Shown in pieces: positions 1 through 32,000 of a DNA stretch of 32,000 bases. This DNA comes from Halanaerobium saccharolyticum subsp. saccharolyticum DSM 6643 (lineage in GTDB: Bacteria; Bacillota; Halanaerobiia; Halanaerobiales; Halanaerobiaceae). Within the stretch, counting starts at the first letter, position 1, and the number at the start of each line of letters is the position of its first letter. A program made the position numbers and the translations under genes. The stretch covers positions 221,313-253,312 of the forward strand of contig NZ_CAUI01000015.1 of NCBI RefSeq assembly GCF_000350165.1, in the 5' to 3' direction. The notes beneath the pieces were generated by a model that was given only the letters and a program-made list of their open reading frames with translations, was not told where the DNA came from and ran no database searches.

Positions 1-859
1 TTCTTAAAAGCAATCTTAAAACAGCTTTTTCCCCATAAATTGTTGGAATAACCGAGCTTCTAATATCAAAAACTTCTTCCTGAAAATTAAAATCCATTTT
101 ACCATCTTGAGGTAAATGTCTAATTGTAATATCCATTCCCGAAATAATTTTAATTCTTGAAATTACTGCTGCAGCTATTTCTACTGGTAAACTGTAATAA
201 TTTTTTAAAATTCCGTCAATTCTATATCTAATTTTAAAATAATCTTTTTTCTGCTCAAGATGAATATCACTTGCATTTAAAGAAATTGCCTCTGTTAATA
301 TTTTATTTAAAAGTTTAACAACAGGTGCATCTTCAACTATATTTTTTAAACTGTCAATATCTCTGCTGTCTATTTTTTTAAAATCACCAAGATCTTTTAA
401 AATTTCTCTCTGGTCAATTTTAAAATAACTGCTGTATAAAAGGTTTTCTGCCTCTGAAAATTCACTTTCTGTCATTAAATAAAATTTAATTTTAGTTTTA
501 TATTTAAATTTCAATTTTTCCTGCAAAAATAAATCAGGTGGATAAACACTGGCAAAAGATATAAGGGTTTTTGTTTTATTAATTAAAATTACTTTATATT
601 TGTGAACCTCAGCTATTCCCAATTCTCGAGCTTTATTTTTTTTAATTGTTAGATTAGAATTTTGATAAATTTCAACCTCAAAATAATCAGAAATCGCCTG
701 CAGTAAATCATTTTCTTTTAAAATAGTTTCTGACCTAAGATAATCTATTATTTCTTTTATTTCCCTATTTTCTGAAAAACGCTTTAACTTTAGCCGTTTA
801 GATTCTGAAAAAGAACAGCTTTTAAATAAATATTCACAAAAATTTTGGATATCTTTCAC
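1..859 (-). CDS. GspE/PilB-family secretion ATPase, N-terminal part (3' end runs off the window)
   Basis: Not in the ORF track because it is open at the window edge. My minus-strand translation from GTG at 859 gives ...VEDAPVVKLLNKILTEAISLNASDIHLEQKKDYFKIRYRIDGILK...ISGMDITIRHLPQDGKMDF...DIRSSVIPTIYGEKAVLRLLLR. This parallels PilB in this window (ASDIHIEP, RYRVDG, IPQDGR, VSTLPTIYGEKVVIRLL). An in-frame TAA lies just upstream of the GTG. Confidence 0.7.
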   Translation of the reverse strand, partial: MKDIQNFCEYLFKSCSFSESKRLKLKRFSENREIKEIIDYLRSETILKENDLLQAISDYFEVEIYQNSNLTIKKNKARELGIAEVHKYKVILINKTKTLISFASVYPPDLFLQEKLKFKYKTKIKFYLMTESEFSEAENLLYSSYFKIDQREILKDLGDFKKIDSRDIDSLKNIVEDAPVVKLLNKILTEAISLNASDIHLEQKKDYFKIRYRIDGILKNYYSLPVEIAAAVISRIKIISGMDITIRHLPQDGKMDFNFQEEVFDIRSSVIPTIYGEKAVLRLLLR

Positions 860-942
860 CTTCTTTAGATTTTGAAGTTAATAAATTTCCTTTTTTTATA
901 TAAATATATAAAAAATGTAAAATATATATTTGCTAATACTTA

Positions 943-969
943 ATTCAAGGCTTAAAAAGTTATTCCTGC
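943..969 (-). promoter_or_regulatory. Candidate sigma-H-like promoter (GCAGGAATA-N11-cttGAAT) upstream of the GspE-like gene
   Basis: Minus strand reads TTTTGCAGGAATA-actttttaagc-cttGAAT. This fits the Bacillus sigma-H pattern RnAGGAwWW-N11-RnnGAAT except for the R. The 14-nt core TTTTGCAGGAATAA is identical to the copy at 31681-31694. Confidence 0.35.
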
Positions 970-1077
970 AAAAATTTGTAATTAATTAGAAAAAATATAA
1001 ATTAATAGTTATATAATTGTTAATTTTTGTAAATAATATTTATTTTTATTAGTGAAGCTATACAGATTTTCTTTGCA

Positions 1078-1110
1078 TAAAAAAACAGCTGTAGAATTTA
1101 TCCACAGCTG
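1078..1110 (-). terminator. Rho-independent terminator downstream of cimA
   Basis: Minus strand: CAGCTGTGG-ataaatt-CTACAGCTG followed by TTTTTTTAT, 15 nt after the cimA stop. Confidence 0.6.
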
Positions 1111-1124
1111 CTTACTTATTCTTA

Positions 1125-2699
1125 TTAAATTATTCTGATTCCTTCTTTTATTAAAAGTAAATACTCAATACTATCTACTAAAGCATCCCAGGAGGCCTGA
1201 ATAATATTTGTAGAAACTCCAACAGTTGTCCATGATTTTTCCAGATCTGCTGTCTCAATTAAAACTCTTACTTTAGCAGCAGTACCATCATTTCCATTTA
1301 AAACCCTTACCTTATAATCAATTAGCTTGCTTTCCGTGATTTCCGGATAAAATGAAACTAAAGCTTTACGGAAACAATTATCAAGGGCATTTACAGGACC
1401 ATCACCTTCAGCAGCTATATGAACTTTTTGCTTTTTAACTGTCATTTTAAGAACTGCTTCTGAATAGGTATGATTATCCTTATTTATACTATTGGTTCTA
1501 AAATCTTCAATTTCAAAAAACGAATTATAATCTTTAAATTCTCTAAAAGCCATCAAAATTAAAGAAGCCTCTGCCCCCTCAAACTGATAACCCTGATTCT
1601 CTAATTTTTTAACTTTTTTAATCAGTTTTTTAATCACTTCATCAGAAAAATCATTTAAATCAAAACCAACTTCTTTTAATTTATATAATAAATTAGATTT
1701 TCCTGCCAGTTCTGAAACTAAAACCCGCCGCTCATTACCCACTAATTCGGGCTCAATATGTTCATAAGTATGCGGATTTTTGCGAACTGCACTAACATGG
1801 ATTCCACCTTTATGAGTAAATGCACTTTTACCGACATAAGGTTTATTGTTTCTAGGAATTAAATTAGCAGTCTCAGTCACAAAATAATAGAGAGGTTTTA
1901 ACTGTTTTAACTGTTGATCAGTAACCAACTTTTCTCCATATTTAAGCTGTAAAGTTGGAATTAAACTGCATAAATCAACATTACCACAGCGCTCACCTAA
2001 ACCCCCTACTGTACCCTGAAACTGAACAGCACCTTCTTCATAAGCGACTATTGAATTGGCAACAGCTAGCTCACCATCATTATGAGCATGCATTCCAATA
2101 TCCATGTCAATTTTGCTTTTAACATCTTTGATAATTGTTCTGACCTGAGAGGGAAGTATACCACCATTAGTATCACATAAAACTAATAAATCAGCCCCAG
2201 CCTCAGCTGCTGTTTCTAAAACCTTTAAAGCATATTCTGGATTACTTAAATAGCCGTCGAAAAAATGCTCGGCATCAAAGAAAACATTTAAACCATTTTC
2301 TTTTAAAAATGAAATTGTATCTTCTATCATCTTAAGGTTTTCCTGCAGTGGAACCTGCAGTGCCTCTTTTACATGCAGATCCCAACCTTTTGCAAAAATA
2401 GCTACATAATCTACTCCTGCCTCAAGCAGTTTTAAAATATTTGTGTCTTCTTCAACCTTCATATTAGGATGCCTTGCTGAACTAAAAGCAACTATTTTTG
2501 CATTTTCTAAATTCATATTCTGTACTTCTTCGAAATATGCCTCATCCTTAGGATTAGAACCTGGCCAGCCACCTTCGATAAAATCAATTCCAAAACGATC
2601 TAGCTGTCTGGTTATTCTTAACTTATCATCTAAAGAAAGAGCAATTCCTTCTCCTTGTGAACCATCTCTTAAAGTTGTATCATAAAGTGTTAATCCCAT
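1125..2699 (-). CDS. cimA: (R)-citramalate synthase (LeuA-related, about 524-aa class)
   Basis: N-terminus MGLTLYDTTLRDGSQGEGIALS, HxH metal site (MHAHND) and a C-terminal LeuA-dimer-like domain. The DTTLRDGSQ form at this length is typical of the CimA clade rather than LeuA. A bona fide leuA is also present in the same operon. Confidence 0.75.
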   Translation of the reverse strand: MGLTLYDTTLRDGSQGEGIALSLDDKLRITRQLDRFGIDFIEGGWPGSNPKDEAYFEEVQNMNLENAKIVAFSSARHPNMKVEEDTNILKLLEAGVDYVAIFAKGWDLHVKEALQVPLQENLKMIEDTISFLKENGLNVFFDAEHFFDGYLSNPEYALKVLETAAEAGADLLVLCDTNGGILPSQVRTIIKDVKSKIDMDIGMHAHNDGELAVANSIVAYEEGAVQFQGTVGGLGERCGNVDLCSLIPTLQLKYGEKLVTDQQLKQLKPLYYFVTETANLIPRNNKPYVGKSAFTHKGGIHVSAVRKNPHTYEHIEPELVGNERRVLVSELAGKSNLLYKLKEVGFDLNDFSDEVIKKLIKKVKKLENQGYQFEGAEASLILMAFREFKDYNSFFEIEDFRTNSINKDNHTYSEAVLKMTVKKQKVHIAAEGDGPVNALDNCFRKALVSFYPEITESKLIDYKVRVLNGNDGTAAKVRVLIETADLEKSWTTVGVSTNIIQASWDALVDSIEYLLLIKEGIRII

Positions 2700-2708
2700 T
2701 TTGCATCA

Positions 2709-3776
2709 CTACTCACCTTCTTCATTGCTTTTGAGAGTCTTAACTAAATAATCTCCAACTTCATCTGTACTTAAGTCTCCTCCTTGATCTGCAGTTACCA
2801 TCTTATTTTCCAGTGCTTGCTTAACTACTGCTTCAACCTTTGGTGTTAAATTGCCATAACCAAGTTCTCTAAGCATCATTCCAGCTGCTAAAACTGCTGC
2901 CAGGGGATTAGCTATATTTTGACCTGCTATATCAGGTGCACTTCCATGAACAGGCTCAAACATTGAAATACTCTCTGGATTAATATTACCAGAAACAGCC
3001 ATTCCCATACCACCCTGCAGTTCTGCACCTAGATCAGTGATAATATCACCAAAAATATTACAGGTAACAACTATATCAAATACTTCAGGGTTGCGAACCA
3101 TTTTCATAGTCATTGCATCTACCAAAAAGTGATTTTGCTCTACATCAGGATACTTTTTTCCCATTTCTTTAAAAGAACGCTGCCAGAGATTATGCGCATA
3201 AGTTAAAACATTACTTTTATCACAGACTGTCAACTTCGGTTCTCTACCAAATTTTTGAGCGTATTCGAAAGCATATTTAATAACCCGATCCACACCTTTG
3301 CGGGTAGAAATCATCTCCTGAGTTGCTACTTCATCTGGAGTATCCTTCTTTAAAAAGCCCCCAATGCCAGCATAAATTCCTTCGGTATTTTCTCTAACCA
3401 CAGTAAAGTCAATATCCTCAAGTCCCTTACCTTTTAGTGGAGAAAATTCTTCTTTATAAAGTTTAATTGGACGTAAATTTACGTACTGATCAAAGTAAAA
3501 GCGAAGTTTTAAAAGAATTCCTTTTTCTAAAACTCCCGGCTCAACTCTGGGATCACCAACAGCACCTAAATAAATTGAATCAAAGCTTTCCAGCTTATTT
3601 AAAACATCATCTGGCAGAATATCACCAGTTCTTAAATATCTTTCTGCACCCAGATCAAACTTTTCGAATTTTAAACCTAAGTTATAAACTCCATCTAAGT
3701 ATTCTAAAACTTTAATTCCCTGCCGGGTAACTTCTTCGCCAATTCCATCCCCCGGTATATATGCTATATTACTCAT
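2709..3776 (-). CDS. leuB: 3-isopropylmalate dehydrogenase
   Basis: 355 aa with IPGDGIGEEV at the N-terminus and the NLFGDILSD-like motif (NIFGDIITDLGA). Lies in the leu operon. Confidence 0.92.
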   Translation of the reverse strand: MSNIAYIPGDGIGEEVTRQGIKVLEYLDGVYNLGLKFEKFDLGAERYLRTGDILPDDVLNKLESFDSIYLGAVGDPRVEPGVLEKGILLKLRFYFDQYVNLRPIKLYKEEFSPLKGKGLEDIDFTVVRENTEGIYAGIGGFLKKDTPDEVATQEMISTRKGVDRVIKYAFEYAQKFGREPKLTVCDKSNVLTYAHNLWQRSFKEMGKKYPDVEQNHFLVDAMTMKMVRNPEVFDIVVTCNIFGDIITDLGAELQGGMGMAVSGNINPESISMFEPVHGSAPDIAGQNIANPLAAVLAAGMMLRELGYGNLTPKVEAVVKQALENKMVTADQGGDLSTDEVGDYLVKTLKSNEEGE

Positions 3777-4268
3777 TTATACCATCTCCTTTTTTATATG
3801 CTCAATTAAGCCGCCATCTTTAATAATTTCCTGCATAAAAGGTGGAAATGGTGCAGCCTGATAGGTCTCACCTGTACGCAAATTTTTAATCTTACCCTGG
3901 TCAATATCTACTTCTAACTTATCGCCAGCCTCGACAGCCTGAACAGCTGCTGGTGCCTCTAAAATCGGGAGCCCGATATTAATTGAGTTACGGTAAAAAA
4001 TACGGGCGAAGCTTTCTGCTACTACACAGGAAACTCCTGCATATTTAATGGCTAAGGGAGCATGTTCCCGCGATGATCCGGAACCAAAGTTTTTACCCCC
4101 GACAATAATATCGCCTTTACTTACCTCATCAGCAAAATTTTCGTCTAAATCTTCCATACAGTGAGCCGCTAAATTCTCCGGTGTTGAAGAATTTAGATAA
4201 CGGGCTGGAATAATTACATCTGTATCTACATTATCTCCATATTTAAATACTTTTCCTTTTAATTTCAT
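3777..4268 (-). CDS. leuD: 3-isopropylmalate dehydratase small subunit
   Basis: 163-aa short (archaeal/clostridial-type) aconitase swivel domain with GxNFGCGSSREHA-like motif ([14 protein letters not shown]). Stop/start abuts leuC and leuB. Confidence 0.9.
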
Positions 4269-5533
4269 TATTTAACCTCCTCTGGACCAGCAATATAGCC
4301 TTTAACTGCTGATGCTGCTGCTACAGCTGGACTTGCTAGATATACTTCACTGTTGGTTGAGCCCATCCGCCCAACAAAGTTACGATTAGTTGTTGAGATA
4401 GCTCTCTCACCATCAGCTAAAATACCCATATGTCCACCTAAACAGGGTCCACAGGTAGGAGTTGAAACTGCTACACCTGCATCAATGAAAATATCAAAAA
4501 TCCCTTCGTGCATTGCCTGCTTGTAAATTGCCTGAGTTCCCGGGAATACTAAACAGCGCACATTTTTGTGTACTTTTTGACCTTTAAATACTTCTGCTGC
4601 TGCTCTTAAATCTTCGATGCGGCCATTGGTACAGGAACCGATTACAGATTGATGAATTTCTATTTTTTCTTCAATTTCATCAAGTCCTTTAGTGTTTTCT
4701 GGTAAACTTGGAAAAGCAACCTGTGGTGCAATCTGGCTGACATCAATTTCTATAACCTCTTCGTATTCTGCATTTTCGTCTGGCTTGACTACTGTATATT
4801 CTCTCTGAGCTCTATCTTTTAAATAGGCCTCAGTCTTTTCATCTGCTGCAATTAAACCTGCTTTGCCTCCAGCTTCAATTGCCATATTGGACATTGTCAG
4901 CCGGCCGTCCATAGAAAGATTTTCTATGGCCTCTCCTGTAAACTCCATTGCTTTATAGAGAGCTCCATCTACCCCAATTTTACCAATTGTATAAAGAATT
5001 AAATCCTTGCCGCTGACATGAGGCTTAAGTTCTCCCTTATAGACAATTTTTATTGTCGGAGGAACCTTAAACCAGGCCTTTCCTGTTGCCATCGCTGCTG
5101 CCATATCAGTACTACCTACTCCAGTTCCTAAAGCACCAAGCGCACCATATGTACAGGTATGAGAGTCAGCTCCAATTATAATTTCTCCAGGTAAGGTTAA
5201 ACCCTTTTCTGGTAATAATACATGCTCAATTCCCATCTGGCCTACTTCAAAATAATTTGTAATATCATATTTTTGGGCAAATTCTCTAACTACTTTTACC
5301 TGCTCTGCTGCCTTAATATCCTTATTTGGAGCAAAATGGTCTGGAACAAGTGCTATTCTCTCCTTATCAAATACTTTATCAACACCAATTTTATTAAATT
5401 CTTTAATTGCTACCGGGGCAGTTATATCATTACCTAATACCATATCAACTCGGGCATTAACTATTTCCCCTACTTTAACCTGATCTTGATCAGAATGGGC
5501 AGCAAGAATTTTTTCTATCATTGTCATTCCCAT
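4268..5533 (-). CDS. leuC: 3-isopropylmalate dehydratase large subunit
   Basis: 421-aa aconitase-family protein with Fe-S ligand motifs ([24 protein letters not shown]). Overlaps the leuD start by 1 nt. Confidence 0.9.
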
Positions 5534-5590
5534 TTACTTAAATCACTCCCTTAAAATCTTATAATATTATAATTTTTGAAATATTTTTTA

Positions 5591-5617
5591 GCAGCCTGCT
5601 CAAAGTAAACAGGCTGC
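5591..5617 (-). other. Intercistronic GC-rich hairpin between leuA and leuC
   Basis: GCAGCCTG-N11-CAGGCTGC. On the minus-strand RNA it is followed by UAAAAAAUAUUU, not a clean U-tract, so it is more likely a processing or stability element or a weak pause site than a full terminator. Confidence 0.3.
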
Positions 5618-5624
5618 CTGTTAT

Positions 5625-7145
5625 TTACTTATCATTATTATAAACTAAATACTTATTAATTGCTTCAATATAGGCTGAGGCACTGGCTTCAGTAATATCA
5701 GTCTGGGAAGAATGGCCTGTATAAAGTTTACCATTAATCTCAGCAGCGATAAATGCTTCCCCAAGTGCATCCTTACCTTCTGTTACTGCATCAATCTTAT
5801 AGGACATCAGTTTAATATTTTCCATATCTGTTAGTTCATTAATAGTCTGGAAGATTGCATCTACCGGGCCATCACCATTACAGGCTGCAGATTGAATAAT
5901 TTCACCTTTCTTTTTCAACCTCACAGTTGCTGTCGGCAGCAGACCTTTACCGGTTAAAACAGAAATATATTCCAGCTCATAAGTTTTATCATAATCATAA
6001 AGCTCATTATCAAGTAGAGCTATAATATCTGCATTACTGACATTTTTCTTTTTATCTGCTAAATCTTTAAAGCGCTTAAAGAAACTTTCAAAACTAGACT
6101 CATCCAGCTCATAATCATACTTATCTAAGAAATCCTTCAGAGCATGACGGCCTGAGTGTTTACCCAGCACCAACTTATTATGATCAAGACCAATTGTTTG
6201 GGCATCCATAATCTCATAAGTAGTTCTTTCCTTAATCACACCATCCTGATGAATTCCAGCCTCATGAGCAAAGGCATTAGCACCAACAATTGCCTTATTT
6301 GCCTGAATTGAAATACCGGTTGAATTAGCAACCAATTTTGATAAACGTGCAATCTGGGTTGTATCTTGAGTTACATCCAGACCATAATAATCATGTCTGG
6401 TATAGAGAGCCATTACAATTTCTTCTAAAGCTGCATTACCTGCTCGCTCACCAATACCATTAACAGAAACTTCGACCTGAGTCGCCCCGTTTTCAATAGC
6501 TGCCAGTGAATTAGCAACAGCCAGCCCTAAATCATTATGACAGTGCACACTAATTTCTACCTGATCAATATTAGGGGTTTTTTCTTTGACTCCCTTAACT
6601 AAAGCGCCAAATTCAGAAGGAACTGAATAACCAACTGTATCTGGAATATTAATCACCTTGGCGCCAGCATCAATAGCTGCTTCAAATAAGCGGGCCAGAA
6701 AATCAACATTGCTGCGGGAGGCATCTTCAGCTGAAAATTCAATGTTATCTGTATACTGAGCTGCATATTTTACTCCCTCAACTGCACTTTTTATGACCTC
6801 TTCTTCAGTCATCTTCAGCTTATATTCCATATGAATCGGTGAAGAAGCGATAAAGACATGTATTCTTGGGTTTTCAGCATCTTTTAGAGCTTCCCAGGCT
6901 CGATCAATATCACCTTTACGGCATCTTGCCAATCCGGCTACTTCTATTCCCTTTACATTTTCTGATACCATTTTAACAGCTTTAAAATCTCCCTCAGAAG
7001 AAATTGGAAAGCCAGCTTCTAAGACATCAACCTTCATCTTAGCCAACTGCTTAGCTATTGCCAATTTTTCCTCCGGAATTAAAGTGACTCCAGGCGACTG
7101 CTCACCATCTCTTAAGGTTGTATCAAATATTTTTACATTAGCCAT
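5625..7145 (-). CDS. leuA: 2-isopropylmalate synthase
   Basis: 506 aa with IFDTTLRDGEQSPG, HCHNDLGLAVAN and a C-terminal LeuA allosteric domain. Confidence 0.93.
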   Translation of the reverse strand: MANVKIFDTTLRDGEQSPGVTLIPEEKLAIAKQLAKMKVDVLEAGFPISSEGDFKAVKMVSENVKGIEVAGLARCRKGDIDRAWEALKDAENPRIHVFIASSPIHMEYKLKMTEEEVIKSAVEGVKYAAQYTDNIEFSAEDASRSNVDFLARLFEAAIDAGAKVINIPDTVGYSVPSEFGALVKGVKEKTPNIDQVEISVHCHNDLGLAVANSLAAIENGATQVEVSVNGIGERAGNAALEEIVMALYTRHDYYGLDVTQDTTQIARLSKLVANSTGISIQANKAIVGANAFAHEAGIHQDGVIKERTTYEIMDAQTIGLDHNKLVLGKHSGRHALKDFLDKYDYELDESSFESFFKRFKDLADKKKNVSNADIIALLDNELYDYDKTYELEYISVLTGKGLLPTATVRLKKKGEIIQSAACNGDGPVDAIFQTINELTDMENIKLMSYKIDAVTEGKDALGEAFIAAEINGKLYTGHSSQTDITEASASAYIEAINKYLVYNNDK

Positions 7146-7180
7146 TAATTTTCACCACCTTTGCTTAAAATCCTGAATAA

Positions 7181-8706
<1,526 letters not shown>

Positions 8707-8709
8707 AAA

Positions 8710-10380
8710 TTATCCCCCTATCATATCTTTTAAGCCGGCCCCAGCCGGTACCATTGGATAAACATTTTCTTCTTCTGGAATGTGGATGTCTAAAATTGCT
8801 GGTCCCTTAAGCTCCATTGCTTCTTTAAGTGCAGCATCAAGTTCTGACTTCTTTTCAACACTCTTCGACCAGATTCCATAAGCTTCTCCCATTTTTACAA
8901 AATCAGGGGCTGGAATTTTAGTTTCTGAATATCTTTTGTCAAAAAACATCTCCTGCCACTGTCTGACCATTCCTAAATATTTATTATTAAAGATGATAAT
9001 TTTTACAGGAACATTATAGGTTTGGATTGTACCCAGTTCCTGAATATTCATCTGAATACTACCATCTCCAGCAATTAAGATAATTGTTTCATCAGGCTGT
9101 CCCACCTGAGCTCCTATTGCAGCCGGCAGACCAAAACCCATTGTTCCTAAACCACCAGAACTGATAAACTGGCGCGGCTTCTTATATTTATGAAACTGAG
9201 CTGCCCACATCTGATGCTGGCCAACTTCGGTGACTATAGTCGACTCACCATTTGTATATTTATCAACTTCTTCCATAATATACTGAGGTTTGATAGTCTC
9301 AGAACCATCATCTTCATATTTAAGTGGATATTTTCTTTTAAGTTCTTTAATTCTCTGCTGCCACTTTCCATTTTCTTTTGCCTCGATAAAGGGCAGAATC
9401 TCAAGCAGTACATCTTTGACATCTCCAACTATCGGTATTTCTACATCAAGATTTTTTCCGATTTCTGCTGGATCAATGTCAATCTGAATAATATCGGCCT
9501 GAGCTATAAACTCATCAAGTCTGCCGGTTACTCGATCATCAAAACGGGCACCAATTGCAATAACTAAATCTGTTTCCAGTGTTGCTTTATTTGCATATTG
9601 AGTTCCGTGCATTCCAAGCATTTCAAGTGCTAATTCCTGATCTTCAGGATAAATGCCCAGTGCCATCAAAGTTGTGGTTATTGGGATTTTAGCCCGATCG
9701 ACCAGCTCTCTAATTTCTTTTTCTGCTCCAGAGATTACAGCTCCACCACCAACATAGAGCAGCGGTCTTTTGGCGTTATTTATTGCTCTAGCTGCTTTAT
9801 TTACCTGCAGTCTGTGGCCTTCAAATTGAGGCCTATAGCCCGGCAGAGAAACTTTAGTCGGATAATTAAATTCTGCCACTTTTTGGGTTACATCTTTTGC
9901 CAGGTCGATCAAAACTGGCCCGGGTCTGCCTGTTTTAGCAATAAAGAAAGCCTCCTTGATTGTTTTTGCCAGATCATTAACATCAGTAACTAAAAAGTTG
10001 TGTTTGGTAATTGGTAAAGAGATTCCTGTGATATCTGCCTCCTGAAAAGAGTCTTTTCCAATCATTGAACTTGAAACCTGTCCTGTAAAAGCGACCAGGG
10101 GGACTGAATCCATAAATGCATTTGCCAGTCCTGTAACCATATTTGTTCCACCTGGTCCAGAAGTAGCAATACAAACCCCTACTTTCCCACTACTGCGAGC
10201 ATAACCATCTGCTGCGTGGACTACTCCCTGCTCGTGTCTTCCTAAATAGTGTTTTAAACCTGAGTTATATAAGGCATCATAAAGGTTAATAACAGCACCA
10301 CCCGGATATCCAAATATTGCCTCAACATTTTCTTTTTTAAGGGATTCAACTATTATTTCCCCACCATTTAATTTTGGCAT
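8710..10380 (-). CDS. ilvB: Acetolactate synthase large subunit (ThDP-dependent)
   Basis: 556 aa with N-terminal GYPGGAV and ThDP motif GDGSIQMNIQELGT...NN. RBS GGAGGTGA lies upstream. Confidence 0.93.
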   Translation of the reverse strand: MPKLNGGEIIVESLKKENVEAIFGYPGGAVINLYDALYNSGLKHYLGRHEQGVVHAADGYARSSGKVGVCIATSGPGGTNMVTGLANAFMDSVPLVAFTGQVSSSMIGKDSFQEADITGISLPITKHNFLVTDVNDLAKTIKEAFFIAKTGRPGPVLIDLAKDVTQKVAEFNYPTKVSLPGYRPQFEGHRLQVNKAARAINNAKRPLLYVGGGAVISGAEKEIRELVDRAKIPITTTLMALGIYPEDQELALEMLGMHGTQYANKATLETDLVIAIGARFDDRVTGRLDEFIAQADIIQIDIDPAEIGKNLDVEIPIVGDVKDVLLEILPFIEAKENGKWQQRIKELKRKYPLKYEDDGSETIKPQYIMEEVDKYTNGESTIVTEVGQHQMWAAQFHKYKKPRQFISSGGLGTMGFGLPAAIGAQVGQPDETIILIAGDGSIQMNIQELGTIQTYNVPVKIIIFNNKYLGMVRQWQEMFFDKRYSETKIPAPDFVKMGEAYGIWSKSVEKKSELDAALKEAMELKGPAILDIHIPEEENVYPMVPAGAGLKDMIGG

Positions 10381-10414
10381 TATTTCACCTCCGCTGTAAT
10401 TTTGAAAATAAATA

Positions 10415-10450
10415 GATACAAAAATAGCCCTGAAAATAATTATTCAGGGC
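10415..10450 (-). terminator. Leader (attenuator) terminator upstream of ilvB
   Basis: Minus strand: GCCCTGAA-taattatt-TTCAGGGC followed by TATTTTTGTAT, ending about 35 nt before the ilvB ATG. Its position inside a long 5' leader implies attenuation control. Confidence 0.55.
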
Positions 10451-10480
10451 AGAAAAATATCTAAGAATTAAAACTGGATA

Positions 10481-10495
10481 AATTGACTGAAAATT
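10481..10495 (-). promoter_or_regulatory. CodY-box-like site in the ilvB leader
   Basis: Minus strand AATTTTCAGTCAATT matches 13 of 15 positions of the Firmicute CodY consensus AATTTTCWGAAAATT. Confidence 0.35.
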
Positions 10496-10681
10496 AAATA
10501 AACTTCTCTCTGTATACGAGTATAGTTCTTTCAGTTGTCTAAGTAGTATTTTTTAGCTAATAGCTAAAAATAGATATACTACTCCCTTAATATCTCAGTT
10601 TATAAAATTCTTAAATGAAGCCAACCCTTCTCGACTACTTGCTATTCTATAACTTCATTTAATATTCTATTTATATTGTAC

Positions 10682-10710
10682 ACTATACTAAATTTATATC
10701 CTTTTATCAA
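10682..10710 (-). promoter_or_regulatory. Sigma-A-type promoter for the ilvB-leu operon
   Basis: Minus strand TTGATA-17 nt-TATAGT, about 300 nt upstream of ilvB and just downstream of the ilvD stop. Confidence 0.45.
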
Positions 10711-10766
10711 TCATTTTTTTAAAATATCTTTAATTTTTTTGATATTTCTCTAAAATGAGAGTCTGA

Positions 10767-12422
10767 TTAATCGAGTACCGCTCCTTTAGAAGCTGAACCA
10801 ACTAATTTTGCATAACGTTTGAGATAACCAGTTACCTCAGGCACAAAAGGCTCTACTTTTTCCATTCTGGCTGCTAATTCCTCTGCTGATAATTCTACTT
10901 CCAGAATGAATTTATTCATATCAATGTGAATTATGTCGCCCTCTTCTAAAGCTGCTATTGGTCCTCCGGCTGCTGCTTCGGGTGAAACATGGCCGATTGC
11001 TGCCCCTCTGGTTGCACCAGAAAAACGTCCATCAGTAATTAAGGCTACACTATCATCCAGTCCCATTCCTGCTAAGGCAGAGGTTGGGGACAGCATTTCT
11101 CTCATTCCGGGCCCACCTTTGGGACCTTCATTTTTGATGACTACTACATCCCCTGGATTAATGGCTCCCTGATTAATAGCTGCTATTGTTTCTTCTTCAC
11201 TATTATAAATTCTTGCTGGTCCTCGGTGCTCCATCATATTTTCTGCTACTGCTGCTCTTTTTACAACTGAGCCCTCAGGTGCAAGATTACCTTTTAAAAT
11301 AGAGAGTCCTCCTCTTGCGTGGTAGGGATTATCCAGTGGTCTAATAATCTCGTGATCTACAAATTTAATTGCTTTTAAATTTTCTCTAAGTGACTGACCG
11401 GTTACTGTTACTGTATCTAAATTAATTAAATCACCTTTAACTAATTCATTAATAACTGCATGAATACCGCCAGCTGAGTTTAAATTCTCCATATGATTTT
11501 TACCTGCTGGTGTTAAAGAACAGATATGTGGTACCTGATCACTAATTTCATTAAATTTATCTAAAGGAAGATCTATACCTGCCTCATGCGCAATCGCTGG
11601 TAAATGCAGAGCTGTATTAGTCGAACATCCCAGTGACATATCAACAGTTATTGCATTGGCAAATGACTTTTCTGTTAAAATATCAGAAGGACGAATGTCT
11701 TTTTCGATCAGCTTCATTACTGCTTTACCTGCTGCTTTAGCCAGTCTAATTCGATCAGCTTTAACTGCTGGAATAGTTCCATTACCAGGTAGTGCAAGTC
11801 CTAAGACCTCTGCTAGAGAGTTCATCGAATTAGCTGTAAACATCCCGGCACAGGATCCGACCCCCGGACAGGCTGAGCGTGCAATTTGATCTAATTCTTC
11901 TACTTCCATCTCACCAGAAGTAACTGAACCTACTGCTTCAAATACATTGTGTAAGTCAATTGCTTCACCACAGTGACTGCCGGCTTCCATCGGTCCACCA
12001 CTAATTACTATTGCTGGAATATCTAATCTGGCTGCTGCCATCATCATTCCAGGAACAATTTTATCACAGTTTGGTATTAAAACTAGTCCATCAAGCTGAT
12101 GTCCATTAACTACGGCTTCGACTGAATCTGCAATAATTTCGCGGCTGGCCAGTGAATAATGCATGCCGCTGTGGCCCATTGCAATTCCATCACAGACACC
12201 AATTGTGGAAAAAGTTAGCGCTGTACCACCAGCTGCTGTTATACCATGTTCTACTGCATCTTTAATTCTATCTAAGTGTTTGTGACCAGGTATAATATCA
12301 TTTGCTGAATTAGCAATACCAATCATTGGTTTATCTAAATCATCATCGTCAAGTCCCAGTGCATAAAGTAATGATCTGTGGGGAGCTCTTTCGATTCCTT
12401 TTTTAATTTTATCACTTCTCAT
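10767..12422 (-). CDS. ilvD: Dihydroxy-acid dehydratase
   Basis: 551 aa with [19 protein letters not shown] at the N-terminus, CDKIVPGM and TDGRFSG motifs. RBS AGGAGGA. Confidence 0.95.
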
Positions 12423-12475
12423 TTTATTCCTCCTATGCTGCTCACTTCTTATTGAAAAGCACTATTTTATTTTAA

Positions 12476-13357
12476 TTAATCATTATAAATTTCTGTTCCT
12501 GTTGAACCTGCTATTTCTCTAAACTTTGCTATTAGATCTTTGGTTCTCTGGCCTACACTACCATCTGCAATTGTTCTGCCATCAACTTCTACTACTGGTA
12601 TAACCTCAGCTGCTGTTCCACTTAAGAAACATTCTTCAGCATTAAAAAGATCATGTCTTGTAAATAGCTCTTCTTTAATTTCTAATCCCATTTCTGCTGC
12701 TATTTCAAGAACTACTTCCCTTTTGGTTCCTTTTAAAATACCTGCATATTTAGGTGGTGTATAAAGTTTACCTTCTTCTATAATAAAGATATTATCCCCT
12801 GTGCATTCTGCAACATAGCCATCACTGTTTAAAATAATAGCCTCAGGTGCATTCTGCATATTAGCTTCTAGTCGGGCCATAATATTATTTAAATAGTTAA
12901 GTGATTTAATTCTGGGGTTGACCATCTCGGGTCCGTTTCTGCGAGTTGGTACTGTAACTAATTTTAAACCAGTCTCATATAATTCTTCTGGATAAAGCTG
13001 AATTGCACTGGCAATAATAACTATTGTAGGCTCTGGACACTTACGGGGATCTAATCCTAAGTCTCCAACTCCTCTGGAGACAACTACTCTTATGTAAGCA
13101 TCCTGTAAATCATTGGCTCTAATTGTTTTTAAAATTGCTGCTTCCATTTCTTTTTTGTTTAAAGGAATATCCAGCATAATTGTTTTAGCTGATTGATATA
13201 AGCGCTTAATATGCTGATCAAGCATAAATACCCGCCCGTTATAGGCTCTAATTCCCTCAAAAATTCCATCACCATAAAGATAGCCATGGTCAAAAACTGA
13301 AATTTGCGCCTGATCTTCAGGGACAATTTCTCCATTCAGATAAATATTTCTACTCAC
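12476..13357 (-). CDS. ilvE: Branched-chain amino-acid aminotransferase (fold type IV)
   Basis: 293 aa with GDGIFEGIRAY and a class IV aminotransferase layout. GTG start at 13357 is preceded by GAGGAGGA. Confidence 0.88.
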   Translation of the reverse strand: MSRNIYLNGEIVPEDQAQISVFDHGYLYGDGIFEGIRAYNGRVFMLDQHIKRLYQSAKTIMLDIPLNKKEMEAAILKTIRANDLQDAYIRVVVSRGVGDLGLDPRKCPEPTIVIIASAIQLYPEELYETGLKLVTVPTRRNGPEMVNPRIKSLNYLNNIMARLEANMQNAPEAIILNSDGYVAECTGDNIFIIEEGKLYTPPKYAGILKGTKREVVLEIAAEMGLEIKEELFTRHDLFNAEECFLSGTAAEVIPVVEVDGRTIADGSVGQRTKDLIAKFREIAGSTGTEIYND

Positions 13358-13462
13358 TACTTTGTCCTCCTCAAAATGTTATACTCTTACTAAAACTTCT
13401 TTATTAATGCTATTTATTTATCTATAGGGATAGCATTATATTTAATTATATATTGGTTATAA

Positions 13463-13491
13463 ATTATATAGTTAAATATTTGAAATGTCAA
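13463..13491 (-). promoter_or_regulatory. Consensus sigma-A promoter for ilvE-ilvD
   Basis: Minus strand TTGACA-17 nt (tttcaaatatttaacta)-TATAAT, a perfect consensus about 105 nt upstream of the ilvE GTG. Confidence 0.6.
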
Positions 13492-13499
13492 GTTTTAGA

Positions 13500-13528
13500 A
13501 AAGAAAAAAACTCCCAATTAAGGGAGTT
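13500..13528 (-). terminator. Rho-independent terminator after the 192-aa secreted-protein gene
   Basis: Minus strand AACTCCC-ttaat-GGGAGTT followed by TTTTTTTCTTTTC. Confidence 0.6.
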
Positions 13529-13544
13529 AATTAAGTAATTAATT

Positions 13545-14123
13545 TTATTCATTATCTCCAGCAAATGATCCCCTGATTTCAAAACCTAAGTAATAAAAAT
13601 TTGTTTTGTCTTCTTCTTCATTGTTGAGAATACCACTAGAATTATATTCTTTATCTTTATTATAACTTCTATTAAAACCAAAAAACATCTTATTTTCATT
13701 TTCAAATTCATAATCTAAAAAAAGATCTAGTAAACTCATTCTGTTTTCATCACCATCATCATTATACTCACTGTAAGGCTTGTATAAATATTTACCATGA
13801 AGAATTAAATTTTCACTAACTGCAGTATCAAGTGCCATTAAATAAAACATCGAGTCGTAATCACTACTGTTATCTAAAATTGAACCAGAAAAATAATTTG
13901 TTTCACCAGAAGAATCAAATCGCCCAATAATTGGTGTAAGCCGGTATTCTCCTTTTTCTAATTCTCCAGGTTCAATTGGTCTGATATAATCTAACTGCCA
14001 GTCTGACATCATTATGTCAGAACCTAAAATCATTGATTCTAATCCCATCTGAGCAAATACTCCACTGCTTAGAGTAAAAATAAAAAATAATGCTATTCCA
14101 CATACAAGTAATTTTTTGTGCAT
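13545..14123 (-). CDS. Secreted hypothetical protein, possibly a small outer-membrane beta-barrel
   Basis: N-terminal signal peptide MHKKLLVCGIALFFIFTLSSGVFA|Q. About eight alternating-hydrophobic, Tyr/Phe-rich segments (YRLTPIIGRF, NYFSGSIL, MFYLMALDTAV, LILHGKYLYKPY, LLDLFLDYEF, KMFFGFNRSY, FYYLGFEIRGSF). The function is an inference only. Confidence 0.5.
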   Translation of the reverse strand: MHKKLLVCGIALFFIFTLSSGVFAQMGLESMILGSDIMMSDWQLDYIRPIEPGELEKGEYRLTPIIGRFDSSGETNYFSGSILDNSSDYDSMFYLMALDTAVSENLILHGKYLYKPYSEYNDDGDENRMSLLDLFLDYEFENENKMFFGFNRSYNKDKEYNSSGILNNEEEDKTNFYYLGFEIRGSFAGDNE

Positions 14124-14145
14124 AAAGACTCCCCCTTATTTTTTT

Positions 14146-14172
14146 GCAGGATTTTTGTCGATTATCCTGAAT
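14146..14172 (+). promoter_or_regulatory. Candidate sigma-H-like promoter upstream of the LuxR-type regulator gene
   Basis: Plus strand GCAGGATTT-ttgtcgattat(11)-cctGAAT. Same geometry as the copies at 943-969 and 31664-31690, and shares TTTTGCAGGA with them. Confidence 0.3.
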
Positions 14173-14246
14173 AATATATTAAGAATAACATTTTTTATAT
14201 TATTTTGTTATTACCCAAAAGTGTAATTTTTAGGAGGAGTAAACAC

Positions 14247-15020
14247 GTGAATTTAGAAATCAAATGGGAAATTATTTTAGATATTATTTATAAAACAGGT
14301 AGAATTATTGATTTACATAAGTATTCCTATTATTTTTTAAAAGAACTTAATCAAATTATCCCATTTTATGCTGCTAATTTTTTTCTTTTTGACAACGAAA
14401 AAGAATTAATATGTGATCCTATCTGTTTTAATATTAGTGATAGTGTATTAAAAGACTATAATGATTATTACTGGCAAATAGATGACATTAGAAATTTAGC
14501 TTTTGATCAGCATGAACCAATTATTAGCACTCAATTAATGGATTATAATAGTTGGACTAATACTGAATATTTTAATGATTTTCTGGCTAAAAACAGACTA
14601 TATTATTCCTGTGGAATTGATATCCACGCCGAAAAAAGACTTTTAGGGACTATCAGTCTTTTTAGAACCTGCAAGGATAGAAATTTTGGCCCTGCTGATC
14701 TAATCTATTTAAATCTTTTAGCTAAACACAGCAGTAATCATCTTAAAAAATTGTTTGAAATAGATAGATTGAAAAAACAAAGAAATAAAAAGCAAGAAAA
14801 TATAATTATACATAAAGCAGAAAACTTTAATTTAAGCAAAAGAGAAAAAGATGTTTTGAAACTTATTTTATTAGGTAAGACTAACGAAGAAATTGCAAAA
14901 AATTTATTTATTTCAGTTAATACAGTTAAAAAACACCTCAGCCATATTTTTAATAAAACAGAGGTACATAATAGAACTGAATTAGCTTCTCTAATTTATA
15001 AGAAAACCTCAGCTTTTTAA
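14247..15020 (+). CDS. LuxR/FixJ-family HTH transcriptional regulator with an uncharacterised N-terminal sensor-like domain
   Basis: C-terminal LuxR HTH (LSKREKDVLKLILLGKTNEEIAKNLFISVNTVKKHLSHIFNKTEVHNRTELA). No receiver-domain motifs in the N-terminal 190 aa. I prefer GTG at 14247 (AGGAGG 9 nt upstream) over the track's TTG at 14205. Confidence 0.8.
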   Translation: MNLEIKWEIILDIIYKTGRIIDLHKYSYYFLKELNQIIPFYAANFFLFDNEKELICDPICFNISDSVLKDYNDYYWQIDDIRNLAFDQHEPIISTQLMDYNSWTNTEYFNDFLAKNRLYYSCGIDIHAEKRLLGTISLFRTCKDRNFGPADLIYLNLLAKHSSNHLKKLFEIDRLKKQRNKKQENIIIHKAENFNLSKREKDVLKLILLGKTNEEIAKNLFISVNTVKKHLSHIFNKTEVHNRTELASLIYKKTSAF

Positions 15021-15037
15021 ATAAACTGAGGCTTTTG
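15003..15037. terminator. Putative bidirectional terminator between the convergent LuxR gene and the last pilin gene
   Basis: CCTCAG-N13-CTGAGG is followed by CTTTTGAG on the plus strand and by TTTTCTT on the minus strand. The stem is short, so this is tentative. Confidence 0.4.
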
Positions 15038-15046
15038 AGTTAATAA

Positions 15047-15541
15047 TTATTTTTTAAATTTAATATACTGATCTGTATCATTTGCAGATGTTGATGAGAA
15101 ATTATTTAAAATAATTTCTCGTGGAACATCACCAATATTTATTATAAGAGAATCTGGACTATTATTTTCAGTATTGAGCTCAAATGAGACTGTTTGGGTT
15201 TTAGTAAACTCAATAACTGTTCTATCAGTGCCACTATTATCTCTATATTTAAATTCTGCCCCATCAAAACCAATTATTGCTTCTCCTGAGTCTAAAGCTT
15301 CATTATAATCAGACACTAGTTCAATCCTGGTTGAATTTCTAATATTCTCTGCAATATAACTTGTTAAAAACCTGATTTCTCTTTGGGTAGCAGATTTTTC
15401 TTCAGTAAAATAGAAATTTCTGATCCCAGAACTAAAACTACTAAAAACTGCTGTTAATATTATTCCCCCTAAGGCAATAATAATTATAATTTCAACAAGC
15501 GAAAATCCATCTTTATCATTTATTTTTTTTAATAAAATCAA
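15047..15541 (-). CDS. Type IV prepilin-like protein (minor pilin, module 3)
   Basis: Class III signal peptide MILLKKINDKDG|FSLVEIIIIIALGGIIL with Glu5. TTG start. Confidence 0.8.
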   Translation of the reverse strand: MILLKKINDKDGFSLVEIIIIIALGGIILTAVFSSFSSGIRNFYFTEEKSATQREIRFLTSYIAENIRNSTRIELVSDYNEALDSGEAIIGFDGAEFKYRDNSGTDRTVIEFTKTQTVSFELNTENNSPDSLIINIGDVPREIILNNFSSTSANDTDQYIKFKK

Positions 15542-15571
15542 TTATATCACATCCTAAATTACTAAATTTTA

Positions 15572-15931
15572 TTAAGGAGAGATGGGATAAGCATAATAAT
15601 TAATTTCTAAAGTCCCTTCACCTATACCTGTAAATGAATAATTTTTAGTTATTGAATACTCATTTAGAACTATTGAAGCTAATTCTGTGTTGTTTACATC
15701 ATTTTCTATGAATTTAATAGTAATTGGTGTGGTTGATGTTCCTGCACCCCTGAGATCATTAATCAGACTTGCTCTGGCCTCATTTATTGCATTAGTTTTA
15801 TCCGTAAAACTAAAAACTGTTCTTACCCCTTGATAAAACAGAGGAAAAATAGCAGCAGCTATAATCCCAATAATGAGTATTGATATAATAACCTCAATCA
15901 AAGTAAATCCTTTTTCAAACAATATAATCAC
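15572..15931 (-). CDS. Type IV prepilin-like protein (minor pilin, module 3)
   Basis: ...FEKG|FTLIEVIISILIIGIIAAAIF with Glu5. The track ORF starts at 15982 inside the upstream gene. GTG at 15931 or TTG at 15922, just after the upstream stop and an AAGAGGGGTGA RBS, gives a normal short leader. The exact start is uncertain. Confidence 0.72.
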   Translation of the reverse strand: MIILFEKGFTLIEVIISILIIGIIAAAIFPLFYQGVRTVFSFTDKTNAINEARASLINDLRGAGTSTTPITIKFIENDVNNTELASIVLNEYSITKNYSFTGIGEGTLEINYYAYPISP

Positions 15932-15941
15932 CCCTCTTATT

Positions 15942-17087
15942 TTACTCCCATTTTCCTCTTGCATAAATAGAAAAATTATCATTTGGAGAATCTATTGGGC
16001 TATACTTTATTTCAGTACCTCCATTTTCTAGTTTTAATGTATTTGAAATTATTGCACCCTCTGATAATCCCTGTGTTTCAAATTGAATATCTAAATTTGG
16101 AGCATAAATATATCCATAAAATGCGGATGATGTTTCTATTTTATATTCTATTTCATCTTTATCTATAGGGAGTTCACTCGATAATGCTTCTGCATTATTT
16201 TTTTCCATTATATAAAATTTACTTGGGTCATAAGATGAATTTTCAAGTTCCGGACTAATAATCGCATTTTCTTCTGATTTAAAATAATTAGTATGAATAA
16301 TTAATCTTCCAGTACCAGTGCTGTTAATCTTTATTTCAGAATCATTACCTAATTTAACTTCGTTTTCAACATAAACATGAATATCTTCATTTTCAACTGA
16401 AAACTCTAATGTTTCATTTTGAATGTCAATATTTTTAACTGCTATAATACCATCAGAATTCAAGTCAGAAGAAGTATAAATTTTATTTGTATCAAATACA
16501 ATAGCATCATTATAATTTATTGGTTCATCAGGAAAACCAAATTCGTCAACATCAGGCAAAGTTTTTTCAACTTCATAAGCAATATTTCCATCAACATCAG
16601 CCTCTTCTATTATGAGATCTTCATTAGTACCTCCAGTACCTACATCTCCAATAATTGATCCAAATGTTTCTAGTTTACCACCAATTTTCATATATACAGC
16701 CAAATCAAAGATACTGATTTTATCTATATTAAGAATAACCTTTTCTGAAACTGAATTTACTTCTGATGTAGAGTTAATTTTGAAACCAGACGTTGAAGAT
16801 TCCACTTTAATATTTGAAACTTTATCATTATTTTTAACTATATTAAAATCAACTTCACCAAGAGTAAGATCACCTTTTTCTAGCATAGCCTCAGCTGTTA
16901 AATCTGCTCCCGCTCTAGCTAGATAATAAGCTTTAATCTGGTTCTTATCCCTTTCAGCTTGTTTATATTCAGCCAAAGTTATTCTTAAAATGACTGAGCC
17001 AAAAACTAAAAGAACAGCTAAAACCACAAAAGTTGTAACCAAAAAATATCCGTTTTCTCCAATTGATTTAAATGGTTTTTTTAACAT
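15942..17087 (-). CDS. PilX-N/GspK-like large pseudopilin (no Glu5), module 3
   Basis: MLKKPFKSIGENG|YFLVTTFVVLAVLLVFG, then the KAYYLARAGADL motif shared with the 333-aa and 389-aa paralogues. C-terminal FYGYIYAPNLDIQF...GAIISNTLKL..GGTEIKY resembles the PilX/TadG-type motif. RBS AGGAGGG. Confidence 0.65.
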   Translation of the reverse strand: MLKKPFKSIGENGYFLVTTFVVLAVLLVFGSVILRITLAEYKQAERDKNQIKAYYLARAGADLTAEAMLEKGDLTLGEVDFNIVKNNDKVSNIKVESSTSGFKINSTSEVNSVSEKVILNIDKISIFDLAVYMKIGGKLETFGSIIGDVGTGGTNEDLIIEEADVDGNIAYEVEKTLPDVDEFGFPDEPINYNDAIVFDTNKIYTSSDLNSDGIIAVKNIDIQNETLEFSVENEDIHVYVENEVKLGNDSEIKINSTGTGRLIIHTNYFKSEENAIISPELENSSYDPSKFYIMEKNNAEALSSELPIDKDEIEYKIETSSAFYGYIYAPNLDIQFETQGLSEGAIISNTLKLENGGTEIKYSPIDSPNDNFSIYARGKWE

Positions 17088-17118
17088 AAGTCAGCCCTCC
17101 TGACTAGAAATGAGATTA

Positions 17119-17166
17119 ATAAACAAAAAAGTAAATATAAATCAATAAAGACCTATATTTACTTTT
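17119..17166 (-). terminator. AT-rich intrinsic terminator (T2) between accessory pilin modules 2 and 3
   Basis: Minus strand AAAAGTAAATATA-ggtctttattgatt-TATATTTACTTTT followed by TTGTTTATT. Sequence-related to the terminator after pilQ (19527-19585). Confidence 0.5.
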
Positions 17167-17294
17167 AAAGACATAAGAGTTATAACTATCAGGAACCCAC
17201 CAATATTTAGTTTTTTATTATTTACTTTCTAATCTAATTATATCAGATTATACTAAGGAAATATATAGAATTTAATATATTATTACAATTTATT

Positions 17295-17741
17295 TTATGG
17301 AGTCATATTTCTAGGAACAATCTTTGTATTAACTGTTTCAAATTTGCTGCATTCATCATCCCTGCAAACTTCAATTATTATTTCATAAACTTCATCCAAT
17401 TTAACAATATTAAAACCTTTTATATTTGGAATACGTTTTTTTAATGTTTCATCACTGTTATTAATTAAAATTTCTTTATTTTCATATTTTACAATAGTTT
17501 TCCCATTTAAAATAATTTTATCATCATCTTCATCAATTTTAGAAGCATTTCTGGCATATTTAGAAATTTCAGTTAGTCTAATTTCTGCAATTTGTTTTGT
17601 ATTCATTCTTTTAGTGCTAGGTCGAACAATATTAAATAAATCAACTAAAAAACCTGTTGATACAGCAACTACAATTCCTACAATTGCAAGGGCTAACATT
17701 AGTTCTACTAATGTAAATCCCTTTTCTTTTTTTATATCCAT
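17295..17741 (-). CDS. Type IV prepilin-like protein (minor pilin, module 2)
   Basis: MDIKKEKG|FTLVELMLALAIVGIVVAV with Glu5. The start abuts the upstream stop. Confidence 0.8.
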   Translation of the reverse strand: MDIKKEKGFTLVELMLALAIVGIVVAVSTGFLVDLFNIVRPSTKRMNTKQIAEIRLTEISKYARNASKIDEDDDKIILNGKTIVKYENKEILINNSDETLKKRIPNIKGFNIVKLDEVYEIIIEVCRDDECSKFETVNTKIVPRNMTP

Positions 17742-18182
17742 TTATTCATCACCTGCCAAAAGCACTTCAGTAGTATAAGTTCTATCATCCCATGTTATTT
17801 TAATTTTAAATAAAAACAAATTAGAAGCAGGAATTTCATCTTCTGGATCACGTTCAATAATAATATTCTTGTTAGAGTCATCATTAAGACCAATAGAATA
17901 GTTTTGATTTTCATCGTTAATAATATTTTCAATATCATTAATAAGATTAGAATCTATATCTTCCCAATTTTCTTCATTTTTCCAATTATCTTTATTAGCT
18001 CTTAAACTTTCAATAATAGAATCTGTAACTCTAATCCCTTCTAGTCGTTGATTTACTCTTGATTCAACTCTGAATGAATTAATAATACCTCCAGAAAAAG
18101 CGATAACCAGAATCAATATTATTCCTAAAGAAATTACAATTTCTAATAAAGTAAAACCTTCTTCTTGTTTTATTAGTTCCAT
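17742..18182 (-). CDS. Type IV prepilin-like protein (minor pilin, module 2)
   Basis: MELIKQEEG|FTLLEIVISLGIILILV with Glu5. ATG at 18182 has a GAGGGA RBS 7 nt upstream. The track start at 18215 would overlap the upstream gene and give an atypically long leader. Confidence 0.78.
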   Translation of the reverse strand: MELIKQEEGFTLLEIVISLGIILILVIAFSGGIINSFRVESRVNQRLEGIRVTDSIIESLRANKDNWKNEENWEDIDSNLINDIENIINDENQNYSIGLNDDSNKNIIIERDPEDEIPASNLFLFKIKITWDDRTYTTEVLLAGDE

Positions 18183-18199
18183 AATGTAATCCCTCATCT

Positions 18200-19201
18200 C
18201 TATAATTGACTCCAATTTTTAATTTTTGGTTCAGGAGAATAAACAAAATCATTAGGTAAATCATCTGAATTTACATAAAACCCACCAGTTCCTCTGAAAT
18301 CAAGATAATAATCATGCTTGTTTGAGTTTTCAGAGTATATAAAAACTAAAGTATTATCCCAATCATCAGATCTTGAAGCTCCATTATGTGATAAATTATC
18401 TTTAATAAAAATAACTGAATTATCAATTTCTAATTTTGTATTAATATCGAATTCACCTTCTACAACAATAATAGAATTTTTAATAACTTCTGGGGCTTTT
18501 TTATTGCCACCACCAGACTTCATTATTAAATTACCATTTCTAATTAAAATATTTTGAGAATCAATAGTATTATTTTCATCCATAGTATCACTCAAATTAA
18601 AATCATTATTCTCAAAAACATGATTAAAACCACTATTATCAAAATCATCCTCATTAAAAAATTTTTGATCTAAAAACATTTTTGCTAAACTCAAAAAAGT
18701 TTCACTTGGCCATTCATTAAAACTTATATGATCTTCTAAATTTCCTCCTGCATCTTTATAGTGTTCTTCTTCCTCTTTATTATCTTCTTTTTTTATATTA
18801 AAATTTTTCAAGTTACCAAGTAAACCAAAACTAATATCAAATTTAATTTTCTGAATATATTCTCTATCGGAATTTAAATCATATATACCTTTAGAAGTAA
18901 CTTCATAATCATCTCCATCATCTTTAATATCTATTTCAAATTTAATATCTTTTGAGCCTAAATCTAAGTCCTCACTATCAATTTCTTTAATTCCATCGGA
19001 AACTATATCATCTATATTTGCCCTTACAAATTCCACTCCAGAATCAGCATTATAAAAAGCTTTAGACATACCCTCTTCGTGAACAGCTATATTTATATGA
19101 TTCCTTGCAGTTGTAGCTAATGCTGTAACTAATACAGTTCCCACTAATAATAGCAAAAGCACTAAAACTAAAGCTGCACCATCTTCATTTTTTTTAAACA
19201 T
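18200..19201 (-). CDS. PilX-N/GspK-like large pseudopilin (no Glu5), module 2
   Basis: MFKKNEDG|AALVLVLLLLLVGTVLVTALA, then KAFYNADSGVEF (PilX_N-like). RBS AAGGAGG. Confidence 0.62.
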   Translation of the reverse strand: MFKKNEDGAALVLVLLLLLVGTVLVTALATTARNHINIAVHEEGMSKAFYNADSGVEFVRANIDDIVSDGIKEIDSEDLDLGSKDIKFEIDIKDDGDDYEVTSKGIYDLNSDREYIQKIKFDISFGLLGNLKNFNIKKEDNKEEEEHYKDAGGNLEDHISFNEWPSETFLSLAKMFLDQKFFNEDDFDNSGFNHVFENNDFNLSDTMDENNTIDSQNILIRNGNLIMKSGGGNKKAPEVIKNSIIVVEGEFDINTKLEIDNSVIFIKDNLSHNGASRSDDWDNTLVFIYSENSNKHDYYLDFRGTGGFYVNSDDLPNDFVYSPEPKIKNWSQL

Positions 19202-19315
19202 TTATTTGCCTCCTTGTTTATATCTAATTATAATTTTATTCAACTTATACTTAATTTTAAGCTTAAAATCATATTACCAAAAAATTTAAATAAACTTTAG
19301 ACTTAAAATTAATCA

Positions 19316-19435
19316 TAAACAAAATAATCCACAGCAAATTCACTGTGGCATAAACCTGAGGCAAACTTGACAATCATAGATAAATTCCGTAGATTCAAGT
19401 CTTTGCGTAATAATTTTTCAATTATCTTGCCGTTA
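19316..19435 (-). promoter_or_regulatory. GEMM-I (c-di-GMP-I)-like riboswitch aptamer plus intrinsic terminator, copy A
   Basis: Minus-strand RNA: GGCAAG-AUAAUU-GAAA-AAUUAU-U-ACGCAAAG-ACUUGA-AUCUACGGAAUUUAUCUAUGAUUG-UCAAGU-UUGCC. This gives a GNRA-capped P1a, the conserved GCAA and ACGCAAAG strands, a P1b with receptor-like CUAcGG...CUAUG, and P1 closure. It is followed by CCUCAGGU, then CCACAG-ugaauuug-CUGUGG AUUAUUUUGUUU. Recognised by eye; no covariance model was run. Confidence 0.62.
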
Positions 19436-19460
19436 AAATATTTTATTAGTTGTTTTATTA

Positions 19461-19489
19461 ATTGTATACTTAATTTTTTATTTTTACAA
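19461..19489 (-). promoter_or_regulatory. Internal sigma-A-type promoter driving riboswitch copy A and the accessory pilin modules
   Basis: Minus strand TTGTAA-17 nt-TACAAT, about 25 nt upstream of the aptamer and downstream of the pilQ terminator. Confidence 0.5.
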
Positions 19490-19526
19490 TAAACGCTTTA
19501 ACAATAATTAAAATTTTTGTAGTTTT

Positions 19527-19585
19527 GAAAAAATAAATAAAAAAAGTAAACATGAATCTCTCTTAAAGACCCATATTTACTTTTT
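19527..19585 (-). terminator. Intrinsic terminator (T1) after pilQ
   Basis: Minus strand AAAAAGTAAATATG-ggtctttaagagagattc-CATGTTTACTTTTT (14 bp with one G-U) followed by TTATTTATTTTTT. Confidence 0.55.
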
Positions 19586-19628
19586 ATTAATGATATTTCA
19601 AACTTTAGAAGTTACTCCACTACAATAT

Positions 19629-21503
19629 TTAATTGTTATTGATTAATGCCTCTAATTCTTCAGGAGTTAATTCTTGAAATTCCTTTTGCTCCTGAGATTT
19701 ATTATCTTTAAGAGAATTCAAAATTTCTTCTCTTCGTTTATCTCTTTCTTCTAAATATTCTTGAAGTGCTTTATCACTATCTTGATCTTCATTCATTTCT
19801 TCTATCTCTTTTCCCTTTGGATTTCTATCTACAACCTTTGTTGTGTTATCCAAAGCTTTATCAATTAAGTGATTCTCTTGTTCTACAGTTTGATCATATT
19901 TTATAATTCTTGGAGTTACAAAGATAACTAGTTCATTAACATTTTCATTTTTATTTCTTGTTTTAAATAATTCACCTAGTATTGGAATATCTCCTAATAA
20001 AGGGATCTTGGTTATTACTCCATCATTAGTTGTCTGGATTAAACCTCCAATAACTATTGTTTCTCCATCTTTAAGTCTTAATCTTGTTTCAACTCTTCTA
20101 GATTTTTTAGATGGTGGTTTTTGTTCTTGAGGGTCAAAAATCTGGAAGCTACTTACTTCAGGAATAATCTGAAGTTCAATTTCATCATTTTCTGTTATCC
20201 AAGGAGTGAATTCTAAAATAACTCCTGCTTCTACATAATCATATGAATACTGCAATATGCCATCATCATTTCTTTCAATGTCAGTTACATAAGGTTCTTC
20301 ATCAAGAATATCCATAGAAGCAGTTTCTCCATTTAAAGTCATCAAACGGGGATTAGCTAAAGTTTCAGAATCCTCACTTTCATCTAAAGCTTTAAAAAAT
20401 TGTGGCCAGTCATAATCTAATTCAGTAATATCACCATCCAAGTCTTTTATAAACTCAATACTTGAAAAATCACTCAAATTTTCTATCCCAAATTGTCTAT
20501 TAAAGTTAGATGATATTTCCTCTACTCTAGTTTCAATAACTACCTGATATTGAGGTTTATTAATTTCTTTAATTAATTCTTCTACCCCATCTAATTTATT
20601 TCGGGCACCATTTATAATAATTTCTTTACGTTTAGCATTTACATGTAGTTTTACATTTGGATAAAACTTACCAACTATTTCATTTATTTGTTCTGTATCG
20701 ACATAATCAACTCGTATATTTCGAGTCTCCGGCTCCAAACTTTCATCATATGTTTTAGCCATTGAGATTGCATTTTCTACATCCACTTTATTACCACTTA
20801 TAATTAAATTATTTGTCAACGGATTAGATCTAATTGAAAGATCCGAATTAATATCAAGTAACTTATTTCTTAAATCTGCTAATTCAGCATTGAATAATTT
20901 ATAACTCTCTGTATAAATTTCTCCATCTTCAGATGTTGAAATTCCATCACCAGAAGTAATATATTCTCCTGCAGTTTTTTTCTGAGCAACGGCTGATGTA
21001 TCTAGTCTCTCAATCATTTCTCTAATTTCGACTACTCTTTCTTCTTCTCCCTTTAATATAAACTGTCTTCTGACAGAATCAGCTGTAATTTGAGTGTCAG
21101 GGAAAATATCCTTAACTATTACTGATATATTGTCCAGATCATTAGATTTAACTTCTACAAACTCAGTCACCATATTAGAATATATCTCTTCTATTCTATC
21201 AGGGGAAGCAACAACAACCGTGTTCTCATCCCACTTATAGGTTAATGACCTGGTCTGGGTAATTAAATCTAAAGCCTTATTAAAACTAATATCTTTTAAA
21301 TGAATTGTAATTGTTCCACTAACATTACTATCAGTAATTAAGTTAACATTTGCCACCTCAGCAATTGCACGTAAAACATCTGTTAAATCAGCATTTTTAA
21401 AATTCATATCATTAATTCTTCCCTGTGCTCCTACTGCTGCTGTAGCGGATAAAATAAAAACTAAAATTAAGATTAATGCAGTTATCTTTTTATTATCTCT
21501 CAT
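19629..21503 (-). CDS. pilQ: Type IV pilus secretin
   Basis: Signal peptide, then an STN/N0-like domain (FKNADLTDVLRAIAEVANVNLITD...ITIHLKDISFNKALDLI). Canonical C-terminal secretin domain (LANPRLMTLNGETA..., TRLRLKDGETIVIGGL, KIPLLGDIPILGELFK, ELVIFVTPRII). I prefer ATG at 21503 (GGAGGGG RBS, overlaps the pilP-like stop) over the track TTG at 21518. Confidence 0.85.
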   Translation of the reverse strand: MRDNKKITALILILVFILSATAAVGAQGRINDMNFKNADLTDVLRAIAEVANVNLITDSNVSGTITIHLKDISFNKALDLITQTRSLTYKWDENTVVVASPDRIEEIYSNMVTEFVEVKSNDLDNISVIVKDIFPDTQITADSVRRQFILKGEEERVVEIREMIERLDTSAVAQKKTAGEYITSGDGISTSEDGEIYTESYKLFNAELADLRNKLLDINSDLSIRSNPLTNNLIISGNKVDVENAISMAKTYDESLEPETRNIRVDYVDTEQINEIVGKFYPNVKLHVNAKRKEIIINGARNKLDGVEELIKEINKPQYQVVIETRVEEISSNFNRQFGIENLSDFSSIEFIKDLDGDITELDYDWPQFFKALDESEDSETLANPRLMTLNGETASMDILDEEPYVTDIERNDDGILQYSYDYVEAGVILEFTPWITENDEIELQIIPEVSSFQIFDPQEQKPPSKKSRRVETRLRLKDGETIVIGGLIQTTNDGVITKIPLLGDIPILGELFKTRNKNENVNELVIFVTPRIIKYDQTVEQENHLIDKALDNTTKVVDRNPKGKEIEEMNEDQDSDKALQEYLEERDKRREEILNSLKDNKSQEQKEFQELTPEELEALINNN

Positions 21504-21939
21504 TAATTTCCCCTCCAATCCTCAGCTGAAAAGTAAAACCTCGGTTTTTAACAGTTATACTATCCTGACTAATTGCTGATATTATATAATTATTTTTCTC
21601 ATATCTGCCTCTAATAAATTCTACTCCATCTCCAGAATTAACCACTGCTATTCTATCATTACCACTTGTTATAATTCCAGCTAATCTAAAGGGTATACCC
21701 ATTTTTATATCTTCAAAAGTAATTACTGGCTCTGTTCTCTGTCCAGTTTCATTATTAGCTATACTACCCTGAGCTGCATTGTTTGCTGCAGCTTCAGCTG
21801 GGTCTACATATTCTACAAATGGATTTCTAAATATTCTTTCCTCATTTTCTTCCGCATCTTCCTGTGCTATTACATTAAATGAGAAAATAAGTAGAAGTAA
21901 GATAGATGCTAATAAAATATATCTGTTATTTTTAAACAT
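21493..21939 (-). CDS. pilP: PilP-like inner-membrane/periplasmic pilus alignment protein
   Basis: From ATG 21939 (overlaps the pilO stop; GGAG upstream): MFKNNRYILLASILLLLIFSFNVIAQ signal/anchor. It has an RNPF motif (compare RDPF of PilP) and a C-terminal beta-rich domain. Its position between pilO and pilQ supports the call. No lipobox Cys. Confidence 0.55.
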   Translation of the reverse strand: MFKNNRYILLASILLLLIFSFNVIAQEDAEENEERIFRNPFVEYVDPAEAAANNAAQGSIANNETGQRTEPVITFEDIKMGIPFRLAGIITSGNDRIAVVNSGDGVEFIRGRYEKNNYIISAISQDSITVKNRGFTFQLRIGGEINER

Positions 21940-22483
21940 CAGTCTCAACTCCTTCCAAAGTAATAAGTTGATCATGATAAATAACACCCATATTGATAGT
22001 TACCCCATCGGCTGAATTTCTCTGGATATCCAAAGATGTAAATTCAAACCAGTAATTCCATTCTCCAAAATCCTCAAAAAGATTTGTAACTTCTCTAAAT
22101 CCACCATCTATGATAACAGTCATTGAAATTCCATCAGCTATTTGAGTTGGTCTATATAATCTGAGTTCAACATCATTATCTTTAGCTGCTTCTCTAAACT
22201 CAATTAATAAATCAATAACATCTTTATCTAAATAAACCCCTCTAGCTTCTAAATCAGCAATTAATAATTGATATTCTTCTTTTATCTCTGGCAATCTCCT
22301 AGCAAAACCAATTGCTGTCTCTAAACGAGCTGATTTTTGGCTTTTTTCTAGTTCTAAATTTGCTATTTCTTCTGTTAAAGGCTGATAGAAATAAAAATAA
22401 TATACAGCTCCAACTGCTATGATAATAACCAAAGTAAGCAGTATTTTTTCTCGATTGCTCAAATTACTAAACATACTACTCAC
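21932..22483 (-). CDS. pilO: PilO-like pilus assembly protein
   Basis: 183 aa with a single N-terminal TM, then a coiled coil (EEIANLELEKSQKSARLE). Translationally coupled after pilN. Confidence 0.68.
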   Translation of the reverse strand: MSSMFSNLSNREKILLTLVIIIAVGAVYYFYFYQPLTEEIANLELEKSQKSARLETAIGFARRLPEIKEEYQLLIADLEARGVYLDKDVIDLLIEFREAAKDNDVELRLYRPTQIADGISMTVIIDGGFREVTNLFEDFGEWNYWFEFTSLDIQRNSADGVTINMGVIYHDQLITLEGVETDV

Positions 22484-22985
22484 TCTCCTTTTCTACTAAT
22501 TCTGCAGTTATTGTAAAACGAACTTCTTCTTGTTTTTCCATTGTCTGCAGGTTAACATTAGTAAAATATTCTGATTCACTTAAATTGATAGTTAATTCTC
22601 TTAATTCCTCAGCTATTTTAGTTCTACCCCTGATATTTAAAGATCTGTTTTGTAGTGAAAAATTGTCAATTACTCCCCGCAAGGGTGTTAAAAAGCCCAT
22701 TGCTTCAACTGGACCATCCCAGACATAATCTGGTATCCCGGGAGTACTTTTAATTTCTTCCACCATAGCTTCATATCTTTTATACTCTTCTTCTCGAGGT
22801 AAATAAATTTCTAATTGATTTTCAATATTTCTAATCTCACTCTGTAATACATCTCTGTCAATAATAAGACTAAACTGTAAATATCCAATTATCACAAATG
22901 TTAATAAAACAGCTAAAGTAATTATAACTCTTAAATAATCAAAAATAACTCCCTGTTTTTCTTCTACAAGTAGATTAACTCTCAT
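22476..22985 (-). CDS. pilN: PilN-like pilus assembly protein
   Basis: 169 aa with N-terminal MRVNLL (the PilM-binding INLLP-like motif), one TM and a coiled coil. Overlaps the pilM stop. Confidence 0.7.
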   Translation of the reverse strand: MRVNLLVEEKQGVIFDYLRVIITLAVLLTFVIIGYLQFSLIIDRDVLQSEIRNIENQLEIYLPREEEYKRYEAMVEEIKSTPGIPDYVWDGPVEAMGFLTPLRGVIDNFSLQNRSLNIRGRTKIAEELRELTINLSESEYFTNVNLQTMEKQEEVRFTITAELVEKESE

Positions 22986-24075
22986 CAGACATCACCTCAC
23001 TAACACCAAGACCAACAGCAACAGCAAATTCGTATTTATAATGTTCCATCATTTTTTCTTTTTCACTGTCTACCTTTGTCTTAATGTTTTTAAAGGGATC
23101 AATTATAATTAATTCTCTGCTTATTTCTTCACTGATTATCTTTTGCAAACCTTGAAGACGAGAAGCACCACCAGTAACGAATATTTTTTCTACTTCCTCA
23201 TCTCGATGTTTCATATTAAAGAAATCCAAAGATCTAGTAATCTCAGCAGAAAGTCTGGAAGCTAAATTTCTTAAATTGGCATTATCTTCACCATTTGTTT
23301 CCATACCAATAGGCATTGAACTCAAAGCATCTTCCTCAGTTTCTTGTTCAGCTTCTAACCCTAAATTAAGTTCTTTTTTCTCTTCTTCAGCAGATTGAAA
23401 ATCAATGTTTTTAAGATCCATAATTGAATTAGTAAAACTTGTACCCCCAGTATCAATAGTTCTAGATAACATAATATCTCTCTTATTAGCTATTGTTATC
23501 TGAGTAGCAGAAGCACCAATATCAATAATAGCAATATTGCTGTCAGCCTGTCCTTGATAATCAAGTAAGGAGACTAAAGCCATTGGCTGAACATTAATTA
23601 CTTTAGGTTTAAGATTTAAGCGTTCAAAAGGATGCAAAAAGTTATCCACTACATTCTTTTTCACTGCTGCTACAATGTATTTTATTACTTCTTCATTTTC
23701 TTCGACCTTTAAATAATCTAAAGCAGCATTGTCTACTGGATAAGGAAGTTGTTCATCTGCTTCCCATTTTAAAGACTCTCTAATTTCTTTTTGCTTCATA
23801 TTGGGCATTTCAATATTTCTAATTAATAAATTATCATTTGGTACTGTTGTAATAATATTTTTTGTACTATTCTCTAAAGATTGAAGCAAATTATGAAGTT
23901 CAGAAGAAACTAAAGAATCATCAGCAATTAAACCATCAATAATAGTTTCAAAAGGAAGCTTTTGGATTCCAAAATCAACTATAGTAAACTCATTTCCCTT
24001 AACTTTAAACTGAACAGCTTTGATTGCATTTGTACCAAGCTCAATACAGGTGTAATTTTTTGCCATAAAAAACAT
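22975..24075 (-). CDS. pilM: PilM, actin-like ATPase of the pilus alignment complex
   Basis: 366 aa with CIELGTNAIKAV, IIDIGASATQITI and FVTGGASRLQGL (actin/FtsA fold phosphate motifs). Confidence 0.85.
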   Translation of the reverse strand: MFFMAKNYTCIELGTNAIKAVQFKVKGNEFTIVDFGIQKLPFETIIDGLIADDSLVSSELHNLLQSLENSTKNIITTVPNDNLLIRNIEMPNMKQKEIRESLKWEADEQLPYPVDNAALDYLKVEENEEVIKYIVAAVKKNVVDNFLHPFERLNLKPKVINVQPMALVSLLDYQGQADSNIAIIDIGASATQITIANKRDIMLSRTIDTGGTSFTNSIMDLKNIDFQSAEEEKKELNLGLEAEQETEEDALSSMPIGMETNGEDNANLRNLASRLSAEITRSLDFFNMKHRDEEVEKIFVTGGASRLQGLQKIISEEISRELIIIDPFKNIKTKVDSEKEKMMEHYKYEFAVAVGLGVSEVMSDES

Positions 24076-24098
24076 ATTACCACCCCACTTCTTAATAA

Positions 24099-25268
24099 TT
24101 AATTTTCACTCCATGAAATCATTTCATCAACACTAAATTTATTTTGGTTTGAATTCAATGGAGAATCAATACCCCATTTTTTAAGAACTTCTAGAAATTC
24201 AGGATCATAATTAATATTTCCGTCATTTGCAGATGAATTATTGAGAGTCAAATTACCGCCAGATATAAGTGAGCCAGTAATATCAAATTTATTACCAAAA
24301 AGTGTATCACTATAGGAATAAATTAAACCCTGCATGATAATCGAATTATCACCTTCAAGAGATTCTTCTCCTTCAACTAAAACTCCCTCATTATCAATAT
24401 TACCTTTAGCAATTATTATCAGATAATCATCTTCATAACCGGCTTCTTGATTGATTAATATATTAGTTCCTATTGATAATTTACCATCAACTACAATAAC
24501 ACCACTACCATTTAAATTTTTAATCTGTTTATCAATATTTAAATTACCTTGGATATAAGTAAACTGTTCTGCTATTTGATCAATACTTTCGACATTAATA
24601 TAATCAACTAAATTAACATATTCTACTGTTTCATTGGCATTAAGTAAAACTTTATTGTCAGCTTGATTTTTTAATTCTTCAAAATCAAACTCTGGAATAA
24701 CAAATTCTGAATCAGTTATAACATCTACTGTATCACCCTGTTCATCAATGATTTCTCCATTTATGCCATCTCTAGAAATAATTTTACCACTAGACAGAAT
24801 TTGGTTGTTATTAACATCAATCAAGCCTCCAGAAGCAATGGTACTATCAAAAATACTATTATAAATAGAATAGGCTGCAGTCACTGTTTCAGATACACCA
24901 TTATTAGAGGCAGTAGCTCTGAATTCAACAATATTATAACTATCTTTAAATTCCCATTCTAATTTTTCTACATTAGCTCCATCTAAATATGAATTAATTT
25001 CTGAAAATGATGTTAATTTATATTTAGGATTAACTTCTTGATCAGGGTTTAAGCGGCTTCTTTTATTATCCTTATCAAAAACTTCAGTTCCATATGCTAT
25101 TGCGGCTTCGGCAGCATAAAAAGCTTTTCTTTGATTACTATTATAACTGTAAAAATCCAATTCACTCTGCAGCATTCTAGTCATACTGGCAACCATTAAT
25201 AAAATTGCTACTAAAATGAACATTGAAAGTACTAGTGTAAATCCTTTTTCATCTCTTGCTTTAATCAA
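24099..25268 (-). CDS. PilX-N/GspK-like large pseudopilin (no Glu5), module 1
   Basis: TTG start with RBS GGAAGGTGAG. MIKARDEKG|FTLVLSMFILVAILLMVA (Leu at +5), KAFYAAEAAIAYG, and C-terminal GLIYSYSDTLFGNKFDITGSLISGGNLTL...INYDPEF motif. Confidence 0.65.
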   Translation of the reverse strand: MIKARDEKGFTLVLSMFILVAILLMVASMTRMLQSELDFYSYNSNQRKAFYAAEAAIAYGTEVFDKDNKRSRLNPDQEVNPKYKLTSFSEINSYLDGANVEKLEWEFKDSYNIVEFRATASNNGVSETVTAAYSIYNSIFDSTIASGGLIDVNNNQILSSGKIISRDGINGEIIDEQGDTVDVITDSEFVIPEFDFEELKNQADNKVLLNANETVEYVNLVDYINVESIDQIAEQFTYIQGNLNIDKQIKNLNGSGVIVVDGKLSIGTNILINQEAGYEDDYLIIIAKGNIDNEGVLVEGEESLEGDNSIIMQGLIYSYSDTLFGNKFDITGSLISGGNLTLNNSSANDGNINYDPEFLEVLKKWGIDSPLNSNQNKFSVDEMISWSEN

Positions 25269-25295
25269 AAATAACTCACCTTCCTTAAGGATTTG

Positions 25296-25793
25296 TTATT
25301 TTAACAAGCGTGTATTAAAATAACTATTAAATTGATAGTTGTTAGTGGTTTCTTGATTGATTATATTTGCAGTTATTTGAATAAGACCATTACTAAAACT
25401 AAAATTAGGATCAGTAAATTTTAAATCTGTAATTTTCCTCTGCTTGCTATTAGTTAGATCATAAAAATATAAATAATCATCTGTATTACTTCCTCGGCCA
25501 AAGGCAACAGCTTTAGTAGTACCAGCATCATTATACTCTAAATACAATATATCCTGATCACTAGTTAAAGAGCTATTATTATAATTTGGATTAACAGCGG
25601 TTGCTTTTCTTGCATACTGGCTGATCCATCTATGGGTTAAATCCTGAACTCTCTGAACTTCCATCCGACTTTTATTATAATTCCAGGCCTGAAGACTGCT
25701 AAAATATGCATTATAAACAGCTGCCGCTATCACAGCAACAATAGCTACTGTAATCATTACCTCAATTAAAGTAAATCCTTTTTCAGTTTTCAT
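25296..25793 (-). CDS. Type IV prepilin-like protein (minor pilin, module 1)
   Basis: MKTEKG|FTLIEVMITVAIVAVIAAAVY with Glu5. Confidence 0.8.
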   Translation of the reverse strand: MKTEKGFTLIEVMITVAIVAVIAAAVYNAYFSSLQAWNYNKSRMEVQRVQDLTHRWISQYARKATAVNPNYNNSSLTSDQDILYLEYNDAGTTKAVAFGRGSNTDDYLYFYDLTNSKQRKITDLKFTDPNFSFSNGLIQITANIINQETTNNYQFNSYFNTRLLK

Positions 25794-26216
25794 TTAACCA
25801 CCATCCCTAACAAGAGATGTTAATTGATAATTTTTTTTGTCATTATCCCAGTAAACTGTTGCAGTAATTTTTTTATTATTTCCAATTCCTGAATCAAATA
25901 TTACATCTATATCATAATCATCAGTGAATTTATCATATGAATTGATTATTTCATTTTCAATATCACTAGTATTTGTTGAAAATTTATTAACCTGTGTACT
26001 GAGACTTAGAGCTTCATTTTGAGAAGTCATTTTAAAATATTCCATTGTATCTACTGCCATGTCCATAGCCTGTGATCTTATTTCAGTCTGATGAACTAAA
26101 TTTATGCTGTTTGTAAAATATCCTAAAGCAGGAAAAATTGCAATTGTTAAAATTACTATACTGGACATAGTCTCAACTAAACTATAACCATCAGATTTTT
26201 TAAAAAAAGAAAACAT
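25794..26216 (-). CDS. Type IV prepilin-like protein (minor pilin, PilV-like, module 1)
   Basis: MFSFFKKSDG|YSLVETMSSIVILTIAIF with Glu5. Confidence 0.7.
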   Translation of the reverse strand: MFSFFKKSDGYSLVETMSSIVILTIAIFPALGYFTNSINLVHQTEIRSQAMDMAVDTMEYFKMTSQNEALSLSTQVNKFSTNTSDIENEIINSYDKFTDDYDIDVIFDSGIGNNKKITATVYWDNDKKNYQLTSLVRDGG

Positions 26217-26234
26217 AAATTATTACCCTACTTC

Positions 26235-26984
26235 CTATAAAAATAAATTTATATACCAATTAAAAAGTGTATCTCCAAAAAAGATCATAACTACTGCCCC
26301 AATACAGATAAATGGACCAAAAGGAATTCTAGTCTTTCTTCCTATAATACCTAATCCCATCAATGAAAGACCTATAATAGAACCAAGTAAGGAACCAAGA
26401 AAGATTCCGGCTAAAGTATAGCTCCAACCCATAAATCCTCCTATTGCAGCAACCAGTTTAACATCACCCATCCCCATGCCACCTTTAAAGATAAAGGCTA
26501 CAATTAAAAGTAATAAAGATGGAATAACAATTCCTAATAATGATTGAAAAATAGTAAGATAATCAAATATAATAGCAGATAATACAGAAATCACTATTAA
26601 AGGATATGTTATTTTATTCGGAATAATCATATATTTATAATCAATAACAGTAACAGCAATTAAAGCAGAGATTAATAACAAATAAATGAATAACTGAATA
26701 GATATACCAAATTTTAGATAAGCAGCTAAAAATAAAAAACCAGTCAAAAGTTCTACTAAAGGATACTGAATTGATATTTTTGTGTTACAGTAGCGACACT
26801 TACCTCTTGTTGACAAGAAACTTAAGACTGGTATTAAATCAATAACTTTTAATCTTGTTCCACATTTAGGACAGTGAGAAGGTGGAGTAATGATTGATTT
26901 TTCTTCTGGTAGTCTGTAAATTATTACATTTAAGAAACTACCTATTAAAAGTCCTAAGATTAAAAAATATAAAAAAAATATCAT
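26235..26984 (-). CDS. pilD: Prepilin peptidase / N-methyltransferase (A24 family)
   Basis: 249-aa polytopic membrane protein with CPKCG...CRYCN zinc motif. Catalytic Asp motifs are in GMGMGDVKL and IPFGPF. Confidence 0.92.
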   Translation of the reverse strand: MIFFLYFLILGLLIGSFLNVIIYRLPEEKSIITPPSHCPKCGTRLKVIDLIPVLSFLSTRGKCRYCNTKISIQYPLVELLTGFLFLAAYLKFGISIQLFIYLLLISALIAVTVIDYKYMIIPNKITYPLIVISVLSAIIFDYLTIFQSLLGIVIPSLLLLIVAFIFKGGMGMGDVKLVAAIGGFMGWSYTLAGIFLGSLLGSIIGLSLMGLGIIGRKTRIPFGPFICIGAVVMIFFGDTLFNWYINLFL

Positions 26985-27013
26985 TTATAATAACTCCTTA
27001 ATAAATGAATTTA

Positions 27014-27047
27014 ATATAGAAGGAAGAAATATTTCTTCCTTCTATAT
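27014..27047 (-). terminator. Perfect 34-nt palindrome downstream of pilA (partial terminator or stabiliser)
   Basis: ATATAGAAGGAAGAAAT|ATTTCTTCCTTCTATAT lies 26 nt after the pilA stop. The downstream U-tract is imperfect (UUAAAUUCAUUUAUU), so read-through into pilD is expected. Confidence 0.45.
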
Positions 27048-27072
27048 TAACTATTTGTATTACCCATAAAAA

Positions 27073-27489
27073 TTAAGGTGATGCTATTAAACCAGATGAA
27101 ATAGTAAATACTTCAGCAGGGTCAGTATCAGCCACAGTCACAGAAATTTCATAACTACTTGTACTTATATCATAACTAGTACTACTTGTATCAAGATATT
27201 GAGACAGATCAGCATAATCCATTTCTATATATTTTTCTAAATCTCCAATTAAACTTTCTAAGTCACTACTAGTAGGATATTCAGCATCATTATCAGCATA
27301 ATACATTTCTAAACCATTTTTAACATTTCTCATATTAGCCTCTACAGCAGATATTTTAGCTCTATCAGTAATCCCCCCCATTCTTGGAATAGCAATCGCA
27401 GCTAAGATACCCAACACAGCAATAACAACTAATAACTCAATTAAAGTAAAACCATCCTCATGTTTAAATAGATTTCTAATTTTTTGCAT
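27073..27489 (-). CDS. pilA: Major type IV pilin
   Basis: MQKIRNLFKHEDG|FTLIELLVVIAVLGILAAIAIP, the canonical class III signal and Glu5. 138 aa with its own strong promoter, strong RBS (AAAGGAGAG) and a downstream hairpin. No cysteines. Confidence 0.85.
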   Translation of the reverse strand: MQKIRNLFKHEDGFTLIELLVVIAVLGILAAIAIPRMGGITDRAKISAVEANMRNVKNGLEMYYADNDAEYPTSSDLESLIGDLEKYIEMDYADLSQYLDTSSTSYDISTSSYEISVTVADTDPAEVFTISSGLIASP

Positions 27490-27526
27490 TTTTATTCTCT
27501 CCTTTCAAATTTTAAAACTTTAACTA

Positions 27527-27555
27527 ATTATACCATATCTTTTATATTCTGTCGA
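27527..27555 (-). promoter_or_regulatory. Strong sigma-A promoter with extended -10 for pilA
   Basis: Minus strand TCGACA-17 nt-TATAAT, with TGG immediately upstream of the -10 (TGnTATAAT). Lies in the pilC-pilA intergenic region. Confidence 0.55.
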
Positions 27556-27568
27556 TATAGTACTTTAC

Positions 27569-28780
27569 TTAAAATTGTTGGAACATATCGAACATTGGAG
27601 TTACAATTGAAATCGCAACAAAACCTACCATTACAGCAAGTAAAACAATCATAACCGGTTCAATCAGAGAAATTGCACCGTCAACTGCTGCCTCAACCTG
27701 TCTGTCATAAAATCTAGACACCTTGTTTAACATATCACCTACTGCTCCAGTTTCCTCACCTACACTCAGCATATGCACTAACATCGGTGGATATTCTCCA
27801 CTTTCTTTAAGAGGTTCAGAAAGTGTACTACCTTCTCTTACTCTTACCCTTGCCTCTGTTAAAATATCAGAAAAAACCTTGTTGCCAACAACATCCTCAA
27901 CAATAGATAATGACGAAAGTAAATCAACTCCACTATCAAGCAAAATAGCCAGAGTACTGGAAAAACGAGAGACATAAACCTTTCTCATCATCGGACCTAA
28001 AACAGGTATTTTTAGTATCAGCCGATCCATCCTCTCCTTTCCTTTAGGAGTTTTGCGATATCTTGAAAAAAGGAAAATAATAATTACAGTACCCAATAAC
28101 AGCATCCACCAGTACGCCTGCATAAAAGTACTTAATCCCAACAACATCCTTGTAGGTAATGGTAATTGAGTTCCAAAATCCTGAAACATACCTACAAATT
28201 GTGGTACAACTTGTAAAACTAAGAAAATAACTACTGCTATACCAACCATTAAAATTACCAGCGGATAGTACATAGCAGATTTAACCATGCTGTTAAGTTC
28301 ATCCTGGCGGTCAAAGTGATCTGCCAACTTATTTAAAATGGTATCCAGCACACCACCACTCTCACCAGCCCTAACCAGCTGTATATATAATTCTGGAAAT
28401 ACCTTTGGATGTTTAGCAAAGGCATCAGCCAGAGAAATACCAGTTTCCACATCTTCCTGTACCTTAGTAATAACATCTTTTAGAGTTGAATGCTCAGTCT
28501 GTTTAGCCAGAATAAATAGAGCATCAACTAAAGAAATACCAGCATCAATCATAGCAGCAAACTGCTGACTGAAAATTGCAAGATCTTTTAGTTTAACTTT
28601 TTTTCTAAAATTAAAAATTTCTTTTACATCGCGGGCAGCCCTTTTTTCTTTGATTTCAGTAACAAAATAACCCTGAGACCTAAGCTGGCTGGCAATTGAA
28701 GATTTATCTTCTGCCTCAATTTCCCCCTTGACAGTTTCTCCGTTTTTGTTTTTTGCTGTATATTCAAACTGTGTGGCCAT
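27569..28780 (-). CDS. pilC: Type IV pilus platform protein (GspF family)
   Basis: 403 aa with two GspF repeats and three TM segments. RBS GAGGAGG. Confidence 0.92.
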   Translation of the reverse strand: MATQFEYTAKNKNGETVKGEIEAEDKSSIASQLRSQGYFVTEIKEKRAARDVKEIFNFRKKVKLKDLAIFSQQFAAMIDAGISLVDALFILAKQTEHSTLKDVITKVQEDVETGISLADAFAKHPKVFPELYIQLVRAGESGGVLDTILNKLADHFDRQDELNSMVKSAMYYPLVILMVGIAVVIFLVLQVVPQFVGMFQDFGTQLPLPTRMLLGLSTFMQAYWWMLLLGTVIIIFLFSRYRKTPKGKERMDRLILKIPVLGPMMRKVYVSRFSSTLAILLDSGVDLLSSLSIVEDVVGNKVFSDILTEARVRVREGSTLSEPLKESGEYPPMLVHMLSVGEETGAVGDMLNKVSRFYDRQVEAAVDGAISLIEPVMIVLLAVMVGFVAISIVTPMFDMFQQF

Positions 28781-28794
28781 CTAGCTCAACCTCC

Positions 28795-29883
28795 TCAGTC
28801 TCTGCTGCCGCTAATTTTTCTCTTAATATATTCTGGATCATTAGAACGCTTTATAGTTTCTTCATACTCAATTAAACCTTTTTGATATAAATCAACAAGA
28901 TAATTATCCATCATCACCATTCCATATTTAGCACCAGTCTGCATTGAAGATACAAGTTGGTGGGTTTTACCTTCACGAATAATGTTTTTGACAGCGGATG
29001 TAGCAATTAAAATTTCTAATGCCGCTATTCGTTTGCTGCCATCTGCTCTTTTCAATAACTGCTGTGAAATAACACCATTTAAGGCAGTTGCCAGCTGAAC
29101 TCTAACCTGATCCTGCTGATGAGATGGAAAAACATCGATTATTCTTTCTATAGTACTCGGCGCATCATTAGTATGCAGTGTTGCAAAGACTAGGTGCCCA
29201 GTTTCTGAAGCTTCTAAAGCAATTGAAATAGTCTCTAAATCTCTCATCTCACCTACAAGGATAACATCTGGATCCTGTCTCAAAGAAGCTCTCAAACCAT
29301 TGGCAAAAGACATTGTATCTGAGCCAACTTCCCGTTGATGCACAATACATTTTTTATGTGAGTGCAGATATTCAATTGGATCCTCTAAAGTTATAATGTG
29401 AGCCTGTTTGTTTTGATTAACCACATCTATCATTGCAGCCAGAGTAGTCGATTTACCACTACCAGTCGGTCCTGTACATAAAACAAGTCCATTTCTCTGC
29501 ATTGAAAGTCTTTTTAAAACATCTGGTAAACCTAATCCATCTATAGTTGGAATCTCACTTGGTATTATTCTTAAAGCTATAGATGTTGAGCCACGCTGAT
29601 GATAAGCATTAACACGAAAACGGCAATAACCAGGTATACTGTAAGAAAAATCAACCTCACCATCTCTAACAAAAATTTTCCACTGCTCATCATTCATTAA
29701 TTTTTTGGCGATATTATTTATTTCATCCATTTCTAGCGGAGCTGAAAATTCTTCCCGTACTTGAAGATCTCCATTATAGCGAATAATAGGTTTTTTCTTA
29801 ACTGTTAAATGTAGATCAGAAATAGCCGGATTATCTGATATTTCCTTCATCAATTCTATAACTTCCACAGGCAAAACCTCCAT
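28795..29883 (-). CDS. pilT: Twitching-motility retraction ATPase
   Basis: 362 aa with Walker A GPTGSGKSTT, Asp box, Walker B ILVGEMRD, His box ATLHTN and the PilT signature AVKNIIREGKTHQL. An alternative GTG start at 29868 has a perfect GGAGG RBS 8 nt upstream. Confidence 0.92.
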   Translation of the reverse strand: MEVLPVEVIELMKEISDNPAISDLHLTVKKKPIIRYNGDLQVREEFSAPLEMDEINNIAKKLMNDEQWKIFVRDGEVDFSYSIPGYCRFRVNAYHQRGSTSIALRIIPSEIPTIDGLGLPDVLKRLSMQRNGLVLCTGPTGSGKSTTLAAMIDVVNQNKQAHIITLEDPIEYLHSHKKCIVHQREVGSDTMSFANGLRASLRQDPDVILVGEMRDLETISIALEASETGHLVFATLHTNDAPSTIERIIDVFPSHQQDQVRVQLATALNGVISQQLLKRADGSKRIAALEILIATSAVKNIIREGKTHQLVSSMQTGAKYGMVMMDNYLVDLYQKGLIEYEETIKRSNDPEYIKRKISGSRD

Positions 29884-29896
29884 TCTAAATTAAATT

Positions 29897-31570
29897 TTAG
29901 TGAATAACACTTACCAGTTCATTATAGCTGGTAATCCCCTGACGAAGTTTTTCCTTACCATCCTCAAGTAATCCTTTCATACCATTTTCTCTAGCATAAC
30001 GCTTAAGTTCAGGTTCGTTGACTCCTTCTGTAATCATTTCTTCTAACTTAGTATCTATCTCTAAAATTTCGTGAATAGCAATTCTACCTTTATAACCATC
30101 AGTACAGCTTTCGCATTTTTCTTGAGAAGGGCGGTAAAGCTGATCCACATTATTATTTAAAAACTGTTTAACCTCTGGGCCAGGTTGATAACCTTCTTTA
30201 CAGTTAGGACAGAGTCTTCTAACAAGACGCTGGGCAATCACCCCAATAACTGTTGAAGCCACTAAATAGCCCGGAATTCCCATATCCATCAATCTAGTTA
30301 CAGCACTAACTGCATCATTTGTGTGCAAAGTACTTAAAACCAGGTGGCCTGTTAAAGCAGCTCTAATTGCAATTTCTGCAGTTTCTTCATCTCTGATCTC
30401 ACCAACCATTACTATATCCGGATCCTGTCTTAAAATAGATCTTAGGGTATTAGCAAAGGTTAGGCCAACTTTTTTATTAGCATGGACCTGATTCAGACCA
30501 TTTAACTGATATTCCACCGGATCCTCAATTGTTACAATATTTTTGGTCGGTGAATTAATTTCATTTAAAGCCGCAAATAAGGTTGTAGATTTACCACTAC
30601 CTGTTGGTCCGGTAGCTAATAAAATTCCATAAGGTTTTTTAATCAATCTATTAAACCTTTCCTTATTTTCTGCACTAAAACCTAACTTTTCTATATTTAA
30701 GAGGCTGTCATCCCTGTTTAAAAGTCTGATAACCACCTTTTCTCCATAAATTGTAGGTAGAGTCGAGACCCGCATATCTATCTGCATTCCCTTAAAGTTC
30801 ATCTGAATTCTTCCATCTTGAGGAATTCTGCGTTTAGTAATATCTAAGTCAGCAATAATTTTTAAACGAGAAATTAAAGCAGCCTGCGAATGTTTGGGAA
30901 TTGTAAGTTCCTCATGCAGGACTCCATCAACTCTGTAACGGACTCTAACACTACCTCTAAGCGGCTCAATGTGAATATCACTTGCCTTCGTGTGAATAGC
31001 CTGAGTTATAATCAAGTTGGTTAAGCGAACAATTGGTGCATCTTCTACCATCTGTCTTAACTGATCAAGCTCTGGCTCTTCATTCATTCCATATTGATCA
31101 AGACTATCAAAGATATCAGATGTATCAGTATCGATTAATGAATAAACCTGGTTAATTGCATTTATAATCTCCGAATGAGTTGCAATTGCTACTTCTATTT
31201 TCATACCGGAATTAACCTCTATATTTTCAATTGCTACTAAATCTGTTGGATCTTCCATTGCTACTTTTAAAAGATCATCTTCTATTTCATAAGGGACTGC
31301 ATTATGACGTCTAGCTAAATTTTCAGAAACATATTGAGAAAGGTGAGCATTTAATAAATAATTATTCAAATTAACCCTTGGAATACCCAGCTGATATTCT
31401 AAAACATCTATCAATTCTTCCTCAGATACATAACCTAATTTCTCTAATACTTCACCCAATCTCTGATCCATATCTTCCTGCTCAGATATTGCAGCTTCTA
31501 ACTCATTTTGAGTTATATAACCAAACTCAATTAGTAAATCACCAATTTTCTTTTTACTTTTAGCTCCCAT
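29897..31570 (-). CDS. pilB: Type IV pilus assembly ATPase with an MshEN-type N-terminal domain
   Basis: 557 aa. It has a T2SSE_N domain, Walker A GPTGSGKSTT, Walker B IVMVGEIRD, STLHTN and the tetracysteine motif CPNC...CESC. RBS GAGGAG. Confidence 0.93.
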   Translation of the reverse strand: MGAKSKKKIGDLLIEFGYITQNELEAAISEQEDMDQRLGEVLEKLGYVSEEELIDVLEYQLGIPRVNLNNYLLNAHLSQYVSENLARRHNAVPYEIEDDLLKVAMEDPTDLVAIENIEVNSGMKIEVAIATHSEIINAINQVYSLIDTDTSDIFDSLDQYGMNEEPELDQLRQMVEDAPIVRLTNLIITQAIHTKASDIHIEPLRGSVRVRYRVDGVLHEELTIPKHSQAALISRLKIIADLDITKRRIPQDGRIQMNFKGMQIDMRVSTLPTIYGEKVVIRLLNRDDSLLNIEKLGFSAENKERFNRLIKKPYGILLATGPTGSGKSTTLFAALNEINSPTKNIVTIEDPVEYQLNGLNQVHANKKVGLTFANTLRSILRQDPDIVMVGEIRDEETAEIAIRAALTGHLVLSTLHTNDAVSAVTRLMDMGIPGYLVASTVIGVIAQRLVRRLCPNCKEGYQPGPEVKQFLNNNVDQLYRPSQEKCESCTDGYKGRIAIHEILEIDTKLEEMITEGVNEPELKRYARENGMKGLLEDGKEKLRQGITSYNELVSVIH

Positions 31571-31663
31571 AATTTACTCCTCAATTAGTTTAATTATTTT
31601 TCTATCTATAAATTTTATATTATAATGTCGAAATATCTAGAATTACCTTGCTTAATTAATAAA

Positions 31664-31690
31664 GTTCTATATAGCTAATATTATTCCTGC
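31664..31690 (-). promoter_or_regulatory. Candidate sigma-H-like promoter between the riboswitch terminator and pilB
   Basis: Minus strand TTTTGCAGGAATA-atattagctat(11)-ataGAAC. The -35-like element is identical over 14 nt to the copy at 956-969. Confidence 0.33.
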
Positions 31691-31737
31691 AAAATTTTAA
31701 TCAAATTTTAATTTTATTTTAAAATTAAAGCTTTTTA

Positions 31738-31856
31738 GCAAAAAATTGCCATTAAAAAGTTCACTATGGCAATTTTTACCTGAGGTAAACATAACTATCA
31801 TAGGAAATCCCTTAGACTTATGTTTTTGCGTCACAGCCTTTAAACTGCTTTGCTAT
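31738..31856 (-). promoter_or_regulatory. GEMM-I (c-di-GMP-I)-like riboswitch aptamer plus intrinsic terminator, copy B, in the pilB leader
   Basis: Minus-strand RNA: AGCAAAGCAG-UUUAAAGG-CUGUG-ACGCAAAA-ACAUAA-GUCUAAGGGAUUUCCUAUGAUAG-UUAUGU-UUACC. It is followed by CCUCAGGU, then AUUGCCAU-13 nt-AUGGCAAU UUUUUUU. Colinear with copy A (shared GCAA, ACGCAAA, UCUA.GG, CUAUGAU, CCUCAGGU, terminator). Confidence 0.58.
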
Positions 31857-32000
31857 TATATATTTAACTTAAAGTATCCTCATTCTAATTTAATTATAAA
31901 ATTATTAATTTAAAAAGTATATTACCCAAAAGAGTAATTCTTACTTAATTATTTATTCTTCCTCTGCTTCAAGTTCTTTTTGTTCTATAATCTCCACTGC

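Follow-up and report, generated by a model that had tools for sequence, protein, structure and literature searches.

A predicted transcriptional c-di-GMP-I riboswitch behind pilQ fronts an exchanged accessory minor-pilin cassette in Halanaerobium

The window analyzed here is a stretch of 32,000 nucleotides (32 kb) from Halanaerobium saccharolyticum subsp. saccharolyticum DSM 6643, numbered from its first letter. Its minus strand carries the core genes of a T4P machine in the order pilB, pilT, pilC, the major pilin gene, pilD, two minor pilin genes, a gene for a 389-aa PilX_N-like protein, pilM, pilN, pilO, a gene for a 164-aa protein, and pilQ. The PilQ protein is 100% identical to the secretin of this strain, a diderm Firmicute, which accounts for a secretin gene in the set, and the PilB protein contains the c-di-GMP-binding MshEN domain (motif reference, PMC5013675). 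The whole window was scanned with cmscan at the gathering threshold, and exactly two matches were obtained; each is to RF01051, covers the full length of the model, and lies on the minus strand. We refer to the copy in the pilB leader as RS1 and to the copy that follows pilQ as RS2; a third copy, found in the related locus L033, is called RS3. The features of the locus are, in minus-strand order:

31781-31864, minus strand: RS1, the pilB-leader copy (RF01051, 55.0 bits), with A at position 20 (31854), the 5' strand of P1 (UGAGG) at 31882-31878, and a terminator at about 31777-31740
19541-19585, minus strand: intrinsic terminator of the pilB-pilQ operon, a hairpin of about 20 bp with a U-run, found by terminator scan and present in all orthologous leaders
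19489-19484 and 19466-19461, minus strand: -35 (TTGTAA) and -10 (TACAAT) hexamers of the putative sigma-70-type promoter of RS2, with a 17-nt spacer, as read from the sequence
19357-19441, minus strand: RS2 aptamer, c-di-GMP-I (GEMM-I) family RF01051 (53.1 bits; gathering score, 35)
19354-19361, minus strand: tail and linker CCUCAGGU, identical in 14 of 14 distinct copies
19317-19348, minus strand: RS2 expression platform, an intrinsic terminator of CCACAGUG-AAUU-UGCUGUGG and then AUUAUUUUGUUU (-11.1 kcal/mol)
18200-19201, minus strand: first cargo gene, 333 aa, whose product has a hydrophobic segment at a weakly GspK-like N terminus and a PilX_N-like match that falls below threshold
17742-18215, minus strand: second cargo gene, a 157-aa minor pilin (PF07963, 21.9 bits against a cut-off of 21.2; weak ComGE-like and PilV-like matches)
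17295-17741, minus strand: third cargo gene, a 148-aa minor pilin, abutting the 157-aa gene (PF07963, 36.3 bits; TIGR02532, 29.8 bits)
17125-17166, minus strand: hairpin nearly identical to that of the pilQ terminator, followed by a U-run (core copy at 17146-17164)
15047-17087, minus strand: module B, a separable unit with genes for a 381-aa DUF7305 protein and then 136-aa and 164-aa minor pilins

The RS2 leader spans 19317-19489 of the minus strand. After the pilQ stop codon come the hairpin of about 20 bp and its U-run, the promoter, the aptamer, CCUCAGGU, the terminator hairpin of the platform, and AUUAUUUUGUUU, and 115 nt past this last U-tract an AAGGAGG precedes the ATG of the 333-aa open reading frame. 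The aptamer is 85 nt long and matches RF01051 over model positions 1 to 87 of 87 (E = 7.7e-08, with the whole window searched against the full set of 4,227 families), so that the second GEMM-I-like aptamer proposed in the initial annotation is recovered by the cmscan search suggested there. It is made up of GGCAAG, a P1a of GAUAAUU-GAAA-AAUUAUU in which GAAA is a GNRA tetraloop, ACGCAAAG, and a P1b of AGAC/UGAAUC...GAU/UCA/GUUU. The equivalents of G20, A47, and C92 of Vc2, whose roles in ligand contact have been described (PMC6140456), are the G at 19431, the A in ACGCAAAG, and the CC of the UUUGCC tail, which takes in the C92 position. The tetraloop receptor reads CUACGG, not CUAAGG, with the variant C at 19389. 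The terminator hairpin at 19348-19329 has an 8-bp stem with four G-C pairs and is followed directly by its U-run, which is the CCACAG/CUGUGG terminator with a U-tract after it that had been described for this leader. The aptamer thus has a promoter on its 5' side and a hairpin with a U-tract on its 3' side, all on the strand of the downstream gene. Judged from its sequence, the strong and conserved pilQ terminator at 19541-19585 insulates the pilB-pilQ operon from the RS2 unit.

The TTGTAA-17-TACAAT promoter also reads as the initial annotation had it, and transcription is predicted to start near 19454. However, promoter-like hexamer pairs occur at chance level in this AT-rich window (89 found versus 101±11 expected from shuffled sequence), so the promoter call depends on comparative support. 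We sampled the surroundings of PilQ homologues from 26 Halanaerobiales genomes together with contigs encoding the closest PilQ proteins. RF01051 matches were located directly downstream of pilQ in L002, L033, L039, L040, and L041, and a metagenome scan with a subfamily-specific pattern added L043, L045, and L046. Seven distinct orthologues of the post-pilQ leader were recognized in related Halanaerobium; the loci with an orthologue at this place are L002, L033, L039, L040/41/43, L045, and L046. They share a common order of pilQ terminator, -35, 17 nt, -10, aptamer, GUUURCCUCAGGU, RCCACAGUGA...CUGUGG, and U-tract, and the layout and spacing of the promoter were kept in all nine distinct RS2/RS3-type copies. 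No aptamer was found after pilQ in Halanaerobium kushneri, congolense, salsuginis, polyolivorans, and others, where PilQ is 50 to 59% identical.

The comparison of homologous loci that had been proposed as a check favored the fold. When the Rfam fold was laid over 11 distinct aptamers, 95% of the cells of its 22 pairs were paired, versus at most 53% in controls with slid partners; both sides had changed in a compensatory manner in five aptamer pairs, and the covariation score was reached by none of 500 shuffles. RS2 therefore has the architecture of RF01051, with a GNRA-capped P1a, a P1b with its receptor, and a junction backed by covariation. A covariance model built for the subfamily and run over 469 kb returned 13 copies with at least 89 bits, the window RS2 scoring 101.8 bits, and nothing else above 16.5 bits. 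A hairpin immediately followed by a U-tract was present in 14 of 14 distinct copies, with energies from -8.5 to -15.8 kcal/mol, and began 7 to 20 nt past the aptamer tail. Taken together, these comparisons identify RS2 as a real and well-conserved c-di-GMP-I riboswitch with a predicted ligand response, and not as a new class of regulator. The best explanation as a whole, which we consider highly probable, is that 19317-19489 is a complete, functional-looking transcriptional c-di-GMP-I riboswitch unit consisting of a promoter, an aptamer, and a compact terminator platform.

The leaders of RS1 and RS2 are colinear, as had been noted, with CCUCAGGU and GCCAYAGUGA identical in the two. The view that RS2 is the cleaner match was only partly borne out: RS2 does show the consensus G at position 20 (19431), yet its score is slightly below that of RS1 (53.1 versus 55.0 bits) and its receptor is CUACGG. 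RS1 orthologues were present upstream of pilB in L042 and L047 to L051. The last five are additional pilB-upstream regions that were fetched, and every one of them contained RF01051 (48 to 60 bits) with the same CCUCAGG tail; they represent three nonredundant lineages beyond the close relatives of the window (L048 equals L049 and L050 equals L051) and take in H. congolense as well as strains whose PilB is as little as 79% identical. In the alifold consensus, the RS1-type leaders have a conserved P1, formed by CCUCA and a UGAGG that lies 17 to 24 nt upstream of the aptamer, whereas the RS2-type leaders lack the UGAGG strand and so have no identifiable P1. The terminators of the two types use different stem registers, CCACAG/CUGUGG in RS2-type and UUGCCA/UGGCAA in RS1-type leaders. 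The two copies in the window do not form a tandem riboswitch: they are 12.3 kb apart, with 13 genes and the pilQ terminator between them, and each has its own promoter and terminator. Since RS1 was found in all of the extra pilB-upstream regions and RS2 is absent where PilQ is 50 to 59% identical, the distribution of the sequences identifies RS1 as the ancestral copy and RS2 as a younger, lineage-restricted duplicate. The duplication would have cost RS2 the 5' strand of P1 while leaving it the tail CCUCAGGU and the platform core GCCAYAGUGA.

The region behind pilQ is a variable slot in an otherwise conserved backbone of pilQ, the slot, a convergent luxR-type gene, a gene for a 192-aa protein, ilvE, and ilvD. 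Several species have nothing in the slot, and in others it is occupied by homologues of the 333/157/148 module but no riboswitch; L008 has module B alone there, and the relatives of the window have a riboswitch with cargo. Homologues of the 333-aa protein come after the riboswitch in L002 and L046. In L033, a close relative (PilQ, 87%), the post-pilQ riboswitch fronts two pilins and a 387-aa PilX_N-like protein, and the DUF7305 three-gene module lies past luxR and a 190-aa gene, behind the third RF01051 copy (L033:16171-16254). The loci L040 and L041 are identical in PilQ, promoter, aptamer, and terminator, yet their sequences are unrelated from about 18 nt past the U-tract onward, with remnants of the 333/148 type in one and a pilin-pilin-PilX type in the other. 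This is direct evidence that cargo has been exchanged behind a fixed riboswitch. In L044, the same riboswitch and platform precede a pilin and a DUF7305 protein of 590 aa that contains a CBM5/12 domain, and an integrase is adjacent. RS2 may thus act as a fixed regulatory "socket" behind which cassettes of PilX-like proteins and minor pilins are exchanged between strains.

In the window, this cargo begins with the 333-aa protein, which reached 19.6 bits against PF14341 (PilX_N), below the gathering score of 25.5. Pairwise BLASTP did not show it to be a clear paralogue of the core 389-aa PilX-like protein (E = 0.17). The 157-aa gene overlaps the 333-aa gene by 16 nt, and the 333/157/148 cassette is probably translationally coupled. 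A 206-nt gap (17088-17294) separates the 148-aa gene from the 381-aa DUF7305 gene. The initial annotation had counted six pilin-like genes between 15047 and 19201. The prepilin N-terminal motif (G|FTLxE followed by a hydrophobic helix) is present in four of these, the 157-, 148-, 136-, and 164-aa proteins, all of which reach the PF07963 cut-off; the 333- and 381-aa proteins are instead PilX_N-like and DUF7305 proteins. TIGR02532 (cut-off, 16.3 bits) was exceeded by the 148- and 136-aa proteins only, the 157-aa protein falling just below it at 15.9 bits, and the 164-aa minor pilin gave no TIGR02532 match.

We weighed several alternatives to this assignment, beginning with the extent of the RS2 unit. 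The suggestion that RS2 gates all six genes as a single accessory pilin operon, with readthrough into module B, draws on their shared orientation, on the identical order of the two modules in L046, and on the position of the 17166-17125 hairpin only about 35 nt from the start of the 381-aa gene; with this spacing, transcription of module B must start upstream of the hairpin, possibly at the RS2 promoter. We regard it as improbable, because a strong terminator-like hairpin with a U-run separates genes 3 and 4, an extended -10-like TGATATAAT is present within the gap (17245-17237), and module B stands apart behind its own riboswitch in L033 and alone in L008. The core of the pilQ terminator occurs twice in the window versus 0.1 times expected, and the 17125-17166 hairpin is probably the end of the RS2-controlled unit, the other reading being an attenuator before module B. 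No degenerate third aptamer was detected in the 17088-17294 gap or in the slots of other species, the best nonmember scoring 16.5 bits with the subfamily model. With overlapping or abutting genes, the terminator copy at 17166-17125, and a module B that has its own riboswitch in L033, RS2 most likely gates three genes, those for the 333-aa PilX-like protein and the two minor pilins (17295-19201), rather than six. A different objection would be that RS2 is a nonfunctional relic of duplication. Inactive duplicated class I (GEMM-I) copies are documented in C. difficile 630 (PMC6200980), the RS2-type copies lack P1, and the window copy has a substituted receptor; against these points, the ligand-contact and junction nucleotides are all intact, nine distinct RS2/RS3-type copies hold the aptamer, promoter spacing, and terminator while their flanks and cargo diverge, and compensatory changes occur within the type, for example, the C-G pair at P1a in L044. 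We consider a relic very unlikely.

The stable hairpin and U-tract found in 14 of 14 distinct copies indicate that transcription attenuation is the likely output of these leaders. Binding of the second messenger would set the fate of the polymerase, which would either stop at CCACAG/CUGUGG and the U-tract, near 19320, or read into the cassette. The aptamer and the terminator occupy separate stretches of the leader and form side by side in both single-sequence minimum free energy (MFE) and alifold consensus folds; in a purely thermodynamic model the terminator forms both with and without ligand. Several pairings that could couple the two elements were considered and rejected. An anti-Shine-Dalgarno (anti-SD) pairing, in which UUUGCCUC of the aptamer tail exactly complements GAGGCAAA at the SD of the 333-aa gene, has a similar match in RS1 and is not conserved; it was ruled out by the SD of L046, which is AAGGAGAU, and by the lack of covariation in L042 and L050. 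An antiterminator pairing (R)GCAA of the 5' pocket strand with UUGC of the terminator loop and 3' half is the MFE of the window RS2 itself but is not general, being broken in L039, RS3, and L044 and having a different partner in RS1. Another, between the 3' side of P1a plus ACGCAA and UUGCCAYAGU, has an energy of -9 to -11 kcal/mol in two of the RS1 copies but is not supported, as its Y position turns to A with no compensating change and L050 has another sequence in place of the motif. Pairing of the 5' A-rich leader with the U-tract, present in most MFE structures, would form too late to affect termination and is to be expected of an RNA rich in A and U. When the 3' half of the terminator was blocked, the only conserved partner of its 5' half was a GGU(AA) x (UU)RCC pairing, whose GG (19356-19355 in RS2) and CC are identical in 14 of 14 copies; this helix has 3 to 5 bp and -0.2 to -2.3 kcal/mol and could serve either polarity. 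No conserved and energetically credible antiterminator was found in the RS2-type copies, four candidates having failed on conservation or timing, and so neither polarity has a demonstrated switching helix.

We lean, by a little over even chances, toward an OFF switch, in which c-di-GMP would lower expression of the cassette. This preference derives from analogy: the aptamer and terminator coexist as they do in Cd1, and the class I switches of C. difficile are uniformly OFF (PMC6200980). Landgraf et al. found that the folds of the Cd1 OFF switch coexist whereas those of the pilM ON switch are mutually exclusive (PMC9262584). The opposite polarity, with ligand blocking termination and thereby inducing the cassette, as well as the entire pilus machine by way of RS1, is a credible but less probable reading. 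Pairing between the GGU past the tail and the first RCC in the 5' half of the terminator would cost the terminator the two G-C pairs that it needs, and the resulting helix would stack on the ligand-ordered junction or, in RS1, on P1. This helix is the sole conserved alternative partner, and nothing in the RS2-type copies competes strongly with the terminator when ligand is absent (the best duplex has -3 to -7 kcal/mol), so the default state looks terminated. The MshEN domain of PilB and the upregulation of T4P by c-di-GMP in C. difficile (PMC6366702) also fit an ON switch better. The helix is weak, however, at -0.2 to -2.3 kcal/mol compared with terminators of -8.5 to -15.8 kcal/mol, and whereas aptamer and terminator exclude each other in the published ON example (PMC9262584), they do not do so here. 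There is also a small chance that the leader is insensitive to ligand, as is Bc1 of B. thuringiensis, a GEMM-I leader locked OFF whatever the ligand (PMC11218506). A separate question is whether c-di-GMP is the only ligand. Model position 11, which corresponds to G20 of Vc2, is A in 12 of the 14 distinct copies, including RS1 (31854), and G only in the window RS2 (19431) and its closest relative, L045; the adenine of GEMM-Ib is thus present in RS1 and replaced by G in RS2. Both G20 copies also have the CUACGG receptor in place of CUAAGG. In Vc2, G20 touches one guanine of c-di-GMP, and after the G20A change the RNA takes 3',3'-cGAMP as well as c-di-GMP; bispecificity has also been found in natural A20 variants, one of them from Clostridium beijerinckii (PMC6140456). 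The A20 copies could therefore sense 3',3'-cGAMP or both ligands, with the window G20 having reverted to c-di-GMP only, in which case the machine (RS1) and the cassette (RS2) would read different signals. We judge this rather unlikely, since A20 alone does not confer selectivity for cGAMP, A20 RNAs still bind c-di-GMP (PMC6140456), and the MshEN domain of PilB points to c-di-GMP signaling. Of the earlier proposal that machine and cassette are under separate copies of the same sensor, the paralogous c-di-GMP-I aptamers stand, but position 20 is A in RS1 and G in RS2.

Among characterized systems, Cd1 (Cdi-1-3, C. difficile flgB operon) resembles RS2 in being a transcriptional RF01051 switch of a Firmicute whose terminator coexists with the folded aptamer (PMC9262584, PMC6200980). 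It differs in having a long platform (binding window, 61 nt) and a defined antiterminator that unfolds the binding pocket, whereas the Halanaerobium terminators start 7 to 20 nt past the aptamer tail, and the search for an antiterminator yielded no convincing one; in addition, Cd1 targets flagella and RS2 targets pili. The Geobacter metallireducens pilM switch (GEMM-Ib, 3',3'-cGAMP) places a GEMM-I-fold aptamer before a polycistronic T4P assembly unit, as here (PMC9262584), and has A20, as do RS1 and most of our copies (PMC6140456) but not the window RS2, which has G20. However, it is an ON switch with mutually exclusive terminator and aptamer, it belongs to a deltaproteobacterium, its ligand is cGAMP, and it controls core assembly genes and not an accessory minor-pilin cassette. 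Cdi-2-4, which precedes C. difficile pilA1, is like RS2 a second-messenger riboswitch acting on T4P transcription through a terminator in a Firmicute (PMC6366702), but it has a class II aptamer, is a single switch before the major pilin, and is a proven ON switch. Differential expression of more than one minor-pilin set, together with a large protein associated with the tip, for a single T4P machine is known from the clusters of Myxococcus xanthus (PMC7541494) and from pilA5-6 versus pilA9-11 of Synechocystis (bioRxiv 10.1101/2020.12.15.422378), the sets being alternative minor-pilin/PilY1 gene sets; unlike the cassette behind RS2, none of these sets is known to be under riboswitch control. 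The novelty claimed for the arrangement in the initial annotation must accordingly be narrowed, as GEMM-I (Geobacter pilM, PMC9262584) and c-di-GMP-II (C. difficile pilA1, PMC6366702) precedents at pilus genes are published, but in the literature searched we found no riboswitch placed specifically before an accessory minor-pilin cassette, and no paper on c-di-GMP riboswitches in Halanaerobium.

These results describe one T4P locus split by several paralogous GEMM-I riboswitches into a core machine and one or two accessory modules of PilX-like proteins and minor pilins, in which the riboswitch is the conserved part and the cargo is the part exchanged. A further interpretation, which we offer tentatively and think doubtful, is that the post-pilQ slot is a docking site for riboswitch-fronted tip modules and that a G20/A20 toggle gives RS1 and RS2 different specificities or thresholds. 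Each module would combine two minor pilins with one large protein of the PilX/DUF7305 kind, which in some cases bears adhesin-like or carbohydrate-binding domains, and further copies of the socket would front additional modules, as RS3 of L033 and the copy in L044 may do. If this were true, the pilus tip would be chosen by the second-messenger state of the cell. Near-identical orthologues that have either G or A at position 20 also constitute a natural experiment on c-di-GMP versus cGAMP specificity. Halanaerobium is a dominant biofilm former in saline subsurface systems, and for this genus the arrangement points to second-messenger control of surface attachment structures.

The two paralogous c-di-GMP-I aptamers were compared at the ligand-contact position, which is A in the aptamer of the pilB leader, RS1 (31854, minus strand), and G in the aptamer that follows pilQ, RS2 (19431, minus strand). 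Among the distinct Halanaerobium aptamer copies, 12 of 14 carry A at this position, and both copies with G also have in common a CUACGG tetraloop-receptor change (window 19389).

Two near-identical long hairpins were found in the window:

19541-19585, minus strand: long hairpin at the end of the pilQ operon
17125-17166, minus strand: long hairpin approximately 35 nt upstream of the start of the DUF7305 gene

Their core, AAGTAAATATRGGTCTTTA with a conserved loop, occurs in two copies in the window versus 0.1 expected. Because the loop sequence is conserved, the hairpins are suggested to have a function beyond that of a plain terminator, for example as a repeated element or a protein-binding site.

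Other elements recur in and around these leaders. A block of approximately 50 nt, AAATTGTA..ATATAT..TGATATAATTAGWTTAGAAA, which includes an extended -10-like TGATATAAT, is common to the window (17237-17262, minus strand) and L045, the locus with the closest RS2 relative. In the window the block follows gene 3, and in L045 it comes directly 3' of the RS2 terminator; it could mark a recombination junction or serve as a secondary promoter. The alternative A'-type cassettes (two pilins and a PilX_N-like protein) have a conserved leader with TATATAATAGCAATTCAGCAG just 5' of the cargo (L033, L039, L041/L043, and L045), in which a small hairpin, CUCGAAUUUWUACGAG, abuts the Shine-Dalgarno sequence (GUGAGGAGG); located 3' of the riboswitch terminator, this leader may act as a second promoter or a translational element. 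The hairpin TTACCCAAAAGNGTAA forms part of a 54-nt direct repeat (window 14179-14232 and 31890-31943) whose copies are 72% identical. One copy lies at the end of the gene that precedes RS1, upstream of that riboswitch, and the other between the luxR-type gene and a 192-aa gene.

Mobile DNA is drawn to the slot after pilQ: a group II intron lies between pilQ and the module A cassette homologues in H. polyolivorans (L006:12020-12328; RF02001 and RF01998 matches), and an ISL3 transposase follows pilQ in L034. A riboswitch of the same subfamily was found in a further locus:

L044:2288-2375, minus strand: riboswitch upstream of genes 534-2306 and 98-532

Its cargo consists of a pilin and a 590-aa DUF7305 protein, the latter with a CBM5/12 carbohydrate-binding module, and a tyrosine-recombinase-like gene lies alongside. 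The unit may represent a mobile pilus adhesin module under riboswitch control.

The pilus locus itself shows mosaic conservation between pilB-pilC and pilM-pilQ. Compared to the window, H. congolense (L048, L010) has a PilB that is 95% identical but a PilQ that is only approximately 56% and a PilM approximately 31% identical, and this near-identity of PilB beside divergent PilQ and PilM suggests recombination within the cluster.

PilB carries a domain of its own:

29897-31570, minus strand: pilB, with an MshEN domain at residues 8-61 (68.4 bits)

Within this domain the 24-residue c-di-GMP-binding motif can be recognised in tandem (KIGDLLIEFGYITQNELEAAISEQ-EDMDQ-RLGEVLEKLGYVSEEELIDVLEYQ), and therefore one messenger may act on the pilus machine at the RNA and protein levels alike.

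Follow-up and report, generated by a model that had tools for sequence, protein, structure and literature searches.

GEMM riboswitches were linked to pilM, pilO, pilQ, pulF, and hofQ in the 2007 discovery paper, and the GEMM-Ib riboswitch of Geobacter pilM is a characterised transcriptional ON switch. The GEMM-I papers describe a pocket in which A47 intercalates, C92 pairs with one guanine of c-di-GMP, and G20 contacts the other. Analysis of a 32,000-nucleotide stretch of DNA (hereafter, the window) from Halanaerobium saccharolyticum DSM 6643 revealed that the pilB leader is a genuine class I c-di-GMP riboswitch with a terminator on its 3' side, providing a clear case of such a riboswitch at the head of an entire type IV pilus operon from a diderm Firmicute. 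It is a real, fairly ordinary addition to a well-known family linked to pilus genes elsewhere and does not overturn current understanding; the initial annotation, which had described a class I aptamer on this operon as a different wiring, overstated the case in view of the precedents above. A literature search on Halanaerobium riboswitches or pili gave nothing relevant among the top-ranked results. The genus matters in hypersaline and shale-well settings, where attachment and biofilm are practical problems.

Comparison with the closest described systems revealed both likenesses and differences. Like Cd1 (Cdi-1-3), located upstream of flgB in Clostridioides difficile, the pilB leader carries a Firmicute GEMM-I aptamer without P1, followed by an intrinsic terminator that is separate from it and can form at the same time, and in both cases a motility or surface organelle is controlled, although this is the flagellum in Cd1 and the pilus here, and the ligand-contact position is G in Cd1 and A in the pilB leader. 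The pilM riboswitch of Geobacter metallireducens, which senses 3',3'-cGAMP, shares the GEMM-I fold, A20, and transcriptional control, and also heads pilus assembly genes including the secretin (pilMNOPQ, whereas here the whole operon from pilB on is downstream). However, it forms a stable ligand-induced P1, and its terminator overlaps the aptamer, so that only one of them can form at a time, giving an ON switch, while the pilB leader has neither P1 nor overlap; moreover, its host is a Deltaproteobacterium, compared to a Firmicute here, and its cGAMP selectivity has been shown. The class II riboswitch Cdi-2-4 of C. difficile pilA1 likewise acts on a Firmicute pilus operon through termination and read-through, but it has the c-di-GMP-II fold, its host is monoderm, its operon lacks a secretin, and its ON direction has been demonstrated. 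Bc2, upstream of cap in Bacillus thuringiensis, is another Firmicute GEMM-I riboswitch with A in place of G20, a terminator immediately after the aptamer, and a surface adhesion factor under its control, but this factor is a collagen adhesin rather than pili, and the ON direction was shown. Finally, the structural reference of GEMM-I, Vc2 of the Vibrio cholerae tfoY leader, has in common with the pilB leader A47, C92, the two hairpins, and, putatively, a tetraloop-receptor-like contact that joins them, and differs from it in G20, in the outer P1 helix, and in the P1a loop (GAAA, compared to UAAA in the window).

Identity and conservation of the pilB-leader riboswitch

The search with RF01051 (c-di-GMP-I), which had been proposed alongside the initial annotation, revealed a match on the minus strand at 31864-31781 that scored 55.0 bits, 20 bits over the gathering threshold of 35, and covered positions 1-87 of the 87 of the model without truncation, with E-values of 2.5e-08 for the whole window and 4e-10 for a 500-nt region. 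No match to c-di-GMP-II (RF01786) was found at gathering over the window or at E<=1 in 31500-32000. Every hallmark of the c-di-GMP-I class that had been listed for this leader was present on the minus strand: the 5' strand A-GCAAA (31854-31849), the P1a hairpin GCAGUU-UAAA-GGCUGU (31848-31833), the ACGCAAA strand (31831-31825), P1b (31825-31787), which encloses UCUAAGG...CCUAUGA, and the 3' strand GUUUACC (31790-31784). The 5' limit given earlier, 31856, lies 8 nt inside the Rfam match, and these 8 nt are unpaired model flank, so that nothing essential was lost. When aligned to the RF01051 consensus, the junction GACGCAAAAAC (31832-31822) and GUUUACC with C92 (31785) were intact, A47 corresponded to 31827, and position 20 was A at 31854. 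The mapping of position 20 (model position 11) was based on its 27-nt spacing to A47, which is that of G20/A47 in Vc2 and of A14/A41 in Gs1761. The receptor-like sequence noted earlier is present in P1b, and the P1a loop of the window is UAAA and not GNRA; UAAA is also found in most relatives, and GAAA in L009, L032, and L034. Pairing of the 5' flank with sequence past C93 as an outer P1 helix was considered and rejected, as the complementarity is not conserved, the UGAGG/CCUCA pairing of the window clade being missing in L009 and L010.

The intrinsic terminator occupies 31774-31740 on the minus strand, where the stem strands AAUUGCCAU (31774-31766) and AUGGCAAUU (31752-31744) enclose a 13-nt loop and the U run covers 31745-31740. 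The hairpin was part of the RNAfold minimum free energy (MFE) structure and lies directly downstream of the aptamer as had been annotated, but with a run of six U rather than seven. Termination is predicted from the sequence of the stem (8-9 bp, three of them G-C pairs) and the U6 that follows. The automatic terminator scan did not call this hairpin because its 13-nt loop exceeds the 8-nt limit of the scanner. The terminator begins 7 nt past the last Rfam-matched nucleotide (9 nt past C93) and the pilB start lies 170 nt further, an arrangement that is the same in all relatives.

The aptamer and terminator precede pilB-pilT in 14 distinct Halanaerobium sequences, all at 180-300 nt from these genes, and the orthologous RF01051 matches 5' of pilB in L002, L008, L009, and L010 scored 49.9-59.6 bits. 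None of the 14 sequences departed from the lower stem of the terminator, AAUUGCC/GGCAAUU, or from its U6 run. Covariation analysis of the same sequences showed that 98.7% of cells were paired and that both sides had changed in five pairs, three in P1a and two in the apical part of P1b, and the observed score was reached by none of 500 shuffles. The recurrence of the aptamer 5' of pilB in 14 distinct sequences, together with this covariation, indicates that the pilB-leader match is not due to chance. No GEMM-I match was found near pilB in other Halanaerobiales at E<=1.

Operon context and promoters

Open reading frames and Pfam matches revealed that the riboswitch precedes a minus-strand operon (31570-19629) which starts with pilB at 31570 and continues with pilT, pilC, a pilin gene, pilD, two minor-pilin genes, a PilX-like gene, pilM, pilN, a pilO-like gene, an ORF of 164 amino acids, and the secretin gene pilQ. 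The Pfam matches comprised T2SSE, T2SSF, N_methyl, Peptidase_A24, PilM_2, PilN, and Secretin (9e-47), in agreement with the secretin-containing type IV pilus operon annotated initially; the secretin is explained by the diderm nature of the host. Residues 8-60 of PilB (31549-31391) contain two tandem 24-residue motifs of the MshEN c-di-GMP-binding type separated by a 5-residue spacer, which were identified by a regular-expression match to the relaxed published motif (PMC5013675), the second repeat with one mismatch.

The promoter scan revealed a promoter-like site, TTAAAA-17-TAAAAT (31722-31694, minus strand), which is located downstream of the riboswitch terminator and is followed by the conserved GCAGGAAT (31690-31683). 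A GCAGGA(A/T) motif was present 95-145 nt 5' of pilB, also in relatives without the riboswitch; the reading of GCAGG-N10-GC 3' of the terminator as a sigma-54 site was discarded, as the GC is not conserved. The same scan gave no convincing promoter 5' of the aptamer, an observation that speaks against attenuation of transcripts started upstream. Control by the riboswitch is probably limited to transcripts from an upstream promoter.

These data bear on the possibility that aptamer and terminator form a unit that has little coupling to pilB, with a near-constitutive terminator and pilB expressed mainly from the 31722-31694 site, the unit serving as the source of a short RNA or insulating pilB from upstream transcription. 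Consistent with this, secondary-structure modelling predicted the terminator whether the aptamer was locked or not, even relatives devoid of the riboswitch retain the promoter-like site and the GCAGGA motif, and the unit of about 170 nt is present or absent between close relatives (it is missing in L015). On the other hand, wherever it occurs, the unit sits in the 5' regulatory region of pilB or of pilin genes, the expression platform contains invariant switching elements that adjoin the aptamer, and the number of promoter-like matches (7, compared to 4.5 expected) is close to chance for such AT-rich DNA. This explanation is considered unlikely.

A second riboswitch upstream of minor-pilin genes

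A second c-di-GMP-I aptamer was identified on the minus strand at 19441-19357 (RF01051, 53.1 bits), with G (19431) at position 20. The invariant switching junction CCUCAGGU is common to this aptamer and to the pilB-leader copy. Its terminator, detected by the terminator scan and RNAfold at 19348-19319, consists of CCACAGUG AAUU UGCUGUGG followed by AUUAUUUUGU. The second riboswitch heads the adjacent minor-pilin operon (19201-15047), and proteins with PilX_N, N_methyl, and DUF7305 matches are encoded downstream. Among its orthologues, position 20 was G in the window and in L036 and A in L027. With homologous A20 and G20 riboswitches that have the junction in common, and with the c-di-GMP-binding motifs of PilB, the locus is a compact test bed, where the polarity and ligand of both copies would tell whether natural A20 variants beyond Geobacter differ from c-di-GMP sensors, how GEMM-I aptamers lacking P1 signal to the terminator, and whether c-di-GMP control of the pilus at the RNA and protein levels agrees or opposes.

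Ligand of the pilB-leader riboswitch

Position 20 was occupied by A instead of the canonical G in the window and in all 14 distinct pilB leaders. This is the one departure of the pilB-leader aptamer from the canonical c-di-GMP-I pocket, and it had been missed in the initial annotation. The pilB-leader riboswitch would thus represent an A20 subtype, with c-di-GMP as its likely ligand, given that orthologues of the second copy carry either G or A there; such a pocket may also accept 3',3'-cGAMP. Natural A variants such as Bc2 are counted within RF01051. In favour of c-di-GMP, ACGCAAA and C92 are intact, Bc2 responds to c-di-GMP, and the G20A variant of Vc2 binds c-di-GMP through a protonated A, although it binds cGAMP as well. 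The available part of the Bc2 source does not name cGAMP among the nucleotides tested there. The invariance of A20 in the 14 pilB leaders is an observation that speaks against c-di-GMP, since it could reflect selection for another ligand.

The occurrence of A at position 20 raises the alternative that 3',3'-cGAMP, alone or together with c-di-GMP, is the ligand of the pilB-leader copy, as in GEMM-Ib riboswitches, while the G20 copy senses c-di-GMP only, in which case two messengers would control one pilus locus. The conservation of A20 in 14 of 14 pilB leaders is in line with such a ligand, cGAMP is what the previously described pilM riboswitch senses, and both ligands are bound by Vc2 G20A. 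In Geobacter, according to papers that cite the primary GEMM-Ib studies, A20 riboswitches prefer cGAMP and A20 acts as a specificity switch, the A20G substitution turning Gmet_0970 from cGAMP to c-di-GMP selectivity. However, A20 is insufficient for this assignment, as the Firmicute Bc2 carries A and responds to c-di-GMP and several GEMM-Ib riboswitches are bispecific. The exchange of G and A in the second riboswitch of closely related strains is also hard to square with a change of ligand. Within the 32-kb window, no gene for a Hypr-GGDEF or DncV-type synthase was found. To our knowledge, no cGAMP synthase is known in Halanaerobium, which further counts against cGAMP, and this alternative is regarded as improbable.

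Direction of the switch

The initial annotation had left ON or OFF logic undecided, and polarity is indeed not settled by the sequence alone. The reading preferred here, to which a probability of roughly 0.45 is assigned, is that of an A20-subtype GEMM-I riboswitch 5' of pilB that would act by transcription attenuation at 31774-31740 as an OFF switch of the Cd1 kind. The preference is based on the finding that the aptamer does not overlap the terminator by any nucleotide and the two can fold side by side, like those of the Cd1 OFF switch of C. difficile; both were present in the MFE structure of the leader, which had no outer P1 helix, and such coexistence is the defining contrast between Cd1 (OFF) and pilM (ON). 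The class I riboswitches of C. difficile were uniformly OFF in reporter assays, and all but one were OFF by RNA-seq. In the OFF reading, bound ligand would lock GUUUACC with C92 in the aptamer, so that the terminator forms and read-through into pilB decreases, whereas without ligand this strand would pair with GGUAAA and extend over AAUUG and CAUAG of the terminator 5' arm, P1b would unfold, and polymerase would pass. The antiterminator of Cd1 similarly opens P3, the second hairpin of that aptamer and the counterpart of P1b, but the antiterminator strand lies about 50-60 nt downstream, which leaves a long window for binding, while GGUAAA is only 3 nt past C93 here; the OFF direction has been shown for Cd1 and is inferred for the pilB leader.

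The switching segment consists of GUUUACC (31790-31784), UCA (31783-31781), and GGUAAA (31780-31775) on the minus strand. The UUUACC/GGUAAA pairing, for which RNAfold gave -3.5 kcal/mol, sequesters C92 and C93 and can be extended in the window sequence across the terminator 5' arm. For window transcripts truncated ahead of the 3' terminator arm, pairing of the aptamer 3' strand with downstream sequence gave a fold isoenergetic with the aptamer fold (ddG 0.0), and in 8 of the 14 pilB leaders the two folds were within 0.6 kcal/mol. With the aptamer locked in silico, the probability of the terminator rose in 6 of 19 sequences and fell in 2. For most pilB leaders, equilibrium modelling with a locked aptamer gave the terminator in both states, so that thermodynamics alone was insufficient to assign polarity. 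The ligand-free MFE structure already contains the terminator in most sequences, which is more typical of an ON switch. Also unfavourable to OFF, a family-wide selected alternative fold was rejected, since native platforms did not outperform dinucleotide shuffles (mean z 0.1). Pairing of the aptamer 3' strand with the terminator loop (AGUGAA motif) was discarded as well, its duplex energies being only weakly better than shuffles (z -2.4 to +0.8). A further observation against OFF is the barrier to refolding from the aptamer fold, estimated at about 12 kcal/mol as an upper bound. In addition, c-di-GMP usually induces type IV pili in Firmicutes; with this induction and the c-di-GMP-binding MshEN motifs of PilB, an OFF switch would make the circuit incoherent.

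The pairing of UUUACC with GGUAAA had been noted in the initial annotation as possible but without clear bearing on the terminator; the first part was supported, while the second was not, as GGUAA can also pair with UUGCC of the terminator 5' arm, besides the extension of the UUUACC/GGUAAA helix across this arm in the window sequence. The candidate antiterminator hairpin formed by GGUAA and UUGCC, GGUAA-AAA-UUGCC (31780-31768, minus strand; RNAfold, -3.5 kcal/mol), spans the core of that arm, retained its pairing potential in all 19 distinct sequences, and had a probability of about 0.95 in transcripts ending before the 3' arm. The invariant GGU...RCC hairpin is compatible with a bound aptamer and masks the terminator arm, and OFF needs no such hairpin. 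Moreover, CC-UCA-GGU did not vary among the 19 distinct sequences or among the 23 metagenome loci, and was not demanded by the search pattern with which the sequences were gathered.

With a somewhat lower probability than OFF, the leader may instead be an ON switch built as a four-segment attenuator, with UUUACC (containing C92/C93) as segment 1, GGUAAA as segment 2, UUGCC as segment 3, and GGCAA followed by U6 as segment 4. Without ligand, pairings 1:2 and 3:4 (the terminator) would form; with ligand, the aptamer would hold segment 1, and the 2:3 hairpin would mask the terminator arm and allow read-through into pilB. As P1 is absent, stacking of the 2:3 hairpin beneath the bound pocket may lend it stability derived from the ligand, a stabilisation that is pure inference. 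The relay predicts a chain of invariance CC/GGU/RCC/GG, and CC-UCA-GGU, RCC of segment 3, and GG of segment 4 were in fact invariant in the 19 sequences while the neighbouring linkers varied. In equilibrium snapshots, GG of segment 2 paired with C92/C93 when newly transcribed (P 0.9), then with UUGCC (P 0.95), and returned to C92/C93 after terminator formation. The terminator is the default fold without ligand, and in the window clade it is weak (-5 to -6.4 kcal/mol, with a 13-15 nt loop) compared to -3.5 kcal/mol for 2:3. The clearest relay is found in the L030/L031 variant, where GGUAU-UUU-AUACC is opposed to CCAAAG/CUUUGG. The biology also fits an ON switch: C. difficile pilA1, Geobacter pilM, and the A variant Bc2 are all ON, and PilB itself carries MshEN motifs.

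Several points argue against the ON relay, however. The 2:3 hairpin is weaker than the terminator by 1.7-5.6 kcal/mol even with segment 2 free, the leverage of the ligand through 1:2 is about 0.7-1.3 kcal/mol, and a 5-bp hairpin should be displaced quickly by a competing strand. The 2:3 hairpin of the second riboswitch type has only 3 bp, compared to terminators of -10 to -15 kcal/mol, and in L016 and L017 both 1:2 and 2:3 contain a U-U mismatch while the terminator is not weaker. A combination of the two alternatives, in which the A20 leader is a cGAMP or dual sensor in a Firmicute read out through the CC/GGU/RCC/GG relay in replacement of the missing P1, appears very unlikely; together with the G20 copy and the MshEN motifs of PilB, it would mean that the pilus integrates two cyclic dinucleotides at three levels.

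An antiterminator formed by (A)GCAAA and the conserved UUUUGCU was also considered for the pilB leader and rejected, since UUUUGCU lies past the U run there and cannot act before termination. In the second riboswitch, UUUUGCU lies within the terminator and may act there with the aptamer 5' strand (A)GCAAA.

Aptamer and terminator upstream of pilB

Searches of the 380-nt gap that separates, on the minus strand, the stop of the upstream gene (~31953) from the start of pilB (31570) revealed a full-length match to the Rfam c-di-GMP-I family (RF01051) at 31864-31781 (-), with 55.0 bits against a gathering score of 35. At E<=1 this was the sole meaningful match in the pilB leader region, and class II (c-di-GMP-II) gave none there. 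The class I call of the initial annotation was thus confirmed, and all the leader elements it listed were readable in the minus-strand sequence: the A-GCAAA strand (31854-31849), the P1a hairpin (31848-31833), ACGCAAA (31831-31825), P1b with its receptor-like UCUAAGG...CCUAUGA (31825-31787), the 3' strand GUUUACC (31790-31784), and a terminator hairpin formed by AAUUGCCAU, a 13-nt loop and AUGGCAAUU, then six U (31774-31740). RNAfold included the hairpin in its minimum-energy structure for the leader; the consensus terminator scan did not pick up the 31774-31740 hairpin solely because its loop is longer than 8 nt.

The loop of P1a (hairpin at 31833-31848, -) reads UAAA in the window and in most of the relatives, which is unusual for a tetraloop-receptor contact, and GAAA in three related loci (L009, L032, and L034); the P1b receptor-like motif was kept in all, whichever the loop. 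In addition, GGCAAUUUUUUGCU (31737-31752, -) was kept in 11/14 pilB leaders and could pair with itself (GGCAA/UUGCU), with the aptamer 5' strand AGCAAA, or with GGU to give a longer terminator.

Genomic context analysis showed that the riboswitch is followed on the minus strand by pilB, pilT, pilC, a pilin, a prepilin peptidase, minor pilins, pilM, pilN, a pilO-like gene and a secretin of 629 aa. The PilB sequence matches that of Halanaerobium saccharolyticum subsp. saccharolyticum DSM 6643 with 100% identity. The host belongs to the Halanaerobiales (Bacillota, Clostridia), a diderm order, which accounts for a secretin in the pilus operon.

Distribution and a second copy

The aptamer was also detected upstream of pilB in a metagenome-assembled genome (L002, 57.6 bits), in H. 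congolense (L008, 49.9 bits), and in Halanaerobium sp. ST460 (L009) and a second strain (L010), both with 59.6 bits. When metagenome contigs were scanned with a sequence pattern, 23 loci were recovered. After removal of duplicates, 14 distinct pilB leaders were available, all located 180-300 nt upstream of pilB-pilT, while five more sequences formed a sister type, whose members precede either pseudopilin operons or a small Cys-rich ORF. Across the aptamer and terminator helices of the 14 pilB leaders, standard pairs occupied 98.7% of the cells, five aptamer pairs had both partners changed, and the observed covariation score was matched by 0 of 500 shuffles.

Around pilB in Halothermothrix orenii, in Natronospora and in three further members of the Halanaerobiales, one of them a Halanaerobium-like contig, the aptamer was not found even at E<=1; it is therefore regarded as a lineage-restricted module of ~170 nt. 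One Halanaerobium-like locus with a PilB 80% identical (L015) lacks the entire ~170-nt aptamer-terminator module while retaining the downstream leader motifs, so that the module is a presence/absence polymorphism within the genus. Among the metagenome contigs, L017 on the one hand and L033 and L019 on the other carry the same riboswitch leader ahead of two distinct pilB alleles, whose products are 80% and 54% identical to the window PilB. The leader identity extends to ~100 nt beyond the U run, which suggests that recombination occurred at the leader or that pilus loci were exchanged.

A second RF01051 match in the window (19441-19357, -; 53.1 bits), with G at position 20 (Vc2-type numbering), sits directly past the terminator closing the pilQ operon. 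This copy has a terminator of its own, detected by the terminator scan (19348-19329, -), and heads the minor-pilin operon (19201-15047), which encodes PilX-like, pseudopilin and DUF7305 proteins. The expression platforms of both copies are homologous, sharing CCUCAGGU, then an RCC element and AGUGAA. In one sister-type riboswitch (L031), the platform has a duplicated ACC...GGUAU unit, and downstream there are no pilus genes but a gene (+276..519) for a Cys-rich protein of 81 aa that contains CxxC pairs.

Ligand pocket

In Vc2, A47 intercalates between the two guanines of the ligand. In the Rfam alignment, model position 11 is the base immediately 5' of the GC that pairs with ACGC, 27 nt ahead of the first A after ACGC; the same spacing separates G20 from A47 in Vc2 and A14 from A41 in the Geobacter Gs1761 riboswitch. 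Published work on Vc2 describes G20 as contacting one guanine of c-di-GMP, C92 as pairing with the other, and A47 as contacting the ligand at the junction. Position 20 is A (31854) in the window pilB leader, as in 14/14 pilB leaders, a signature shared with the cGAMP-sensing GEMM-Ib riboswitches, in which A20G is described as moving the selectivity of a riboswitch from cGAMP to c-di-GMP. Sensing of cGAMP, or of both dinucleotides, is a minority possibility for the pilB leader. Nevertheless, A20 alone is not sufficient for cGAMP sensing, because Vc2 G20A binds both ligands via a protonated adenine, several GEMM-Ib riboswitches are bispecific, and Bc2 of Bacillus thuringiensis responds to c-di-GMP despite its A at position 20. 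In the sister-type orthologue located after pilQ, the base is G in the window and one relative (L036) and A in another (L027); A also occurs in the sister-type L035. This G/A swap between orthologues of closely related strains argues for a single ligand served by either base here, and c-di-GMP is therefore taken as the probable ligand (about 80%).

Expression platform and direction of control

No outer P1 helix could be drawn for the leader, because the A/U-rich 5' flank lacks complementarity to the sequence past C93; Cd1, the class I riboswitch upstream of flgB in Clostridioides difficile, is likewise reported without one. The platform comprises four consecutive elements, in the order A (UUU(A/G)CC, which includes C92 and C93), T' (GGU then purines, preceded by an invariant UCA), T (UUGCC) and H (GGCAA then U6). 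CC-UCA-GGU occurred in 23/23 metagenome loci, though the search pattern ended at CC, and the 7-bp lower terminator stem was invariant in 14/14 pilB leaders, whose aptamer stems covary. The possible helices were estimated at -2 to -4 (A:T'), -2 to -4 (T':T) and -5 to -10.5 kcal/mol (T:H), and equilibrium snapshots of the growing transcript placed T' first with C92/C93, then with T, and again with C92/C93 after H captures T.

Both polarity models are compatible with these data and neither is proven. An OFF switch resembling Cd1 is tentatively favored, at somewhat less than even odds. Because aptamer and terminator coexist in the minimum-energy fold and share no nucleotide, the ligand would act only by removing competitors of the terminator. 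The A:T' helix of the window sequence could extend into the terminator arm over AAUUG and CAUAG, unfolding P1b, much as the Cd1 antiterminator dissolves the second hairpin. In transcripts ending before H, this extended fold was isoenergetic with the aptamer fold in the window (-20.1 vs -20.1 kcal/mol) and within 0.6 kcal/mol of it in 8/14 pilB leaders. Class I riboswitches of C. difficile were uniformly OFF in reporter assays and OFF in all but one by RNA-seq, and locking the aptamer in silico raised terminator probability in 6/19 sequences and lowered it in 2/19. However, across the whole family the alternative fold was no better than with shuffled platforms, the refolding barrier was estimated at ~12 kcal/mol (an upper bound), and an OFF switch does not need the conserved T':T hairpin.

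That hairpin is central to a less probable ON relay of the attenuator type, in which the ligand would hold A, leaving T' to pair with T and mask the terminator arm. Such a relay would account for the invariant chain CC / GGU / RCC / GG, for the weakness and large loop of the terminator in the window clade, and for the terminator as default fold without ligand; it also agrees with the way c-di-GMP or cGAMP usually induces pili. Characterized pilus riboswitches include the GEMM-Ib element of Geobacter pilM (ON, cGAMP) and the class II Cdi-2-4 at C. difficile pilA1 (ON). PilB residues 8-60 (31391-31549, -) contain two tandem 24-residue MshEN-type c-di-GMP-binding motifs with a 5-residue spacer, the second with one mismatch, consistent with ON control; regulation of the pilus by c-di-GMP may thus operate on two levels, RNA and protein. 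On the other hand, T':T is weaker than T:H by 1.7-5.6 kcal/mol and has just 3 bp in the sister type, and ligand leverage via A:T' would be ~1 kcal/mol, unless, speculatively, stacking under the bound pocket stabilizes the hairpin. Weak or no coupling of the riboswitch to pilB appears unlikely.

GEMM was tied to pilM, pilO, pilQ, pulF and hofQ in its first description, and the pilB-leader element would be flagged by any Rfam-based annotation. Of modest interest are the invariant A20 of the pilB leaders, the pairing of A20 and G20 copies within one pilus locus, the P1-less platform with its invariant CCUCAGGU junction, and the MshEN motifs in the same ATPase that the riboswitch precedes.

Other features of the leader and flanking regions

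No upstream promoter for the riboswitch leader was located with confidence. Downstream of the riboswitch terminator, the promoter scan indicated a promoter-like site, TTAAAA-17-TAAAAT (31722-31694, -), followed before pilB by GCAGGA(A/T) (within 31683-31722, -) and TTTCGACA (31626-31633, -), which together may constitute a second promoter or a regulator-binding site. The GCAGGA motif, 95-145 nt upstream of pilB, was kept also in relatives without the riboswitch (L012-L015), and some transcription of pilB may thus bypass the riboswitch, which would then gate only read-through from an upstream promoter.

The gene upstream of the riboswitch is, from synteny with relatives, predicted to encode shikimate dehydrogenase. 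It is followed by a weak terminator-like hairpin, AUUACUC-UUUU-GGGUAAU then AUACUUUUU (31938-31912, -), kept in L002 and L008, while in L009 the upstream gene stops just 9 nt ahead of the aptamer match. In L010, a DDE transposase gene (L010:252-1625) is inserted ~90 nt ahead of the aptamer, separating aroE from the riboswitch, and from the insertion point onward the sequence equals that of L009. Finally, the minor-pilin operon ends at a convergently oriented gene for a LuxR/GerE-type regulator (14205-15020, +).
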